This document shows, in pieces, positions 1 through 64,000 of a stretch of DNA of 64,000 nt. Source of the stretch: an uncultured Actinomycetes bacterium. Lineage in GTDB: Bacteria; Actinomycetota; Thermoleophilia; RBG-16-64-13. The notes beneath the pieces are model-generated. The model was not told where the DNA came from. It was given only the letters and a program-made list of their open reading frames with translations, and ran no database searches. Position 1 is the first letter of the stretch. Each line of letters starts with the position of its first letter. A program made the position numbers and the translations under genes. The stretch is taken from assembly GCA_963706025.1 (NCBI GenBank), contig CAVPLM010000005.1, positions 672,001-736,000 on the forward strand, in the 5' to 3' direction.

Positions 1-889
1 CGGGCGGTCTCCGGACCAGACCGAGCCTCTCCAGGATCTCTTCGAGCATGAAGCCTTTGCCCACGCTGTCCTTCATGCCGTGCGTGGCGAGGAAGAACAC
101 GTAGCTGTCCTGGTCGACCTGAGCGAGGATCTCTCCGATGGCACGATCGATGGCCACATAGATCTCTCGGATCGGGTCACCCGTGCGCGCGACCGTATGT
201 CGACGGTAGTTCGGATGAGCCGGGTCATGGAGATGCCAGCATTGATGACCGGCGCAGTGGCCTTCGGTGAATACCTGGACAAAGAAATCCCAGTCATCCT
301 GCTCGAGATAGTGCAGCGTCAGTTCGCACTTCTTACTGACCCCCGCGATGAGTTCATCGCGGAATCGGCGGAAATCCTTCACGCTCCTACCCGGGGAGTC
401 GCAGCACTCTCCGGCTGGATGCCGTCCGAACCGCCGTATCACATCCGCCTCTAGTTCCTGAGGCCATGCCCGAAAGCCGTACACGGCGTCATGGGACCCC
501 CATTCGACGGTCTGGATCCCGTTCACGTCCTTCGAGATCCCCGACAAGGGGACGTCCAGGATGGCGACCTTCTTCCCGGCTCTGCTGAGATGGTTCCAGA
601 ATGGTTCCTGGTTGATGAACTCACCAGGGCTGCACCGATCGAACTCGTACGTTCCCGGTCTGAGCTGGATCATGCGATGAAAGCCGTGTCGCGCCGGATT
701 GACGCCGGTGTAGAAGCACGGCCAGGTCGATCCCTCGTACAGACCGTCGACGCTCGTGGTATCTCCCACGAGACCCCGGGAAAAGAGCGCGCGCAAGGCC
801 GGCAACGTGCCATCCGCAGCCCATTCTCTGAGCAGATGCTTGTCTCCCGCGTCCATCGCCAGGAGTACGATTCTTCTCGGACGAGTCAA
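1..889 (-). CDS. Alkaline phosphatase superfamily protein (type I phosphodiesterase/nucleotide pyrophosphatase-like), runs off the window start
   Basis: Translated by hand (absent from ORF track because no stop is in the window): TTG at 889, MTRPRRIVLLAMDAGDKHLLREWAADGTLPALRALFSRG...STWPCFYTGVNPARHG, typical of this family. Confidence 0.75.
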   Translation of the reverse strand, partial: MTRPRRIVLLAMDAGDKHLLREWAADGTLPALRALFSRGLVGDTTSVDGLYEGSTWPCFYTGVNPARHGFHRMIQLRPGTYEFDRCSPGEFINQEPFWNHLSRAGKKVAILDVPLSGISKDVNGIQTVEWGSHDAVYGFRAWPQELEADVIRRFGRHPAGECCDSPGRSVKDFRRFRDELIAGVSKKCELTLHYLEQDDWDFFVQVFTEGHCAGHQCWHLHDPAHPNYRRHTVARTGDPIREIYVAIDRAIGEILAQVDQDSYVFFLATHGMKDSVGKGFMLEEILERLGLVRRPP

Positions 890-911
890 CTCGGCACGAC
901 CTCACAGACCT

Positions 912-2033
912 TCAGAAACTGTGCATCCAACTGCATCTCTGACAGCCGGGGAACGACCCGCATCGGCGGACGGCCGCGCGGAAGCGCTCGGCCTTCACGT
1001 TGGTCCAGATGTCCTCGAGCCGGTCCTCCCTGATGTTCCCGAGCACGTAGTCGTCGATCCACTCGTCCGGACAGAATCTCACATCGCCGTTGGGTTTGAT
1101 GACGGCCACGCGGAGCGAGGCTCGACACCGTTTGTTCGCCCGGTAGCCCTCGGAGTAGTACTCGCGTATCTCGCCGCCCTGGAGATCTGGGAAGAAGGTC
1201 ACCCCCCTCGTGCCTCTCAGCTGAGAGAGTTCCTCCGACAGCGCCGCCAGATCGATCGACTCGACCGAGGGAAGATGGTGAGCACGCGCTCCTGGAGCGG
1301 ATAGGCCGAGCGCCTTCCCCACCGCGTCCTGGTGGGCCTGCAGTTCCGCGGGGGTGATGAACCACAGGTGGTGGATCACGAATTCGTCGACGCCATCCGC
1401 CGTCTCACTTCTGATGGATCCAACGGTCTCCCGCAGGCGACCGACGACCGAGGGGCCTATGGTCACGTTGACGGTGATGACGGGCTTCGCGCCGCCGCAT
1501 GCTGCCCGTACTCGCAGGACCTCGTTGAGGTTCTCCACCACCCGTGCGTAGACACCCGGTCCACGCAGAGCATCATGGACATCGGGAGGCCCATCCAGCG
1601 AGATGTTCAGATTGTCGACGCCCAGCCTCACAGCCGTGCTGATCAGCTCGGTGTCGAGAAGGGTCCCGTTGGTCGTGAGCGACATCGGCAGCCCGTGCCG
1701 CTTGACGCACGCCGCTATCGTTCCGAGATCGTCCCTGATCAGCGGCTCCCCTCCACCCAGGTAGATGTTGGGACGATACGCCGCCAATCGCTCGATGAGG
1801 CCCAGGACCTCGTCCGTCGTCAGCTCGGACGTGCCATAGCGATCGCCGACACCGTTCGTCCCGTGAAACCAACACATGTCGCAGCGCAGGTTGCACCGGT
1901 TGGTCAACTCGATGTCGATGAAGGCGGGCAACCCGCCAGGCCTGTGGGGCCGGCGAAGCCCCGGTGGTACCAGCCATCGCGGCACCAGAAGCCCAAGGCG
2001 CCTTCTCCAGGGGGCACGAGCCGTGTCAGGCAT
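912..2033 (-). CDS. Radical SAM protein with SPASM/twitch-like C-terminal domain
   Basis: CNLRCDMC (CxxxCxxC), GGGEPL, TTNGTLL; C-terminal C...PNGDVRFC...CQRC; ATG at 2033 overlaps the upstream stop. Confidence 0.85.
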   Translation of the reverse strand: MPDTARAPWRRRLGLLVPRWLVPPGLRRPHRPGGLPAFIDIELTNRCNLRCDMCWFHGTNGVGDRYGTSELTTDEVLGLIERLAAYRPNIYLGGGEPLIRDDLGTIAACVKRHGLPMSLTTNGTLLDTELISTAVRLGVDNLNISLDGPPDVHDALRGPGVYARVVENLNEVLRVRAACGGAKPVITVNVTIGPSVVGRLRETVGSIRSETADGVDEFVIHHLWFITPAELQAHQDAVGKALGLSAPGARAHHLPSVESIDLAALSEELSQLRGTRGVTFFPDLQGGEIREYYSEGYRANKRCRASLRVAVIKPNGDVRFCPDEWIDDYVLGNIREDRLEDIWTNVKAERFRAAVRRCGSFPGCQRCSWMHSF

Positions 2034-2958
2034 CGGCCGGACGGTAAGGCGGTCCACCAAGTATCGTTTCGTCGATAAGCCGATAGATGGTCTCATCGAC
2101 ATCGGGATCGAACTTCCGGGCGTACAGAGCCGGAGAACCGACAAGAGCAGCCAGATCATCGACAGTCATGACCGCGGGGTGAGCTCCACCCATGCACCAA
2201 TCGGTGTGGTGCAGATTGTGACCGGCATTGCTTTCTGCCAGTTCTGAGTTGCCGAGCACGATCTGGAAGAAGAGCTCATCAGGACAGCATACATACTTGA
2301 AGTACCTTACAAACGACACCTCTCGCTTGACGAACTCGTCCACGTACTGGGCGCACGCCTTTGACATCACCCATTGCGCAGAGCCGGTGTACGGCGTGTA
2401 CCCCCTCAGGGGCCTGCGCTTCTTGGGCATGCAGTAAGAGAGGACGTGGATCGGCCACTTGCGAGGCGTGCGCAGTATCACCAGGCCGGCGTTTCTCCTG
2501 GGCAGCAAGAACGGCTTACCCAGCATGCGCACGTGCCAGGACCGCAGCCTCGTAGCCGCCTCGGGCCAGTCTCTGCAGGGCACCGGGTGGAGATCGAGGT
2601 ATGACCGGCCGGCGCTGCGCTCGAGGAAGGTGCTGATGTAGTCGTTGGTCTTGATCGGGTAGTCCTGGCCGGTCAGGAGCGCCACGTAGCCGGCGGAAGG
2701 TTGCCTCCGAAGAACCTCGCCGATACCCTCCAGAGTCGCGCGGACAAGTCCGAACTCACCCCAGCGGCTCAGGTAACGCTTCAGGAAGTACACGTTGGGC
2801 AGATGGTCGAGGCCGTTCACGAACTGCTGGTAGACCTCGTTCTTTGTCTTCTTGTCGATGTGTATGAAGAAGCTCGCCTCGCTGCTGTTCAGCCTGGAAA
2901 CGAGACGCATCAGCTGCTCTGGGTTCTTGTGTACGAGAATGATGTAGGCGATCTTCAA
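2026..2958 (-). CDS. GT14 / core-2-I-branching beta-1,6-N-acetylglucosaminyltransferase-like glycosyltransferase
   Basis: KIAYIILVHKNPEQL, FFIHIDKK, WGEFGLVRATL, LLTGQDYPIK, GSAQW, PDELFFQ, YARKFD motifs. Confidence 0.85.
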   Translation of the reverse strand: MKIAYIILVHKNPEQLMRLVSRLNSSEASFFIHIDKKTKNEVYQQFVNGLDHLPNVYFLKRYLSRWGEFGLVRATLEGIGEVLRRQPSAGYVALLTGQDYPIKTNDYISTFLERSAGRSYLDLHPVPCRDWPEAATRLRSWHVRMLGKPFLLPRRNAGLVILRTPRKWPIHVLSYCMPKKRRPLRGYTPYTGSAQWVMSKACAQYVDEFVKREVSFVRYFKYVCCPDELFFQIVLGNSELAESNAGHNLHHTDWCMGGAHPAVMTVDDLAALVGSPALYARKFDPDVDETIYRLIDETILGGPPYRPADA

Positions 2959-3360
2959 CCGGAGAAAAACCCCTCTCGCCGGCGGAGTGCGTCCCGCTGC
3001 GCCTCGGCCGGATCGCCCTGCCTGCCTCCACATACCGAGACCCGAGTGGGTTCGTTGTCTGCGTACGATCTGAGCGCTGCTCCACAGGCCAGCCTAGACC
3101 GGATGGACGCGCAAAGCAAACCCTCTCGGCGAAGCCGGAGGCCCGCACGGCCAAGAACAAGAAGCGCACTTGAGTTGAACCCCTGGCACTGTTCAGCGAG
3201 GGGGCTCCTCCTGTTCGGCCAGCATCATGTCCTCTTTCGTGGACCAAGCAAAGGCGCTCAGCGCGAAGTACCTCGGGGCGTAATAGGGCTGGCTTAGTTC
3301 CCAGGCTGCTCGTGCGTTTGTCTTGGAGCGTATTGTTGGTCGCTGCGGTAGAATTATGTC

Positions 3361-3390
3361 TTGACAGACTATCCACCTTCGTAATAGGAT
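3361..3390 (+). promoter_or_regulatory. Putative sigma70 promoter for the riboswitch-tasA-sipW unit
   Basis: TTGACA-N18-TAGGAT in an AT-rich intergenic stretch. Confidence 0.45.
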
Positions 3391-3465
3391 ATAAAAGCGC
3401 TCATACTTTTTCGTTTGAGTGCATAGGGCGGGCCGGGCGAGCGGAGTCCGGGCTGTTATCCACGA

Positions 3466-3545
3466 GAAGGGCAAACCCGTCGTAAGGCGGGGACGCAAAA
3501 CCATCGGTCCAGTCTATTGGTTCCACTGGGCGGCCGGGTTGCCGG
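3466..3545 (+). ncRNA. c-di-GMP-I (GEMM) riboswitch
   Basis: GGCAAACCCGTC-GTAA-GGCGGGGACGCAAAACCATCGGTCC...GGGCGGCCGGGTTGCC matches the GEMM consensus; an alternative hairpin CGGCCGGGTTGCCG/CGGCACCTGGCTG followed by a T-run (3531-3574) overlaps the aptamer 3' strand. Confidence 0.85.
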
Positions 3546-3740
3546 GATTTCGGCACCTGGCTGCTTTTTGTTTCTGTACGGCCTCCCTTTGGGTCTTCGG
3601 TCGATTGGAGACACTCAGGCCGCGGACTGCTGTTCTGTCCCAGATCGGTCAGAAGCGGGGGAGGTGCTGCTGTTTGATCAACTGCTCTCTGAGTTTCACA
3701 AGCGCCAGCGCAAGAAGAAAGAAGAGAAAAGAGGATCGAC

Positions 3741-4385
3741 ATGAAAAAGAGGTATCTTGTTGCCCTTATCGTTGTCGTGGTGATAGGAATAATGGCAGGG
3801 GGAGCGGTCGGAACTGCGGCCTGGTTCACTGACACGGACTCGATCGCAGGAAATAGTCTCGCTGCCGGCAAGCTGCAGATCGACCTTCGGGCGGATGGTG
3901 GTGGCGCCGTCGTCCCGATGGTCGTATCCGGCATGTTCCCGGCTGAATCTGGCGATCTAGGAGCCTGGGTTCCGGTCGGACAGACCTTCCGCCTCAACGC
4001 CTACAACGACAAGTGGCCCGAGGATGGAATCACCCCGCTGCCTCTCAAGTACCAGCTCGCGTTTGCGAACATCGTTCCGTCGGGGGGAACCGGAGGCGTG
4101 GCGCTTCAGAACAAGCTTTGGGTGCATGTCGACGGCTGGTATGGCGGCATGGCTCCCGGTGCTTGGGTTCCTGTCTTCGAGGGGCCGTTCAATGACTTCC
4201 TCCTGCAGTCAACGGTGAACGGTGAGGTCCGCCTGCACAACGGTGGCATTCTCGATCCCAACAACTCGAGCCTCTACCGGTTCCAGTTCCGCCTGGATTC
4301 GAGTGCCGGCAACGACTATCAGGGTGCGAAGATTGTGTTCGACGTAAAGATAGACGCCTACCAACCCAATGATCCCGTCTTCTAA
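3741..4385 (+). CDS. TasA/CalY-like protein with SipW-type signal peptide
   Basis: MKKRYL-hydrophobic-GTAAWFTDTDSIAGNSLAAGKLQIDL and C-terminal AGNDYQG...FDVKIDAYQ; adjacent to a sipW-like gene. Confidence 0.8.
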   Translation: MKKRYLVALIVVVVIGIMAGGAVGTAAWFTDTDSIAGNSLAAGKLQIDLRADGGGAVVPMVVSGMFPAESGDLGAWVPVGQTFRLNAYNDKWPEDGITPLPLKYQLAFANIVPSGGTGGVALQNKLWVHVDGWYGGMAPGAWVPVFEGPFNDFLLQSTVNGEVRLHNGGILDPNNSSLYRFQFRLDSSAGNDYQGAKIVFDVKIDAYQPNDPVF

Positions 4386-4436
4386 GGCGACTGAGCACGA
4401 GAGCAAGGATATCTGAGCGGGCCAGGCAGAGCTGAG

Positions 4437-5336
4437 ATGCAAAAGCCACTGATCTACCTGGGCTTCGGAGGAGGCGTGGGGGCGGCCGGGCACCGGGCGT
4501 TTCTCGCTCTCTCCCTTCAGGATTGGGAGGAGCCGAGCGTCAAGCCGGCTCCTCCCCCCTCTCACCCAGTGCCGACAAGAAGCACGCAATCGGAGCGAAC
4601 GCGCGGACGATGGTGGAAGCTCCTGTCACACGTCGCCACCGTGTTCCTTGTCCTGGTCCTGTGTTTCGTTGTGGCCGTCGGGTATGGACTTCTCGACAAC
4701 CGCTGGTATCACGTTCTGGCTGTAGACGGCGGCTCGATGCAGCCGACGATCGACTGGGGTGACCTCATAGTCATCACAAAAGCTCCCAAAGAGCTGAAAC
4801 CGGGCATGATCGTGACCATGCAGGTCAAGGACAAGATCGTAACCCACCGGGTGCTGCAAGTGGACCCGCTGGTGACTCAAGGTGATGCCAATGGCGCTCC
4901 GGACACGTGGAAGCTGGAGGACGTGCGAGTTGTCGGTGTGGTCCGGTTCTGGGTCCCGAAGTTGGGCCGAATGCTGGAGAACGTGCACCTCACCGCATCG
5001 GCATCCGGTGCTTGGTTCCGTCGCAGCGAGGGGGTGTCTGGTGAGGTGAGTGCAGGCCATTGGGAGGTTACAGAAGAAGAAACGACGGGGACGGCCGACG
5101 CTGTGCTGAATCCGGACACCACATTGTCAACCATGGAGTTGCCAGCCGAACGAGCGCCCGACGCTGCGGGCGGAGATTCACCTCCGGTCAGCACGGTGGT
5201 CATCGACTCGAGCGAGCCGGCACCACCGCCAGACACTGAGACGACGACCGGCTCGTCTGAGTTCACGACCACGACCGTCGAGCTGCCGCCGGACCCGCTG
5301 ACCACCCCTACAGGCGCGACGACTCCCACGAGTTGA
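4437..5336 (+). CDS. sipW: SipW-like (ER-type) signal peptidase I with a Thr/Pro-rich C-terminal tail
   Basis: TM segment, then GGSMQPTI..GDL, IVTHRV, TQGDAN..D motifs; true start may be downstream of 4437. Confidence 0.75.
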   Translation: MQKPLIYLGFGGGVGAAGHRAFLALSLQDWEEPSVKPAPPPSHPVPTRSTQSERTRGRWWKLLSHVATVFLVLVLCFVVAVGYGLLDNRWYHVLAVDGGSMQPTIDWGDLIVITKAPKELKPGMIVTMQVKDKIVTHRVLQVDPLVTQGDANGAPDTWKLEDVRVVGVVRFWVPKLGRMLENVHLTASASGAWFRRSEGVSGEVSAGHWEVTEEETTGTADAVLNPDTTLSTMELPAERAPDAAGGDSPPVSTVVIDSSEPAPPPDTETTTGSSEFTTTTVELPPDPLTTPTGATTPTS

Positions 5337-5627
5337 CGACCAGCCGAAGTTAATGGCGGCCGCTGCAGCGGGACATCGCTGCGCCCACGATTCCCCAGCG
5401 AGAGAGACGGCCCCTTCTTGACCTGACAAGTGCCTAGTCGAACACGACAGCATGAAGCCGTTCTGGATTAAGAAGTGGCACCGACTGCAATGGCAGCCCT
5501 TCAACGAACTCCCACCCCGCCAACTCCAGCAGACACCCCTCCAGCCCCTGGATGACCGTCTCCCTGCTGATCGAGGCCGCGATCAGAAGGGATTGGAACA
5601 ACTGCTGACCGGCGCCTTTGGGCGTCT

Positions 5628-5865
5628 GATGAAGAACCTGGAACTCCCCCCGGTCCGCTTTCACGATCTCCGGCATGGGCACATCACCCATCTGCTGCTG
5701 AGGGGGGTGCCATTCAAGGTAGCAAGCGTCCGGGTGGGACACTCAGGGGCTGCGATCACCGCAGATCTGTACGGGCGCCTTCTCCCCGGTGCCGATGAGC
5801 AGGCCGCGGCGAAGATGGACGATGCCTACTGGCCCAAACCCCGTGCGGCAGTCGACGGCAGCTGA
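5628..5865 (+). pseudogene. C-terminal remnant of a tyrosine recombinase/integrase
   Basis: RFHDLRHGHITHLLLRGVPFKVASVRVGHS...TADLY (box II plus catalytic Tyr); N-terminal and core domains absent; abuts a tRNA-Leu fragment. Confidence 0.85.
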
Positions 5866-5953
5866 AAGTCGTGCGGCAGTCGTGCGGCCACCGGGGCAAA
5901 ATGGATTGCATGCACATGTGAACAAAAGCAGAAAAACGCTGGAAATCACCATA

Positions 5954-6004
5954 TGCCGGAGGCGGGACTCGAACCCGCACGGGCATAGCCCTACGGTGTT
6001 TAAG
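5954..6004 (-). repeat. tRNA-Leu(TAA) 3' fragment, att-like copy 1 (51 bp)
   Basis: Identical to the 3' part of the tRNA at 20432-20513; identity ends exactly at the 5' edge of the anticodon loop. Confidence 0.95.
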
Positions 6005-6156
6005 TTGGAACCCAGCGTTTGTTCTCGTGCGCGGTCGGGCGCGGCAGGGTGCGGTGATGCTCAGGTGTTGGCTGCAACACTGGGCAAAAGCCACCATCCT
6101 GCTGCGCACCCGCGTACTGTCGTGTGCAGTCGTTTGCGGTGGGGTGCGTGCATGTC

Positions 6157-6190
6157 GGGTGGCAACTGGGTGGCAGCTGGGTGGCAATTG
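6157..6190. repeat. Three 11-bp direct repeats GGGTGGCA(A/G)(C/T)T, putative integrase arm-type sites
   Basis: gggtggcaact gggtggcagct gggtggcaatt; the reverse complement resembles TTGCCACC in the Ser-site flanks. Confidence 0.55.
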
Positions 6191-6244
6191 AGAGCCCCCG
6201 CTGGCAGCGCTGGTAGCGGCCAATCGGGGCAAGAACAGCACACG

Positions 6245-6274
6245 GGAGCGGAGGCCCCTAAGGGCCTCCGCTCC
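6245..6274 (-). terminator. GC-rich hairpin downstream of 6338-7066
   Basis: Perfect 13-bp stem ggagcggaggccc/gggcctccgctcc; no clear U-tract. Confidence 0.55.
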
Positions 6275-6337
6275 TCGTCTCTGCCTCGTCGTATCCGAGC
6301 GAGGGTACGGATCGCGGTGGACCGATCCTAGAAGCTG

Positions 6338-7066
6338 TCAAAAGTCCGGGGTGCCCACATGCACCTTGATGTCGCCTTTGAAGAACGGGACGGGATCGTC
6401 CGGTACGTTCATCGGATACCAGAGCCAGGGGGTTGCGGGGTCTGTGGGGTCCCCCGCGGGGACGAATGACCAGGCCATGAATACGTCGTTCCCTTTCCAG
6501 GGCTTACCGAAGTCTAGGAGAACATACCTGAGAGGCATCGAGTCCGGGAAGAGCGGAAGCCACTCCGGCGGCAGTTGGTCGGCCGGCACGTACACCACGA
6601 AGTCGGCTATGTCGGCCTCCGCGAAGGTAGCGAAGCTCGATGGTGGCGATGGCGGGTCTGTCCACCAGTACGTGGGCCACAGCGTGGCGGGGTAGGCCGC
6701 ACCGTGACAGAAATACGCTTGGCTGAGGCTTGGCAGCCCACGCGCAGCCTGGAACGCATCCCAGTACTCGGACTCGAAGCTCCTGCTGCTAAAGCGGTAT
6801 GAATACTCTCCGGCCTTGCCGATGGACTTGTCCAGGTACGTGCCCCTCACGGTTCCGTCCTGCAGTTTCTGCACATGGATCGCATCCATCGTCCAAACAG
6901 GGAGGTCGTCGGTTGGGCTACACAGGAAGCTGGCCGAGACCCAGTTCACCGGCTTCCCGCAGTCCGATCCTCCCGGAGTGGCAAACGCCACTCCGGGCAC
7001 GACGAGCAGCACGACGAGCAGGATGACGGCGAACGCGACTGGAAGTAGTGGTTTCTTGGCTTTCAT
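6338..7066 (-). CDS. Secreted hypothetical protein
   Basis: SD GAGGAGG, ATG at 7066, signal peptide MKAKKPLLPVAFAVILLVVLLVVPGVAFA. Confidence 0.7.
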   Translation of the reverse strand: MKAKKPLLPVAFAVILLVVLLVVPGVAFATPGGSDCGKPVNWVSASFLCSPTDDLPVWTMDAIHVQKLQDGTVRGTYLDKSIGKAGEYSYRFSSRSFESEYWDAFQAARGLPSLSQAYFCHGAAYPATLWPTYWWTDPPSPPSSFATFAEADIADFVVYVPADQLPPEWLPLFPDSMPLRYVLLDFGKPWKGNDVFMAWSFVPAGDPTDPATPWLWYPMNVPDDPVPFFKGDIKVHVGTPDF

Positions 7067-7230
7067 GACGCGCACCTCCTCCTCGGGCAGGATCGGTGTC
7101 CGTACGGAGCGATGCGCGGGCGATACGCTCGTGCGAGGCCCCGTCTTCACGGCCTCCCCGAGCTATAAGTGGGGACAGTCACTTGGTCCCCGTATAGATT
7201 CAGTATAGGCCGGTTTTGACTCTGGGTCAA
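7067..7230 (-). promoter_or_regulatory. Repeated promoter plus structured 5' leader, copy 1
   Basis: TTGACC-N17-TATACT, 5' hairpin GGGGAC..GTCCCC, SD; near-identical to 12688-12853 and 13281-13445. Confidence 0.8.
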
Positions 7231-7331
7231 CAAGGGAGAAAAGAGCCCCCAGCGGCCAAGCGGGTACGCTACCGAAGGGGGCTCTCCCCCATGCTGGGCC
7301 GACATTGTCCGGGGCTCTTCTCCCCCGGCCA

Positions 7332-7598
7332 TCATTCACCATCGTCTGAGGTGGCCTCCTTCTTGGGGGCGATGGTTTTGCGGGCATCGACGGCCTTCTG
7401 GGTGCGCTTGTCCCGCTCCTTGGGAGTGTCCCGTCGCCGCTGCTGGAGGAACTCTTGGAGGTCAGATTCCAGGACCACCCAACCCTCGCCGATGGCCGTA
7501 CCTCGGATCTTGCCCTCGAGTATCCAGGTCTTGATGGTAGACGGCTCCTGGTCGAGCATGCTGGCTACCTTGTCTATGGTGTACGGGGTGTCTAGCAT
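7332..7598 (-). CDS. Excisionase-like (HTH_17/MerR-type) DNA-binding protein
   Basis: YTIDKVASMLDQEPSTIKTWILEGKIRGTAIGEGWVVLESDLQEFL matches the Xis-like HTH pattern. Confidence 0.75.
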   Translation of the reverse strand: MLDTPYTIDKVASMLDQEPSTIKTWILEGKIRGTAIGEGWVVLESDLQEFLQQRRRDTPKERDKRTQKAVDARKTIAPKKEATSDDGE

Positions 7599-7873
7599 GG
7601 CGGTCACGGCCTCCGCTTCTGGGTGTGCTGCCTATGTACTACCACCTTCGCGTCCGATTTATGTAGGTCTACGCGTATTGTACGAACCCGGTCTCCCACT
7701 GGCGGGCGTTTGCGGTAGACGGGGTTGGGGTATTTGGAAACCAGCCCTCGTAGGACGAGGGTATGCAGGGTGGGGTAAGGCGAGGCACGAGTACGTGTCT
7801 CGCTTTCGTTGTTCTGGAAGCGCCATGAGCCCCCGCCGGCCAAGCGTGCCAACAGGCATTGGATCACCCTGAG

Positions 7874-7927
7874 TTGGACGATGCCTACAAACTAGGGCCG
7901 CAGCCTGCGGCAGTCACCAGGAACTGA
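7874..7927 (+). pseudogene. Last 17 codons of a second related integrase
   Basis: LDDAYKLGPQPAAVTRN* versus MDDAYWPKPRAAVDGS* at 5815-5865; same following gtgcggcagtc repeats and same position relative to a tRNA-Leu fragment. Confidence 0.6.
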
Positions 7928-8016
7928 GGAGCCGTGCGGCAGTCGTGCGGCAGTCGGCCTGGATCGGTAGGGTAAGAGCGTTGGGCATGAACAGAAAAGT
8001 CCTGCAAAACCCTATA

Positions 8017-8041
8017 TGCCGGAGGCGGGACTCGAACCCGC
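8017..8041 (-). repeat. tRNA-Leu(TAA) 3' fragment, copy 2 (25 bp)
   Basis: tgccggaggcgggactcgaacccgc identical to the tRNA 3' end. Confidence 0.9.
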
Positions 8042-8269
8042 GAGTGCATGGCTGCACTATTGGCTCCGGTGGCGTCTGGAGAGATCGTCGCCGAGTCAAC
8101 GGTCGTTCCCATCGCGCCGGCCGCCCGATCTCCCAACGGCGCGTCGTTAATCCAAACGGTATTGGGACTGACCCGCTCGTCGAGCAGCTAAGGGAACCCT
8201 TTGGGCAGGCCGATAACTATCATCGTACTGGCCCGCGAGGTTGTTCGCCCCGCGTCGGGAGCCGAGCCG

Positions 8270-9340
8270 ATGGCGGACACTGCGACCAGAGGAGAGACCT
8301 TGACCGCGCGCGAATCGAAAGACACCCGCCGTCACCATATCCGCTGGTGGTTGCTGGCGCTGATCGCCCTGGTGGTGCTTGTGCCCGCTGGTATTGCGGC
8401 ATACCTGGTCAACAGGGAGCCCCCGGAACCGATCTATCTGGCATTCGCGATCACAGCCGATGGAACCGCCGTCGAACTTGGCACCCGGGGGACGGACTGG
8501 CACACGGCCACGGACATCAACGCCGATGGAACTGTGGTGGGAGTAGCCGCGGGGACCGACGGCGCGATCCACGCGTTCCTCTCCCGGGGCGGGACCTTAA
8601 CCGACCTCGGTGCGTCCCGCTACCCCAAGGCGATTAACGACACCGGGCAGGTCCTGGTCGCCAACATGGACCCGGCCCCGGACGGGTGGCAGCCGATCCT
8701 GTGGACCGAGGGAGTGGCGCGCGAACTGACCTCCAACCTTGGCCCCTTGTACGAGGCCAATGACTTGGACAAACAAGGCCTGGTGGTCGGGGAGATCGTC
8801 GCCGCTCCCAAGTCCTACGCCTGGCCCATCGAGGACACCGATCGCCCCACGGGTCCCATCGGGGTCCTTTGGGAGAACGGCCGGGTGACCCTGCTCGAAA
8901 CCGCTGACGCCATGCTGACGCGCACCGTCCGCATCAACGAGGCCGGGACGGTCCTGGGCCAGGGGCGCGTCAAGGGCTCATGGCCGAACCATATCCTCCT
9001 GTGGCAGGCTGGCAGCATTACCGACCTGGGAATAGGCCAGGCCATCGGCATGAACGATCATGGGCAGATCGTGTTGCAGAAGCCGAAGGACAACGACCCG
9101 GGCGAACCTACCCTCTCCTACCTCTGGGAGGCTGGGCGACTCACCCCCCTGAGCAACGCGGACGGCTCCAACCTGCGGCCCTACGACATCAACGGCTCAG
9201 GCCTCGTCGTCGGTCAGATAGACGACAAGGCAGCGTTCTGGCAGAACGGGCGCGTAACCCTCCTGGATCTGCATTCGAAGAACAGCTGGGTCGCCGCGAT
9301 CAGCGACGCGGGGACGATGGTGGGGACGCGGCAGAAGTAG
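8270..9340 (+). CDS. Membrane-anchored HAF-repeat extracellular protein
   Basis: N-terminal TM; repeats ATDINADGTVVG...HAFL...LTDLG, AINDTGQV, DINGSGLVVG. Confidence 0.75.
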   Translation: MADTATRGETLTARESKDTRRHHIRWWLLALIALVVLVPAGIAAYLVNREPPEPIYLAFAITADGTAVELGTRGTDWHTATDINADGTVVGVAAGTDGAIHAFLSRGGTLTDLGASRYPKAINDTGQVLVANMDPAPDGWQPILWTEGVARELTSNLGPLYEANDLDKQGLVVGEIVAAPKSYAWPIEDTDRPTGPIGVLWENGRVTLLETADAMLTRTVRINEAGTVLGQGRVKGSWPNHILLWQAGSITDLGIGQAIGMNDHGQIVLQKPKDNDPGEPTLSYLWEAGRLTPLSNADGSNLRPYDINGSGLVVGQIDDKAAFWQNGRVTLLDLHSKNSWVAAISDAGTMVGTRQK

Positions 9341-9509
9341 GGCTATGGAGCTCGTCGGATCAAGGGTTCGGCAGGAAGACCGCCGTTCATCCTCCAGCAG
9401 ATGCCGCCGTCAACTCCCGGTACGGCCTTCTGCGACCCTCGCGCTGAGCGCGCAACGCGGTCTGCGCGGACTCCCCACTCGGGCAAGAACGTCCTGCCAA
9501 TCAACGACA

Positions 9510-9561
9510 TGCCGGAGGCGGGACTCGAACCCGCACGGGCATAGCCCTACGGTGTTTAAGA
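9510..9561 (-). repeat. tRNA-Leu(TAA) 3' fragment, copy 3 (52 bp)
   Basis: Identical to the tRNA 3' part through the anticodon loop. Confidence 0.95.
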
Positions 9562-10014
9562 GATCGGTCCGGCGTCCGGCGGCGGCTGCCCAGTGTGCAT
9601 GGATACCGTCTTGTCCTGCCGGAATACCGCTCTTGTGATGGGCTGGGATAGGCAGTCCGGTGGCAGTCCGGGGAGTTCGTCACCAGAATGTCACCAAGAG
9701 CAGCCGGCCGGGGTCTGGCCACGGGCCTATCGGACCGGTTTTGAAGACCGCGGGAGCGAACCGCTTCACACGGCGCGAAACGCTCCGAAGCAGCGTCTCC
9801 ATAGGTCCGTCACCAGGCGCAACGCCTTCTCCCATTCTAACGCGTGCTCTCCCGACGTCACCGAGGACGGCAGAAGGACGGCAACGGGTCGGTAGAGGTA
9901 GCCAAGATCGATGCCGCTCTCGGCGACAGCCATAGGGGGTAGCAGCCGATTTCTGCCTCGGCTCTCCGTGGTCAACACTGGGCCCGATCACACCCAGACC
10001 GGAAGGAGCCTCCC

Positions 10015-10254
10015 ATGGCCAAGACCTACAAGCTGACCGAGAGCCAGATCCCCGAACGCCGGAGCCAGAGCCTCTACGCGGACATTATCGCCGACTTCAT
10101 CGCGCAGGGCGCCGAGTCCATGCAGGTGACCATCGAGGGGATGAAGCCCGCGACCCTGCGGGCCGGGCTGCGACGGGCGCTCAAGGGCAACGAGGACGTG
10201 AAGATGGCGCAGAGGGGTGAGGAAACGTTCCTGCTGAGGCAGAAGACGGAGTAG
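10015..10254 (+). CDS. Small hypothetical protein
   Basis: SD GGAAGGAG, GC3-biased codons, 79 aa. Confidence 0.6.
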   Translation: MAKTYKLTESQIPERRSQSLYADIIADFIAQGAESMQVTIEGMKPATLRAGLRRALKGNEDVKMAQRGEETFLLRQKTE

Positions 10255-10291
10255 CCCTTACCCCGGCCGAGACCACGATAGGGAGGGTGAC

Positions 10292-10531
10292 GTGAGACCT
10301 GAGACACTAGACCGTAACGACCCCCGCAACAGCTTTGTGTTCGACGGCATCCCCATGTGCTGGGTCTGCTACTGGTACGTTGGCGGCATGACCTGCCGGG
10401 CGTTCGGGCTGATGGAGCCGATCCCCGACGAGATCATGAGCTTCGGCTTTGACCACCGCGACCCTTACCCGGGTGATAACGGCAGGCGGTTCGTTCCACA
10501 TGACGCGGATCCACCGCCAGAAGACTGGTAG
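10292..10531 (+). CDS. Small Cys/His-motif protein of a phage-associated type
   Basis: CxxC...C-RAF...IPDEI...DHRDPYPGDNG.RF; SD GGGAGG. Confidence 0.55.
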   Translation: MRPETLDRNDPRNSFVFDGIPMCWVCYWYVGGMTCRAFGLMEPIPDEIMSFGFDHRDPYPGDNGRRFVPHDADPPPEDW

Positions 10532-10643
10532 AGGGCATGGCACAAGAGGACGGGGGCCCCGAAGACCGCCGTCCCGTTCACCAATGCTCTTGGCAGTCGT
10601 TCCTACTGGTTCAGCCAGATCGTGCAAGCCCCAGACTAGACCG

Positions 10644-10960
10644 TCACTCCTTCCAGATGGCGCCCGAGTACTGCACCCCTCCCTCGTCAGCCCAGGTGCC
10701 CTGTCCCTGCAGGCCCTTCAGGCCCCCAGTCGCGTTGATGACGGTCCACTCGCCTCCGAACCAGGAGCCGTCATCCGGCTGGAACGCGGTGAGGCGCAGG
10801 TCCAGGCCACCGTGGGTGCCGTTCACGTTTGCGTCCTCGAAGTGGATCCACAGCATCGCCCACATGGCCGAGCAGCCGGCGGGGAGCCACGCTACGAACG
10901 GCTCCTTCGAGAAGCCTCCGAAGGTCCCGGTCCACGTCACCGTCTGTAGCCGATGTAAGG
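10644..10960 (-). pseudogene. C-terminal part of a beta-rich exported-type protein, 5' end missing or frameshifted
   Basis: WTGTFGG...GEWTVINATGGLKGLQGQGTW...YSGAI with coding-like codon usage; no convincing start. Confidence 0.4.
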
Positions 10961-11001
10961 AAGAGCCGCCGGTCCAGCGTCCTCTTGGCCCATCTCGTTT
11001 A

Positions 11002-12687
11002 CTACCCAATTCCACTTGCCGGAGACCTCTGTGGATCCCGGGGTGCGCGCTCGTCGACACGGGCGGCGATGGACGCGATCGCCTGCACGAACGCGGGGCT
11101 CACGAGCTGACCCGAGTTCCACCGTGGCCTGCCGCAGCAGCTTGGTGCCTGCCTCGCCTAGGATCTTGGGAGCCTTCGAGTTCACGTTCGTCTTCATCTC
11201 TTCGATGACCTTGGTCTCGGCCTCCAGGAATGCGGCCAAGTGCTTGTACGCGTCCTCGGAGCCGGCAGGGGCCTTCATCCCGGCGGCGCGTTCTGTGGCC
11301 GCCTCAATGGTCGTCTGCCGCCCAGGCGAAGTCGTCCTTGTCGGTCTGCGACCAGTCCGGGTAGCGCAAGACGCGTGGAGGAGATCTTGGCGTGGGCCGG
11401 GCTGAGGTTCCTCGACCATCATGACGTCCAGCTCGGTCTTGGTGGCCGGGACGGTGGTGGTCGTCGTAGAGGACGCGACAGAGCGTCGGGCCTGTTGTGC
11501 CGGCCGGCTGGAGCTCGGTCCAGGTGTTGGCGGCAGGGTCGTAGGCCCAGGTATCGTCGAGGTACGGCGGCGTCCGGCGTTCCCGAGGGACAGGATCATC
11601 CTCTTGCCGTCCGGATCGTAGACCATCGCAGCAGCCGAACCGCGCGGAAGGCAGGCTGCCGGCAGGCTTGAGCTCCGTCCAGCTGTTGGCGGCCAGGATC
11701 GTAGGCCCAGGTATCGTTGAGATAGGCGCTCATTGGATCTTCCGGAGCCCCCGTGATGCCTCCAAAGAGAAACATCCTGCCGCTTGCTGGATCGTACGCC
11801 GCGCAGTTTGCGACACGCGCAAGAGGGCCCGCTGCCCGCAGGAGGGAGTTCGGTCCAGGTGTTGGCGGCAGGGTCGTAGGCCCAGGTGTCGTCGTAGGAC
11901 TCGCCCGTACCTCCGACCCTCCAAAGAGAATCATCTGGCCAGTGGCCGGATCGTAGACCATGGGAGTGGCCGTTGCGCGCGGACGGCACGCTGCCGGCGG
12001 GCTTGAGTTCGGTCCAGGTGTTGGCGGCGGGGTCGTAGGCCCAGGTGTCGTTGACGCTGGTGCTCGTGATCGGCGTCCGAGCGCCTCCGAAGAGGATCAC
12101 CTTGTCGGTGCCCGGGTCGTAGACCATGGCGTGGGCAACGCGCGCAGACGGCAGCGCTGCCGGCGGGCTTGAGCTCCGTCCAGGTATTGGCGGCAGGGTC
12201 GTAGGCCCAGGTGTCGTTGAAGTAGGTGCGGGGATCGAAAATGTCTGCAGCCCCTCCGAACATGAGCATCCTACCGATCGGCGACGTCGTAGACCATGCG
12301 AGGAAAGGCGCGGTGCCGAGGGCACGGTCCCGGTAGGATCGAGTTTGGTCCAGCTGCAGGCGGCAGGGTCGTAGGCCCAGGTGTTGTCTTTCGCACCGCG
12401 AGGAGTCCATTGGCCTCCGAAGAGGATTACCTTTGCGCTGGCCGGGTCGTACACCATGGCAGAGGGCCATCGCGATGGCAGGAGGCGGCGGCCGCGGTGG
12501 TCAACCGTGTGGCCGTGGTCACCGGCTTGGGTCGTGGATGGTCACGGGGCTCAGCTGAGTGGTGGTCACGGCCTGGGTGGTGGTTGTCTCTTCGCCGCCA
12601 CAGGCTGACGCAACGAGTGTGATGGCGAGCAGCACGAATAGAGTGAGAGCGACCAGAAGCACAAGGAGCGGTCTTCTCGGCTTTCAT
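11002..12687 (-). CDS. Kelch-repeat lipoprotein (many frameshifts)
   Basis: About 6 repeats MVYDP..KVILFGG...NDTWAYDPAANTWTEL across frames; Thr-rich linker; ATG at 12687 behind leader copy 2. Confidence 0.75.
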
Positions 12688-12853
12688 AGGACGCGCACCT
12701 CCTCCTCGGGCAGGATCGGTGTCCGTACGGAGCGATGCGCGGGCGATGACGCTCGTGCGAGGCCCCGTCTTCACGGCCTCCCCGAGCTATAAATGGGGAC
12801 AGTCACTTGGTCCCCGTATAGATTCAGTATAGGCCGGTTCGACCCTGAGTCAA
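12688..12853 (-). promoter_or_regulatory. Repeated promoter plus structured 5' leader, copy 2
   Basis: TTGACT-N16-TATACT; nearly identical to copy 1. Confidence 0.8.
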
Positions 12854-12983
12854 CGAGGAATAGGAGCCCCCGTGGCCGAGCTTGGAACCGGGGGATAAGA
12901 ACGGAGGCCCTGAAGGACCTCCGTCGTTCCGAAGCGACACCACGTCTGATTACTGACCTGCGGACCCTCCGCTAGGCGTTCTC

Positions 12984-13280
12984 TCACAGGACAATCAGGC
13001 GACGGTTGACAGGATCAAAGGCCAGCCTTGTAATCATTGATGAAGGCCCCGAAGGGTATCCCGAGGTCATGACAATAATGGGCGTAGAAAGGAGCATGTG
13101 CTCGCCAAGGTTTCGCCACACACCCGTTTCTCCCGGTATCTCGCCCGGAAGCAGCGCGTTCGTGGATTTCATCATCTGGCCCCAGGCATTCGGAGGATGC
13201 GACGCCCCGGCCAGGGCTGGCACAGACAACGCCAGGAGCAGGACGCCAGTAATGATGAGGACAGCCAGTAACTTGCGCAT
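12984..13280 (-). CDS. Small secreted hypothetical protein
   Basis: SD GAGGAGG, signal peptide MRKLLAVLIITGVLLLALSVPALA. Confidence 0.65.
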   Translation of the reverse strand: MRKLLAVLIITGVLLLALSVPALAGASHPPNAWGQMMKSTNALLPGEIPGETGVWRNLGEHMLLSTPIIVMTSGYPSGPSSMITRLAFDPVNRRLIVL

Positions 13281-13445
13281 GCGAACGCACCTCCTCCTCG
13301 GGCAGGCTCGGTGTCCGTACGGAGCGATGCGCGGGCGATGAGGCTCGTGCAAGGCCCCGTTCCGGCGGCCTGTCCGAGCTATAAATGGGGAGAGTCACTT
13401 ACTCCCCGTATAGATTCAGTATAGGCCGGTTCTTCTGAGCGTCAA
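13281..13445 (-). promoter_or_regulatory. Repeated promoter plus structured 5' leader, copy 3 (diverged)
   Basis: TTGACG-N16-TATACT; 5' hairpin GGGGAG..CTCCCC (compensatory change versus copies 1 and 2). Confidence 0.8.
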
Positions 13446-13533
13446 TCGAACGAATCTCGATAAGACGGGGTTGCAGGGGACGACCATTCTGCTGCGTAGC
13501 ACGTTTGCGTCCGTCCCAAGTCCCGTTGACTGC

Positions 13534-13691
<158 letters not shown>

Positions 13692-13981
13692 GGCTCTCGT
13701 CGTAGGTCCGGTGCGGGGTATCGAGTGTGCATAGATACCGTTCTGTGCGGCGGGAATACCGCTTTGGTGGTGTCCTGTCCGGTGAGCACCGGGGAGTCTG
13801 CCACCAAGATGGCACCAAGATCGGGCGGCAGGGCTCATACGAGGGGAATGGCGGCATAGAGCGGGTAGTGGATGCCAATGGCACTGAACTGGGCCCGGCG
13901 GAGGAAATGTGTGCCCACGAACAAATGGCAGCTGGCCGAGCTCCGGCCACTGGGTCGGACGAGACCGTATGTATGGGATGG

Positions 13982-14653
13982 CTAACGCCAGTTGATGCGC
14001 ACCTGCTTAGACCAGGGGACGATCAGCCAAATCAGGACCGGGGTATCGTCTTCCTTGATATTGAAGCGAACAATCCCGCGCGCGCTCTGCCCCGAAGACA
14101 GCGTTCCACTCCCCAGATCCGATAGTCCAACTCCTGACGGTTCTGTGCTTACGCCTGTCCCCCCACTGCTGCTCGCCTCCAAACTGAAGTCGTCGGGCGA
14201 ATAGGAGATGGCGGTTTCGCCTGCGTTTACGATGGTTACCATGCTGTAGACGACGGCAGATCCCGGGTGTGGTGACTGCGCATCAGAATCGATCACCGGG
14301 GCCTCCACGGTTACAGTTCCACCCCCCACGGTTGTAGTCTCACCCCACTTCAATTCTTCCGTCTGGAGAGTCGTCACCGCGCCTGTTTCCGAGGAGGGTG
14401 TCGAAACTGTCGTCTGCGCCTGACCAGAGGTCGTGGATACCTCAGTCTGCGTAGCTGTGGTTACCGTCAACTCGACACTCGAAGTCGACGCCTGCCCGGA
14501 GTCCTGCGTTGTGCCGCAACCCCACGTGGCTAGCCCAGCCATAAGAAGCACGACCGAACATGTTGCAGCGACTCTGGTTCTGAGGGGTTGCCGGGCTGGC
14601 CTCGTCGTCATTTCGGCCCTACGAGGAAGGCCCTCAGAAGTGTCGATACGCAA
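13982..14653 (-). CDS. Lipoprotein, DUF4352-like Ig domain
   Basis: SD AGAGGAGG before TTG; LATWGC lipobox-like; Thr/Ser linker; VTIVNAG..ISYSPDDFSL...LGSGTLSSGQSARGIVRF. Confidence 0.7.
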   Translation of the reverse strand: MRIDTSEGLPRRAEMTTRPARQPLRTRVAATCSVVLLMAGLATWGCGTTQDSGQASTSSVELTVTTATQTEVSTTSGQAQTTVSTPSSETGAVTTLQTEELKWGETTTVGGGTVTVEAPVIDSDAQSPHPGSAVVYSMVTIVNAGETAISYSPDDFSLEASSSGGTGVSTEPSGVGLSDLGSGTLSSGQSARGIVRFNIKEDDTPVLIWLIVPWSKQVRINWR

Positions 14654-14825
14654 GTCTGCCTCCTCTTGTCTTCAAGCCATGTCAGCGGCCGCGAGAAACG
14701 CCAGAAGGTCTTGGCATCAAGACCTTCTGGCAACGATCTGCCGACGTCTTGCTCATCAGACTCCCTGATTGATGCCCTAGCACCTGATGCCGCCCACCCG
14801 TATGGCAGCGTTGTCGTCTGGGCGC

Positions 14826-15140
14826 TCAGTATACGGTGTGGACGTGGAAGCTAGCATCGACCGTGTGCCAACGAACACCCGGGTCTATATCGTGGGTAAA
14901 TGAAGCAATCCCGTGGCCATCGCCGTAGCCACGAGCACGAATATTGGTGAAGATATGATCTCCCGTACCCTGCTGCACGAAACCGAATCGGCCGGTAGCA
15001 GGAACATTCGCGGCTGGGACGCCGCCGATAGTACAGGTCGGCCCCGAGTACGTATGCCAGACACCCCCCGTTCCAAACGGGTCGTTATAGACACTCATGC
15101 CGGCCCAGTAGTTAGCGGCGGTCACGTAGCCTCCCGAGTT
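14826..15140 (-). pseudogene. 3' fragment of an unknown beta-rich protein, truncated at a Ser-site flank
   Basis: Open frame GGYVTAANYWAGMSVYNDPFG...FHVHTVY* with no start; begins where the flank of Ser copy 2 is cut. Confidence 0.4.
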
Positions 15141-15221
<81 letters not shown>

Positions 15222-15244
15222 CATGTCCAGACTATACTTGCGCC

Positions 15245-15820
15245 ATGCAGGTGAAGCAGCCACAACTCGAAACGCGTCGCTGCATTCTTCGAGATGCGGA
15301 CGCCAACGATCTCGATGTCGTGGTCTCCGCCGTGAGCTCACCGTTGTTCCCTCAGCGGCTTCCGCTGGCCGAGATGGAGAAGTCCGGGCAACTCTTGCAC
15401 TGGCTTGAGCAAATGTCCTCCCGCTCAGCCAGCGGGTCGGCATTCTGCTGGTCCATCGATCTGAAAGAAGCCACGCGCTGCATCGGCCAGGTTTCTCTTT
15501 CGGCAAGGCGTGACTCGACCGCCTGGAACATCGCATTCTGGCTGCACCCGCTCTACTGGGGCCGTGGTCTTGCCCTCGAGACGGTATCGAGTGTGATTGA
15601 GGTCGCCTTTCAGTCGTTAGATATTCCAGAGCTGTGGGCGGGTGTTGCGCTCTGGAATGATCGGTCCATCGCCACGCTGGAACGCCTCGGCTTCCATTTC
15701 AGTGGAGATAGTCCTGCCGGCTACTTCCTGGGCGGCATTGCCGAGCCGGTTCACGAATATCGACTAACACGACAACACTGGCAAGACCAGCGATCTTCCA
15801 CATCAGACACGTCGAGGTGA
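15245..15820 (+). CDS. RimJ/RimL-type GNAT N-acetyltransferase
   Basis: LETRRCILR, IGQVSL, IAFWLHPLYWGRGLALE, NDRSIATLERLGF. Confidence 0.85.
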   Translation: MQVKQPQLETRRCILRDADANDLDVVVSAVSSPLFPQRLPLAEMEKSGQLLHWLEQMSSRSASGSAFCWSIDLKEATRCIGQVSLSARRDSTAWNIAFWLHPLYWGRGLALETVSSVIEVAFQSLDIPELWAGVALWNDRSIATLERLGFHFSGDSPAGYFLGGIAEPVHEYRLTRQHWQDQRSSTSDTSR

Positions 15821-15982
15821 GGGGAATCCTCGAAAGAGGTATTTGAAGCAGAAACCCTGACTAGTGCGGGGAGGCCGACGCGTGGAGGATCGGCGACCTC
15901 GTGACCGGCACTCCCGCATGAGTGCGGTGGCGGCGCCCTGGTGCATCCGGTGTCGCCTCGTACGCCCAGGCATATTCTGTGG

Positions 15983-16115
<133 letters not shown>

Positions 16116-16136
16116 GATACACACGGTCGTCGACCC

Positions 16137-17277
16137 TACCGGCCCTGCCAGATCACCTTGCCGGTCTATCGAGGTAGGTCGGCGAGATGGAGCCGTCGGC
16201 GGTCATGGGATCGAAGCGAGCGAGACCGCCCGGAGAACGGATAGATAGCCTGGGCTTCACGCTCCATGGGGATGACGAAGGCGCCGGTCTTGTCGATGTA
16301 GCCAAAGAGACCGGAGTTCGTCCCCACCGCCGCCAGCCCTTCGGAGAACTCCGCGGCCCACTCGAACTGCGGCTTGATGACCACTGTCCCCGTCTTGTCA
16401 ATGTAGCCATATCTGCGGCATCGTCTTGCACAGACCGCCACCACCGCCAGACCCTCGGAGAAGGGATCGGCCCCGTCGAACTGCGGTTCGATGACAAAGG
16501 CCCCGGTCTTGTCGATGTAGCCCCATCTTGCGGCATCGTTGTTTGCCGGGAACCCCACCGCCGCCAGTCCTTCGGAGAAGCCCCGAATCGCAATCGAACT
16601 GCGGCTCGATGAGCCATGGCGCCGGTCATGTCCATGTAGCCCCACTTCACGGCATCGTTTTCCCCGAACCCCACCGCCGCCAGCCCTTCGGAGAAGCTCG
16701 TAGACCACTCGAACGGCCCGATCACCACGGTGCCCGTCTTGTCGATGTACTCGTTTTGCAGCTTGCCGCCCTTCAGCCGTTCATCGACCGTCACCGCACA
16801 CAGACCTTCCGAGAACGCACCGGGGCTGCTCGTACTGCGTCGGGATGACGACGGTGCCGGTCTTGTCGATGAAGCCCCAGAGATAGTTGTCGCCGACCAC
16901 CGCCGCCAGCCCCTCTGAGAAGGGATTGGCGATGTCGAACTGCGGCTCGATGACCATGGTGCCGGTCATATCGATGTAGCCGAACTTCTCCCCAACGGAT
17001 ACAGGAGCGAGGCCCTCAGAGAATTGGGAATAGGGCCAGTCGACGAACTGGGGCGGGATGACCATCTCGCCCTGCGCTGTTGATGTACCCCAGCTTGCCG
17101 TCGACCACGACGGGGTACAGTTGCGCGGTCTCGGTGGCGAGTGAGGTCTCGGTGCTGACGGCTGTCTCGGTGGTGATAGTGGTTTCAGCGGTGACTGCCG
17201 AGCCGCACCCCGCTACGACGAGAAGGCAGGTGCAAGAGAAGAGCAATCGTAACGGCCATCAGTCTGGGCACGGTCAT
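16137..17277 (-). CDS. WG-repeat (KWG Leptospira-type) lipoprotein (frameshifted)
   Basis: Repeats FSEGLAAV...WGYIDKTG..VIEPQF across frames; LLVVAGCG lipobox. Confidence 0.8.
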
Positions 17278-17448
17278 GGATTCCCCCATGGTTCGCGTGC
17301 GCGACGGCTTCATGATAAGGCATTAGCCGTGAAGGATGCGAAGCTCCCAGCGGCCGAGCTTGATACCGCAGAGACATCCCGCGGACACCAACAGGGGATC
17401 AGGTCGCTATATCGTTCAGTTTTGCCCCGTCCGTTTCGTCCGTTGGTT

Positions 17449-17598
17449 GCCGTTGAGTTTGCCACCGACTTGCCCCCGAACTCGCCCGAAAGACGCGAAA
17501 ACCCGGTCTCGTCGACCGGGTCGACGCTGCCGTTCTTGGCCTTCTGAAGCGGAGAGGGGGGATTCGAACCCCCGGTACCGCTTGCGCGGCACACAACG
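17449..17598 (-). repeat. tRNA-Ser 3' fragment (17549-17598) plus conserved flank, copy 4
   Basis: Same flank and tRNA end with small indels. Confidence 0.9.
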
Positions 17599-17670
17599 AC
17601 TCATCTCCCCAGCCGCTCGTATCCTCTCCTGACCCCGGGGGCCGTGGACGGTGACGCCACCGCAGAAGCA

Positions 17671-17695
17671 AAGGAGCCCCAGTTCGGGGCTCCTT
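17671..17695 (-). terminator. Intrinsic terminator after the MBL-fold gene
   Basis: aaggagcccc-agttc-ggggctcctt perfect stem. Confidence 0.7.
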
Positions 17696-17752
17696 CAGGA
17701 TTGGTAGTGGGCCGTCGTGGCCGGCCCGATAATCCTCGCGGCCGCCGGGTGG

Positions 17753-18898
17753 TCACTCAAGTGGAATACGTGCCTCGGCCCACCAAGCGGGCGGAGTCGG
17801 CAGCACGGGAACGAAGGCCACGCGCTGTTCCCCCGGAATCGGGGGCAGCTGGTCCATGACCTGAGCCTGACGCGCGACTACGGCTTCCTTGGTCACATTG
17901 AACACCGTCAGGTCCTGAGTTTGGACAACGGGACCGCCATAGACGGTGCCGAGCTCGGCGAAGATCATCTGAATGACCTGGGGCGAAAGCAGGGTGTGCC
18001 ACAGGCCCGCCACGCGCGGCTTCACCAGGCTGAACACCTTGCCTGCAGCCGTCGGCGAGGTGTGCGCGGCGTTAAGCGCTATCGTCGCGCGCTCGATCGA
18101 GAGACCCGAAGCGGCCGCGAGAGCCGCGGCAGGCGGGAAACACTCGTGGATGAGCAGGTCGAGGCCACCCTCGTTGGCGCGCACCAGCGGCCAAGCCGCG
18201 CACGTGTCGCCCGAGTAGGAAAACGACAGCCCCGCGAAGTCGACTCGGTAGCCGACGGCGCCGCTCAGAGAGTGGACGACCGGAAAGGACGTCACTCTGA
18301 CGCCGTTCTCCTCGTACACGACCCCGGTCTGGCTCCAGTCGAATTCGTGCGCCACGATCCTCATGCTGTCCTCGTTGATCGGGCCGCGCCCCGCTTCACT
18401 GTCCCAGGCGAGCGCCATCTCGATTCCCTGGCAGAAGTGCCGGGTGCCGAGACGAGGCTCGGTGCCGCTGGGACCCCACACCTTGACCGGGCCGTCCGCC
18501 CGTCCCACCTTCGCGTAGCTTCCGGAGAGCGTGAGTAGATCGGCGGTATGGTCGGCGTGAAGGTGGGTCAAGAAGACCTTATCGAGCTTGTTGACCGGCA
18601 ACTTCAGGCTCGCGTAGTTGGCGAGGGAACCGCTTCCCAGATCGAAGACGAGCACGTCCCTCTCCGGATTCCCGACCTCGACCAGGATGCTCGCCGAGGC
18701 CTGGGCGCGCGTCACCCACGGATTGCCACTGCCGAGCACCGTCACGCGCAGCTCGCCATCCTCCAGCGGCTCATCACCGGGGACGAACGTCTCGGCGTAC
18801 TCTCGTCGCGGCGCACCGACGATCGGCGTTGTGGTGATGGCCTTCGTCCCACCGGCGAACGTCGGCGGGGGTAGAGGCATTGAATCGCTACTTGTCAT
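17753..18898 (-). CDS. MBL-fold metallo-hydrolase (RNase Z/arylsulfatase AtsA-like)
   Basis: VTVLGSG, FDLGSG, THLHADH, YSGDT, LLIHE, HTSP motifs. Confidence 0.85.
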   Translation of the reverse strand: MTSSDSMPLPPPTFAGGTKAITTTPIVGAPRREYAETFVPGDEPLEDGELRVTVLGSGNPWVTRAQASASILVEVGNPERDVLVFDLGSGSLANYASLKLPVNKLDKVFLTHLHADHTADLLTLSGSYAKVGRADGPVKVWGPSGTEPRLGTRHFCQGIEMALAWDSEAGRGPINEDSMRIVAHEFDWSQTGVVYEENGVRVTSFPVVHSLSGAVGYRVDFAGLSFSYSGDTCAAWPLVRANEGGLDLLIHECFPPAAALAAASGLSIERATIALNAAHTSPTAAGKVFSLVKPRVAGLWHTLLSPQVIQMIFAELGTVYGGPVVQTQDLTVFNVTKEAVVARQAQVMDQLPPIPGEQRVAFVPVLPTPPAWWAEARIPLE

Positions 18899-19029
18899 CT
18901 CGGATTCCTCCCGCTTCAGAGTGCCAGCTCAACTCAATCTAACACGAAAGGCCTAATGTGAACGCGGGCTCAGCCGGTCTGTCATCTGGTGCCGTCGCTT
19001 CTGTCCTGGTCCGTTTTCGGCTGTTTTCG

Positions 19030-19181
<152 letters not shown>

Positions 19182-19273
19182 GTCGTGATCCTCCGGCGCC
19201 GTGAGCTTGCCGGGCCCAATACATTGAACTACCCTGGAGAGGACCGGACCGAAGCAACTCTGGGATAGAGCCC

Positions 19274-20254
19274 ATGAAAGCGATCGTCTTCACCAGATAC
19301 GGAACACCCGATGATCTCGAGCTACGGGAGGTAGACAAACCCGTTCCCAGGGACGATGAGGTTCTGGTGCGAGTCCACGCGGTAGCCATAAACGATTGGG
19401 ACTGGGGGATCCTCCAAGGTATTCCGTTCTTGAACCGCCTGAGATTCGGTCTTCGCAGACCGAAGAAACAGATACTCGGCTCCGACATAGCCGGGCGGAT
19501 CGAAGCAGTCGGCAAGAACGTGGAGCGGTTTCAGCCGGGGGATGAGGTCTTCGGGGATTTAAGCGGCCACTGGGGCGGTTTCGCTGAGTATGTCTGCGCT
19601 CCTCAAAAGGCCTTGGCTCCGAAACCGAGGGGCATGACCTTCGAGGAAGCCGCCGCGATACCTCAGGCGGCACAGCTGGCTGTGCAGAGCCTTCGCGACA
19701 AAGGGCGGATCCAACAAGGACAGAAGCTTCTCATCAATGGGGCGGGCGGGGGCGTAGGTACCTTTGCTATCCAGATCGCGAGATCATATGGGGTTGAAGC
19801 AACTGGCGTAGACAGCTCGGGGAAACTGGACATGCTGCGCGCGATGGGCTTCGACCATGTCCTTGACTATACACAAGAGGATTTCACCAAGAAGGGGCGG
19901 CACTACGATCTGATCCTTGATGTCAAGACAAATCGGTCAATACTCGATTACCTGCGCGTATTGAGTGCTAGTGGCGTCTACGTCACGGTCGGGGGCTCCA
20001 CGGCTCGGGTTACTCAAGCCTTGCTGCTGGGACCGTTGATCTCGCTGGTGAGTAAGAAGCGAGTACGCATTGTTCCCCTGAAGCCGAACAAGGACTTGAG
20101 CTACATGACTGAGCTCTTCGAAGCCGGCACGGTCAAACCGGTGATAGATGGTCGTTACAGGCTGAGTGAAGTCGCTGAAGCCATGCGGTACTTCGGGCAA
20201 GGTAACCACAAGGGCAAGATCGTCATAACTGTGGAAGACGACAATACGGCCTAG
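19274..20254 (+). CDS. NAD(P)-dependent medium-chain dehydrogenase/reductase (quinone reductase-like)
   Basis: MKAIVFTRYG..., GSDIAG, GGFAEY, INGAGGGVGTFAIQIA, GKIVI. Confidence 0.9.
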   Translation: MKAIVFTRYGTPDDLELREVDKPVPRDDEVLVRVHAVAINDWDWGILQGIPFLNRLRFGLRRPKKQILGSDIAGRIEAVGKNVERFQPGDEVFGDLSGHWGGFAEYVCAPQKALAPKPRGMTFEEAAAIPQAAQLAVQSLRDKGRIQQGQKLLINGAGGGVGTFAIQIARSYGVEATGVDSSGKLDMLRAMGFDHVLDYTQEDFTKKGRHYDLILDVKTNRSILDYLRVLSASGVYVTVGGSTARVTQALLLGPLISLVSKKRVRIVPLKPNKDLSYMTELFEAGTVKPVIDGRYRLSEVAEAMRYFGQGNHKGKIVITVEDDNTA

Positions 20255-20431
20255 CGAGACGCCAGCGCCGTGGTTTCGGCTCAGGGTGTCTTCCGGTGCG
20301 TTCCAGTCCATCACAGTCCGTTAGCGGGTGCCAAGTTCGTCACCAGGATGTCACCAAGCGGCCCCTAGAGACGCCAAAACCGGCCTCGCTGACCGGGCTT
20401 CAGAGCAAGAATTACCTGCAAATCACACCAA

Positions 20432-20513
20432 TGCCGGAGGCGGGACTCGAACCCGCACGGGCATAGCCCTACGGTGTTTAAGACCGTTGCGTCTGCCATT
20501 CCGCCACTCCGGC
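20432..20513 (-). tRNA. tRNA-Leu(TAA), intact; integration target
   Basis: GCCGGAGTGGCGGAATGGCAGACGCAACGGT CTTAAAC ACCGTAGGGCTATGCCCGTGCGGGTTCGAGTCCCGCCTCCGGCA folds as a class II cloverleaf. Confidence 0.95.
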
Positions 20514-20569
20514 AACCACGCTAACCCGCCCGTGACTCCCGGAGTCGTGGGCAGGGAGCTTTGCCTACC

Positions 20570-21520
20570 TTAGCACGCCCTGTGGAGAACGAGACCGTCC
20601 AAAAGGTCGCGCTCCGACACCGTCACTTCGTCGTATCCAAGCGTCTCCATAGCCGCCAGGAGGATCACGGTCCCGGCGACGATCACAGGGGCGCGGCCCG
20701 CCTGGACACAGGATAAGGATGCCCGCTCCTCCATCGTCATATCGCTCAGCAGCGCCAGAAGTTCCCGGACCCTCGTAACCGGAAGGATCCTGAGATGGAG
20801 GACTTCAGAGTCGTACTGTTCGAGACCCGCATCCAAACAGGCCAAGGTGGTGACCGTACCGGCTACTCCCACCAGGCGGGGCATCTCAGAGACGTGTGCA
20901 TCCGCGGATCCGTCGATCCGCCCGGCGCTCCGGCCATATTGGGAGCCTAGCGCGTCAATCGCGCGCGCGGCCTCGTCATAGATGCTCTCGATCTCCCGCG
21001 GTCGTTGGCGGGTCCGTGCGAATCCAGCGTTCAGTGGCCCGGCTTGCTCCCAGCTCGAGACTGACGACCTCTTCCAGGACTCCCCCCTGGCCCCGGCTCA
21101 GCTCCGTGCTCCCGCCCCCCACATCGACTACCACCAGATCTCCTTCGAGATCCAGAGATACGCCGGCGTACGCAAGCTCCGCCTCTTCCGGACCCGAAAG
21201 CACCATGGCCCTTACCCCGCCGTCCACGGTCAGTGAGCTGATGAAGTCCGCACCGTCAGCCGCCTCACGAACGGCGCTGGTGCCGGCCACCACGATAGAG
21301 CCTGCTTGATAGCAACGAGCCTTCTGCGCGTAGGTCGCCACGACCGCCGCCGTCCGGCGCCGGGCATCAGGATTCAGCCTGCCGCCGCGTTCCAGGCCCT
21401 CGCCCAACCTCGTCACCTCCGCCTGCCGAGAGATGGTCTCCAGCTTCCCTCCGTGTGCCCGCGCCACCAACAGGCGCACCGAGATCGTGCCGACATCGAT
21501 CGCGGCCCGGATCTCACAAG
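20570..21520 (-). CDS. ppx: Ppx/GppA exopolyphosphatase (frameshifted)
   Basis: AAIDVGTISVRLL, TSAVREA, EEAEL, DVGGGSTE, LVGVAGTVTTLA, VSERDLLDG. Confidence 0.85.
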
Positions 21521-21522
21521 GG

Positions 21523-22203
21523 TCAAATCGAGCACAGGAGCCGTCCCGGCACCATGTCTCCTCGACGGCCGGGAGAAACCGCGCCCAGATTCGCCGCGGC
21601 CAGTCGAATCGAGGCCGCATCTGCGGCAGGCCTCGAGGCCCCGGTCATACCGGCCACCCCTATCGCACCCGCCACCTCTGCCGGGCCTGCAACCGTTCTC
21701 GCCTCGGCGGAGCCGGGGTTCCCATCCGACTCTTCGCCGAGCCAACCGGACATTACAGCCAGCAAGGCAGCGGCATAAGCGTGTAGGCAGGAAGCCCTTT
21801 CGGGCCCCGATGGTCCCCCGATCCCGGCGTCGAGACGGATTTGCGGAGACTGCTCCCGTGCCAAGAATGCCCGGCGTTCCCGATACCGTCGTGTGATCTG
21901 CTCCAAGGCCCGGCCGGCCTCCGGATCCGTGCCCACCCATTCTCGGAACGCCTTCACCGCCCCGGTCGCTTCTGCTCTGCTCACGGCGGTGACCATCGTC
22001 GGACAGGTGAGATAGAGAAGCGTGGGGTTCGGCGCTTCGGCGAGCACCGGTGCGGTCTCAATGACCGCCGGATAACCGAATGGACACCTTGCTGCTATGC
22101 CGGTGAGATCACGCGGAGGGCGGCCGAGTTGGCCCGCGACCACCGCCAGATCACCCGGGGTGATACGCCCGCCGACGTTACTCAGGCTCGGCCCGAGACT
22201 CAC
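21523..22203 (-). CDS. DUF501 family protein
   Basis: QLGRPPR..AARCPFGYPAV, PTLLYLTCP, GIGG, CLHA; usual eno-divIC-DUF501-ppx synteny. Confidence 0.85.
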   Translation of the reverse strand: MSLGPSLSNVGGRITPGDLAVVAGQLGRPPRDLTGIAARCPFGYPAVIETAPVLAEAPNPTLLYLTCPTMVTAVSRAEATGAVKAFREWVGTDPEAGRALEQITRRYRERRAFLAREQSPQIRLDAGIGGPSGPERASCLHAYAAALLAVMSGWLGEESDGNPGSAEARTVAGPAEVAGAIGVAGMTGASRPAADAASIRLAAANLGAVSPGRRGDMVPGRLLCSI

Positions 22204-22691
22204 TAGGACGCGTCGGCGACGCCCTCGGCTTGGGTGTCGTCTCCGACGGCGGTGTCTGTCCCGACCGGGGCACCGGTCGCCGCCGCGCCGCCGATCGCCG
22301 CCGAATCAGCGCCGGGGCTTAGACCGGCGCTCGCCGCCGGTGCCGTCGTGCCGGTGGTCGACATGACCGTCGTCGAGGACGAAGTGGTCACTGCGGTAGT
22401 CGTCGAGCCAGAAGTGCCCGAAGTGGATGCCGGCACGGTGATCGGTAGGAGACTGAAGGGCGGAGAGTCACCCTGGCCGTCCTCGCCGCGGACCGAAGCC
22501 CCAACCGTCGCCCCGATAACCGCGATGACCAGAGCAACCAGTACCAGCACTACCACGGCCACGGTCCGCGATCGGCGATCCCTTCGAGGACGCGAACGGT
22601 CCGAACGCGGACGGGAAGCCCCGAGACCGTCCGGTCCGCCCTGGGCGCCTTGCTCACGGCGAAGCCCGTTGTCGCTTCCGTTGGGCGTCAT
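22203..22691 (-). CDS. Single-TM Ser/Thr/Ala-rich hypothetical protein
   Basis: Arg-rich N-terminus, TM, low-complexity tail; fills the operon gap. Confidence 0.55.
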   Translation of the reverse strand: MTPNGSDNGLRREQGAQGGPDGLGASRPRSDRSRPRRDRRSRTVAVVVLVLVALVIAVIGATVGASVRGEDGQGDSPPFSLLPITVPASTSGTSGSTTTAVTTSSSTTVMSTTGTTAPAASAGLSPGADSAAIGGAAATGAPVGTDTAVGDDTQAEGVADAS

Positions 22692-22724
22692 CGGGGCTCC
22701 AGCATGGCGGGGCTGTCCCGCATG

Positions 22725-23336
22725 TCAGAAGAGTCCGGTGATCGCCGCAACGATGCGCTCCAGGAAACCGGCTCTGCCGGCCTCGTCGCTATCCGACCTT
22801 TCCGCACCCGGTGCCGCTGCTCCCGTCCCGAAGCCGGTCACCGGACTTGCGCCCACTACCGCTGCGCCGATTCCCGCTGTGGGAACCTGGCCCTCTTCCT
22901 CGACGTCTCCCGTCCCCAAAGCCGTGGATCCAGCCGCAGCGGCCGCATCGCCGGCGCCCTTCCCGGCAACGCCGCCCTCGGCGTCTGCCGGTCCCGTGAC
23001 GATGTACAGTTGCTCGTCCGGCCGCGCATAGGTCAGCTCCTGCCTAGCAAGGCCCTCGAGGTAGCCGGCCTCGCTGAGCTTGCCCAGTTGGGCCTGCAGC
23101 GCGGCCTTCTGTTCCTCGAGCCCCGCCACCTCTGTAGCCGCCTTCTCGAGACGATCGCGAGCATCCTGGTAGTGCCGCACCGGACCGTAATTGGCCGCCA
23201 CACCGGCGACCACGAGCAGGACGAAGCAGCCGAGCAACAGCAGTCGCCGACGAGTACCGCAGCGCGAACGCCGGGAGTCGGGCGATACCACGTCGCCGGG
23301 CAGTGCCGGCGCTGTCTGCGCACTCGCGTTGCTCAT
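22725..23336 (-). CDS. ftsB: Septum formation initiator FtsB/DivIC
   Basis: TM, coiled coil, YLEGLARQELTYARPDE; directly after eno. Confidence 0.8.
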   Translation of the reverse strand: MSNASAQTAPALPGDVVSPDSRRSRCGTRRRLLLLGCFVLLVVAGVAANYGPVRHYQDARDRLEKAATEVAGLEEQKAALQAQLGKLSEAGYLEGLARQELTYARPDEQLYIVTGPADAEGGVAGKGAGDAAAAAGSTALGTGDVEEEGQVPTAGIGAAVVGASPVTGFGTGAAAPGAERSDSDEAGRAGFLERIVAAITGLF

Positions 23337-23535
23337 GGTCCTTCTTCTATTCGCCCTCGCCGCGGCACTGTCCTCCGCGCCGGCCGCGGGATTCCCGGCT
23401 CGGGCGTCGAATTCCCGCGCTCATCTCGTCCGCCCGGCTACCCAGCGCGTGCCCTTGGCTGCGCCCTGCGCCCGCTACGTGCCCGCGCCGGTCCTGCGCC
23501 TGTCAGCCGCCCGCGCGCCGTCGCTCCTGCGCAGG

Positions 23536-25703
<2,168 letters not shown>

Positions 25704-25712
25704 GCGGTCTCG

Positions 25713-26801
25713 CTACTTCTGGTCGGAGGTGCTGGTGGTCGACCGCTCGGTCGTGTCGCTCGTGGGAGGAGGGAGGCTCGAGTCCCGCCCGATATCCCAC
25801 GCCCAGCTCGGCGTGCTTGCCGGCCAGCCACTCCTGCCAGGTCTGCGGTCTGCTTCTATTCCAGAAGGGTGCTCTTGATGTTCTCCTTCACCTGGTCGAA
25901 GGCAAGCTGGTCCTCGGGCGTGATGTCGGTCACCTCGATCAGGTGATAGCCGTACTGGGTCTTGACCGGCTCAGAGAGCTCGCCCTTCTGGAGAGCTCGA
26001 ACACCGCTTCCTCGAAGGCTGGAACCATCTGCCCTCTGGTCACCGGGCCCAGCTCGCCTCCCGACTCCTTGGTGGCGGCGTCGTCGGAGTACTTCCCGGC
26101 CTCGCGACTTGAAATCGGCGCCGTTCTGGATCTCGCTGCGGACTTTCTCGGCCTCGGCCCTGGCCGCGTCCCAGTCGGCCTGGGTGGGAGTGGTCGACAT
26201 GCGTGCCGTCGTCCTCAAGTTGCACAGGAGCGATGAGGATGTGGCGGGTCTCCCGCGCTTCCGGCTCCACGTAATCGGCCTTGTGGGCCTCGTAGTAGGC
26301 CTCGACCTCCGCCTCGCTCACCCTCACATCCTCGGTGACGGCGGCCTTCATCCGTTCCAGGAGCAGACCGTCTCGAGGGACTCCGTGAGCTGCTCCAGGG
26401 TGATGTTCTGCTTCTCGAGCGCCTCGTCGAACTTCTTCTCGTCGCCCTGGAAGTACTGCTTGATCTCTTCCACCTCAGCCTGCACGTCTTGCTCGGTGAC
26501 GGTGACATCGTAGGCGGCGGCCTCCTGCCGGAGCACCTCCAGGGTCACCAGATACTCGGCCAACCCCTGCTCGAAGCTGCGGTACTCGTCCTCCTGCTTG
26601 TCCTTGTCCGGGGCTCGGCCCGCCGCCTCATACACGGCCTTCAATCTTGTCGAACTGGTCCTGGGAGACGAGCGCCTGCCCCACCATGGCCACCGCCCCG
26701 TCGGGCAGGTCCTCTGCGCAACCAATGACCGCCGCGACCGGCAGAAGGAGCAGGCAGAAGGCGAGCAGCCTTATCGCTATCGACCTCTTTGTGTGGATCA
26801 C
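25713..26801 (-). CDS. PrsA/SurA-like peptidyl-prolyl isomerase lipoprotein (frameshifted)
   Basis: VIGC lipobox, TRHILI, SGGELG, LSEPVKTQYGYHLI; follows mfd. Confidence 0.8.
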
Positions 26802-29800
26802 GCTGCGTCCTCCCCGCCGGCGAGCGCGAGTATATCATCCAGCACTTCCCGAACCGCTTGTCGGGGACCCCGCTCGTCCCCGCGTAATCCCAGGGAGAGC
26901 TGCCCCTGCACCGATGCGTACACGTAGCGACGGTCGCGCGCGCGCAGCCGCTCGCGCGAGCCCGGAGGCAGCGTCAGCCCGGTGGCGACCAACCGGCCCT
27001 GCCGCACCGAGAGCGAGTCGGCGCCCAGCTCCTGCAGCGTCGACCCGCACCTCTCCCAGGAAGATGAGGTTGTCCACCGGCTCCGGGATCTCGCCGAAGC
27101 GATCCTTCAGCTCGACGCGTAGCTCGTCCAGCTCGTTCCGTCGTGCCGGCGGAGGCGATGCGCCGGTGCAGGTCGACCCGGGCCGCTTCGTAGCCGATGA
27201 AGCCGGCCGGCACGTGCGCGTCGATCCCCACTTCCACCCGGGGCAGCTTCTCCGTGCTCACCTTCTGTCCCTGGAGCTCGGCAGCAGCGTCCTGCAGCAT
27301 GGACAGGTACATCTCGAAGCCCACGGCTGCGATGTGGCCCGACTGCTCCTCCCCCAACAACTCGCCCGCCCCTCGGATCTCCAGGTCGCGCATGGCGATC
27401 TTGAAGCCCGAGCCCAGCTCCGTGTAGTCGGCCAGGGTGGACAGCCGAGCCATCGCCTCCTCGGTCAGCACGGCCTCGTCCGGGTGGAACAGGAAGGCGT
27501 GCGCCACCCGGGCCGAACGGCCGATGCGCCCTCGGATCTGGTAGAGCTGCGCCAGGCCGAGCAGGTCGGCCCGTTCGACGATGAGCGTGTTGGCGTTGGG
27601 GATGTCGAGCCCGCTCTCGATGATGGTGGTGGTCACCAGCACGTCGGAGTCGCCGCGCAGGAACTCGAGCATGACCCGCTCCAGCTCCTGCTCGGGCATC
27701 TGCCCGTGGGCCACAGCGAAGCGCACCTGGGGCATGAGGCCGCGCAGCCGCGCGGCCGTCTTGTCGATGGTCTCCACCCGGTTGTGCAGGTAGTAGACCT
27801 GGCCGCCACGGTCGATCTCCCGCTCGATGGCCCGCTTGACCATGCCCTCGTCGTACAGGCCCACGTAGGTCTGGATGGGATGGCGGTCGCGGGGCGGGGT
27901 CTCGATGACGGTGATGTCGCGCACCCCGGAGAGCGACATCTGCAGCGTGCGCGGGATGGGGGTGGCCGTGAGGGTGAGCACGTCCACCCGCACCTTGAGA
28001 CGGCGCAGGGCCTCCTTCTGGGCCACGCCGAAGCGCTGCTCCTCGTCCACGATGACCAGACCCAGATCCTTGGGCATTGACGTCCTGCGAAAGGAGCCGG
28101 TGGGTGCCGATGAGCACGTCCACCCTGCCGGCGGAGAAATCCTTGAGGATGCGCTTCTGCTCCGCGGCCGAGCGGAAGCGGGAGAGCATCTCCACCTTCA
28201 CCGGGAAATCGGCGAACCGCTCCCGGAACGTGCCGTAGTGTTGCTGAGCCAGGATGGTGGTGGGGACCAGAACCATGACCTGTTTGCTGTCCAGCGTCGC
28301 CTTGAAGGCCGCCCGCAGCGCCACCTCGGTCTTGCCGTAGCCCACGTCGCCGCAGAGGAGCCGGTCCATGGGCTGCGCGGACTCCATGTCGTCCTTGACG
28401 GCATCGATGGCCCGTCGTTGGTCCTCGGTCTCCTCGTAGGGGAAGGCCTTCTCGAAGCGCACCTGCCACTCGCCGTCTTCGGAGAAGCGATGACCGAACG
28501 TGGCCTGACGGAGCGCGTACAGATGCAGCAGCTCCCCCGCCACCTGACGGGCGGCCTTGCGCACCCGGCTCTTGAGGTGCTCCCAGGCTTCTGCCCCCCA
28601 GCTTGGCGAGTGCGGGAGGAGTCCCCCCGCTCCCACGTAGCGCATGACCTTGGCTATCTGGTCGTGGGGGATGTAGAGCATGTCCCCGTCCCGGTAGGCC
28701 AGGTCGAGGTAGTCTCTCGTGACCCCGGCGACGGTCTTGGTGGAGATGCCCTCGAAGCGACCCACCCCGTGATCTTCGTGCACCACGAAGTCGCCCTTGC
28801 GCAGGTCGCGAAAAGCTGGAGAGCTCCAGCCCGGCCAACGGCCGGCGCGCAGCCGCGGCCTTGTGCCGGCGGGGAAAGATCAACGCGTCGGTGAGCAGCG
28901 CAAGCTTCAGGTCGGGCAGCATGAAGTGGCGGCGGTGCGGCACCGGCAGGAACGTCACTCCGGGGCCACGACCAACGTCTCCGGCCGTGCCCACAGACCC
29001 CGTCACGCGCCGCAGAATGTAGCCCGCCCGTTCCGCCTCCGCCCGTTGCTCGAACGCGATGACCACCCGGTATCCGTCGTCTACCAGCCGACGGATGGCT
29101 TCCTCGGCCTCCGGCAGATTGGCGACAGGTAGCTCACCGCTGGTCGCGCGGAAGGCCGGCGCCGGGTCCGCCCCCGCAACCTGCCCCAGCGAGTCAAGGA
29201 TGACGGCAGGAAACGCGGCAAGAGCCTCCTCGATCTCGGGCCAGCCGGCATACCAGCGCCCTTTCCCTCGGTCGCCCAGCACGTCGCTCAGATCGCTCTG
29301 GAACCCATCGATTGCCGCCCGGGCCCGAGCCGGATCGGTCTGGATGACGAGTGCGCCCTCCGGAAGAAGCGAGACGACACTCACCGGCTCCACGCCCGGC
29401 TCCTCCGCGGCTGCGTGAAGCCGCACTCTCTCCAGCGGCCCCAGGGAACGCTGGGAATAGACAGAGAAGCTGCGCAGGTTCTCCACCTCGTCGCCCCAGA
29501 ATTCGATCCGCATCGGATAGCGCTCGGTCGTCGGGAACACGTCGATGATCCCGCCCCGCACGGAGAAATCGCCCGCGTCCTCCACTTGGTCCACCCGCAC
29601 GTAGCCCAGACGGGCCAGGCTCCTCGTGAGTCCCTCGAAATCAAGGTACGCTCCCGCCGAGACCGTCAGCGGCGGTTCCGTCGGCGCCACCACCCCCTCC
29701 AGCAGGGTGGCCGCCTCGACTACGAGCACTGGATACCCCTGCTCGCCCACCACTTGGGGGCTGAGAGCGCCCACCGCCCGGGCGCGTCTTCCGGCCACCC

Positions 29801-30161
29801 GCGGCTTGACTTCTCCCTCCGATCCGTACCAGACCCCCCGGCGGGGCAGGTAGACGACCGGACGCTCCCCACAGTAGAGGCCGATCTCGTGCTCCATCTC
29901 GAGCGCAGCCTCCTGGCTCGGGGCGATCACAAGTACGACGCTCTCGCTCCAAGGACGACGCTGCAGAAGACCGGCCGCGAGATAGGCATGGATGTGCGAG
30001 GGACACGTCACCTCGACCGAGATCCGGGACGCCGCATCAGTGACCCGCGACCCCGTCCGAGCGACCTCGCTCGGAGGCGCGAGGCGGGCCTGAGGCGCCG
30101 CTTGGGCCAGCAACTGCTCGAACGGCGGATAGCCGCCCAGATAGTCGATCAGGCGGGGCAT
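26798..30161 (-). CDS. mfd: Transcription-repair coupling factor (frameshifted)
   Basis: [67 protein letters not shown]. Confidence 0.95.
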
Positions 30162-30727
30162 GCGCCGTCACCCCGCGCGATCAACCACTCCTCCGCGAGG
30201 TCGGCGGCCCGGCCGATCAGTATGAGCACCTCTTCCCGAGGCTCGTCGAACGGTTCGAGCACGTGATCGATGAGCGGCCGCCCAGACGATCCCGGCCGCC
30301 CCACGCCCACCCGTACGCGCCAGAAATCCCGGCTGCGGAGGGATCCCTCGATGCTGCGCAGCCCGTTGTGTCCTCCCAGGCCCCCGCCTTCTTTCAAGCG
30401 GACCTCGCCGAAGGCCACCTCGACCTCGTCGTGGATCACCAGTATCTGCTCGACGGGGATCTTGTGGTAGCGCGCGGCCTCGGCGGCCGCGCGCCCGGAA
30501 AGGTTCATGAAGGTCATAGGTAGCAGCAACACCACCCGGCGCCCGGCCATCAAGCCGTCCCCGACGAGTCCCTGAAAGCGCGAGCGCAAACGCGGCAGAT
30601 CGTGGCGCCGCCTGAGTTCCTCGCCCACCATGAATCCGACATTGTGGCGGTCGAACTGATACTCGGGCCCAGGATTACCCAGGGCGACTATGAGGTAGGT
30701 GGGGACAGCCTGCACCTTACGTCCCAT
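30149..30727 (-). CDS. pth: Peptidyl-tRNA hydrolase
   Basis: LGNPGPEY..RHNVGF, TFMNLSG, GGHNGLRSI. Confidence 0.95.
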   Translation of the reverse strand: MGRKVQAVPTYLIVALGNPGPEYQFDRHNVGFMVGEELRRRHDLPRLRSRFQGLVGDGLMAGRRVVLLLPMTFMNLSGRAAAEAARYHKIPVEQILVIHDEVEVAFGEVRLKEGGGLGGHNGLRSIEGSLRSRDFWRVRVGVGRPGSSGRPLIDHVLEPFDEPREEVLILIGRAADLAEEWLIARGDGACPA

Positions 30728-30775
30728 CGGTAGTGGGCGACAAGGCTTACGGACCAGGGCCACCCCGCCGCGGGG

Positions 30776-31456
30776 TTACTCCTCGCTCGGGGCTTCGCCG
30801 ATGACCTCAGGCTCCTCGGGGGCCTCAGCCGCTTCTTCCGCAGCCACTTCGACCTCCACGCGCGGCGGGAGAACAGCGGCGACGATCGTCTCGGGATCGT
30901 CGACGATGGTCACTCCGGCTGGAGCCGACAAGGCCCCTACCACCGCATGCTGGCCGATCTCAAGAGCGCTGATGTCGAGCTGCAGGACCGGCGGTACATC
31001 GCCGGGAAGAGCCCGCACCAGCACTTCGCGGTGTTCCCAGTCCAACACTCCACCTTCGACCACTCCGGCCGGCTTGCCGACGAGCTCGATGGCCACAGCG
31101 GCTTCGATCTCCACGGCCAGGTCGACCTCGTGCAGATCGACGTGGAGTAGACGTCGCCGCGTGGGAAGGAACTGGAGCTCCTTGACGACCGCGTAGCGGG
31201 CGGCCGTCTTCTTACCCCGCGATCCTCCCTTCGCCGTCTTCGCCGGCGTGGACCCGCTCTCGAATTCGAGCTGGAGCACCACGTTCTGACCATGAGTCAG
31301 AGCCGCCCTGAGATCATCCAGGTCGATCGATATGGCGGTAGCCGTCGCGCCTTTCCCATAGGTCACGCCGGGGATCCGGCCTTCCGCGCGCAGCCGCCGG
31401 GCCGGGCCGTTACCGGTCTCTTCCCGTTCGCGTACCGCCAATTTGATCGTATCCAT
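30776..31456 (-). CDS. rplY: 50S ribosomal protein L25/Ctc
   Basis: ARRLRAEGRIPGVTYG, LLHVDL, long Ctc form. Confidence 0.92.
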   Translation of the reverse strand: MDTIKLAVREREETGNGPARRLRAEGRIPGVTYGKGATATAISIDLDDLRAALTHGQNVVLQLEFESGSTPAKTAKGGSRGKKTAARYAVVKELQFLPTRRRLLHVDLHEVDLAVEIEAAVAIELVGKPAGVVEGGVLDWEHREVLVRALPGDVPPVLQLDISALEIGQHAVVGALSAPAGVTIVDDPETIVAAVLPPRVEVEVAAEEAAEAPEEPEVIGEAPSEE

Positions 31457-31470
31457 ACCCGTCTCCTCAG

Positions 31471-32466
31471 CTAGAACAGCTGGTTATCTCCTTGAAAGAG
31501 CTCGCTCACCGATTCGTCGGTGAACACGTTCCTGATGGTATCTGCCAGAATACCGGCCGTGGATAGTACCACAATCTTGGTCTGGTCCGTCCCGTCACGC
31601 AGGGGAATGGTGTCGGTGACCACGCACTCCTTGAGCGATGACTCGGCGATACGTTCGTAGGCCGGACCGGATAGCACGGGATGGGTACAGGCTGCGTACA
31701 CTGCTTCGGCCCCTCCGTCGAGGAGAGCCTGGACTCCGTTGACCAGGGTGCCGGCGGTGTCGATGATGTCGTCCACGATGATGGCCGTCTTGCCGTCCAC
31801 CTCGCCAATGACGTGCATGACCCGGGACACGTTGTGCTCGGGCCGCAGCTTCGTCAGTACCGCGACCGAGCATTCCAGGCGATCGGCCATCCGCTTGGCG
31901 GTCTTGAGACCGCCGGCGTCCGGGGAGACCACGACCTTTTCGCCGAGGTCCTTGAGTCTGAAGTAGTCGGCGATCATGGAGAGGGCGGTCATGTGATCGA
32001 CCGGGATCCCGAAGAAGCCCTGCAACTGTCCGGCATGGAGGTCCATGGTGAGTACCCGGTCCACTCCCGCGGCTTCGATCATGTCGGCCACGAGGCGCGC
32101 GGTGATCGGCTCCCGAGGACAGCTCTTCTTATCCTGGCGGGAGTATCCCATCCAGGGAACGACCGCAGTGACCCGGTGCGCAGACGCCAATCGAGCCGCC
32201 TGGGCCATGATGAGGAGCTCCATGAGGTTCTCGTTGACCGGACGGCAGGTCGGTTGGACGATGAATACATCGGCGCCGCGGACGCTCTCGCTGTATTTGA
32301 CGTAGATCTCGCCGTCGGCGAAGGTCCTGATATCGACCCGGCCCAGCTCGATGCCCAGTTTTTCGGCTATCTTGTGACCGAGTTCAGGGTTGCCCCGCCC
32401 GGAGAACACCATCAACGAACGCTCGGGGGTTATCCGCGTGCAGCGACGCGGCTCCCAATCTCCCAT
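31471..32466 (-). CDS. prs: Ribose-phosphate pyrophosphokinase
   Basis: FADGEI, YSRQDKK, DLHAGQLQGFF, VVSPDAGG, DDIIDTAGT. Confidence 0.97.
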   Translation of the reverse strand: MGDWEPRRCTRITPERSLMVFSGRGNPELGHKIAEKLGIELGRVDIRTFADGEIYVKYSESVRGADVFIVQPTCRPVNENLMELLIMAQAARLASAHRVTAVVPWMGYSRQDKKSCPREPITARLVADMIEAAGVDRVLTMDLHAGQLQGFFGIPVDHMTALSMIADYFRLKDLGEKVVVSPDAGGLKTAKRMADRLECSVAVLTKLRPEHNVSRVMHVIGEVDGKTAIIVDDIIDTAGTLVNGVQALLDGGAEAVYAACTHPVLSGPAYERIAESSLKECVVTDTIPLRDGTDQTKIVVLSTAGILADTIRNVFTDESVSELFQGDNQLF

Positions 32467-32510
32467 GCCCGGCTCCTCCTCGCTCTCACGTATCTTCACC
32501 TAGTACGGTA

Positions 32511-33311
32511 TCACCCATCGACGTGGCGTGTCTCCCCCAGTCTCGAGGCCCCGTCGAGCTTGAAGCGCAGCCTCATGAGGGTCTCAGCTTCGGCAAGCTC
32601 CGCCCGGGAGTTCACCCCCAGCACCAGAGAGGGGTCGGCGACCGTGCTCGCCGATACCGGCTCGCCCCGTTCTCGCAGCCCGGCGATCACGTCGGTCAGG
32701 TAGATCTCGCCCTGATCGTTGTCGGCCCCTACCTGCTCCAGGATCTCCAAGGCGAGCGGCACGGGGAGCACGTACATGCCGGAGTTGATCTCGTGGACGG
32801 CCAACTCCTCCGGACCGGCGTCCCGGTGCTCGACGATCCGCGAGACACTCCCGTCGGCGGCGCGTATGACCCGCCCGTAGCCCGTGGGGTCGTCGAGCAT
32901 GGTCGTAAGGACAGTGGCAGCCGCGCCGGAAGCCTCGTGGTCGCGCACCAGGGAACGCAGGGCCTCCCCTGTCACCAGCGGCGTATCACCCGGGACCACC
33001 AGGTTCGGACCCGGCAGCAGGTGATGGGCGGCCGCGAGCAAGGCGTGGCCGGTGCCCAGTTGCCTCTCTTGGAGCGCGACCACGCAGCCGGCCGGCAGGC
33101 AGGGGACAACTTGGTCGTATCCGTGCCCGAGGACCACGACCACGCGGGGAGCGCCCGCTTCGGCGCCGAGCTCAGCCACTGCCGCAAGGACGTGCAGCAG
33201 CATGGGCCGTCCGCACACGGGGTGCAGCACCTTGGGAAGCTCCGACTTCATGCGCGTACCCTGGCCGGCGGCCAGTACGACGACGCTGGCGATATGAGAG
33301 CTCGAGACCAG
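32511..33311 (-). CDS. glmU: GlmU N-terminal uridyltransferase domain only
   Basis: VVLAAGQGTRMKSELPKVLH, QLGTGHA, PTGYGRV, EINSG, QGEIYLTD, GVNSR; stops before the LbH domain; start approximate. Confidence 0.75.
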   Translation of the reverse strand: MVSSSHIASVVVLAAGQGTRMKSELPKVLHPVCGRPMLLHVLAAVAELGAEAGAPRVVVVLGHGYDQVVPCLPAGCVVALQERQLGTGHALLAAAHHLLPGPNLVVPGDTPLVTGEALRSLVRDHEASGAAATVLTTMLDDPTGYGRVIRAADGSVSRIVEHRDAGPEELAVHEINSGMYVLPVPLALEILEQVGADNDQGEIYLTDVIAGLRERGEPVSASTVADPSLVLGVNSRAELAEAETLMRLRFKLDGASRLGETRHVDG

Positions 33312-33348
33312 TTTGCACCCCTACGGAGCCACGGACGACGAAGGGAAG

Positions 33349-33420
33349 CTGGGGCGGCAGGATTCGAACCTACGCATCACGGGACCAAAACCCGTTGCCT
33401 TACCACTTGGCCACGCCCCA
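33349..33420 (-). tRNA. tRNA-Gln(TTG)
   Basis: TGGGGCGTGGCCAAGTGGTAAGGCAACGGG TTTTGGT CCCGTGATGCGTAGGTTCGAATCCTGCCGCCCCAG. Confidence 0.95.
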
Positions 33421-33488
33421 CCGCTTTCCGGATGCGGGGGCAGATGCCCCGCGAGCGCACGGAGTATAGGTCAGCCGTCGGAGGGGTG

Positions 33489-34487
33489 TCAAGACAGAGG
33501 AGCCCCACAAGCCAGGCGCGCCCGATACCCGCGCAGGCGTAGGCGGACGGCTACTTCTTCCGCCTCCTGGGGCGACCGACACAGGCCAAGAAGCGTCGGA
33601 CCCGAGCCGCTCATCACCGCCCCGAGGGCTCCTTCCTCGACCAGCGCGTCCCTGTCCTCGCTCAGCCCGGGGAGCAGGCGGAAGCTGGCCCTCTGAAGGT
33701 CGTTCTCGAGCAGCTCGGCGATGGCGGGCACTGCCTCATCCGACTCCAGCCGACCTTCGGCCCACCGCGCAGCGAGGGCGCGCCAGCGCGCCTCGTGCGC
33801 CCTCGCGCGCTCGTGGAACCCAGCGCCACCTCCGGCGACAGACCCCGGCCCGCCGCCGGCGACCAACCCCGGCTGCTCCGCGGCGCCCAACCCCGGCTGC
33901 TCCGCGGCGATCCGGTCAAATTCCTTGTACACCGCTGCCGTCGACAACTGCGCCTCATGCAAGACGAGAACAAGCGGCAATGGAGGAAGCCCTATCGGCT
34001 CGAGCAGGTCACCGATGCCCGTCGCGAACGAGGGCTCCGGCCGCAAGAAGAAAGGGACATCCGCCCCCACGCCGCGGGCCAGCATCCGAAGCTCGTGCTC
34101 TCCAAGCACGGGCCCCCCGGCCGCGGCGATCGCCTGCGCCCCCGCTCTCAGGGCAGCAGCGGCATCAGAGCTACCTCCGCCGAGCCCCGCGCCGGCGGGG
34201 ATCCCCTTGGTGATGCCGACCCGCCCGTCGATGACCCAGCCGGTGGCTCTTTCCAGAGAGCGCAGTGCCCGCGCGGCCAGATTATCCTCCCCGGACGCTA
34301 CTTCGCACTCCACCCGTAGGACTCCGCGGCCTTCTCGCGACCTTCGGGCTACCAGTTCGAACTCTAGACCGTCGAATACGTCGATAGGCACGAAGACCGA
34401 GAACAGCTCGTGATAGCCGTCGGCCCTCACCGGTCCTATGAGCAGGCTCAGGTTGACCTTGGCGGGAGCCTTCGTCTCAAGGCGCAC
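33489..34487 (-). CDS. ispE: 4-diphosphocytidyl-2-C-methyl-D-erythritol kinase
   Basis: APAKVNL, DGYHEL, IPAGAGLGGGSSDAA, GADVPFF, MSGSGPT. Confidence 0.95.
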   Translation of the reverse strand: MRLETKAPAKVNLSLLIGPVRADGYHELFSVFVPIDVFDGLEFELVARRSREGRGVLRVECEVASGEDNLAARALRSLERATGWVIDGRVGITKGIPAGAGLGGGSSDAAAALRAGAQAIAAAGGPVLGEHELRMLARGVGADVPFFLRPEPSFATGIGDLLEPIGLPPLPLVLVLHEAQLSTAAVYKEFDRIAAEQPGLGAAEQPGLVAGGGPGSVAGGGAGFHERARAHEARWRALAARWAEGRLESDEAVPAIAELLENDLQRASFRLLPGLSEDRDALVEEGALGAVMSGSGPTLLGLCRSPQEAEEVAVRLRLRGYRARLACGAPLS

Positions 34488-34499
34488 GGTGCTCTTCTT

Positions 34500-34610
34500 T
34501 CATCTGGATGTCACCAGGGACAAGGGCTCATCCCCGTCCCCGCACCCCGAGATCCCCAGCAGGCTGGTGGCCAGAAAAGCCATGAGAAAGGATTTGACGA
34601 GATGTTGCAT
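34500..34610 (-). CDS. 36-aa micro-ORF with a lipoprotein-type signal
   Basis: SD GAGGGAG; MQHLVKSFLMAFLATSLLGISGCGDGDEPLSLVTSR*. Confidence 0.35.
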   Translation of the reverse strand: MQHLVKSFLMAFLATSLLGISGCGDGDEPLSLVTSR

Positions 34611-34658
34611 CGATCGACTCCCTCGCATCCTCAGTCCGTGCAACCCGACACTCGAGCC

Positions 34659-35039
34659 CTAGTCTTCCTCCATCCAGTATTCAACGAACTCACTCGCCCG
34701 TCCGTCTGGCGCTAGGGCGACCAGCCAGAGATTGTGGTACACCTCGGGCGCGCTGCGTTCGACAGAACCTCCTTCGGGATAGCGGGTGACGCCGCGAACC
34801 ACGTAGAGGTCGCCCTCCTGGGCGATCAACTCATAGTCGAACGTCCACGGGACCTTCGAGTCCCCCGCTCCGATCCACCAGGCGACAATGTCGTCCCTCC
34901 CCCGGTGGGCGTCCCGGAAGGGCTCCGTGTAGTAGCGGGCATCATCGGTGAACAAGCGGGCGATGTGACTCGGGTCGTCGGTTCTCCAGGCGACTTGATA
35001 GAGTTCCAGCCACTCATCGATCCGGACGTCGTCGATCAT
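34659..35039 (-). CDS. NTF2/SnoaL-like protein
   Basis: AW..DDP..IARLFTDDARY...GRDDI...YHNLWLV...EFVEYW. Confidence 0.8.
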   Translation of the reverse strand: MIDDVRIDEWLELYQVAWRTDDPSHIARLFTDDARYYTEPFRDAHRGRDDIVAWWIGAGDSKVPWTFDYELIAQEGDLYVVRGVTRYPEGGSVERSAPEVYHNLWLVALAPDGRASEFVEYWMEED

Positions 35040-35099
35040 GCGATCTCCTCCTCCGCGCTCAGCGCTCTCTCGCCCTACGGTGTCGGCCTCGCCGATGCC

Positions 35100-35798
35100 T
35101 CAATTCCCCTGGTTGAGCCAGCCCATCATCGCTTCTCGGGATATGAGCGGCCGACTCACTGCTTCGAGGGTGTCGGGGCTCATCACCCCTCTTTCCGCCA
35201 GCTCCCGGCCGGCCCGCTGTGCCGCCTCAAGAACGGCCGCGCCATCGGGGGTCACTTCCCCCTGCGGTTTGAGCAGGGACACATGAGGTCGGAGCACGGC
35301 CCCGGCGAACTCCACACCCGCGTTTTGCGCCAACTCTTCTACGATGCGTAACACCGTGCCGAAGTTCTCCTTCTCCCACCATCCGCTTGTGGAGACGAGA
35401 CCGATCCGCTGGATGAGGACGTCCTTGCGGAACCGAGCGCGCGTGCGCCCCTCGCGAGTCTCCAATACTGGATCCAGCAGCGGACAGAGCCGGTTGATGA
35501 AGTTCTGCATATCCCCCGGCAGAGGGACATAGACGGGGGTGGCCAGGATGAGGATGTCCGCTTCTTTCAGCACTGGATACAGCGCCTCCATATCGTCCTT
35601 GTGAACACACCTTCCCGGTGTGTGCTCCCAGCAACGCATCTCCCCGCAATCACACGGTCTGACTTTGAGCCTGCTCGCGTAGAACAGGTCGACGTCGCAC
35701 CCCGCATCCGCCATCCCCTGAAGAAACGGGGTGAGAATCAGTGCGGTGTCCCCTTTGTCCATCCGGGGACTGCCATTGATGGCGACCACTCTGGCCAT
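35100..35798 (-). CDS. Flavodoxin-family NAD(P)H-dependent FMN reductase / iron-sulfur flavoprotein-like
   Basis: INGSPR..GDT, CDC...CW.....C, DDM, ATPVY, FINRL. Confidence 0.85.
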   Translation of the reverse strand: MARVVAINGSPRMDKGDTALILTPFLQGMADAGCDVDLFYASRLKVRPCDCGEMRCWEHTPGRCVHKDDMEALYPVLKEADILILATPVYVPLPGDMQNFINRLCPLLDPVLETREGRTRARFRKDVLIQRIGLVSTSGWWEKENFGTVLRIVEELAQNAGVEFAGAVLRPHVSLLKPQGEVTPDGAAVLEAAQRAGRELAERGVMSPDTLEAVSRPLISREAMMGWLNQGN

Positions 35799-35991
35799 TC
35801 CAGCCTCCTCGTGGGTCTGCGTACCGATTCCCCCCGACGCAGCGACTTCGTCGCGGCTCGTCGTTATCTATCCTACAACCAAAGATGCACATTCCCTTGA
35901 TGGATCCTGGACATTATGGTGAAGACCCCGCGGGCGCTGTGATATCATTGTGACTGCTTGATATCACCAATCGGAAACGGCGGGCAACGTG

Positions 35992-36234
35992 ATGATCCGG
36001 ACCATCATCAGCATGAGCGAAGAAGACAAAGCCTGGCTTGACCGACGCGCCCACGAGGAAGGCCTGACGATGACCGAGATCGTGCGCCGATCGGTCCACC
36101 TCTACCGGGAGGCCGTCGATCCGGGCGATTCCGAGTTCCTCCTTGTGCTCGAGCGGACTCGAGAAATGTGGAAAGGCGTCGATGGCCTTCAATACCAGCG
36201 ACAACTGAGAGACGAATGGGACATCCGAACTTGA
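35992..36234 (+). CDS. RHH/CopG-type antitoxin (VapB-like)
   Basis: MIRTIISMSEEDKAWL...MTEIVRR...DGLQYQRQLRDEW; overlaps the PIN gene. Confidence 0.8.
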   Translation: MIRTIISMSEEDKAWLDRRAHEEGLTMTEIVRRSVHLYREAVDPGDSEFLLVLERTREMWKGVDGLQYQRQLRDEWDIRT

Positions 36235-36599
36235 CTCTTCTCGTCGATTCGGTCATCTTCATCGACCACCTCGCCGGCCTGCCTCAGGCCACTGAGTTCC
36301 TCCAGCGCAACCGCCACAAGGTCTCGGTATCGGCGATCACCCGGGCGGAGGTCCTGGCTGGGTTTGACCCGACCGACAGTGAGTTGCCCGGGCGGTTGCT
36401 TGATTTCTTCCCCACTCTGAGCATCGACCGGGACACTGCCGACGCAGCCGCGGCGCTCAGACGCAGCCATGGGCTCAAGCTGCCCGACGCGTTCCAAGCG
36501 GCGCTTGCGCTCCAGCATCATCTGAAGCTCGTGACACGCGACACTCGCCACTTCCGACCCGAAAGGCTCCCATTCGTATTCGTGCCGTATTCCGTCTGA
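36231..36599 (+). CDS. vapC: PIN-domain toxin (VapC-like)
   Basis: LVDSVIFID, SAITRAEV, LKLPDA..AA.A, LVTRD. Confidence 0.85.
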   Translation: MTLLVDSVIFIDHLAGLPQATEFLQRNRHKVSVSAITRAEVLAGFDPTDSELPGRLLDFFPTLSIDRDTADAAAALRRSHGLKLPDAFQAALALQHHLKLVTRDTRHFRPERLPFVFVPYSV

Positions 36600-36679
36600 C
36601 TGCCACCCTCGGGCGCCGGGTAATGAAGCAGCCCAGGTAACGATGAGCCGCGTTTGAGGGAGTTCGATCACGCTGGATC

Positions 36680-37588
36680 TCAGCTCCGCCTGCCTCTCCC
36701 GGATTCCCCCCGCTCCCCCTGCACCCCGAGCCGCTTCGCCAATGCGACAAACTGCTCCGGCGCCAGCCTCTCCGCGCGAACGTCCGCGGGGAGACCGAGC
36801 CCCGTGACCGCCTCGAGCGCCCGCTCCCGTGACAGACCCAGCCCCCCGGCCAGCGCGTTGACCAGGGTCTTGCGCCGTTGCCCGAAGGCCGCCTGGATGA
36901 CCATCCGTAACTGCCCCGAGTCGCTCGGTGGCAGCTGCGCCTGGGATAGCCGATCGAGAACCACCAGGCTCGAGTCCACGTGCGGCTGCGGATAGAAGAT
37001 GGATCGCGCGAGTGGGCGCACGCGCACGATCCGGGCGTACAGTTGGACCCACACGGAAAGCACACCATAGGCCTTGGTCCCGGGGATGGCGGCCATGCGT
37101 TCGGCCACCTCTCGCTGGACCATCACGCAGTAGCGACGTATGGTCGGCAACCGCCGCAGAGACTCGATAATGAACGGACCGGCCACCGAGTACGGGAGAT
37201 TGCTCGCGCATAGGGTGGGACGTGGCTCCAGGTGTTCCAGAGACGCCTTGAGGACGTCCTCGAAGTGCAGGCTGACCTTGGGATCATCCCGCAGAGTGGC
37301 GGTGAGCGGCGCCTCCAGACTCCGGTCAACCTCGAACGCGTGCACGTGCCTCGCCACTCCGGCCAACGCGCTGGTGAGCACCCCAAGCCCGGCGCCGATC
37401 TCCAGGACCACGTCGTCAACGCCACATTCCAGTTGGCGGAGGATCACACCGAGGATGTTGTCATCGATGAGGAAGTTCTGTCCCAGATCCCGCTTCGGGG
37501 TGATGCCGAACTCGGTCAGCCGGGCCAGCGAAACCTGGCGCAGGCCGGAGGCCGCGGGTGAGCCATCGGCCTGGCCGGCGCTCCCCAC
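36680..37588 (-). CDS. rsmA: 16S rRNA dimethyladenosine transferase
   Basis: LGQNFLID, LEIGAGLG, NLPY, MVQREVAER, AFGQRRKTL. Confidence 0.95.
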   Translation of the reverse strand: MGSAGQADGSPAASGLRQVSLARLTEFGITPKRDLGQNFLIDDNILGVILRQLECGVDDVVLEIGAGLGVLTSALAGVARHVHAFEVDRSLEAPLTATLRDDPKVSLHFEDVLKASLEHLEPRPTLCASNLPYSVAGPFIIESLRRLPTIRRYCVMVQREVAERMAAIPGTKAYGVLSVWVQLYARIVRVRPLARSIFYPQPHVDSSLVVLDRLSQAQLPPSDSGQLRMVIQAAFGQRRKTLVNALAGGLGLSRERALEAVTGLGLPADVRAERLAPEQFVALAKRLGVQGERGESGRGRRS

Positions 37589-37624
37589 TCTTCGGGTGAC
37601 GGTGTTTGGGCGACCCCGCCGCGT

Positions 37625-38416
37625 TCATCGGGCGCTCCCGAGCTGGCTCCCGAGCTGTCTCGCCAACCGCGGGAACGCTGCGTGGGCGTTTGCATCGATC
37701 TGAATCGCAAGCTCGTTCACCGCGACCCCCCGCAGGTCGGCCACGAACTCATATACCTTCGCCACCAGCGCCGGCCGGTTGGGTCGGCCGCGCAGGGGCA
37801 TGGGCGTGAGCCAGGGTGCGTCCGTCTCGAGCAGGAGAAGGGGCGCAGGCACGGCCTGGGCGGCAGCCTGGAGGTCGACCGCGTTCTTGTAGGTGACGTT
37901 GCCGGCGAAGCTGATGTAGTAACCACGCTCGACCACCTCCTCGAGACGGTCCGGCAACGAGAAGCAGTGGAGGATCACGGTCAACCCCGGAGCGTGCTCC
38001 GCCAGCACCGAAAGCGTGAGATCCGCCGCGTCCCGAGTGTGGATGACCACCGGCAGGTCGGCCCGCCGGGCCAAATCGAGCTGGCGGATGAACACGTCCT
38101 CCTGGACTTCGTGCGGCCAGTTGTCGTGATAGAAATCGAGGCCCGTCTCCCCCACCGCCACGACCCGGGGATGAGCGGTGAGTTCCTCGATAGCGGCCAT
38201 GTGCTCGTCGGTAGCGTGACCCGCCTCTTGGGGGTGGAACCCGACGGTAGCGAAGACCTCCGGGCACTGCTCAGCGAGCCGCACCGACCAGCGCGATCGG
38301 ACCAGGTCGATGCCCGCTTGGATGATGAGGCCGACCCCGGCTTCGCGGGCGTCGGCGACCAGGCCGGTAGCGTCCGCATGGCAGTGATCGAGGTGGGTGT
38401 GCGAGTCGATGAACAT
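37625..38416 (-). CDS. tatD: TatD family DNase
   Basis: IDSHTHL, VGETGLDF, VIHTRDA, LHCFS, LETDAP. Confidence 0.93.
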   Translation of the reverse strand: MFIDSHTHLDHCHADATGLVADAREAGVGLIIQAGIDLVRSRWSVRLAEQCPEVFATVGFHPQEAGHATDEHMAAIEELTAHPRVVAVGETGLDFYHDNWPHEVQEDVFIRQLDLARRADLPVVIHTRDAADLTLSVLAEHAPGLTVILHCFSLPDRLEEVVERGYYISFAGNVTYKNAVDLQAAAQAVPAPLLLLETDAPWLTPMPLRGRPNRPALVAKVYEFVADLRGVAVNELAIQIDANAHAAFPRLARQLGSQLGSAR

Positions 38417-38475
38417 GGTGGCGGCCGCGTTGCCCCGGTGGGACTGACGTGGTCGGTCGGCGCGCGGCGCGCCGG

Positions 38476-40089
38476 TCAGTCCTCGATGCGGGGGAACAGT
38501 GGCAAGCCGGCGACGAGCGTTAGACCACCGGGCAAGAGGCCCCAGCCGGCTTGATCCCAGGCGGGTGGCTGAGCGGACGGACCGTCGGGATCCATACCGA
38601 GCCGTTGCCTGATAGCCGCCGCCGTTTCTGGGACGAACGGATGCAGCAGGACCGAGAGCAGACGGAGGCCTTCGGCCAGGTCCCACAGAGCGGCATCGAG
38701 CTCGGCGGCCGCGCCCGCCCCGGCCCGGGCCGCGCCGTCGCCGTCCCCCGGCGTGCCGGCGGTGGCGTCGGTGCCGGAGGCGCGCTCCGCCGCCGCCTCC
38801 TTAGCCAGTTTCCACGGGGCCTGCTCTTCCACGTAACGGTTGAGCCGGCGCACGAAGACCCATATGGTCTCCAGGGCCGCGCTCAGGTCCATCTCTTCCA
38901 GTTGCACCCGGGCTGTCTCCGCTGTTCCGGCAGCCTGGGCGGCCAGCGGCGAATCGCTCGGGAGACGGCCGGGGGGCGGCGCCGGGACGGCGCCGCCCCG
39001 GTACTTGCCGATCATCGACGTGGTCCGCGACACGAGATTGCCCAGCTCATTGGCCAATTCGGCGTTGTACCGGGCTTTGAACCCCTCTTCGCTCACCATG
39101 CCGTCCTGGCCGAAGCTCACCTCGCGCAGGCAGTAGAACCGGAACGGGTCGGCCCCGTATTGCTCGATGAGTGGGAAGGGGTCCATCACGTTCCCCCGGG
39201 TCTTGGACATCTTCTCCCCGCCCAGCTTGAGATATCCATGTATGAACAGATGTTCCGGTAGTTCATATCCGGCCGACATCAGGAGCGCCGGCCAGATGAT
39301 GGCGTGGAACTTGAGGATATCCTGGGCCATCAAGTGGTAGGTCGCCGGCCAGAAACGGACAAGATCTTCACCGGGAGCAAAGTGCAGCGCGCTCATGTAG
39401 CTGATGAGCGCGTCGATCCACACGTAGATCACCTGCGAGGGATCCCAGGGGACGGTGATACCCCACTTGAGGGTCGCCCGGGAGATGGATATGTCTTCCA
39501 GGCCCTGCTCGATGAACGAGAGCGCCTCGTTGTAGCGGTGCCGGGGACGGATCCAGTCGGGATGGCGCGTGTAGTGATGGACAAGCCGGTCCTGATAGGC
39601 CGAGAGCCGGAAGAAGTAGTTCTGCTCCTCCATGCGTGCCGGGGCCGTGCCGTGGTCGGGGCAGAGGCCTTCCACCAGGTTCTCTTCGGTGTAGTACGCC
39701 TCGCATGCAGAGCAGTAGAGACCGGCATACGAACTGGTGTAGATATCGCCGTTGTCGTAGCAGCGCTGGACAAAATCTTGTACGAATCTCTCGTGCTCCG
39801 GGTCGGTGGTCCGTATGAGGAAGTCGATCGTGGCGTTCACCTGCTGGGCGACTTCCCGGAACTTGATTACGATCTCGTCGGCATGCTCCTTGGGAGTCAG
39901 GCCCCGGGCGAGTGCAGCCTGCTCGATCTTGCTGCCGTGCTCGTCGGTGCCGGTGAGGAAGTAGACGTCGTCACCCACCTGTCGATGGAAGCGCACAGCC
40001 ACGTCGGCGGCCGTGGTGGTGTAGGCGTGCCCGATGTGCGGCACGTCGTTGACGTAGTAGATGGGAGTGGTGATATAGAACCGGCCCAT
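38476..40089 (-). CDS. metG: Methionyl-tRNA synthetase (short form)
   Basis: FYITTPIYYVN, HIGH, TGTDEHG, YVWIDAL, KMSKT, LFPRI. Confidence 0.97.
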   Translation of the reverse strand: MGRFYITTPIYYVNDVPHIGHAYTTTAADVAVRFHRQVGDDVYFLTGTDEHGSKIEQAALARGLTPKEHADEIVIKFREVAQQVNATIDFLIRTTDPEHERFVQDFVQRCYDNGDIYTSSYAGLYCSACEAYYTEENLVEGLCPDHGTAPARMEEQNYFFRLSAYQDRLVHHYTRHPDWIRPRHRYNEALSFIEQGLEDISISRATLKWGITVPWDPSQVIYVWIDALISYMSALHFAPGEDLVRFWPATYHLMAQDILKFHAIIWPALLMSAGYELPEHLFIHGYLKLGGEKMSKTRGNVMDPFPLIEQYGADPFRFYCLREVSFGQDGMVSEEGFKARYNAELANELGNLVSRTTSMIGKYRGGAVPAPPPGRLPSDSPLAAQAAGTAETARVQLEEMDLSAALETIWVFVRRLNRYVEEQAPWKLAKEAAAERASGTDATAGTPGDGDGAARAGAGAAAELDAALWDLAEGLRLLSVLLHPFVPETAAAIRQRLGMDPDGPSAQPPAWDQAGWGLLPGGLTLVAGLPLFPRIED

Positions 40090-40208
40090 GGCCGGGCTAT
40101 TCTAACAGATGGCCTTTCAGCGCCCCCGGTCGCGGTGCCGTACCCGGCGCGGCTCCCGGCGGTCTGACTCGGCGCCGGCGCGGTCCGGCATCCGACCGCC
40201 CGCCGCGC

Positions 40209-41096
40209 CTATCCCCGCTCTTTGGCCTTCAAGGCCAGCGCGTAGGCCTGTTTGACCGACAGCCCGGTCAGATCGGCGACGATCCTGGCCGCCGGCTTGG
40301 TGCCCACCCCCGAATCCATCAGCTCGGCGAGAGCCTTGTACGCCCGTGCCTCCACCTCAGACAAGGCGCTCTGGTTGCTGCCAGCGCCGCGCGCGTCTTG
40401 CCCGGGAGCGCTCCGGCCCCTCGTCCCGGTGCCGCCGGAAGCCTCTAGCACCAGGACCACCTCGCCGCGCACCAGTTCTTCCAGCCCGGCAAGCACCTCT
40501 ACCGCCGTGCCGCGAACGACCTCTTCGTGCAGTTTGGTGATTTCTCGGCACACCGCCAGGCGGCGATCGGGCCAGCGCTCACCGATGGCCGCCAGGGAGG
40601 CACGAAGCCGCCGTGGTGACTCGAAGGCCACCAGGGCGGTCCCTGTCCCCTCGAAGACCTCCAGTTGCGCCAGCAGCTTCGTCTTGCCGCGGGCAAGAAA
40701 ACCTATGAAGGCAAAACGATCGGCGGGCAGTGCCGAGAGTACGAGCGCCGTCGATATGGACGACGGCCCCGGGAGCACCGTCAAGGGGATGGCCTCGGCA
40801 GCGCAGGCCCTCACCAGGCTGAAGCCGGGGTCCGACAGCCCGGGCATGCCGGCGTCAGAGACCAGGGCCACGTCCCTGCCTTCGCGGAGCAGCGGAAGCA
40901 GCGCCTGCAGGCGCTGCTCTTCGTTGTGGTCGTGGAAGCTCACCAGCCGGCCGGCGTCGACGCCGTGGCGCGCAAGCAGGATCCGGGTCCGCCGGGTGTC
41001 CTCGCAGGCGATCACATCTGCCCGCCCCAGTACGTCAAGGACGCGCAGGGTTATGTCCTGAAGGTTGCCGATAGGTGTAGGGCAGATGTACAACAT
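40209..41096 (-). CDS. rsmI: 16S rRNA C1402 2'-O-methyltransferase
   Basis: LYICPTPIGNLQDIT, CEDTRRT, VSDAGMPGLSDPG, FESPRR, REITKLHEE. Confidence 0.95.
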   Translation of the reverse strand: MLYICPTPIGNLQDITLRVLDVLGRADVIACEDTRRTRILLARHGVDAGRLVSFHDHNEEQRLQALLPLLREGRDVALVSDAGMPGLSDPGFSLVRACAAEAIPLTVLPGPSSISTALVLSALPADRFAFIGFLARGKTKLLAQLEVFEGTGTALVAFESPRRLRASLAAIGERWPDRRLAVCREITKLHEEVVRGTAVEVLAGLEELVRGEVVLVLEASGGTGTRGRSAPGQDARGAGSNQSALSEVEARAYKALAELMDSGVGTKPAARIVADLTGLSVKQAYALALKAKERG

Positions 41097-41127
41097 CGCA
41101 TCGGTGCGGCGCGCGCGGGGCCGGCTG

Positions 41128-42087
41128 CTACCCCAGGACTTCCCAGGCCGCCAACCCGCCACCGACGAGACCGGCTTTGTTCCCCAGCTTGGCCGCAGCG
41201 ACCTGCACGCGGTCCCTACCCGGCGGCAAGGCATTCTCACGCACGAACGCGCGGGCAGGGGATATCAGCAACTCACCCAGTTCCCCCACGCCTCCCCCGA
41301 CCACGATCATCTCGGGGTCGAAGATGTGCGTCAGGCCTACGAGACCGATGCCCAGCCATCCGGCAAGCTCATGCACCACTCCCAACGCTCCCGCGTCGCC
41401 CAACCGAGCGAGACGGCTAACTCGCGCCCCGTCAGCCGACCCTGTTCCGCAAGCTCGCGAAGAGCGCCGGTGGGATCCGTTGCGTCATCTTTGGCCCGGA
41501 CTTCGGCAAACCGCTCCAGCGCCGACCCGGAAGCGTACATCTCCAGACAACCTCTGTTCCCGCAGCGACAGGGCAGACCATCGGCCTGGACGACGACGTG
41601 TCCGAGCTCGCCGGCCCCGCCGCTCGCTCCTCGATAGAGCCGGCCGTCCAGGAAAAGGGCCCCACCGACGCCCGGTGCCCAGGGTCAGCATGACCACGTG
41701 CTGCAACCCGGCGGCCGCGCCGGCCACGGCTTCGCCCAGTACCGCGGCGTTGGCGTCGTTCTCGAGGACCACGGGGATGCCGAGGGACTCCTCGAGAATC
41801 CCGGCGAGTGGCACATCCTCGAGCGGAAGGTTCGGAGACGACAGGACGACGCCGTGCGCATGGTCGACGGTCCCGGCGCAGGCGAGGCCGATCGCTTCAG
41901 GTTGGAAGTCGGCGAAGTCCGCCAACGCCCGGCGCAGCGTGCTTTCGAGACCGCCGATGAAAGCCGCCGTCCCCACTGCCTGGCTGGAATCGAAAAGCGG
42001 CGGTGCGAGCTGCAATCCGGCCCGGTCCACCGGACCGACCGCGACTTTCGTCCCGCCGACGTCCACGCCAAGCACCGAGCTCATCAT
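41128..42087 (-). CDS. ROK-family glucokinase (frameshifted)
   Basis: GVDVGGTK, ENDANAA, LTLGTG, Cys-containing GELGH..C.CG..GCLE motif across frames. Confidence 0.85.
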
Positions 42088-42359
42088 GTCTCCTCCTCCG
42101 GCATGCTCACGTCCTCTGTCGCGTCCTCTGATGGCTCCAGAGCCGCACGTGCCTCTTCCAGATCGCCCGGACGCACCAGGATATCCTGCTGTCCGCACCC
42201 ATCCACCGTCAGGCCGTAGACGACCGAAAGCGCGTCATGCCGGACCATGGCTTCGATCCCCGCGCTGCGCAACTTGGCCACGATTATCTCGGCCTCCACC
42301 GGATCATAGACCGTGGTCAACAAGACAGGCAAACCCGCCTCAGAGTCCGAGATCATCAC
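42084..42359 (-). CDS. DUF2007 putative signal-transducing protein
   Basis: EAEIIVAKLRSAGI...ILVRPGDLEEARAAL. Confidence 0.7.
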   Translation of the reverse strand: MMISDSEAGLPVLLTTVYDPVEAEIIVAKLRSAGIEAMVRHDALSVVYGLTVDGCGQQDILVRPGDLEEARAALEPSEDATEDVSMPEEET

Positions 42360-42894
42360 TCACCTCCTTCATAGCCTCCAGACCGATGGCGAGGAATTCC
42401 TCCAGGTCTATGCCCAGCTCCGTGCAGGTCATGATGTCCTCCCTGCGGGCTCCCTTTGCAAAAGAGGGCTCCTTGAATCGTTTCTTCAGGCTCTTCAGCT
42501 CCACCAGTTCGAGCCGCTTCTCAGGTCTGATGAGGGCCGCCGCCGTCACCAAACCGGTGAGGGGATCGCAGGCGAAAAGCGCCCGGTCCATGCGGCTCTC
42601 TATGCCCGATCCGTTCGCGGAATTGTGAGCGGCGATCGCGTGCAGCACGGCCTCGTCGTCGAGACCTTCCTCGCGCAGCCACTTCACGGTGAGAACGCCG
42701 TGGATCTCCATGGAATCGGCGGTCTCCTCAGCATCCAGATCGTGGAGCAGCCCGGCCAGGCGCCACGATGCCTCGTCCTCCCCCAGTCGCCGTGCGAGCG
42801 CCCCCATTATCGCCTCGGCAGCCAGCATGTGCTTGACCATGTTCTCGTTCCGGACGTGCTCCCGCACTATCCGGAGCGCCTCCTCTCTGTTCAC
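42340..42894 (-). CDS. HD/HDIG-domain protein
   Basis: KHMLAAEAIM, GLLHDLD, CDPLTGLV, KKRFKEPSFAKG. Confidence 0.85.
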   Translation of the reverse strand: MNREEALRIVREHVRNENMVKHMLAAEAIMGALARRLGEDEASWRLAGLLHDLDAEETADSMEIHGVLTVKWLREEGLDDEAVLHAIAAHNSANGSGIESRMDRALFACDPLTGLVTAAALIRPEKRLELVELKSLKKRFKEPSFAKGARREDIMTCTELGIDLEEFLAIGLEAMKEVSDDLGL

Positions 42895-43403
42895 CGTCCC
42901 TCCGTCTGCCACAGAACCGTGGCCATTCGGGTAGCCCTTCTCACATCGTCCGCAGACCAACTGCTCCGCCCCAGAGCCGCCAGCTGCTCCCATTCCTGGG
43001 CCGAGGCCCAGCGCCACTCACTTGCCCCCTCCGGTTCCAGATGGAGGCGGTCGGTATCGCCTACGGGGCGGCAGGCCATGCTGACCGCCAGCAGGCGCTC
43101 GCCCTTATACATGGTCAGAAGCGCATAGCACGGGCCGCCCACCCGCACCTCCAGCCCGGTCTCCTCGGCGACCTCGCGCGCCACTGCCCCCGCCAGGTCT
43201 TCGTCTTCTTCCATCCGGCCCCCAGGCGGGTCCCAGGCGTCCACAGGGTGTTCTCGATGGAGAAGGAGCCACGTGCCGCCCCCGGCCCTGTCGCCGCCCA
43301 GAGCGCCGCCGCCCGCGTGCTCGTCTTCTCGACCGATCAGGCCCACCACCGCCACCCGTACGTACGGCGCCCGGGGATCGCCGGCGGGCCCATTGCCTCT
43401 CAT
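42891..43403 (-). CDS. NUDIX hydrolase
   Basis: PGGRMEEDE.....AREVAEETGL Nudix box. Confidence 0.85.
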   Translation of the reverse strand: MRGNGPAGDPRAPYVRVAVVGLIGREDEHAGGGALGGDRAGGGTWLLLHREHPVDAWDPPGGRMEEDEDLAGAVAREVAEETGLEVRVGGPCYALLTMYKGERLLAVSMACRPVGDTDRLHLEPEGASEWRWASAQEWEQLAALGRSSWSADDVRRATRMATVLWQTEGR

Positions 43404-44468
43404 GTACTCTTGGCCGCCGAGGCGAGCGTGGACAGGAGCCGCACCGCTTCCTCAGCCGCGATCCGGACCTGTCCGGCACTCACATCGAGATGCGTCACGA
43501 AACGCACCCGCGTCGGCGCAGCCACTCCGCACCATACGCCCCGCTCTCTGAGCGCCGCTACCACCCTCTCGGCAGTCGCACCCAGGGCACTGACGTCGGC
43601 GATGACGATGTTGGTCTGCACGGGGTGGACGATCTCTAGCCCCGGCACTTCCCGGAGGAGGTCGGCCAGGACCCGCGCCTTCTCGTGGTCTTCCACCAAA
43701 CGGTCGATGTTGTGTTCCAGAGCGTACAGAGCGCCCGCAGCCAGGATGCCGGCCTGCCGCATGGCTCCGCCGTAGCGCTTGCGATTGTTGCGCGCTTCCT
43801 CCACGAACTCGACCGACCCGGCTAGAGCGGAGCCCACCGGAGCCCCAAGCCCTTTGGAGAAACACACCGACACGGAATCAGCTGCGGCCGCATAGTCTCG
43901 GAGCGGGACCCCCGAGGCCTTGTGAGCGTTCCAGATGCGGGCTCCGTCAAGATGGACGCCGAATCCCCCGCTTCCGGGCCAACTGGGCGACCGCCTGCAT
44001 GGCCTCTAGCGGCCAGACGGTCCCGCCGCAGCGGTTGTGGGTGTTCTCCATCTCCACCGCGCCCGTACGGGCGAAATGCTCCCCCGGCGGTCGGATCGCC
44101 CGCTCCACCGCAACGGGGTCGAGGATGCCGAGCTCCCCCGGCAGCGGCCGCAGTTGCAGGCCCGAAAGGGCCGCAGCCGAACCACCCTCGTAGTGGAGCA
44201 CGTGGGCATCCTCGTGCACGATGACTTCGTCGCCCGCGCGGGTCAGCGTACGCAGACAGAGTTGGTTGCTCATCGTCCCAGAGGGCACGAAGAGGGCGGC
44301 TTCCTTGCCCAGCATCCCCGCCACCAGTTCCTGGAGACGATTGATGGTCGGGTCCTCGCGGTAGACGTCGTCCCCCACCGGAGCCTCGGCCATGGCCCGG
44401 CGCATGCCGGGACTTGGCCTGGTGACGGTGTCGCTGCGGAGATCGACCGGTTCGACGATGGGCGGCAT
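43400..44468 (-). CDS. ltaE: Low-specificity L-threonine aldolase (frameshifted)
   Basis: [52 protein letters not shown]. Confidence 0.9.
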
Positions 44469-44477
44469 CTCCCCTCC

Positions 44478-46776
44478 CTAACGAGGTGTAGAGTCCGGCA
44501 ATCCGCCGTCCACGGGGATCGTGGCCCCGGTGGTGGGGGTCTGGCGGGTGGCGAAGAAGAGCACCGCGTTCGCCACGTGGGCGGCAGTCACCTGAGTCTT
44601 GAGCAGATTCCTGCTCTGATAGTAGGCTTCGAGGCCGGCCTCATCCAAACCCCGCGCCTTCATACGGTCGGGGCCGACCTCCGCCCACAGGCCGGACTTG
44701 CAGGTGCCGCATGCGAACACAGCATCGGGCGAGACCATGTTCACCCGCACGTCGTCTCCGGCCAACTCCAAGCTGGCGATGCGGGCCAATTGATGAGCCG
44801 CTGCCTTGGTGGAGCTGTACGCACCGAAACTGGCCCCCGGGGAGAAGACGTTCTTGGTGGAGACGAGCACGATGTCGCCCCCGGTCTTCTGGCGCCGGAA
44901 CAGCCGAGCCGCCTCGGCCAGCACCAGCAAGGTGCCCTCCACGTTGACCCGTTCGAGCTTGCGATAATGCTCGAGATCCAGTTCGGTGAGCGGGGCCACC
45001 ATGGCGATGCCGGCGTTGGCGATCACCAGATCGATGCCGCCCCAGGTGCGACACACCTGGGCGAAGGCGGCCGACACGGAGGCCACGTCGGTCACATCGA
45101 GGGGGACGCCTATGATCTTGCCTGCGAAATCGGCCTCCATGTCACGGATCAGGGTGTCCAGGGAGGCGCCGGGCAGATCGGTGGCGGCTACCAGACAACC
45201 CACTTCGAGAAGACCCCGGCAGATACCGGTCCCGATGGCTCCGGCCGCCCCGGTGATCAAGGCTACGTGTCCGCGAAGAGCGACCGCACCGTCGCCGCTC
45301 GAGGCGGCCGCGGGAGAGCTCGACGCGGCCACCATCCCGCTCGACGCGGCCGCCATCCCGCTCGAGACAGCCCTCGGGGCGTACGAGCCCAACTTCGCGT
45401 GCTGGAGGGTGCGGTATTCCATGCGGAAGAGCTCGTCCTCGGGCAGCCCCTGATAGGGACCTCCGATGCCGGACGTCTCGGCAACGAGGGTCTTCACGCG
45501 CAGAGTGTGCTCGGTTATGTCTCCGACGATGGCGGACTCGCGCAGGTCCGGTCCGGCGCACAGTGCGCCCAGGCCGGGGATGAGGACCACCCGCGGCCGG
45601 GGGTCGAAAGGCTCGACGCCCGGCGGCATGTCTTGGGCGTGGCGTTCGAGGTAGGCCGTGTAGCCGTCGCAGTAGTCATCGACCGCCGATTCAAGCTGCT
45701 CGTGAAGCCGGAGCGGGTCGTCGTAAGCCAGTCCCTCCACCCACAAAGGCAGCGCCTTGGTGCGGATCAAGTGATCGGTGGTGAGCGCCGGGCTGACCAG
45801 CGCCTCGCGCGCCCCCGGTGCGGCCAGAGCAGCCAACACCTCGGGTCCGGTGAGCGCCCGCAGCACCACCCGCTGATAGGGGCGGTCGCAGTCGCCGGTG
45901 CGAGCGGCGAGCAGCCCGCGCACTACAGGCGCCACCGCGGCCAGTCGCTCGTCGGCCGCTGCGGCCCCGGCCGGTCCCGCGTCGGCAGCCGACGCGGCGG
46001 CCACCGGCGTAGCGGCAGCGGGTCCGGAGGCGACGCCGGCCGTCCCCGTGGCCGCCGTCTCTGTGGCCACCGGCCGGCGCGCCGCTCGGTGTCCTTCGAG
46101 GAACCGCTCCGCCCGTGACACCAACTCGATCATCGCCTCATACGACTCTCGGGCCGACTCCCCCCAGGTGGCGATGCCATGATACGCCCAGATCATCCCT
46201 CGAGCCGACGGATCGAGCCTCCAGGGCTGCAGCCGCCGCCAGGGCCAACTTGAAGCCTGGGGTGACGTAGGGCAGCACGATCACCTCGTCCCCCAGAGCC
46301 TGCCTGGCCACGGCCTCGCCATCCGGCCGGTTGGTGAGCGCCAGGATATGGTCGGCGTGTGTGTGATCGACGAAGGTCGCCGGAAGGAACGCGTGCACCA
46401 GAGCCTCGATCGAGGGAGTGAGGCTATCCGCCCGCAGCAGATGGGTCCGGAGTTGGTCGACCATCGCCCCATCATCCAGTTCGGTCAGCGGGCGCAGTCG
46501 ACGAAGATAATCGAGCTCGAGGCCACTGTGATCGCCCGGCTCCATGGAGGCCATGTCCACCCCGGAGGCCTTCACGAAGATGGCGTCTACCAGCTCGCCG
46601 AGGATGTTCTTCCAGGGGGCTTTGACCGAGGAGTTGCCGCCACCGTGAAGCACCAGCGCCGGTTCGGCCCCTAGTAGCCGGCTGGAGTACGTGCGAAAAG
46701 CGAGGGGCTCACCCCACTCAGCGCCGTAACGGGTCACGAACCCGGCGGCTTCCTCGTCCGACCACCTCGACTGCAT
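44478..46776 (-). CDS. Bifunctional class II aldolase / short-chain dehydrogenase (RhaD-SDR fusion type; frameshift near 46200)
   Basis: SRLLGAEPALVLHGGGNSSVK, PSIE..HA, DHTHAD; SDR TGAAGAIG, YSSTK, VNMVSPDAV. Confidence 0.85.
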
Positions 46777-46815
46777 GAACAGCCACCCCTGCTCTCGAAC
46801 TATCCCGCCCCTGTA

Positions 46816-47608
46816 CTACCCCGTCGATTCACCGCGCATAGCAGACAGCATGAATCCGGCGTTCGCGGCCGCCGCCTTCCCGTCGAACACGGCGCTGCCG
46901 GTAACAACGATGTCCGCACCCGAAGCCGCCAGGAGAGCGATGTTGTCTCGAGTAACGCCGCCGTCGACGCAAACCAGGATCTCTCTGCCTCTCGCGGCGA
47001 TCAGCTCCTTGACCTTTGCGACACGTGCATAGATCGTCGGGAGAAGGCGTCTGCCCACTCCATCCCGGGTCTACCGCCAGAAGGACGACCAAGTCGACCT
47101 CGTCCAACAGGGGCGCGGCCAGCCACTCCAGAGGAGTGCCCGGATTGAGAGCCAGGCCTCTGACCAGTCCCCGACCGGGTCCGGAGGCATGCTCCATCGA
47201 CCCGAGGTGCTGCAGCACCCGGTGGATGTGGATCGCCGACTCCACCTGGACCGTGATGATGTCGGCCCCCGCGGCCACATACGCGGCCAGCTTATCGAGG
47301 GGCTCGTCTATCATCAGATGAACATCCTTGAGAAGCGACGTATGCAGGCCCTTGATGTACGGTGGGCCGACGGTCATGGCAGGGCAGAAGCAGCCGTCCA
47401 TAACGTCCACGTGAACTATGCCCACGCCGGCCTGCTCGAGGAGCGCGAGCTCATCCCCCAGGTGCATGAGGTCGGCGGTGAGAGTGCCCACACTGATGGT
47501 GGGACACAGCGACCGCAAACGCTCCAGGGTGCCGGCTGCCGCTGCGGCCGCCGGGCTCCCCGCTGTGGGGTCGCCCGCCAAGGACCCGTTTGTCTGAACG
47601 CCGCCCAC
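46816..47608 (-). CDS. Ribulose-phosphate 3-epimerase family protein (frameshift near 47045)
   Basis: HVDVMDG.F, DVHLMI, ALNPGTP, VDGGV, GADIVVTGSA. Confidence 0.8.
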
Positions 47609-47615
47609 CCTGCTT

Positions 47616-48500
47616 CTACTTCTTCTCGTTCTTCAAAGTCTGGAAGAGCTCGTAGGCCTCCTCGGGTTTCATGAACTCGTGCACGACCTTGCTCACCGCC
47701 TGGATCATGGCCACCGGAGCATCGGACTGGAAGATGTTCCGACCCATGTCGACCCCCAACGCCCCTTCGCTCACCGCCTTGTAGGCCATGGTGAGGGCGT
47801 CCAGCTCGGGCAGTTTCTTGCCGCCTGCCATCACGACGGGCACCGGGCAGGACGCGGTCACGGTCTCGAAATCCTCTTCGATGTAGTAGGTCTTGACGAA
47901 ATTGGCTCCCAGCTCGGCGGCCATCCGGCAGGCCAGCCGGAAATAGCGGGCATCGCGGACCATGTCCTTGCCCACGGCGGTCACGCCCAGGACCGGGATG
48001 CCGTACCGGTAGCCCATGTCGACCAAACGGGTCATGTTGTGGATGGATTGGGTCTCGTACTCCCCGCCGATGAAGACCTGCACCGCCACGGCGGACACGT
48101 TCATGCGCACCGCGTCCTCCATGTCCACCGCCAGTTGCTCGTTGGAGAGCTCGCGGAGGATGCTGGGACCTCCGCTGGCGCGCATCACCACCCCTCGTTC
48201 GTAGGTCGGAGGGACGATGGAACGAAGGATGCCGCGGGTGAGCATCAGAGCGTCGGCGTATGGGGCGAGAGGAAGGATGCTGACGTCCACCCGCTCGAGC
48301 CCCGAAGTGGGGCCCTGGAAGTAGCCGTGATCGATGGCCAGCATGACCGTGCGGCCGGATTCGGCGCGGAATATGCGGGCCAACCGACTCTGCATGCCCC
48401 AGTCGAGGGAGGTGGAGCCCTTCAGGAAGAAGGCCTCTTGCCGTTGCGGTATGTCGAGATAATAGTTCTTGGATTCCTTGAGGCTGTCGATATCTGGCAT
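47616..48500 (-). CDS. lsrF: LsrF-like class I aldolase/thiolase
   Basis: [54 protein letters not shown]. Confidence 0.85.
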
Positions 48501-48684
48501 GGATCGTTCTCCACATCGGCCGGCATGGAACGGACCAACAGATTCTAGCAGAGGGCGAACCACCGCCCGACTGTTTGGGAAGACCCCGTCCTCCTGCCAT
48601 AATGGCGCGAGACCACAGGACGTGACGGCAGGAAATGACGCGAGGACGCATGAAAGCAAGCGATCTCGGGAACGGCACTCAGCG

Positions 48685-49476
48685 ATGAGCGCCGTCAGTC
48701 ACATCAGATGTCGTGAGTGCCGGACTCCGAACGAGCCCGGAGCCTTGTTCTGCGGCCGTTGCGGCGCTTCTCTTACCGGCTCGATCCACGGCGGGGCCCG
48801 ACGCCGAGGCGGGCGTGTGACGGCCGCCGGCGTGGCGATGGGGTTTGCTCTTTTCCTCATACTGCTGGCGACCACGTTCATCCTGGGCTTCATCGTCTAT
48901 CGGGCGCTCGCGTTGGGCGAGACCGTCGACCCTTATGCCGGTCGATCCGGGACGACCGCCTCTATCGTCGCGGACGCTTCCGATAACCCCGGCGGCGCCG
49001 GCTCTGGCGGCTCCTCCTCCGCGCCTACCGCCACGGCCATCCGAGCGCCGGCCGCCTCCGCTTCCTCGGTGCTGAAAGCGACCACCAGCAGCAACTTCCG
49101 CCCTCCGAACCTACTCGATGACGACCTCACCACGGCGTGGATCGAAGGCGAGGAGGGGCCGGGGTCAGGCGAATGGGCGCGCTTCGACTTCTTCCAACCG
49201 GTTGTCCTCGACCGCCTCGAGATCGCCAACGGCTACCAGAAGGACGACGATCGCTTCTTCAGCCATGCGCGCGTCAAGTCCCTGAAGGTGGAGTACTCGA
49301 ACGGCGCCACCCAGTTGGTGGAGTTGCTGGACAGCAAGGATCTTCAGTCAGTCACCACGGCACGCAGAGCCACCGAGTGGATCAAGCTGACCATCGTCTC
49401 CGTCTATCCGGATTACGAGTGGGAGGACGCAGCCCTCTCCGAGGTGCGCGTATACGCATTGCCGGACGAGCAGTAG
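48685..49476 (+). CDS. Zinc-ribbon, TM and discoidin-like (NADase-type glycan-binding) domain protein
   Basis: CRECRTPN...[26 protein letters not shown]...GEW, NGYQK, ALSEV. Confidence 0.75.
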
Positions 49477-50759
49477 GGGAGCGCCGCCCCCCGGCGCACC
49501 GCCTCCTTTCCGTATTTTTCCCGGATGGTATCCAGCTTGAGATCGAGCTCCCTGAGCAACGGCAGCTCCTGGTCGAAAAGGTCGTCCTGCCAGGCGCGCG
49601 GCACCAGGTTGCTGAGCCCCACTCCCACCAACCGCAGGTGATAGCGCCTGCGGCGCCCCGTGCCGGAAGAGGGCCAGCACTTCTTTGAAGAACGCCTCGT
49701 CCACATCCAGAGGCCGGGACAAGGTGTGGGAACAGGTGTGGGTGACGAAGTCCGAATAGCGGATCTTGACCGTCACCGTGCGGGCCTCCAGACGCTGGCG
49801 GCGCAGGCGGCGACAGACATCCTCGGTGAGCGCGACCAGCGTCGACTCGAGCAGGCTCACATCGGAGACGTCCTCTTCGAAGGTGTGCTCCCGGGAGATG
49901 GACTTCACCTCTTCGTTGGGAGTCACCCGGCGCAGGTCTTCGCCCCGGGCCCGGTGAGCGAGCAGTTCCCCCCACTCGCCGAAAGAAAGACGAAGCAGGT
50001 GCGGTGGCACCCGGGCCAGATCGCCCACGGTAGTCACGCCCCGGTCGCGTAGCTGTTCCAGGAGCGCCGGACCCACTCCCGGCAGTCGCTCCACGGGTAG
50101 AGGCGCCAGGAATTCCGCCTCCGTTCCCGGCGGGACCACGGTGAAACCGGCCGGCTTGTGATGGTCGGAGGCTACTTTGGCCACCAGCTTGTTCGTGGCC
50201 AGCCCTACGGAGATGCTCAGATGGAGCTCGTCCACCACCCGCCGCTGGATGAGCCGGGCCGTCCGCACCGGCGGCCCGAACAGCCGCTCGGTGCCGGTGA
50301 GATCGAGATAGGCCTCGTCCAGGCTCATCTGCTCCACCAGAGGCGAGTAGCCCTCCAGCATGGCCATCAGACGGCGGGAGTAGTCGAGGTAGAGCCGGTG
50401 ATGCCCGGTGAGATACACCCCATGGGGACAGAGACGCCTGGCAGTGCGGAGAGGCATGGCCGAATGTATGCCGTACCGCCGGGCCACGTAGTTGGCGGTG
50501 GAGACCACTCCCCGTTCCCCACCGCCGACGATGACCGGCTTGCCCCGCAGGGAAGGATCCCGATTCTCCTCCACCGCGGCGAAGAAGGCGTCGAAGTCGA
50601 GATGGGCTATCACCCGATGAGCGGCGTGCGGCCGGGCGATGGTGCCGGAAGCAGGCCGGGCGCCGGCCCCGGCGCCGCCGGGGCCGCGGCGGGTTTGGCG
50701 CCGCACCCTTCCCCGATGATGCCGGCGCCGGACTCAGTGGATGTGGTCCGTCCTTCCAT
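49413..50759 (-). CDS. dinB: DNA polymerase IV (frameshifted)
   Basis: HLDFDAFFAAVE, GVVSTANY.AR.YGIHSAM, SLDEAYLD, AKVASD..KP.G, LPGVG. Confidence 0.92.
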
Positions 50760-50767
50760 GGGACTGT

Positions 50768-50796
50768 AGGATAACCGAACATATGTTCGTTGGCAA
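50768..50796 (-). promoter_or_regulatory. dinB promoter with Gram-positive LexA (SOS) box
   Basis: Perfect CGAAC-ATAT-GTTCG at 50776-50789 inside TTGCCA-N17-TATCCT. Confidence 0.88.
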
Positions 50797-50846
50797 GGGG
50801 CATCGATCGGTCCGGCGGCCTTCATCGACCTCGGAGGCTTCGCCCG

Positions 50847-52742
50847 TTACCGAAGCAACAGGTAATAGAGCAGTACGCAGACCTCGCCTCTAGTGGCAGA
50901 ACCCATGAAGGCATAGCTCTGTCCCATGCCCACGATCCCGTCGAGAAGACCAGCATAAGCAGCCTTCCTGGCGTTCCGATAGTGCTCAGGGGTAGAGAAG
51001 CTGCCCTCAGTGAACGGCGCAACGTAGCCGTTGGGCGGCTCGATGAGATTGGCCGCGCGGCTGACCATTGTGATGAGTTGCTCTCGGGTTATGTTGGAGG
51101 TTGGGGCGAAGGTGGTCGCCGTCTTGCCCATGGTGATGCCGCTTGCCGCGCACACGGCCACATACTTGGAAGGGTAGAACGGATCGGTACCCACCTGCGC
51201 ATCAACATCGACGAAGGGGCAGATTTCATTCCCGGTCACGGTAAGGCCAAGGGTCTTCACGATCATCTTGGCGAACTGTTGGCGGGTCACAGGGTCGCCC
51301 GGGCCGAAGTTACCGTTGGTGTAGCCGTTGATGATGCGGCGGGAGGCCAGATCCATGATGGCGTTGTAGTAGGGGTGGGTGGAGGGGACGTCGGGGAAGC
51401 CAGCGACGGCCTTGGTGGTGAAGCTCCAGCTGTACATCCCGGGCAGGGGCAGGCCGTTGTCCGCCGTGACGTCGGTGCTCAGGCCGGCCGTGTAGACGGT
51501 GCCGGGCTGCAGGTCACCGGTAGGGTCGAGGGTGGCCGTGCGAGAGGCTGCGTCGTAAGTCACAGTGGCCGCCACCGGCTCGGCCGTCGCGGCCGCTCCC
51601 CACGGTCCGCCGGCGCGCAGCCCCAGCGTCGCCGGCGACGCCCGCAGGGTGAACGTGGCCACACTGATGCTCGAGGCGTCCATGTCGCGACTGAAGGCCG
51701 CGGTCACGCTGGTCGTCACAGCGACATCGGTGGCACCGTCAGCGGGTGAGTTGTTCTGCACGGTGGGCCAGCTGGGCGTCCCGCCGGCCGTGTGGAACAA
51801 GGCCCGGTAGGGACCGTCCATGGGGTTGTAGACCGCGTCGGTCACAGCAGCATCAACCACAAGCTGGTAGTCGGTGTTGGGTGAGAGGGTCACTAGGGGC
51901 TGGATGGTGACGCGGTGGGTGACGGGATCGTAGGTATTGAGGGCCGGGATCCGCGAGCCGCCGAGTTTGCGAACGAAGACCATGAAGGGGCCCATATTCC
52001 CCGAATCCATCTCCTCGCTGAACGTCACCGTCGGAACGACTTTCACGGATACGTCGACAGCACCAGGCGTTGGGTCGCTGGCGACGACCGTGGGCGCCAA
52101 CGGCGGACTAAGGCTGGTCGGCACGTTCAGGTGAACCAAGGGCGGATCGACGGTGCCACCCGCCTCCCAGCTGGCGCCGCCGGCATTCTTCGCCGGGTCC
52201 TCGGGGTCGGCGGCATCGGTCAGGCCGGCCACGAAGTCCAACTGGAAGTCGCCGGACTTGCCGTGGGTATCGATGTAGATCGTTACCGTGGTGGGCGTCT
52301 CGGCCTCCGTGGTGATGACGTCGCTGAACCCCGCCCACCAGCGGTAGCCGGCCTTGGGCCCGCCGTGGGTGGCGTCGACCGGCGCCGCTTCCCAGGTCGC
52401 GCCGAAGTAGTCTGCGATGGGGTGCGAAGAGTGGATCCGATGCTGACCCGTCTGGCTGCCCTGGGGTTGATACTTCGCGAAGTCGACCTCCCACTCCACG
52501 GGCATGCGGATGGCCAGCACGGCGCGCTGGTCTTCGGCGGCCGCAAGTGCCATTGCAGCACGCATCTGGGGTCCAGGCCAGACGGTCAAGGTCAGTGGAT
52601 AGCTGGGTCCGGCTTCGAACCCACCAGGTGGCAGCCCAAGGGTGTAGTTCACTAATCCGTAGCAGCCGCCGGTCACTAGCGCCGTGATTCCCAAAACCAC
52701 AAGGAGCGCAAGCCACCTGTAGCGCGACATGAGATAGCGCAT
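50847..52742 (-). CDS. Exported protein with two Big_5 Ig-like domains and C-terminal SLH repeats
   Basis: VTGGC lipobox-like; PTV...P.GA.DV...VTFSE.MD twice; FPDVPSTHPYY..I..L...IINGY.NG.FGP..PVTRQQFA SLH. Confidence 0.85.
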   Translation of the reverse strand: MRYLMSRYRWLALLVVLGITALVTGGCYGLVNYTLGLPPGGFEAGPSYPLTLTVWPGPQMRAAMALAAAEDQRAVLAIRMPVEWEVDFAKYQPQGSQTGQHRIHSSHPIADYFGATWEAAPVDATHGGPKAGYRWWAGFSDVITTEAETPTTVTIYIDTHGKSGDFQLDFVAGLTDAADPEDPAKNAGGASWEAGGTVDPPLVHLNVPTSLSPPLAPTVVASDPTPGAVDVSVKVVPTVTFSEEMDSGNMGPFMVFVRKLGGSRIPALNTYDPVTHRVTIQPLVTLSPNTDYQLVVDAAVTDAVYNPMDGPYRALFHTAGGTPSWPTVQNNSPADGATDVAVTTSVTAAFSRDMDASSISVATFTLRASPATLGLRAGGPWGAAATAEPVAATVTYDAASRTATLDPTGDLQPGTVYTAGLSTDVTADNGLPLPGMYSWSFTTKAVAGFPDVPSTHPYYNAIMDLASRRIINGYTNGNFGPGDPVTRQQFAKMIVKTLGLTVTGNEICPFVDVDAQVGTDPFYPSKYVAVCAASGITMGKTATTFAPTSNITREQLITMVSRAANLIEPPNGYVAPFTEGSFSTPEHYRNARKAAYAGLLDGIVGMGQSYAFMGSATRGEVCVLLYYLLLR

Positions 52743-52891
52743 GTCTTTCCCTCCCGAGACCCGAACCGGCCCTCTCGTCGTCGCCCACCGGCACGCCTGG
52801 CGGTCGTGGCCCACCAACACTCGTAGCGGTCGCGACGCCGGGATCAGTGAAGTTGCTTCAGTCTATCACCCATGTCTGGGTCGTAGGCAGA

Positions 52892-53487
52892 CTAGTCTCC
52901 GCCCCGCAAGCCTTCCAGACCCTCTCTAAGCAGCCAGGGCACCATCAGCAATGCGGCCACCGGGTCGGCCCACCACCAGCCTGCGGCTGCGTTTAGCGTC
53001 AGACCGAGAAGAAGGGTGAGCGACAGATAGGCGCAGGCCAGGGTCTCCCTGGCTCGGCCCGCAGCGCGCCACTGCCCAGGCCGGCGGCCGTCCGCAGCTT
53101 GGCCCAGCCGAGAAGGGGCATGACCACAAGCGAAGCCGCCGCCAGAGCGATTCCCGCCAGGCTGCTCGCCGGGTGGTCGCCCGATACCAGGGTCACGACA
53201 GCCTGGACGCTCACATAGGCGGCCAGAGCGAGGAAGGTCAGCCCCACGAAGCGGTGGGCCCGCCGCTCGGCCGTCTCGATGCGCCCCGGGTCGTCCGACC
53301 TGCTCTCGACCCGCAGCCGCCACAACAGCACCGCTGCCGCCGCGCACTCGATGACACTGTCCAGCCCAAAGCCCAGGAGAGCGATGCTGCCGGCTTCCGT
53401 ACCCGCCCAGACGGCGACGACGGCCTCGATGACGTTGTAGGCGAGGGTGGCGCCTACCAGCCACAGGGCGCGTCGAACCAGCGTCAC
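52892..53487 (-). CDS. Short CDF-type cation transporter (frameshifted)
   Basis: [32 protein letters not shown]. Confidence 0.75.
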
Positions 53488-53488
53488 C

Positions 53489-54853
53489 TCAGTCGATCTC
53501 TCCGGCCAGGGCCTCGTAGCCGGGGCGTCCCATGAGGGCGTACGTGGCCTGCTTGCTCAGTTCCACTCCAGGCTGGTCGAAAGCGTCGACGTCGTACAGT
53601 TCGCCGGCGATCGCGGTCGCCATCTCCAGCAGGTAGATCAGGGCCCCCATCGAGAAGGCATCCACCCGCGGCAGCGTGATGGTCAGAGAGGGCCTGCCCT
53701 TCTGGGCCAACGCCCACGCTGTGGACCTCTGCTCGGCCCACAGCAACTCGGCCAGAGTGTGGCCGCCCAGGTAGGCCAGTGCCTCCTCCTCGGGACCCGG
53801 AGCGGGGATGGGCACGGTCTCGGCAAACTCCCCCACCCCCAGGAAAGTGATCACCTTGTCGTCCGGTCCCTCCGCGTAGAGCTGCAGCTGGGAGTGCTGG
53901 TCGGTTACGCCCAGCGCCTTGACGGGCAGAGGGCCCACGTTGACCTGGCGTCCCTGCCGGTCGACCGCTTTGCCCAGGCTCTCCGCCCACAACTGCCGGT
54001 ACCAGTCGGACAGGTCACGCAGGCGGGCTGAGTAGGGCATCATCACGCTGACTCTGCGTCCCAGATGGGTGTCCTCTAGGTACTGGACGCCGGCGAACGT
54101 GCAGGCCGGGTTGTCCCACCCCCCGGTGGCCCCGATCCACTGGGCCATATCCCGGGCCCCCGCGAGAAGCGCGCCCACGTCCATCCCGGTAAGCGCGGCC
54201 GGGAGCAATCCCACCGCGCTCAAGACTGAGAACCGCCCCCCCACACCGGGCGGCAGGTCGAACATGGGCACCCCCGAGGCGGCCCCGATCTTGCGCAGCA
54301 CACCGCCGGTCGGATCGGTGGTGAACACCAGATGGTCTTTGACCGCCGCCCCGCCCACAGCGGCCTCTAGACGCTCCCGGACCACCAGATAGCCCGCCAT
54401 CGACTCTCCCGTGGTCCCCGACTTGGAGATGACGTTTACCAGGGTCCGGCTGAGATCCAGACGACCGAGCACCGCCGCCGTCTCGTCGGGGTCGACGTTG
54501 TCGAGCACGTAGAGACGAGGCCTCTGACCGCGTTCGGCAGGGCTGAGCTCGTTGTAGTGGAAGGGTAGAAGGGCGGTGGCCAAGGCGGTGGTGCCCAGCG
54601 CCGATCCGCCGATACCGATGACGAGCAGGGAGTCGTACCTGCCTCGCCTTTCGTCCGCGAACGCCAGAAAGCCGGACGGGTCTCGGCGAGGGAGGTCCAT
54701 CCAGCCCAGCATCCCGGTCCCGGCGTTCTGGAGCAGCACCTTGCGGGCCTGCTGCAGGCGGGGCCGCAGTTCTTCCAGCATGGGGGGCGTCAGCCCCCGT
54801 TCTTGGCCCGGCCCGGCCATGCAACGCTCGATATCCAGCGACAGTCTGTCCAC
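53489..54853 (-). CDS. pgi: Glucose-6-phosphate isomerase
   Basis: IGIGGSALG, ISKSGTT.E, GGRFSVLS, QLWAESLGK, DQHS, FDQPGVE..K. Confidence 0.95.
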   Translation of the reverse strand: MDRLSLDIERCMAGPGQERGLTPPMLEELRPRLQQARKVLLQNAGTGMLGWMDLPRRDPSGFLAFADERRGRYDSLLVIGIGGSALGTTALATALLPFHYNELSPAERGQRPRLYVLDNVDPDETAAVLGRLDLSRTLVNVISKSGTTGESMAGYLVVRERLEAAVGGAAVKDHLVFTTDPTGGVLRKIGAASGVPMFDLPPGVGGRFSVLSAVGLLPAALTGMDVGALLAGARDMAQWIGATGGWDNPACTFAGVQYLEDTHLGRRVSVMMPYSARLRDLSDWYRQLWAESLGKAVDRQGRQVNVGPLPVKALGVTDQHSQLQLYAEGPDDKVITFLGVGEFAETVPIPAPGPEEEALAYLGGHTLAELLWAEQRSTAWALAQKGRPSLTITLPRVDAFSMGALIYLLEMATAIAGELYDVDAFDQPGVELSKQATYALMGRPGYEALAGEID

Positions 54854-56128
54854 GACGTCTCCCCTTCTGCTCGGTCGTCTACTTCAGCCCCGTCGCGCTC
54901 CGCATCGCGAAGCGCCTCCTCCCAGCACCGCCAGATCTCCTCGTCGTAGCGCGTCTTCAGACTCGCCCAGTCGAAGCGGGACACCCACGTCCTCTGCCAG
55001 TCCTCCGACCAGGCCCGCGGCCGAGCCAACGCCCTGGCAAGAGCGGCTACCAGCTCACCTTCCCCGTAGAGCACGTCTTCATGCGCTTCAGCGGGGATCA
55101 TCTCCGGGTAGCTGAGTCGGCGGGGCAGGACCGGCCGGCACCCACAATACATGGCTTCCACCACCGCTATCCCGAAGAACTCGTGGACGGCCGTGGAGAC
55201 CACCACGTCGGACGCCCAGAGAAGAGCGGCGTAGTCAGTGGTCCGCGTCACTCTCCCCCACTGCACGATCTCGTCCGCCAGCTCTCGTCTGGCCCGCAAG
55301 AACTCGGCCGTCGGCGTGCCCTGGTTAGGCCCGGCCATCGCCAGCCGGAAGCGGACCCCGGAAGCCTTCAATTCGTACAGGGCGGCGAACAGGTCGGCCG
55401 GAGCCTTGTCGTACTCCCAGCGCTGGTTCCAGAGGATGAGGGGCCCGGCACCGGGATCGCCCCACCGCCCGGCGGCCGCCTGCGACAGGCGCCGCTGACC
55501 GGTGTCGGTCGAAGCGGCGCAGATCGCACCCCACGGGCAGGACGCGCGACTTCGCCTCCACCTGTTCAACGACCCAGTCGGGGATCTCGTCCGGCATCGC
55601 CTGCAGGAGTTCCGCGCAGGCCCGCAGGAAGTCCCGTCGGTGAAACTCGCTGTTGAAGAGCACCGTGTGGGCCGCCGCCGCGGACGTGAGGTTCTTGAAG
55701 CCGTAGCCCAGGTCGCGCTCCACCCCTGGTGGCAAAGGATAGGTGAGCTGATTCTCGTGGAAGTAAACGATCGCCGGCGCGCGGGCCACTCGAGGCCCAA
55801 CGGCTGACAGGAATACCGGCAGGTCGAGCATGTCCGAGGTGAAGAGGACGTCGGGGCCGCCGACACGCACGCCGCCATCAAGCGGACCGGCGTCCGGTGG
55901 ACCGGCGCCGGGCGACTCGAACGCGGATCCCCGATTACCCCCCTCGCTCACCCGGCGGGCCAGAGATAGAGCCCCCCCGTGCATCCGCCACTTCCAGTGG
56001 CGTCCAGGGAGGGTGAACAGCGTGAGGTGGTGCGCGGAATGCCGTGCCAGCCCCTCCAGGAAGTACTTGTGAGAGCCTCCGAAGTAGGGCTCGACCGCCC
56101 AGACCTTGAGTCTTGATTGTCGGTTCAC
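54790..56128 (-). CDS. DUF3524 + GT4 glycosyltransferase (GTDC1-like; frameshift near 55500)
   Basis: EPYFGGSH, LPGRHWKWRMHG, YFHENQLTYP, FNSEFH, WNQRWEYDK, STAVHEFFGIAVVEA. Confidence 0.85.
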
Positions 56129-56311
56129 AGCGCCGTCTCGTCTCCCGTCTGTCTTCGTCGGGCTCCAGCCGCCGCTCAGCCACAGGTCTCCCTCCACCCC
56201 GGGACCCCCCCGGCGGGGGATCCCTCCAGGGATCTCTGGCGGCTCTTGCACTGATTCTATATGCTGGCCCGGCCGGGGCACAGTGAACGCCGAGCAAGGG
56301 AGACGGGGACA

Positions 56312-57263
56312 ATGGTGAGGGAGATCGGCGGGCAGCGGCCGGCACGCCGCAAGCTGTCCCCTCTCATCGGGGCCCAGATCTCCACCGCCGGCGGCTTCGC
56401 GCCGGTCCCGGAGCGCGCGGTCGCGATCGGGGCCGAGGTGGTACAGGTCTTCTCCTCCAATCCTCGGACCTGGCACTCGCGTCCCCACTCTCCCGAGGAG
56501 ATCGCCGCCCTCACCGCCGGCTTGAAGCGGAACGGCCTGCCTCTGTTCCTTCATACGATCTATCTGCTCAACCTCGCCTCTCCGGACGAGGAGCTGCGCC
56601 GCCGCTCCGGCCAGGCGCTGTCCGAGGCGCTTGTTGTGGGTGCGCTTACGGCCGCGGCCGGGGTGGTCACCCATGTCGGCTCCCACCGAGGCGACGGTTT
56701 TGCGGCCGCCTTGCCGCGCGTCCGCGCGACAGTGCTGGCGGCCATCGACCGCGCCCAGGAGTCCCTATCGACGCAGGGCTACGAGCGGGCTCTCCCCCGG
56801 CTGCTTCTCGAGAACGGTGCCGGCTCGGGAGATACCGTGGGCGGTCAGTCTGGAGGAGTTGGCCGCGCTTCTGGAGACGCTTCCGTCGTCGTGCGGTCTC
56901 TGTCTCGATACTGCGCATCTCTTCGCGGCCGGCCATCCCGTGCACACCGGGGCGGGGCTGCAGGATCTGGTGGACCGGCTCCGCGACGACCGACTCCTGG
57001 ACCGGCTTGCCCTGATCCATCTCAACGATTCCAAGACGCCGTTCGCCTCGGGCCGCGACCAGCACGAGAACCCCGGTGAGGGCTACATCGGCAAGACCGG
57101 GCTGGCCCGGGTGGTCCGGCACCCGGCGTTCGCCTCCATCCCGTTCGTGCTGGAGGTGCCGGGCGAGAAGGGCCACGGACCGGACGCCGTCAACGTAGCC
57201 CGGGTGAAGCTAATGCGGCAGGGGGCGGGAGGCCGACCGAAACGGCCTGCTCTCGGCGCATGA
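56312..57263 (+). CDS. nfo: Endonuclease IV (frameshift near 56845)
   Basis: QVFSSNPR.W, YLLNLAS, LLENGAG, CLDTAH, IHLNDSK..SGRDQHE. Confidence 0.88.
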
Positions 57264-58113
57264 CGTCGAGCAACGCCAGCGTGACCGCGCCCGGCCTGCC
57301 GTCGCCCACGACGTACGGGCCGATCCGGACGGCCGGCTGGATGTCCCTGGTGGTAGACGATGTGAACACCTCACACCCGATGTTGGCAGCCGAGCCGTTC
57401 GGGACCGCGCTCACTTCCTCGAGGGTGAAGGGCCGCTCTTCGACCAGGTAGCCCAAGCGACGAGCGATCTCGAGCACGTGTTTGCGGGTGATTCCCGCCA
57501 GAATGCGATTGTCCAGAGGATGAGTGCGGATCGTGCCTCCCAGCACGGCAAAGACATTGGATGATCCCCCTTCGCGCACCACTCCCTCGGGACTCAGGAA
57601 GAGAGCCTCATGCGCCCCGGCCTCCCGAGCCGCTTCCTTGGCCAGTACCGAGGCCAGCAGGTTGGTGGACTTGATATCGCAGCGGGCCCAACGCTGGTCC
57701 TCCACAGGGTGGAGGATCGCTCCCGCCAGGATCTCGGAGACCCCGGGAGCGCGCTTGGTCCTCACATAGGCGAGTACGGTGGGATGCGGAGGATCGGGGA
57801 ACACGAATTCCCGCGGCGCCGGTCCGCGGGTCACCTGGACATACACGATGCCATCTGTCACTCCTGAACGCCTCACCAGATCGGGAAGAACCTGTTCGGG
57901 TGCATGGCCCTCCAGAGCCCCGAGGAGTCTCACGGCTTCGAGACTGCGGAGCAGCCGCTCAAGGTGGTCTTCGAGCCATATGAGCCGGCCGTTCATGACC
58001 TTGATCACCTCGTACACCCCGTCACCAAGCTGGAAGCCGCGGTCCTCCACGCCTATCCGACCTTCGGAGAGCGGCGTGAACCTGCCGTTCAAATAGAGCA
58101 TCTCATCGTCCAT
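57190..58113 (-). CDS. Class IV aminotransferase (D-amino-acid aminotransferase-like)
   Basis: EDRGFQLGDGVYEV, YVQVTRG, RW.RCDIKS.NLL, EGGSSN, ILAGITR. Confidence 0.88.
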   Translation of the reverse strand: MDDEMLYLNGRFTPLSEGRIGVEDRGFQLGDGVYEVIKVMNGRLIWLEDHLERLLRSLEAVRLLGALEGHAPEQVLPDLVRRSGVTDGIVYVQVTRGPAPREFVFPDPPHPTVLAYVRTKRAPGVSEILAGAILHPVEDQRWARCDIKSTNLLASVLAKEAAREAGAHEALFLSPEGVVREGGSSNVFAVLGGTIRTHPLDNRILAGITRKHVLEIARRLGYLVEERPFTLEEVSAVPNGSAANIGCEVFTSSTTRDIQPAVRIGPYVVGDGRPGAVTLALLDVMRREQAVSVGLPPPAALASPGLR

Positions 58114-58130
58114 CTGCTACCCTCACGTGC

Positions 58131-58610
58131 ATGATCGAGTACCGTCTAGCCTCCCACGGGGATACCTCTCAACTCCTCCCGCTCCTGGCTGAGATCATGG
58201 AGGATCATGGGGTATCGCCTCCCTCGACCGAGCGCCTCGAGGCCACCATCGAGACCGTATTGTCCTCCTCCGGTCATTCGCTTCTGGTGGCCGAATCCGA
58301 TGGCCGCCTGATAGGCATGTGCGCCCTCATCTTCTCTTACAGCACCTGGTCGAGTTCACTGGTGTGTGAGCTTCAAGACGTCGTGGTCACGGAAGCCTAC
58401 CGCCGGGAGCACGTGGGCCGGGATCTCGTGAGTGCGGCCGAATCTCTCGCCCGGGCGCGCGGCTGCAGCCGGCTCTTCCTCTTGGCCGAGGCCTGGAACC
58501 TTCAGGCCCACGCTTTCTACCGCAGTCTGGGACTGGCGGAGAAGACCTGCCTCTACTTCGAGCGCGCCCTTAGCGACCAGGAACCCGACCAGACAGGCGC
58601 CCTACCTTAG
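58131..58610 (+). CDS. GNAT N-acetyltransferase
   Basis: LLVAE..G.LIG, ELQDVVV..AYRR..VG..L, AFYRSLG. Confidence 0.8.
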   Translation: MIEYRLASHGDTSQLLPLLAEIMEDHGVSPPSTERLEATIETVLSSSGHSLLVAESDGRLIGMCALIFSYSTWSSSLVCELQDVVVTEAYRREHVGRDLVSAAESLARARGCSRLFLLAEAWNLQAHAFYRSLGLAEKTCLYFERALSDQEPDQTGALP

Positions 58611-59961
58611 GAACGGTGGGACCTCCAACTCATCGCCGGGACCGGTTGGTTCGCGCGGTTCTTGGCGAGAATCCTCCGAGGGGACAGGCTCGGAGGCGAC
58701 AGACTCGGGGGCGACACGCGGTGGCGTGGCCACACCGTAGGGATGATCGTGCCTCGTGGCGCTGACCACCTGCTCGGTCAGGACCTCTTCGCTGGTCGCG
58801 TCGAACCCGGCGGCGACCACCGTCACCCAGAGCGTGTCACCCAGAGCCTCATCCACGACTGCGCCGAAGATGATGTTGGCTTCAGGATCGGCAGCCACGT
58901 TGACGATCTCCGCCACCTCGTTGACCTCGTGCAGCGACAGGTCCTTTCCCCCGCTGATGTTCAGCAGTATTCCCCGCGCGCCCTCGATAGACGTCTCCAG
59001 CAAAGAGGAGTTGATCGCCATCTCCGCCGCTTTCTGAGCGCGCTGCTCGCCTCGGGCCCGGCCGATCCCCATGTGGGCCGTCCCCGCCCCGGTCATGATC
59101 GTGCGCACGTCGGCCGAGATCGAGGTTGATCAGCCCCGGCACGGTGACCAGGTCGCAGATGCCCTGCACGCCCTGGCGAAGCACGTCGTCGGCCAACCGC
59201 AAGGCCGCCACCATCGAGGTGCCCCTGTCGGCGACCTCGAGGAGCTTGTCGTTCGGGACCACGATGACCGTGTCGGCCTTCGACCGCAGGACGCGCACGC
59301 CCTCGAGAGCCTGCAGACCCCGACGCTTGCCCTCGAAGACGAAGGGCCGTGACACCACCCCGATGGTGAGCGCTCCCAGAGACTTCGCTATCTCGGCCAC
59401 CACCGGCGCGGCACCGGTGCCGGTGCCGCCCCCTTCCCCGGCCGTTATGAACACCATGTCGCTGCCCTTGAGCACAGCCTTGATCTCGTCGTAGGCGGCA
59501 GCGGCTGCTTCCCGTCCGACCTTAGGGTCGGAGCCTCCTCCCAGACCCTTGGTCAACTCCCGACCGATGCGCAACTTGTGGTCGGCCTCGCACATGTTGA
59601 GTGCCTGAGCATCGGTGTTGATGGCGATGAATTCCACCCCTTCGAGCCCGGCCTCGAGCATGCGATTGATGGCGTTGGTGCCCGCGCCCCCTACCCCAAC
59701 CACTCGAATGACAGCGGGAAAGCTGCGTGACGGCTGGATCAGGGTCCGTCGGCCTGCCGCCGGGTGGCTCGGCATGTCCCATGGGCTATCGACGGCTTGA
59801 GAATCCGTGCTCTCGGCACCGGTCTGATCCTCGGGCTGAGCTGCGACCTCAGCTTGGTCGTCAGTGGCGGCGGGGACTTCCTCGTCACCGGGCTTGCCCG
59901 CCTCCGTCGCCCTGAAGAGAGAGCTGAGGCCGCTGTCCTTCATGCTAGATCTTTTTTCCAT
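58602..59961 (-). CDS. ftsZ: Cell division protein FtsZ with ~80-aa N-terminal extension (frameshift near 59115)
   Basis: [44 protein letters not shown]-terminal LEVPPFLR; SD GAGGTG before ATG at 59961. Confidence 0.92.
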
Positions 59962-60703
59962 TGAGCACCTCTCTCGCAAGCTGGCGATACGCCTGGGCTG
60001 CCTTGCTGCCGGGCGCGTACTTGAGCACCGACTCCCCTTTGACCGGCGCCTCCGCGAACCTGATCGTCTTCGCGATGGTGGTCTCGAACACAAGATCGCC
60101 GAAGCTGTTCCTGAGCACCTCGACGGCCTCCCGCCCATGCACCGTCCGAGAATCGTACATAGTGGCCACGATCCCGGCAATATGGACCTCGGGGTTGAGA
60201 TTATCCCGGACCAGCTCAAGAGTCCGCTCCAACTGGGCCAGACCCCGCAACGACAGGTACTCGCATTGTACGGGAACGATCACGCCGTCGGCGGCGGTGA
60301 GCGCGTTGACGGTGAGCAAACCCAGAGAAGGAGGAGTGTCGATCATTATGTAGTCATAGCGATCGCCCACTTGGAGCAAGGCTTTGCTCAGCATCCTCTC
60401 CCTACCGATAAGCGAGCTGAGCGAGATCTCGGCCGCGGCCAGATCGATGCTCGACACCGCCACGTCAACCTCCCGGTGGACAAGCACCTCCTCGATGCTC
60501 ACCCCGTTGACCAGCACGTCGAACATGCTGGGTCGGGCGTCGTTGGGATTCAACCCCAAACTCATGGTCAGGTTGCCTTGGGGATCCATATCCACCGTGA
60601 GCACCCGGTATCCCAACTCCTGGAACGCCACGCCCAGATTGAGAGTGGTCGTGGTCTTTGCCACGCCGCCCTTCTGGTTCGCAAAGGCTACGACTTTGGC
60701 CAA
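59945..60703 (-). CDS. parA: ParA/Soj family ATPase
   Basis: NQKGGVAKTTT, DMDPQGN, IDTPPSLGLLT, PVQCEYLSL.GL, TMYDSRT, IRFAEAP. Confidence 0.92.
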   Translation of the reverse strand: MAKVVAFANQKGGVAKTTTTLNLGVAFQELGYRVLTVDMDPQGNLTMSLGLNPNDARPSMFDVLVNGVSIEEVLVHREVDVAVSSIDLAAAEISLSSLIGRERMLSKALLQVGDRYDYIMIDTPPSLGLLTVNALTAADGVIVPVQCEYLSLRGLAQLERTLELVRDNLNPEVHIAGIVATMYDSRTVHGREAVEVLRNSFGDLVFETTIAKTIRFAEAPVKGESVLKYAPGSKAAQAYRQLAREVLNGKKI

Positions 60704-61036
60704 ATACCGCTCCCTTTGGTCTGGGAACTCGTTTCAGAATGAAGTCTCGGCCGCCTCATTCCGCGCTGGGCGGAGCGATCCATTTGTCCTTCAGTCGCGC
60801 CCGTAGCGCTGCTACGACCGCTCCCTCTAGTCCTCGCCTCACTCGCGCCGATCGCACCCTGTCGGCAAAGCGTCATTCCGAAACGAGCTCTAATAGCGAT
60901 TGCCTAGGTCTACTATGATTACCTTTTCGAGAGAGTTTCGAAAGAGAGCCTCGGAATCCTCCGTGCAAGAGCCGGCAGACGAGAACGAGCCGCCCCGATA
61001 TGCACCGTCACCTTGACTACTTCTTCGAACGAACGG

Positions 61037-62482
61037 CTAGCGCGCGACCGTCTCCAAACCCGATTTGAGGAAGCCCGAGGTCACCGATACGGGCGGCGCG
61101 TGTGAATCGGAGAAGTCCTTGAGCTCACGCAAGAAATCACGGTTCTCGCGCACGTGTTCCCAGGCACGGCTGATCAGGTATCCCTGCAACTGATGCTTGT
61201 GGTACATGGGGGCTTTGGGCCTGATGCTCAGGACGCGCCGCCCTTTGTAGAAACGCTTGTGAGCCTGAAGCAGTATCTCCTGCAACTCGAACGGGGTCAT
61301 CTGCTTGGGCCAGAACACCACGTGATGCCCATCGTAGAGGCTCCAGTTCTTGGTGAAGATGCGGCCTTCAGCCTCGAACTGAGCGGTCTGCCGAGTGCCC
61401 GGCAGGGGAGTCAAGGCCAGGAACTGAACGCTGTTGAGACCGTGCTGAGTGGCAAAGTCCGCCGTCTGTTGAAGTGATTCCGCGGTGTCGGAGTCGGCTC
61501 CGCACACGAACATGCCATGCGTCTTGATGCCTCTTTGCGCCAGTGCCTCCAGCCCACCGGCCATGTCGTCGATACTGGACTCCTTGTGGTACTCCTTGAG
61601 GGTAGCCGGATTGATGGATTCAAGCCCCAGATAGACGATCCGGCAGCCCGCACTCCAGAGCAGGTCCAGCAATTCCCGATCGACCTTGCCGTCTTTGTAC
61701 ACGGAATCGACCCGGATCTGAGCGAAGAACTCCACTTCCGCCTTCTCCCGGATCATCTGCGTCAGCAGTTCTTTGCCCCGCCGTTTGCTGATGAAGAAGT
61801 TGTCGTCGTAGAAGAAGAGCTTCTCCGGTTTCATCCGCTTGATCTGCCTGACGACCTCGGCCGGCTCGACTGTGCGCACCCGGCGGCCGAACATGAGGAC
61901 GACCGAGCAGAACTCACATCCGAACGGGCAACCGCGCGAGGCCAGGATGGGCGTGGGCTGCACCTGCTCGCCCCCCACCACCAGACTAATATCCGGCCAG
62001 GGTAGGTCGGTGAGGGAAGTGAGGAGAGGCCGGGAAGGGTTGTGTACGACCTGGCCGTGCTTGTCCCGATAGGTGAGACCCAGGATGGCCTCCAGCGACC
62101 CGCGGCCCTGGAGGTAGTCGACCAGCTCGACCAGGGCCCCTTCCCCTTCGTTGCGGATCACGTAGTCGCAGAAATCCATGGCCTCGTCGGCCAAGAAGGT
62201 CACGTGAGGCCCGCCCATGATCACCGGGACTCCCGCATCTCGCACCCGCTGCGCGTAGCGATAGGCGCGGACGGCCGTAGAAGTGGTGGTCGAGATTCCG
62301 ACCAGGTCCGAGGATAGGACGTCGTCCCAATCGACCTCGCTAAGGCTCTCCGCATAGATGCGCACCTGGTGGCCGCGCTGGGTCATCATGGCGCCCAGCA
62401 GCGGCAGACCCAGCCGGAGCTGCTTCACGAAACTGTATACATGGAAGCCGGGAGCGGCAGGTTCGATGAAGGTGATGCGCAC
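61037..62482 (-). CDS. B12-binding radical SAM protein
   Basis: DLVGIS, MGGPHVT, EGE, SRGCPFGCEFC, FYDDNF, GLES, LTPLPGT. Confidence 0.88.
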   Translation of the reverse strand: MRITFIEPAAPGFHVYSFVKQLRLGLPLLGAMMTQRGHQVRIYAESLSEVDWDDVLSSDLVGISTTTSTAVRAYRYAQRVRDAGVPVIMGGPHVTFLADEAMDFCDYVIRNEGEGALVELVDYLQGRGSLEAILGLTYRDKHGQVVHNPSRPLLTSLTDLPWPDISLVVGGEQVQPTPILASRGCPFGCEFCSVVLMFGRRVRTVEPAEVVRQIKRMKPEKLFFYDDNFFISKRRGKELLTQMIREKAEVEFFAQIRVDSVYKDGKVDRELLDLLWSAGCRIVYLGLESINPATLKEYHKESSIDDMAGGLEALAQRGIKTHGMFVCGADSDTAESLQQTADFATQHGLNSVQFLALTPLPGTRQTAQFEAEGRIFTKNWSLYDGHHVVFWPKQMTPFELQEILLQAHKRFYKGRRVLSIRPKAPMYHKHQLQGYLISRAWEHVRENRDFLRELKDFSDSHAPPVSVTSGFLKSGLETVAR

Positions 62483-62579
62483 GCCAACCTCGCAAATACT
62501 CGATTCATCGCGCGGGAAATATGGTAGCACAAGCCTCCTGCCGCTCTTCCCCCGCCCCGCCTTGAGTCCCCCCCGACTT

Positions 62580-64000
62580 CTACTCTCTAGGACCCAGGGG
62601 GATCGTCACCTGGAACACCGTGGAGGGTCCTTCACCCACAAGCTCGACCCGGCCGCCAAGCACTGCGCAGATCTCACGGGCGAGTGCCAACCCCAGTCCG
62701 AACCCTTCGCTACGACGTCCCTCCTTACCGCGATAGAACCGGTCGAAGATACGAGCTCTCTCCTCTGCCTCCAGGGGCGGTCCTCCGTTCGAGACCTGGA
62801 TGACAAGATCGACTCCCTGCGTATGCAGGCGCACCGTAACGGGGTCGGCCCCTCCGTAGAGCACCGCGTTGCGCAGGAGATTGGCGACCACCTGACGCAG
62901 CATGTCGGGGTCGGTGACGACACCCGTCTCTCCGCCGGCCTCGATCGCGATGCGGCTCGGTTGGGCCAATCCGACGTTGACGAGACGATCCACCTCTTCT
63001 CGCACCAGAGCTTCCACCGAGAAGGCCGTGAAGGTCGGCTGGTACTCGCCAGAATCGTACCGGGACAGGGTGAGCAAAGCATCCACCAGGCGCTGGAGCC
63101 GGGACGATTCCCTGTAGATGGCGGCCGCCGAGCGCTGTTGCTGCTCCTGGGTGCCCGCCGTGCCATCGAGGAGGGCCTGCGCAAACCCCTGTATGGAAGT
63201 AAGCGGCGTGCGTAGCTCGTGAGCGGCAGAGCCCACAAAACCGCGAAGCGATTCCTCGCTGTGCTTGACCTCCCGGCGCATCGTCTCGAGGCTCGTGGCC
63301 AGTTCCTGGACCTCTCCCGGATAGTCGCCGGTCACGGGCTGATCGTAAGAGCCCGCGGCCATCGCCTGAGCGGCGGTCGAGAGCCTGCGAAGCGGCCGGG
63401 ACATCCAGGATCCCAACCCCAGACCGACCGCCACAGCCAGCGCGATGGCGATGACTCCGGAAACAAGCAGGACTCGGAAGAGATCTCGCCGGCCCGAGAA
63501 CGCGTCGACCACGGCCAGAGTCACCGCTGCTTGGCCTCGGGTTCCGTCGCTGAGTTGGATAGGAGCAGCCGCCAGAAGTATGTCGGTCCGCCTCCCGGCG
63601 GTATCTACAACCGATCTGACTCTGTCGGCACCCGCGCTTGAACCTCCTAGCGACTCCGCCTCCTCCCGCAGGCGATCCAGATTCGGACCCCTGGCGGGGG
63701 TCCTACCCACCTTCGCCGCTACCTCCGAGTCTCGGAAGACTACGATCCCCGCTCCGGTCGGCAGGCCCCGGAGATCGGAGCGCAAGAGAACGTTCAGCAC
63801 TCTCGCACCTATGAGGCCGCCCGGCAGGGACTCGTCCAGTCCTTCGACCTGCTCCGCCACCTGTACGGCTTGGTCGAGCAGTATCTCCTTCTGGCGATCG
63901 AGGATGTAGCCTCCGAGAAAGAAGTAGAAGACCAGACCCACCACCAACAGGGTGAAGACCGAGACTCCGGCCAACGCCAGGACCAGGCGCGCTCGGATGG
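62580..64000 (-). CDS. HAMP-domain sensor histidine kinase (start beyond window end)
   Basis: Two TMs, HAMP, AHELRTPLTSI, NLLRNA, IFDRFYR, GLGLAL. Confidence 0.92.
   Translation of the reverse strand, partial: IRARLVLALAGVSVFTLLVVGLVFYFFLGGYILDRQKEILLDQAVQVAEQVEGLDESLPGGLIGARVLNVLLRSDLRGLPTGAGIVVFRDSEVAAKVGRTPARGPNLDRLREEAESLGGSSAGADRVRSVVDTAGRRTDILLAAAPIQLSDGTRGQAAVTLAVVDAFSGRRDLFRVLLVSGVIAIALAVAVGLGLGSWMSRPLRRLSTAAQAMAAGSYDQPVTGDYPGEVQELATSLETMRREVKHSEESLRGFVGSAAHELRTPLTSIQGFAQALLDGTAGTQEQQQRSAAAIYRESSRLQRLVDALLTLSRYDSGEYQPTFTAFSVEALVREEVDRLVNVGLAQPSRIAIEAGGETGVVTDPDMLRQVVANLLRNAVLYGGADPVTVRLHTQGVDLVIQVSNGGPPLEAEERARIFDRFYRGKEGRRSEGFGLGLALAREICAVLGGRVELVGEGPSTVFQVTIPLGPRE

What the first reader, a model, noticed from the sequence alone, without database searches (positions are those of the whole stretch)
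7067..13445. A reusable promoter plus structured leader in front of three unrelated exported proteins (candidate new cis-regulatory RNA)
Seen: a ~165-bp minus-strand element at 7067-7230, 12688-12853 and 13281-13445. Each has TTGAC-N16/17-TATACT, a hairpin at the predicted 5' end with a compensatory change (GGGGAC/GTCCCC in two copies, GGGGAG/CTCCCC in the third, loop AAGTGACT kept), a conserved core (ATCGCCCGCGCATCGCTCCGTACGGACACCGA), and a possible long-range stem CTCGG..AGG/CCTG.CCGAG running into the SD GAGGAGG. All three downstream ORFs start with signal peptides but have unrelated mature parts. I do not recognise it as a known riboswitch. Inference: a portable expression/regulation module or a novel riboswitch-like leader.
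Basis: partly seen in the sequence, partly recalled or inferred. Interest (0 to 1): 0.75.

Follow-up and report, generated by a model that had tools for sequence, protein, structure and literature searches.

The report
Shared promoter-leader cassette in uncultured Actinomycetota
A roughly 165-base unit made of a strong promoter and a folded mRNA leader, often with a matching terminator hairpin, sits in front of many unrelated, mostly exported proteins in one uncultured actinobacterial order and matches no described RNA family.

Summary
Three minus-strand copies lie at the stated coordinates. Each has TTGAC-N16/17-TATACT, a hairpin next to the predicted start (P1), a second hairpin (P2) and a very strong Shine-Dalgarno. 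The own genome holds 10 covariance-model matches. In all, 97 matches occur in 28 of 61 genomes of the family, which is also the whole order (9 of 19 genera). Outside it there are only 2 weak matches in 125 genomes of the class.

No Rfam 15 family matches, and no shared terminal inverted repeats were found. P1, the inner part of P2 and a third helix (P3) show compensatory changes: 59 tree-aware events against 15-31 in slid controls.

Downstream genes are diverse: SLH proteins, beta-propeller lipoproteins and many small signal-peptide proteins, but also cytoplasmic-looking DUF3303 and SRPBCC proteins. A rare hairpin (GGAGGNCC-loop-GGNCCTCC) follows 17 of 54 of these genes, so the unit is a whole expression cassette.

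Best reading: a lineage-specific promoter/5'UTR module for coordinated, probably high and stable, expression. A ligand or protein switch is possible but not shown. It is a new candidate cis-regulatory motif of moderate interest.

The parts
7202..7230 (-). Copy A promoter: -35 TTGACC (7230-7225), 17-nt spacer ending in CGGCC, -10 TATACT (7207-7202)
   Evidence: Across 79 hits, the TTGAC letters are 87-96% conserved and the -10 is at a fixed distance.
7067..7195 (-). Copy A 5' leader (predicted start near A7195): P1 hairpin 7191-7171, P2 hairpin 7163-7127, variable 3' domain 7121-7085, SD GAGGAGGAGG 7084-7075
   Evidence: The start site was not mapped.
6338..7066 (-). Gene A: 242-aa protein with an N-terminal signal-peptide-like segment (MKAKKPLLPVAFAVILLVVLLVVPGVAFA) and no Pfam family
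   Evidence: (protein 3, scanned from the GTG three codons upstream).
6250..6269 (-). Terminator-type hairpin after gene A (GGAGGCCC-TTAG-GGGCCTCC on the minus strand)
   Evidence: It is one of only 2 matches in the 64-kb window (0 expected) and lies 71 nt after the stop.
7234..7326 (-). Nested inverted repeats with a T-rich tail just upstream of copy A's -35. They belong to a conserved upstream hairpin type (GCCCCC..CGGYNGC..CCAAGCYTNGCC..GGGGGCT) seen before a subset of copies.
   Evidence: (I1, I2).
12826..12853 (-). Copy B promoter: -35 TTGACT (12853-12848), -10 TATACT (12831-12826)
12688..12819 (-). Copy B leader: P1 12815-12795, P2 12787-12751, SD 12707-12698, ATG 12687-12685
10937..12687 (-). 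Gene B: Kelch-repeat lipoprotein gene broken into at least 3 reading frames (a pseudogene or assembly indels). The lipoprotein signal is in the +1 frame shortly after the ATG.
   Evidence: Intact leader-linked Kelch lipoproteins occur elsewhere (L183, L189).
13418..13445 (-). Copy C promoter: -35 TTGACG (13445-13440), -10 TATACT (13423-13418)
13281..13411 (-). Copy C leader: P1 13407-13387 (GGGGAG/CTCCCC), P2 13379-13343, SD 13299-13290, ATG 13280-13278
12984..13280 (-). Gene C: 98-aa protein with a signal-peptide-like N-terminus and no Pfam family
12903..12922 (-). Terminator-type hairpin after gene C (GGAGGTCC-TTCA-GGGCCTCC, then GTTCTT). It lies 50 nt upstream of copy B's -35, so C and B form a tandem cassette pair.
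   Evidence: I6; 64 nt after the stop.

Best explanation
This is a lineage-specific expression cassette of an uncultured order of Actinomycetota. It has four parts: a near-consensus housekeeping-type promoter (TTGAC-N17-TATACT with a conserved CGGCC before the -10); a roughly 130-nt structured 5' UTR; a very strong ribosome-binding site (GAGGAGGAGGUG); and, in about a third of cases, a dedicated very stable terminator hairpin.

Proposed working. Transcription starts a few bases before P1, so every transcript begins with a G+C-rich hairpin. Together with the terminator hairpin this would protect both mRNA ends. P2, with its invariant CUCGG/CGAG base and conserved unpaired letters, is the most likely recognition site for a shared trans-acting factor that co-regulates the 5-10 monocistronic genes per genome carrying the module. 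These genes are mostly cell-envelope or secreted proteins. The gene-family-specific 3' part of the leader then sets translation.

What is shown: the repeat, its distribution, the promoter-like signals, base-pair conservation with compensatory changes in P1, P2b/c and P3, the diversity of downstream genes, and the linked terminator.

What is inferred: that it is transcribed from the predicted start, that it acts as RNA, that it stabilises the mRNA, and that a common factor exists.
For: Distribution. There are 10 matches in the own genome and 97 matches in 28 of 61 genomes of the family/order, covering 9 of 19 genera. Outside the family, 2 weak matches (40.3 and 24.8 bits) were found in 125 genomes. 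All 10 metagenome contigs found by a promoter-P1 pattern are model-positive.

Promoter. The promoter letters sit at a fixed distance in 79 hits: TTGAC 87-96%, CGGCC 75-90%.

Structure on a structure-agnostic MAFFT alignment of 65 leaders. 74.9% of cells are paired against 33.9-51.0% when partners are slid. The covariation score is 0.168 against 0.074-0.092, and 0 of 500 shuffles reach it.

Structure on the model-fitted alignment of 78 distinct leaders. 75.7% of cells are paired against 35.2-57.1%, and 30 of 36 pairs show a change on both sides.

Tree-aware parsimony. There are 59 compensatory events against 15-31 in slid controls. By helix: P1 inner 7 vs 0-4, P2b 11 vs 0-5, P2c 7 vs 0-4, P3 outer 11 vs 2-8.

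Leader tree. Leaders of the same gene family (DUF3303, SRPBCC, one lipoprotein group) cluster across genera, so the association is old. Leaders of unrelated genes within G000 are 88-96% identical, so copying is also recent.

Terminator. GGAGGNCC-N3-6-GGNCCTCC occurs 7 times in 3.66 Mb, and 3 of these lie right behind full-length leader genes. It occurs 2 times in the window, both behind leader genes, with 0 expected. It follows 17 of 54 leader ORFs within 700 nt, 10 of them within 29-78 nt.

Analogy. A review states that the slpA 5' UTR stem-loop stabilises the transcript and exposes the RBS (passage read in PMC10221546).
Against: No transcript data exist; no RNA run was listed. The start site, and even transcription itself, are therefore unproven.

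Strand-specific signs of RNA structure are weak. There are 234 G-U cells against 196 A-C cells overall; only P4 (64 vs 18) and P2a (14 vs 5) lean to the sense strand. Sense leaders fold no better than their reverse complements: -55.2 vs -54.4 kcal/mol, sense better in 46 of 78, p 0.17.

Many cells are unpaired in P1 outer, P2c and P3 (56-67% paired), partly through misalignment.

The invariant stretches (P2a, the CCUGCCCGAG block) give no covariation information. A pure stability role would not need them, and no trans factor has been identified.

Thirty-three of 61 genomes of the family lack the motif. Only 17 of 54 leader genes carry the terminator hairpin.
Confidence: 0.58

Rival explanations
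1. It is a ligand-sensing riboswitch, for example for a second messenger. P1/P2 and the conserved junction form the aptamer. Ligand binding decides between P2a (CUCGG/CGAG) and the long-range helix CUCGGG.AGG/CCU.CCCGAG next to the SD, and so switches translation.
For: There are several copies per genome in front of diverse surface or secreted proteins, as I recall for c-di-GMP riboswitch regulons. The 5' strand of P2a can pair with two conserved partners: 88.8-91.5% of cells paired for P2a and about 81% for the long-range helix, against at most 59% when slid. Unpaired letters in P2 are conserved. The 5' half is conserved while the 3' half varies by gene family, as with an aptamer and its expression platform. 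No Rfam family matches.
Against: The long-range helix has 5 compensatory events against 0-5 in controls. The anti-SD pairing is no better than slid registers: 74.6% against up to 78.8%. SD accessibility equals that with shuffled upstream sequence: 0.23 vs 0.25, lower in 37 of 66. The promoter sits at a fixed distance and is itself conserved, which I recall as unusual for riboswitches. The gene set has no metabolic or transport theme. The motif is confined to one order.
Confidence: 0.12
2. The conserved palindromes act as DNA. P1 and/or P2, at about +5 to +70, are operators for a transcription factor that represses or activates this promoter, and the RNA fold is incidental.
For: The spacing between promoter and P1 is fixed in nearly all of 79 hits, and CGGCC in the spacer is conserved. 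Partial copies keep the promoter plus P1 (and sometimes P2) only. There is no strand asymmetry of G-U over A-C in P1 (23 vs 28) or overall (234 vs 196), and no sense/antisense energy difference.
Against: Compensatory changes keep pairing rather than sequence (GGGGAC/GTCCCC, GGGAAG/CTTCCC, GGAGA/TCTCC), which a sequence-reading protein would not require. The arms are separated by loops of variable length, 7-9 nt. Three or more consecutive hairpins running into the SD fit an mRNA leader better than an operator array.
Confidence: 0.12
3. It is a neutral passenger. A promoter/5'UTR/signal-peptide block has simply been copied along with gene duplications and recombination inside island-like regions, and the fold has no special function.
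For: Window copies are 88-96% identical. In copies A and B the similarity runs into the first codons. The copies lie among integrase and excisionase remnants and repeated tRNA-3'-half fragments. Several downstream genes look decayed or frameshifted.
Against: The motif is kept at about 70% identity across 9 genera, with pairing preserved and 59 compensatory events against 15-31. Leaders co-cluster with orthologous genes across genera. It precedes non-secreted gene families too (5 DUF3303, 4 Polyketide_cyc2).
Confidence: 0.08
4. It is the end of an IS element or a MITE that happens to carry an outward promoter.
For: It is multi-copy, and some copies are truncated. The window copies lie in a region with mobile-element remnants.
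Against: No terminal inverted repeats are shared by the three copies. Most model matches, 61 of the 79, end in an SD followed by an ORF of at least 50 codons in one orientation. There were 0 matches in viral contigs, and no Rfam or IS-related family hit.
Confidence: 0.02

Closest known systems
5'-UTR stabiliser hairpins of highly expressed envelope genes (Lactobacillus slpA leader; ompA-type 5' stem-loops, the latter recalled)
   Same: A strong promoter is combined with a long 5' UTR that starts with a stable stem-loop, sits in front of S-layer or cell-surface protein genes, and leaves a strong RBS. For slpA I read the passage in the review PMC10221546.
   Different: Here one and the same leader sequence is shared by many unrelated genes and conserved across genera. 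It has further conserved hairpins and invariant blocks, and is often paired with a specific terminator. Stabilisation has not been measured.
Upstream homology box (UHB) of the Borrelia erp/ospE/ospF lipoprotein genes
   Same: A conserved upstream region plus leader peptide precedes lipoproteins whose mature parts differ, in many copies per genome. The content is recalled; I only saw the titles of Marconi et al. 1996 and later papers in the reference list of PMC10016077. PMC178399 itself is not held.
   Different: As I recall, the UHB genes sit on prophage plasmids and regulation is by DNA-binding proteins. The present element has covarying hairpins in the transcribed leader and also precedes cytoplasmic-looking genes.
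c-di-GMP-I (GEMM-I) riboswitch regulons
   Same: Several copies per genome sit upstream of varied surface or secreted proteins of unknown function (recalled). This genome has 3 c-di-GMP-I/-GGC riboswitches, one of them at window 3461-3547.
   Different: The element does not score against RF01051/RF03167 or any other Rfam model. The architecture is different, the promoter is part of the conserved unit, and no ligand is known.
STAB-SD of cry3A (Bacillus thuringiensis)
   Same: It is a 5'-UTR determinant of mRNA stability combined with a 3' stem-loop, used as an expression cassette. I saw a figure legend and a reference in PMC8309801.
   Different: STAB-SD is an SD-like sequence that binds the ribosome. 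The SD-like GGGGAGG inside P2 is not conserved as such (the variants GGGAAGG, GGACAGG and GGGCUGG occur).
Orphan cis-regulatory RNA motifs of Actinobacteria found by comparative genomics (for example lysM-Actino, NLPC-P60; names recalled)
   Same: These are conserved structured leaders upstream of cell-envelope genes, have no known ligand, and were discovered from alignments only.
   Different: None of the Rfam models for them matches. The present motif is confined to one uncultured order and is welded to its promoter.

Membership tests
Any Rfam 15 family (riboswitches, leaders, sRNAs) | Covariance-model score at or above the family's gathering score | tested here: not met
   the whole window at gathering scores gives no hit on the element; over 6900-7400 at E<=10, only chance miRNA/snoRNA hits of 17 bits or less; six divergent loci at E<=0.1 give 0 hits.
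Riboswitch (as a kind) | Conserved structured domain with covarying helices | tested here: met
   P1, P2b/c and P3 outer covary above the slid controls. P2a and P4 are conserved but uninformative.
Riboswitch (as a kind) | Expression platform: mutually exclusive pairings that hide or free the SD or a terminator | tested here: inconclusive
   The two partners for CUCGG are both conserved. However, there is no covariation beyond controls and no excess SD occlusion.
Riboswitch (as a kind) | Direct binding of a small molecule | not testable with these tools
   This needs in-line probing, ITC or similar.
Riboswitch (as a kind) | Downstream genes share a metabolic, transport or signalling theme that points to a ligand | tested here: not met
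   of 61 ORFs: 4 SLH, 2 Kelch, WD40, PQQ_2, PD40, beta-helix, SGL, rhodanese, an Ig-like domain and TIG/SASA (one each), 5 DUF3303, 4 Polyketide_cyc2, 1 weak radical-SAM hit, and 37 with no family.
5'-terminal mRNA stabiliser hairpin | Stable stem-loop within a few nucleotides of the transcript's 5' end | tested here: inconclusive
   P1 begins 4 nt after the start predicted from the -10. The start site is unmapped; no RNA run was listed.
MITE / IS end | Terminal inverted repeats, target-site duplication, orientation-independent insertion | tested here: not met
   no inverted repeats shared by the copies. Most model matches (61 of the 79) point into an ORF of at least 50 codons with an SD. Target-site duplications were not looked for.
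Multigene family with shared upstream region plus signal peptide (UHB-like) | Conserved 5' flank and leader peptide, divergent mature protein | tested here: met
   In copies A and B the similarity runs into MKA(K/E)K... Many loci share MKAKKPLL... The mature parts are unrelated. However, the module also precedes proteins without signal peptides, so this description is incomplete.
Intrinsic terminator (for the 3' hairpin) | G+C-rich stem-loop followed directly by a run of T | tested here: inconclusive
   The stem is 8-10 bp with a UUCG-type loop and a tail GTTCTT... The simple scan did not list it, because there are fewer than 5 T in 8.
Integron attC site (considered for the flanking hairpins) | R''/R' core sites (RYYYAAC ... 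GTTRRRY; consensus recalled) flanking an imperfect palindrome at cassette ends | not tested
   Only inspected by eye. No such cores were seen, and no attC model was run.

The most novel reading that the evidence does not exclude
The leader is a new class of signal-responsive RNA: a riboswitch, perhaps for a second messenger, or the target of a dedicated RNA-binding protein. Welded to its promoter and paired with a look-alike terminator hairpin (GAGGCC/GGCCUC stems at both mRNA ends), it forms a plug-in cassette. By recombination, this cassette recruits arbitrary genes into one cell-envelope regulon in an uncultured actinobacterial order.
Probability: 0.2. Interest if true: 0.75.

Novelty: new member of a known kind. 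Interest (0 to 1): 0.55.

Why it matters
If the module works as proposed, it defines a regulon of surface proteins, secreted proteins and small unknown proteins in a lineage known only from metagenome-assembled genomes. That gives a first handle on how these organisms control their envelope. It would add an RNA motif that no library holds. It also shows an unusual arrangement in which promoter, 5' UTR and terminator travel together as one cassette. Such a compact strong-promoter, stable-UTR, strong-RBS, terminator unit could also serve as an expression part for high-G+C hosts. If it turns out to sense a ligand, it would be a new riboswitch class.

Tried and rejected
- RNA evidence: no RNA holder was listed for window 6330-7300, so expression could not be examined.
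- Earlier notes of this scan: nothing for this genome or this sequence.
- First collection scan: the 19-nt SD-block pattern was too unspecific. Only 4 of the first 100 loci carried the element; the other 18 loci were not scanned.
- SD sequestration: the unpaired probability of GGAGG is 0.23, against 0.25 with shuffled upstream sequence, and lower in 37 of 66. This gives no support.
- Anti-SD pairing and extended P4: no better than slid registers.
- Strand tests: G-U versus A-C counts and sense versus antisense energy were both uninformative. The P1 counts are blurred because the hairpin can be drawn with a 7- or a 9-nt loop.
- Leader peptide: rejected. Copies A and B differ by a 1-nt indel inside the only upstream in-frame stretch.
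- MITE/IS reading: rejected.
- Phage carriage: 0 matches in viral contigs.
- Literature: 'DUF3303' gave 0 papers. A search for RNA motifs upstream of signal-peptide genes in Actinobacteria listed only the general motif-discovery papers, which I saw only in the listing. I found no description of this element in these searches. Supplements were not consulted.
- Not attempted: phylogenetic profiling for a co-occurring regulator, and codon-adaptation analysis of the downstream genes.

Full report
**1. The observation**

The repeat finder reports one family of about 160 nt at 7070-7229, 12694-12853 and 13286-13445.

Aligned as minus-strand sequence, the three share:
- the -35 TTGAC;
- a spacer ending in CGGCC;
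- the -10 TATACT;
- the hairpin P1, which is GGGGAC..GTCCCC in copies A and B and GGGGAG..CTCCCC in copy C;
- a second hairpin, P2;
- the invariant block ATCGCCCGCGCATCGCTCCGTACGGACACCGA;
- the sequence CCTGCCCGAGGAGGAGGTG.

A consensus scan of 5900-13700 finds four sigma-70-like sites (1.2 +/- 1.0 in shuffles). The three best, at 10 of 12 letters, are exactly these copies.

Each leader folds better than its dinucleotide shuffles, with z between -2.2 and -2.8.

- Copy B's ORF has a lipoprotein signal only in the +1 frame shortly after the ATG (read by eye). The Kelch-repeat gene behind it is split over at least three frames.
- The start site near 7195 is a prediction. No RNA run could be listed.

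The proteins after copies A and C share nothing beyond a signal-peptide-like N-terminus (BLASTP E 0.31).

**2. How widespread it is**

The window is G000:C5:672001-736000. The own genome (3.66 Mb, 30 contigs, 92% complete, 7% contaminated) holds 8 full copies by nhmmer, plus partial ones that keep only the promoter and P1, sometimes with P2.

I built a covariance model from 20 leaders (R1). I then built a second from 65 leaders with a hand-set structure (R2).

R2 gives these results:
- 97 matches at E<=1e-4 in 28 of 61 genomes of the family, which is also the whole order;
- 13 of the 33 high-quality genomes are positive;
- 9 of 19 genera are positive;
- up to 10 matches occur per genome.

In a sample of the class, only 2 of 125 genomes outside the family have a match, and both are weak (40.3 and 24.8 bits).

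Four named records hold full-length copies. Their titles read 'MAG: uncultured Actinomycetes/Actinomycetota bacterium', which names the phylum.

A promoter-P1 pattern found 0 viral contigs. It found 10 metagenome contigs, all model-positive and 7 of them above 86 bits.

**3. It is not a known family**

Rfam 15 gives no hit on the element in three tests:
- at gathering scores over the window;
- at E<=10 over 6900-7400, where only chance hits of 17 bits or less appear;
- at E<=0.1 over six divergent loci.

The three window copies share no terminal inverted repeats.

A 1-nt indel between copies A and B rules out a conserved leader peptide.

**4. Anatomy**

Across 79 hits the promoter sits at a fixed distance from the leader:
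- TTGAC is 87-96% conserved per letter;
- the spacer is 17 nt;
- CGGCC before the -10 is 75-90% conserved;
- the -10 has the form TAtAcT.

The predicted start lies 4 nt before P1. The leader then contains the following elements.

| Element | Sequence or form |
|---|---|
| P1 inner | GGGGAG / CUCCCC, loop 7-9 nt |
| P1 outer | CUAUA / UAUAG |
| P2a | CUCGG / CGAG |
| P2b | GAGGCC / GGCCUC |
| P2c | short apical helix |
| junction | GCCCGCGC |
| P3 | C-rich hairpin with an outer helix AUCG/CGAU that becomes CUGG/CCAG in one lipoprotein group |
| P4 | CGCGC / GCGCG, bracketing the SD region |
| SD | GAGGAGGAGGUG, 6-10 nt before the start codon |

The 5' half (promoter, P1, P2, junction) is common to all copies. 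The 3' half differs by gene family.

**5. Support for the structure**

*Structure-agnostic MAFFT alignment of 65 leaders.*
- 74.9% of cells form standard pairs, against 33.9-51.0% when the 3' partners are slid by 1-3 columns.
- The covariation score is 0.168, against 0.074-0.092.
- No shuffle of 500 reaches the observed values.

*Model-fitted alignment of 78 distinct leaders.*
- 75.7% of cells are paired, against 35.2-57.1% when slid.
- 30 of 36 pairs show a change on both sides.

*Tree-aware count.* Cells are not independent events, so I counted changes by Fitch parsimony on a FastTree of the leaders.

| Helix | Compensatory events | Slid controls |
|---|---|---|
| All 36 pairs | 59 | 15-31 |
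| P1 inner | 7 | 0-4 |
| P1 outer | 13 | 2-9 |
| P2b | 11 | 0-5 |
| P2c | 7 | 0-4 |
| P3 outer | 11 | 2-8 |
| P2a | 2 | 0-3 |
| P4 | 4 | 1-6 |

P2a and P4 are therefore not supported by covariation. P2a hardly varies, with 88.8-91.5% of cells paired.

*Results against an RNA-specific reading.*
- G-U cells (234) barely exceed A-C cells (196). Only P4 (64 vs 18) and P2a (14 vs 5) lean to the sense strand.
- Sense leaders fold no better than their reverse complements (-55.2 vs -54.4 kcal/mol, sense better in 46 of 78, p 0.17).

The model-fitted alignment leans towards the structure I gave it. The tree was built from the same columns that were counted.

**6. The switch idea**

It is well conserved as complementarity, with about 81% of cells paired against at most 59% when slid. 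Its 5 compensatory events fall within the control range of 0-5.

Pairing of the C-rich P3 strand with the SD is no better than slid registers (74.6% against up to 78.8%). The extended P4 shows the same (72.9% against 70.9%).

The probability that GGAGG is unpaired is 0.23. With shuffled upstream sequence it is 0.25, and the real value is lower in only 37 of 66 leaders.

A translational switch therefore remains possible, but nothing here shows it.

**7. What the module drives**

I scanned against Pfam 61 distinct downstream ORFs of 50 aa or more.

| Pfam result | ORFs |
|---|---|
| SLH domains | 4 |
| Kelch propellers | 2 |
| WD40, PQQ_2, PD40, beta-helix, SGL, rhodanese, an Ig-like domain, TIG/SASA | 1 each |
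| DUF3303 (about 90 aa) | 5 |
| Polyketide_cyc2 / SRPBCC (about 150 aa) | 4 |
| Radical-SAM hit below cut-off | 1 |
| No family | 37 |

By eye, most of the 37 begin with a basic-then-hydrophobic segment or a lipobox followed by Thr-rich linkers. No signal-peptide predictor was run.

The set is thus mainly envelope or secreted proteins, with two cytoplasmic-looking small families. This argues against a mere 'signal-peptide duplication block'. It also gives no hint of a metabolite.

The leader tree shows both kinds of history:
- Leaders of DUF3303 genes, of SRPBCC genes and of one lipoprotein group each cluster across genera, so the association is old and maintained.
- Leaders of unrelated genes within G000 (A, B, C and others) cluster together at 88-96% identity, so copying or homogenisation is also recent.

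**8. A matching terminator**

Behind genes A and C lies the same kind of hairpin, GGAGGNCC-N3-6-GGNCCTCC, usually with a UUCG-type loop and followed by GTTCTT.
- These are the only 2 matches in the 64-kb window, with 0 expected.
- The whole genome has 7 matches. Three lie directly behind full-length leader genes.
- Three more lie 0.4-2.5 kb downstream of weak partial nhmmer matches (E 0.005-0.35). I did not examine those further.
- Over all loci, 17 of 54 leader ORFs with enough downstream DNA have the hairpin within 700 nt. Ten have it within 29-78 nt of the stop, one at 162 nt and six at 337-408 nt.

The stem resembles P2b (GAGGCC/GGCCUC).

A third conserved piece lies just before the -35 in a subset of copies, including copy A at 7234-7326. 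It is a large hairpin (GCCCCC..CGGYNGC..CCAAGCYTNGCC..GGGGGCT) with a T-rich tail.

Genes C and B form a tandem pair: terminator, 50 nt, next promoter. The unit is therefore a complete monocistronic cassette whose flanks are conserved while the ORF varies.

**9. Interpretation**

The best-supported reading is a lineage-specific expression cassette made of:
- a near-consensus promoter;
- a transcript that begins with a stable hairpin;
- a conserved second hairpin that probably serves as a recognition site;
- a very strong RBS;
- a very stable 3' hairpin.

This resembles what is described for S-layer gene leaders, where a 5' UTR stem-loop stabilises the transcript and exposes the RBS (passage in PMC10221546). 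It also resembles engineered STAB-SD/3' stem-loop cassettes (PMC8309801).

Invariant letters beyond what a stabiliser needs suggest a shared trans-acting factor, and the motif has been maintained with orthologous genes across genera. That would make this a regulon. These steps are inferred.

The rivals, in order of weight, are:
- a true ligand-sensing riboswitch;
- DNA-level operators for a transcription factor;
- neutral hitch-hiking;
- a MITE, which is essentially excluded.

**10. Comparison and novelty**

It works like a 5' UTR stabiliser or regulatory leader. In its multigene spread it recalls the Borrelia upstream homology box; that content is recalled, and I only saw the titles. It also recalls second-messenger riboswitch regulons (recalled).

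It is a member of none of these. No Rfam model matches, and the defining tests for riboswitch status are unmet or untestable here.

I rate it a new member of a known kind, namely a new candidate cis-regulatory leader motif. Two features are uncommon: it is welded to its promoter, and it is paired with a dedicated terminator.

I put interest at 0.55. The element is clearly real and undescribed in the libraries and searches used. However, it is confined to an uncultured order and has no mechanism yet.

Noticed in passing
window 3461-3547 (+): A c-di-GMP-I-GGC / c-di-GMP-I riboswitch (62.4 bits, above the gathering score) lies about 0.9 kb upstream of an S24-like peptidase gene at 4437-5333. The genome has 3 such riboswitches (the others at C4:57170 and C19:32475).
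   Followed up: partly
window 5948-6004, 8011-8067, 9504-9560; and 13618-13676, 15163-15221: There are two sets of repeated fragments that look like 3' halves of tRNA genes (T-arm plus acceptor; no full tRNA is called there by ARAGORN or Rfam). Beside them lie a truncated Phage_integrase ORF (5452-5862) and an HTH_17 excisionase-like ORF (7335-7607). The three leader copies therefore sit in what looks like a patchwork of decayed integrated elements with repeated att-like sites.
   Followed up: partly
window 10937-12687 (-): The Kelch-repeat gene behind copy B is readable only by changing frame several times, and Kelch hits occur in three overlapping ORFs. Several leader-linked ORFs in other genomes also look truncated (for example L175, L149, L016). 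This could be gene decay or indel errors in the assemblies.
   Followed up: partly
window 7718-7811 (+): ARAGORN calls a 94-nt 'tRNA-Pro (agg)' here. The Rfam tRNA model does not confirm it at gathering score, so it is probably spurious or a fragment.
   Followed up: no
window 13446-13600 (-) and L004:1250-1500: Copy C and the copy at C11:72362 share about 100 nt of further similarity upstream of the -35 (..GGACGCAAACG..CAGAATGG..CCCCTG..). This is a second type of upstream flank, also seen before the leaders in L016, L007, L008 and L172. In the window it runs up to one of the tRNA-like fragments.
   Followed up: no
L152, L018, L019, L022 (DUF3303 loci): In the DUF3303 loci the conserved terminator hairpin lies 339-408 nt after the DUF3303 stop, not 30-80 nt. 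This suggests a second small gene in the same transcript. Their leaders also carry a self-complementary CCUCCGGAGG and a duplicated GGAGGUCG motif before the real SD.
   Followed up: no
G000:C6:19265, C8:46264, C11:102523: Three further copies of the rare terminator hairpin lie 0.4-2.5 kb downstream of weak, partial matches to the promoter/P1 part (nhmmer E 0.005-0.35). These may be diverged or decayed cassettes.
   Followed up: no
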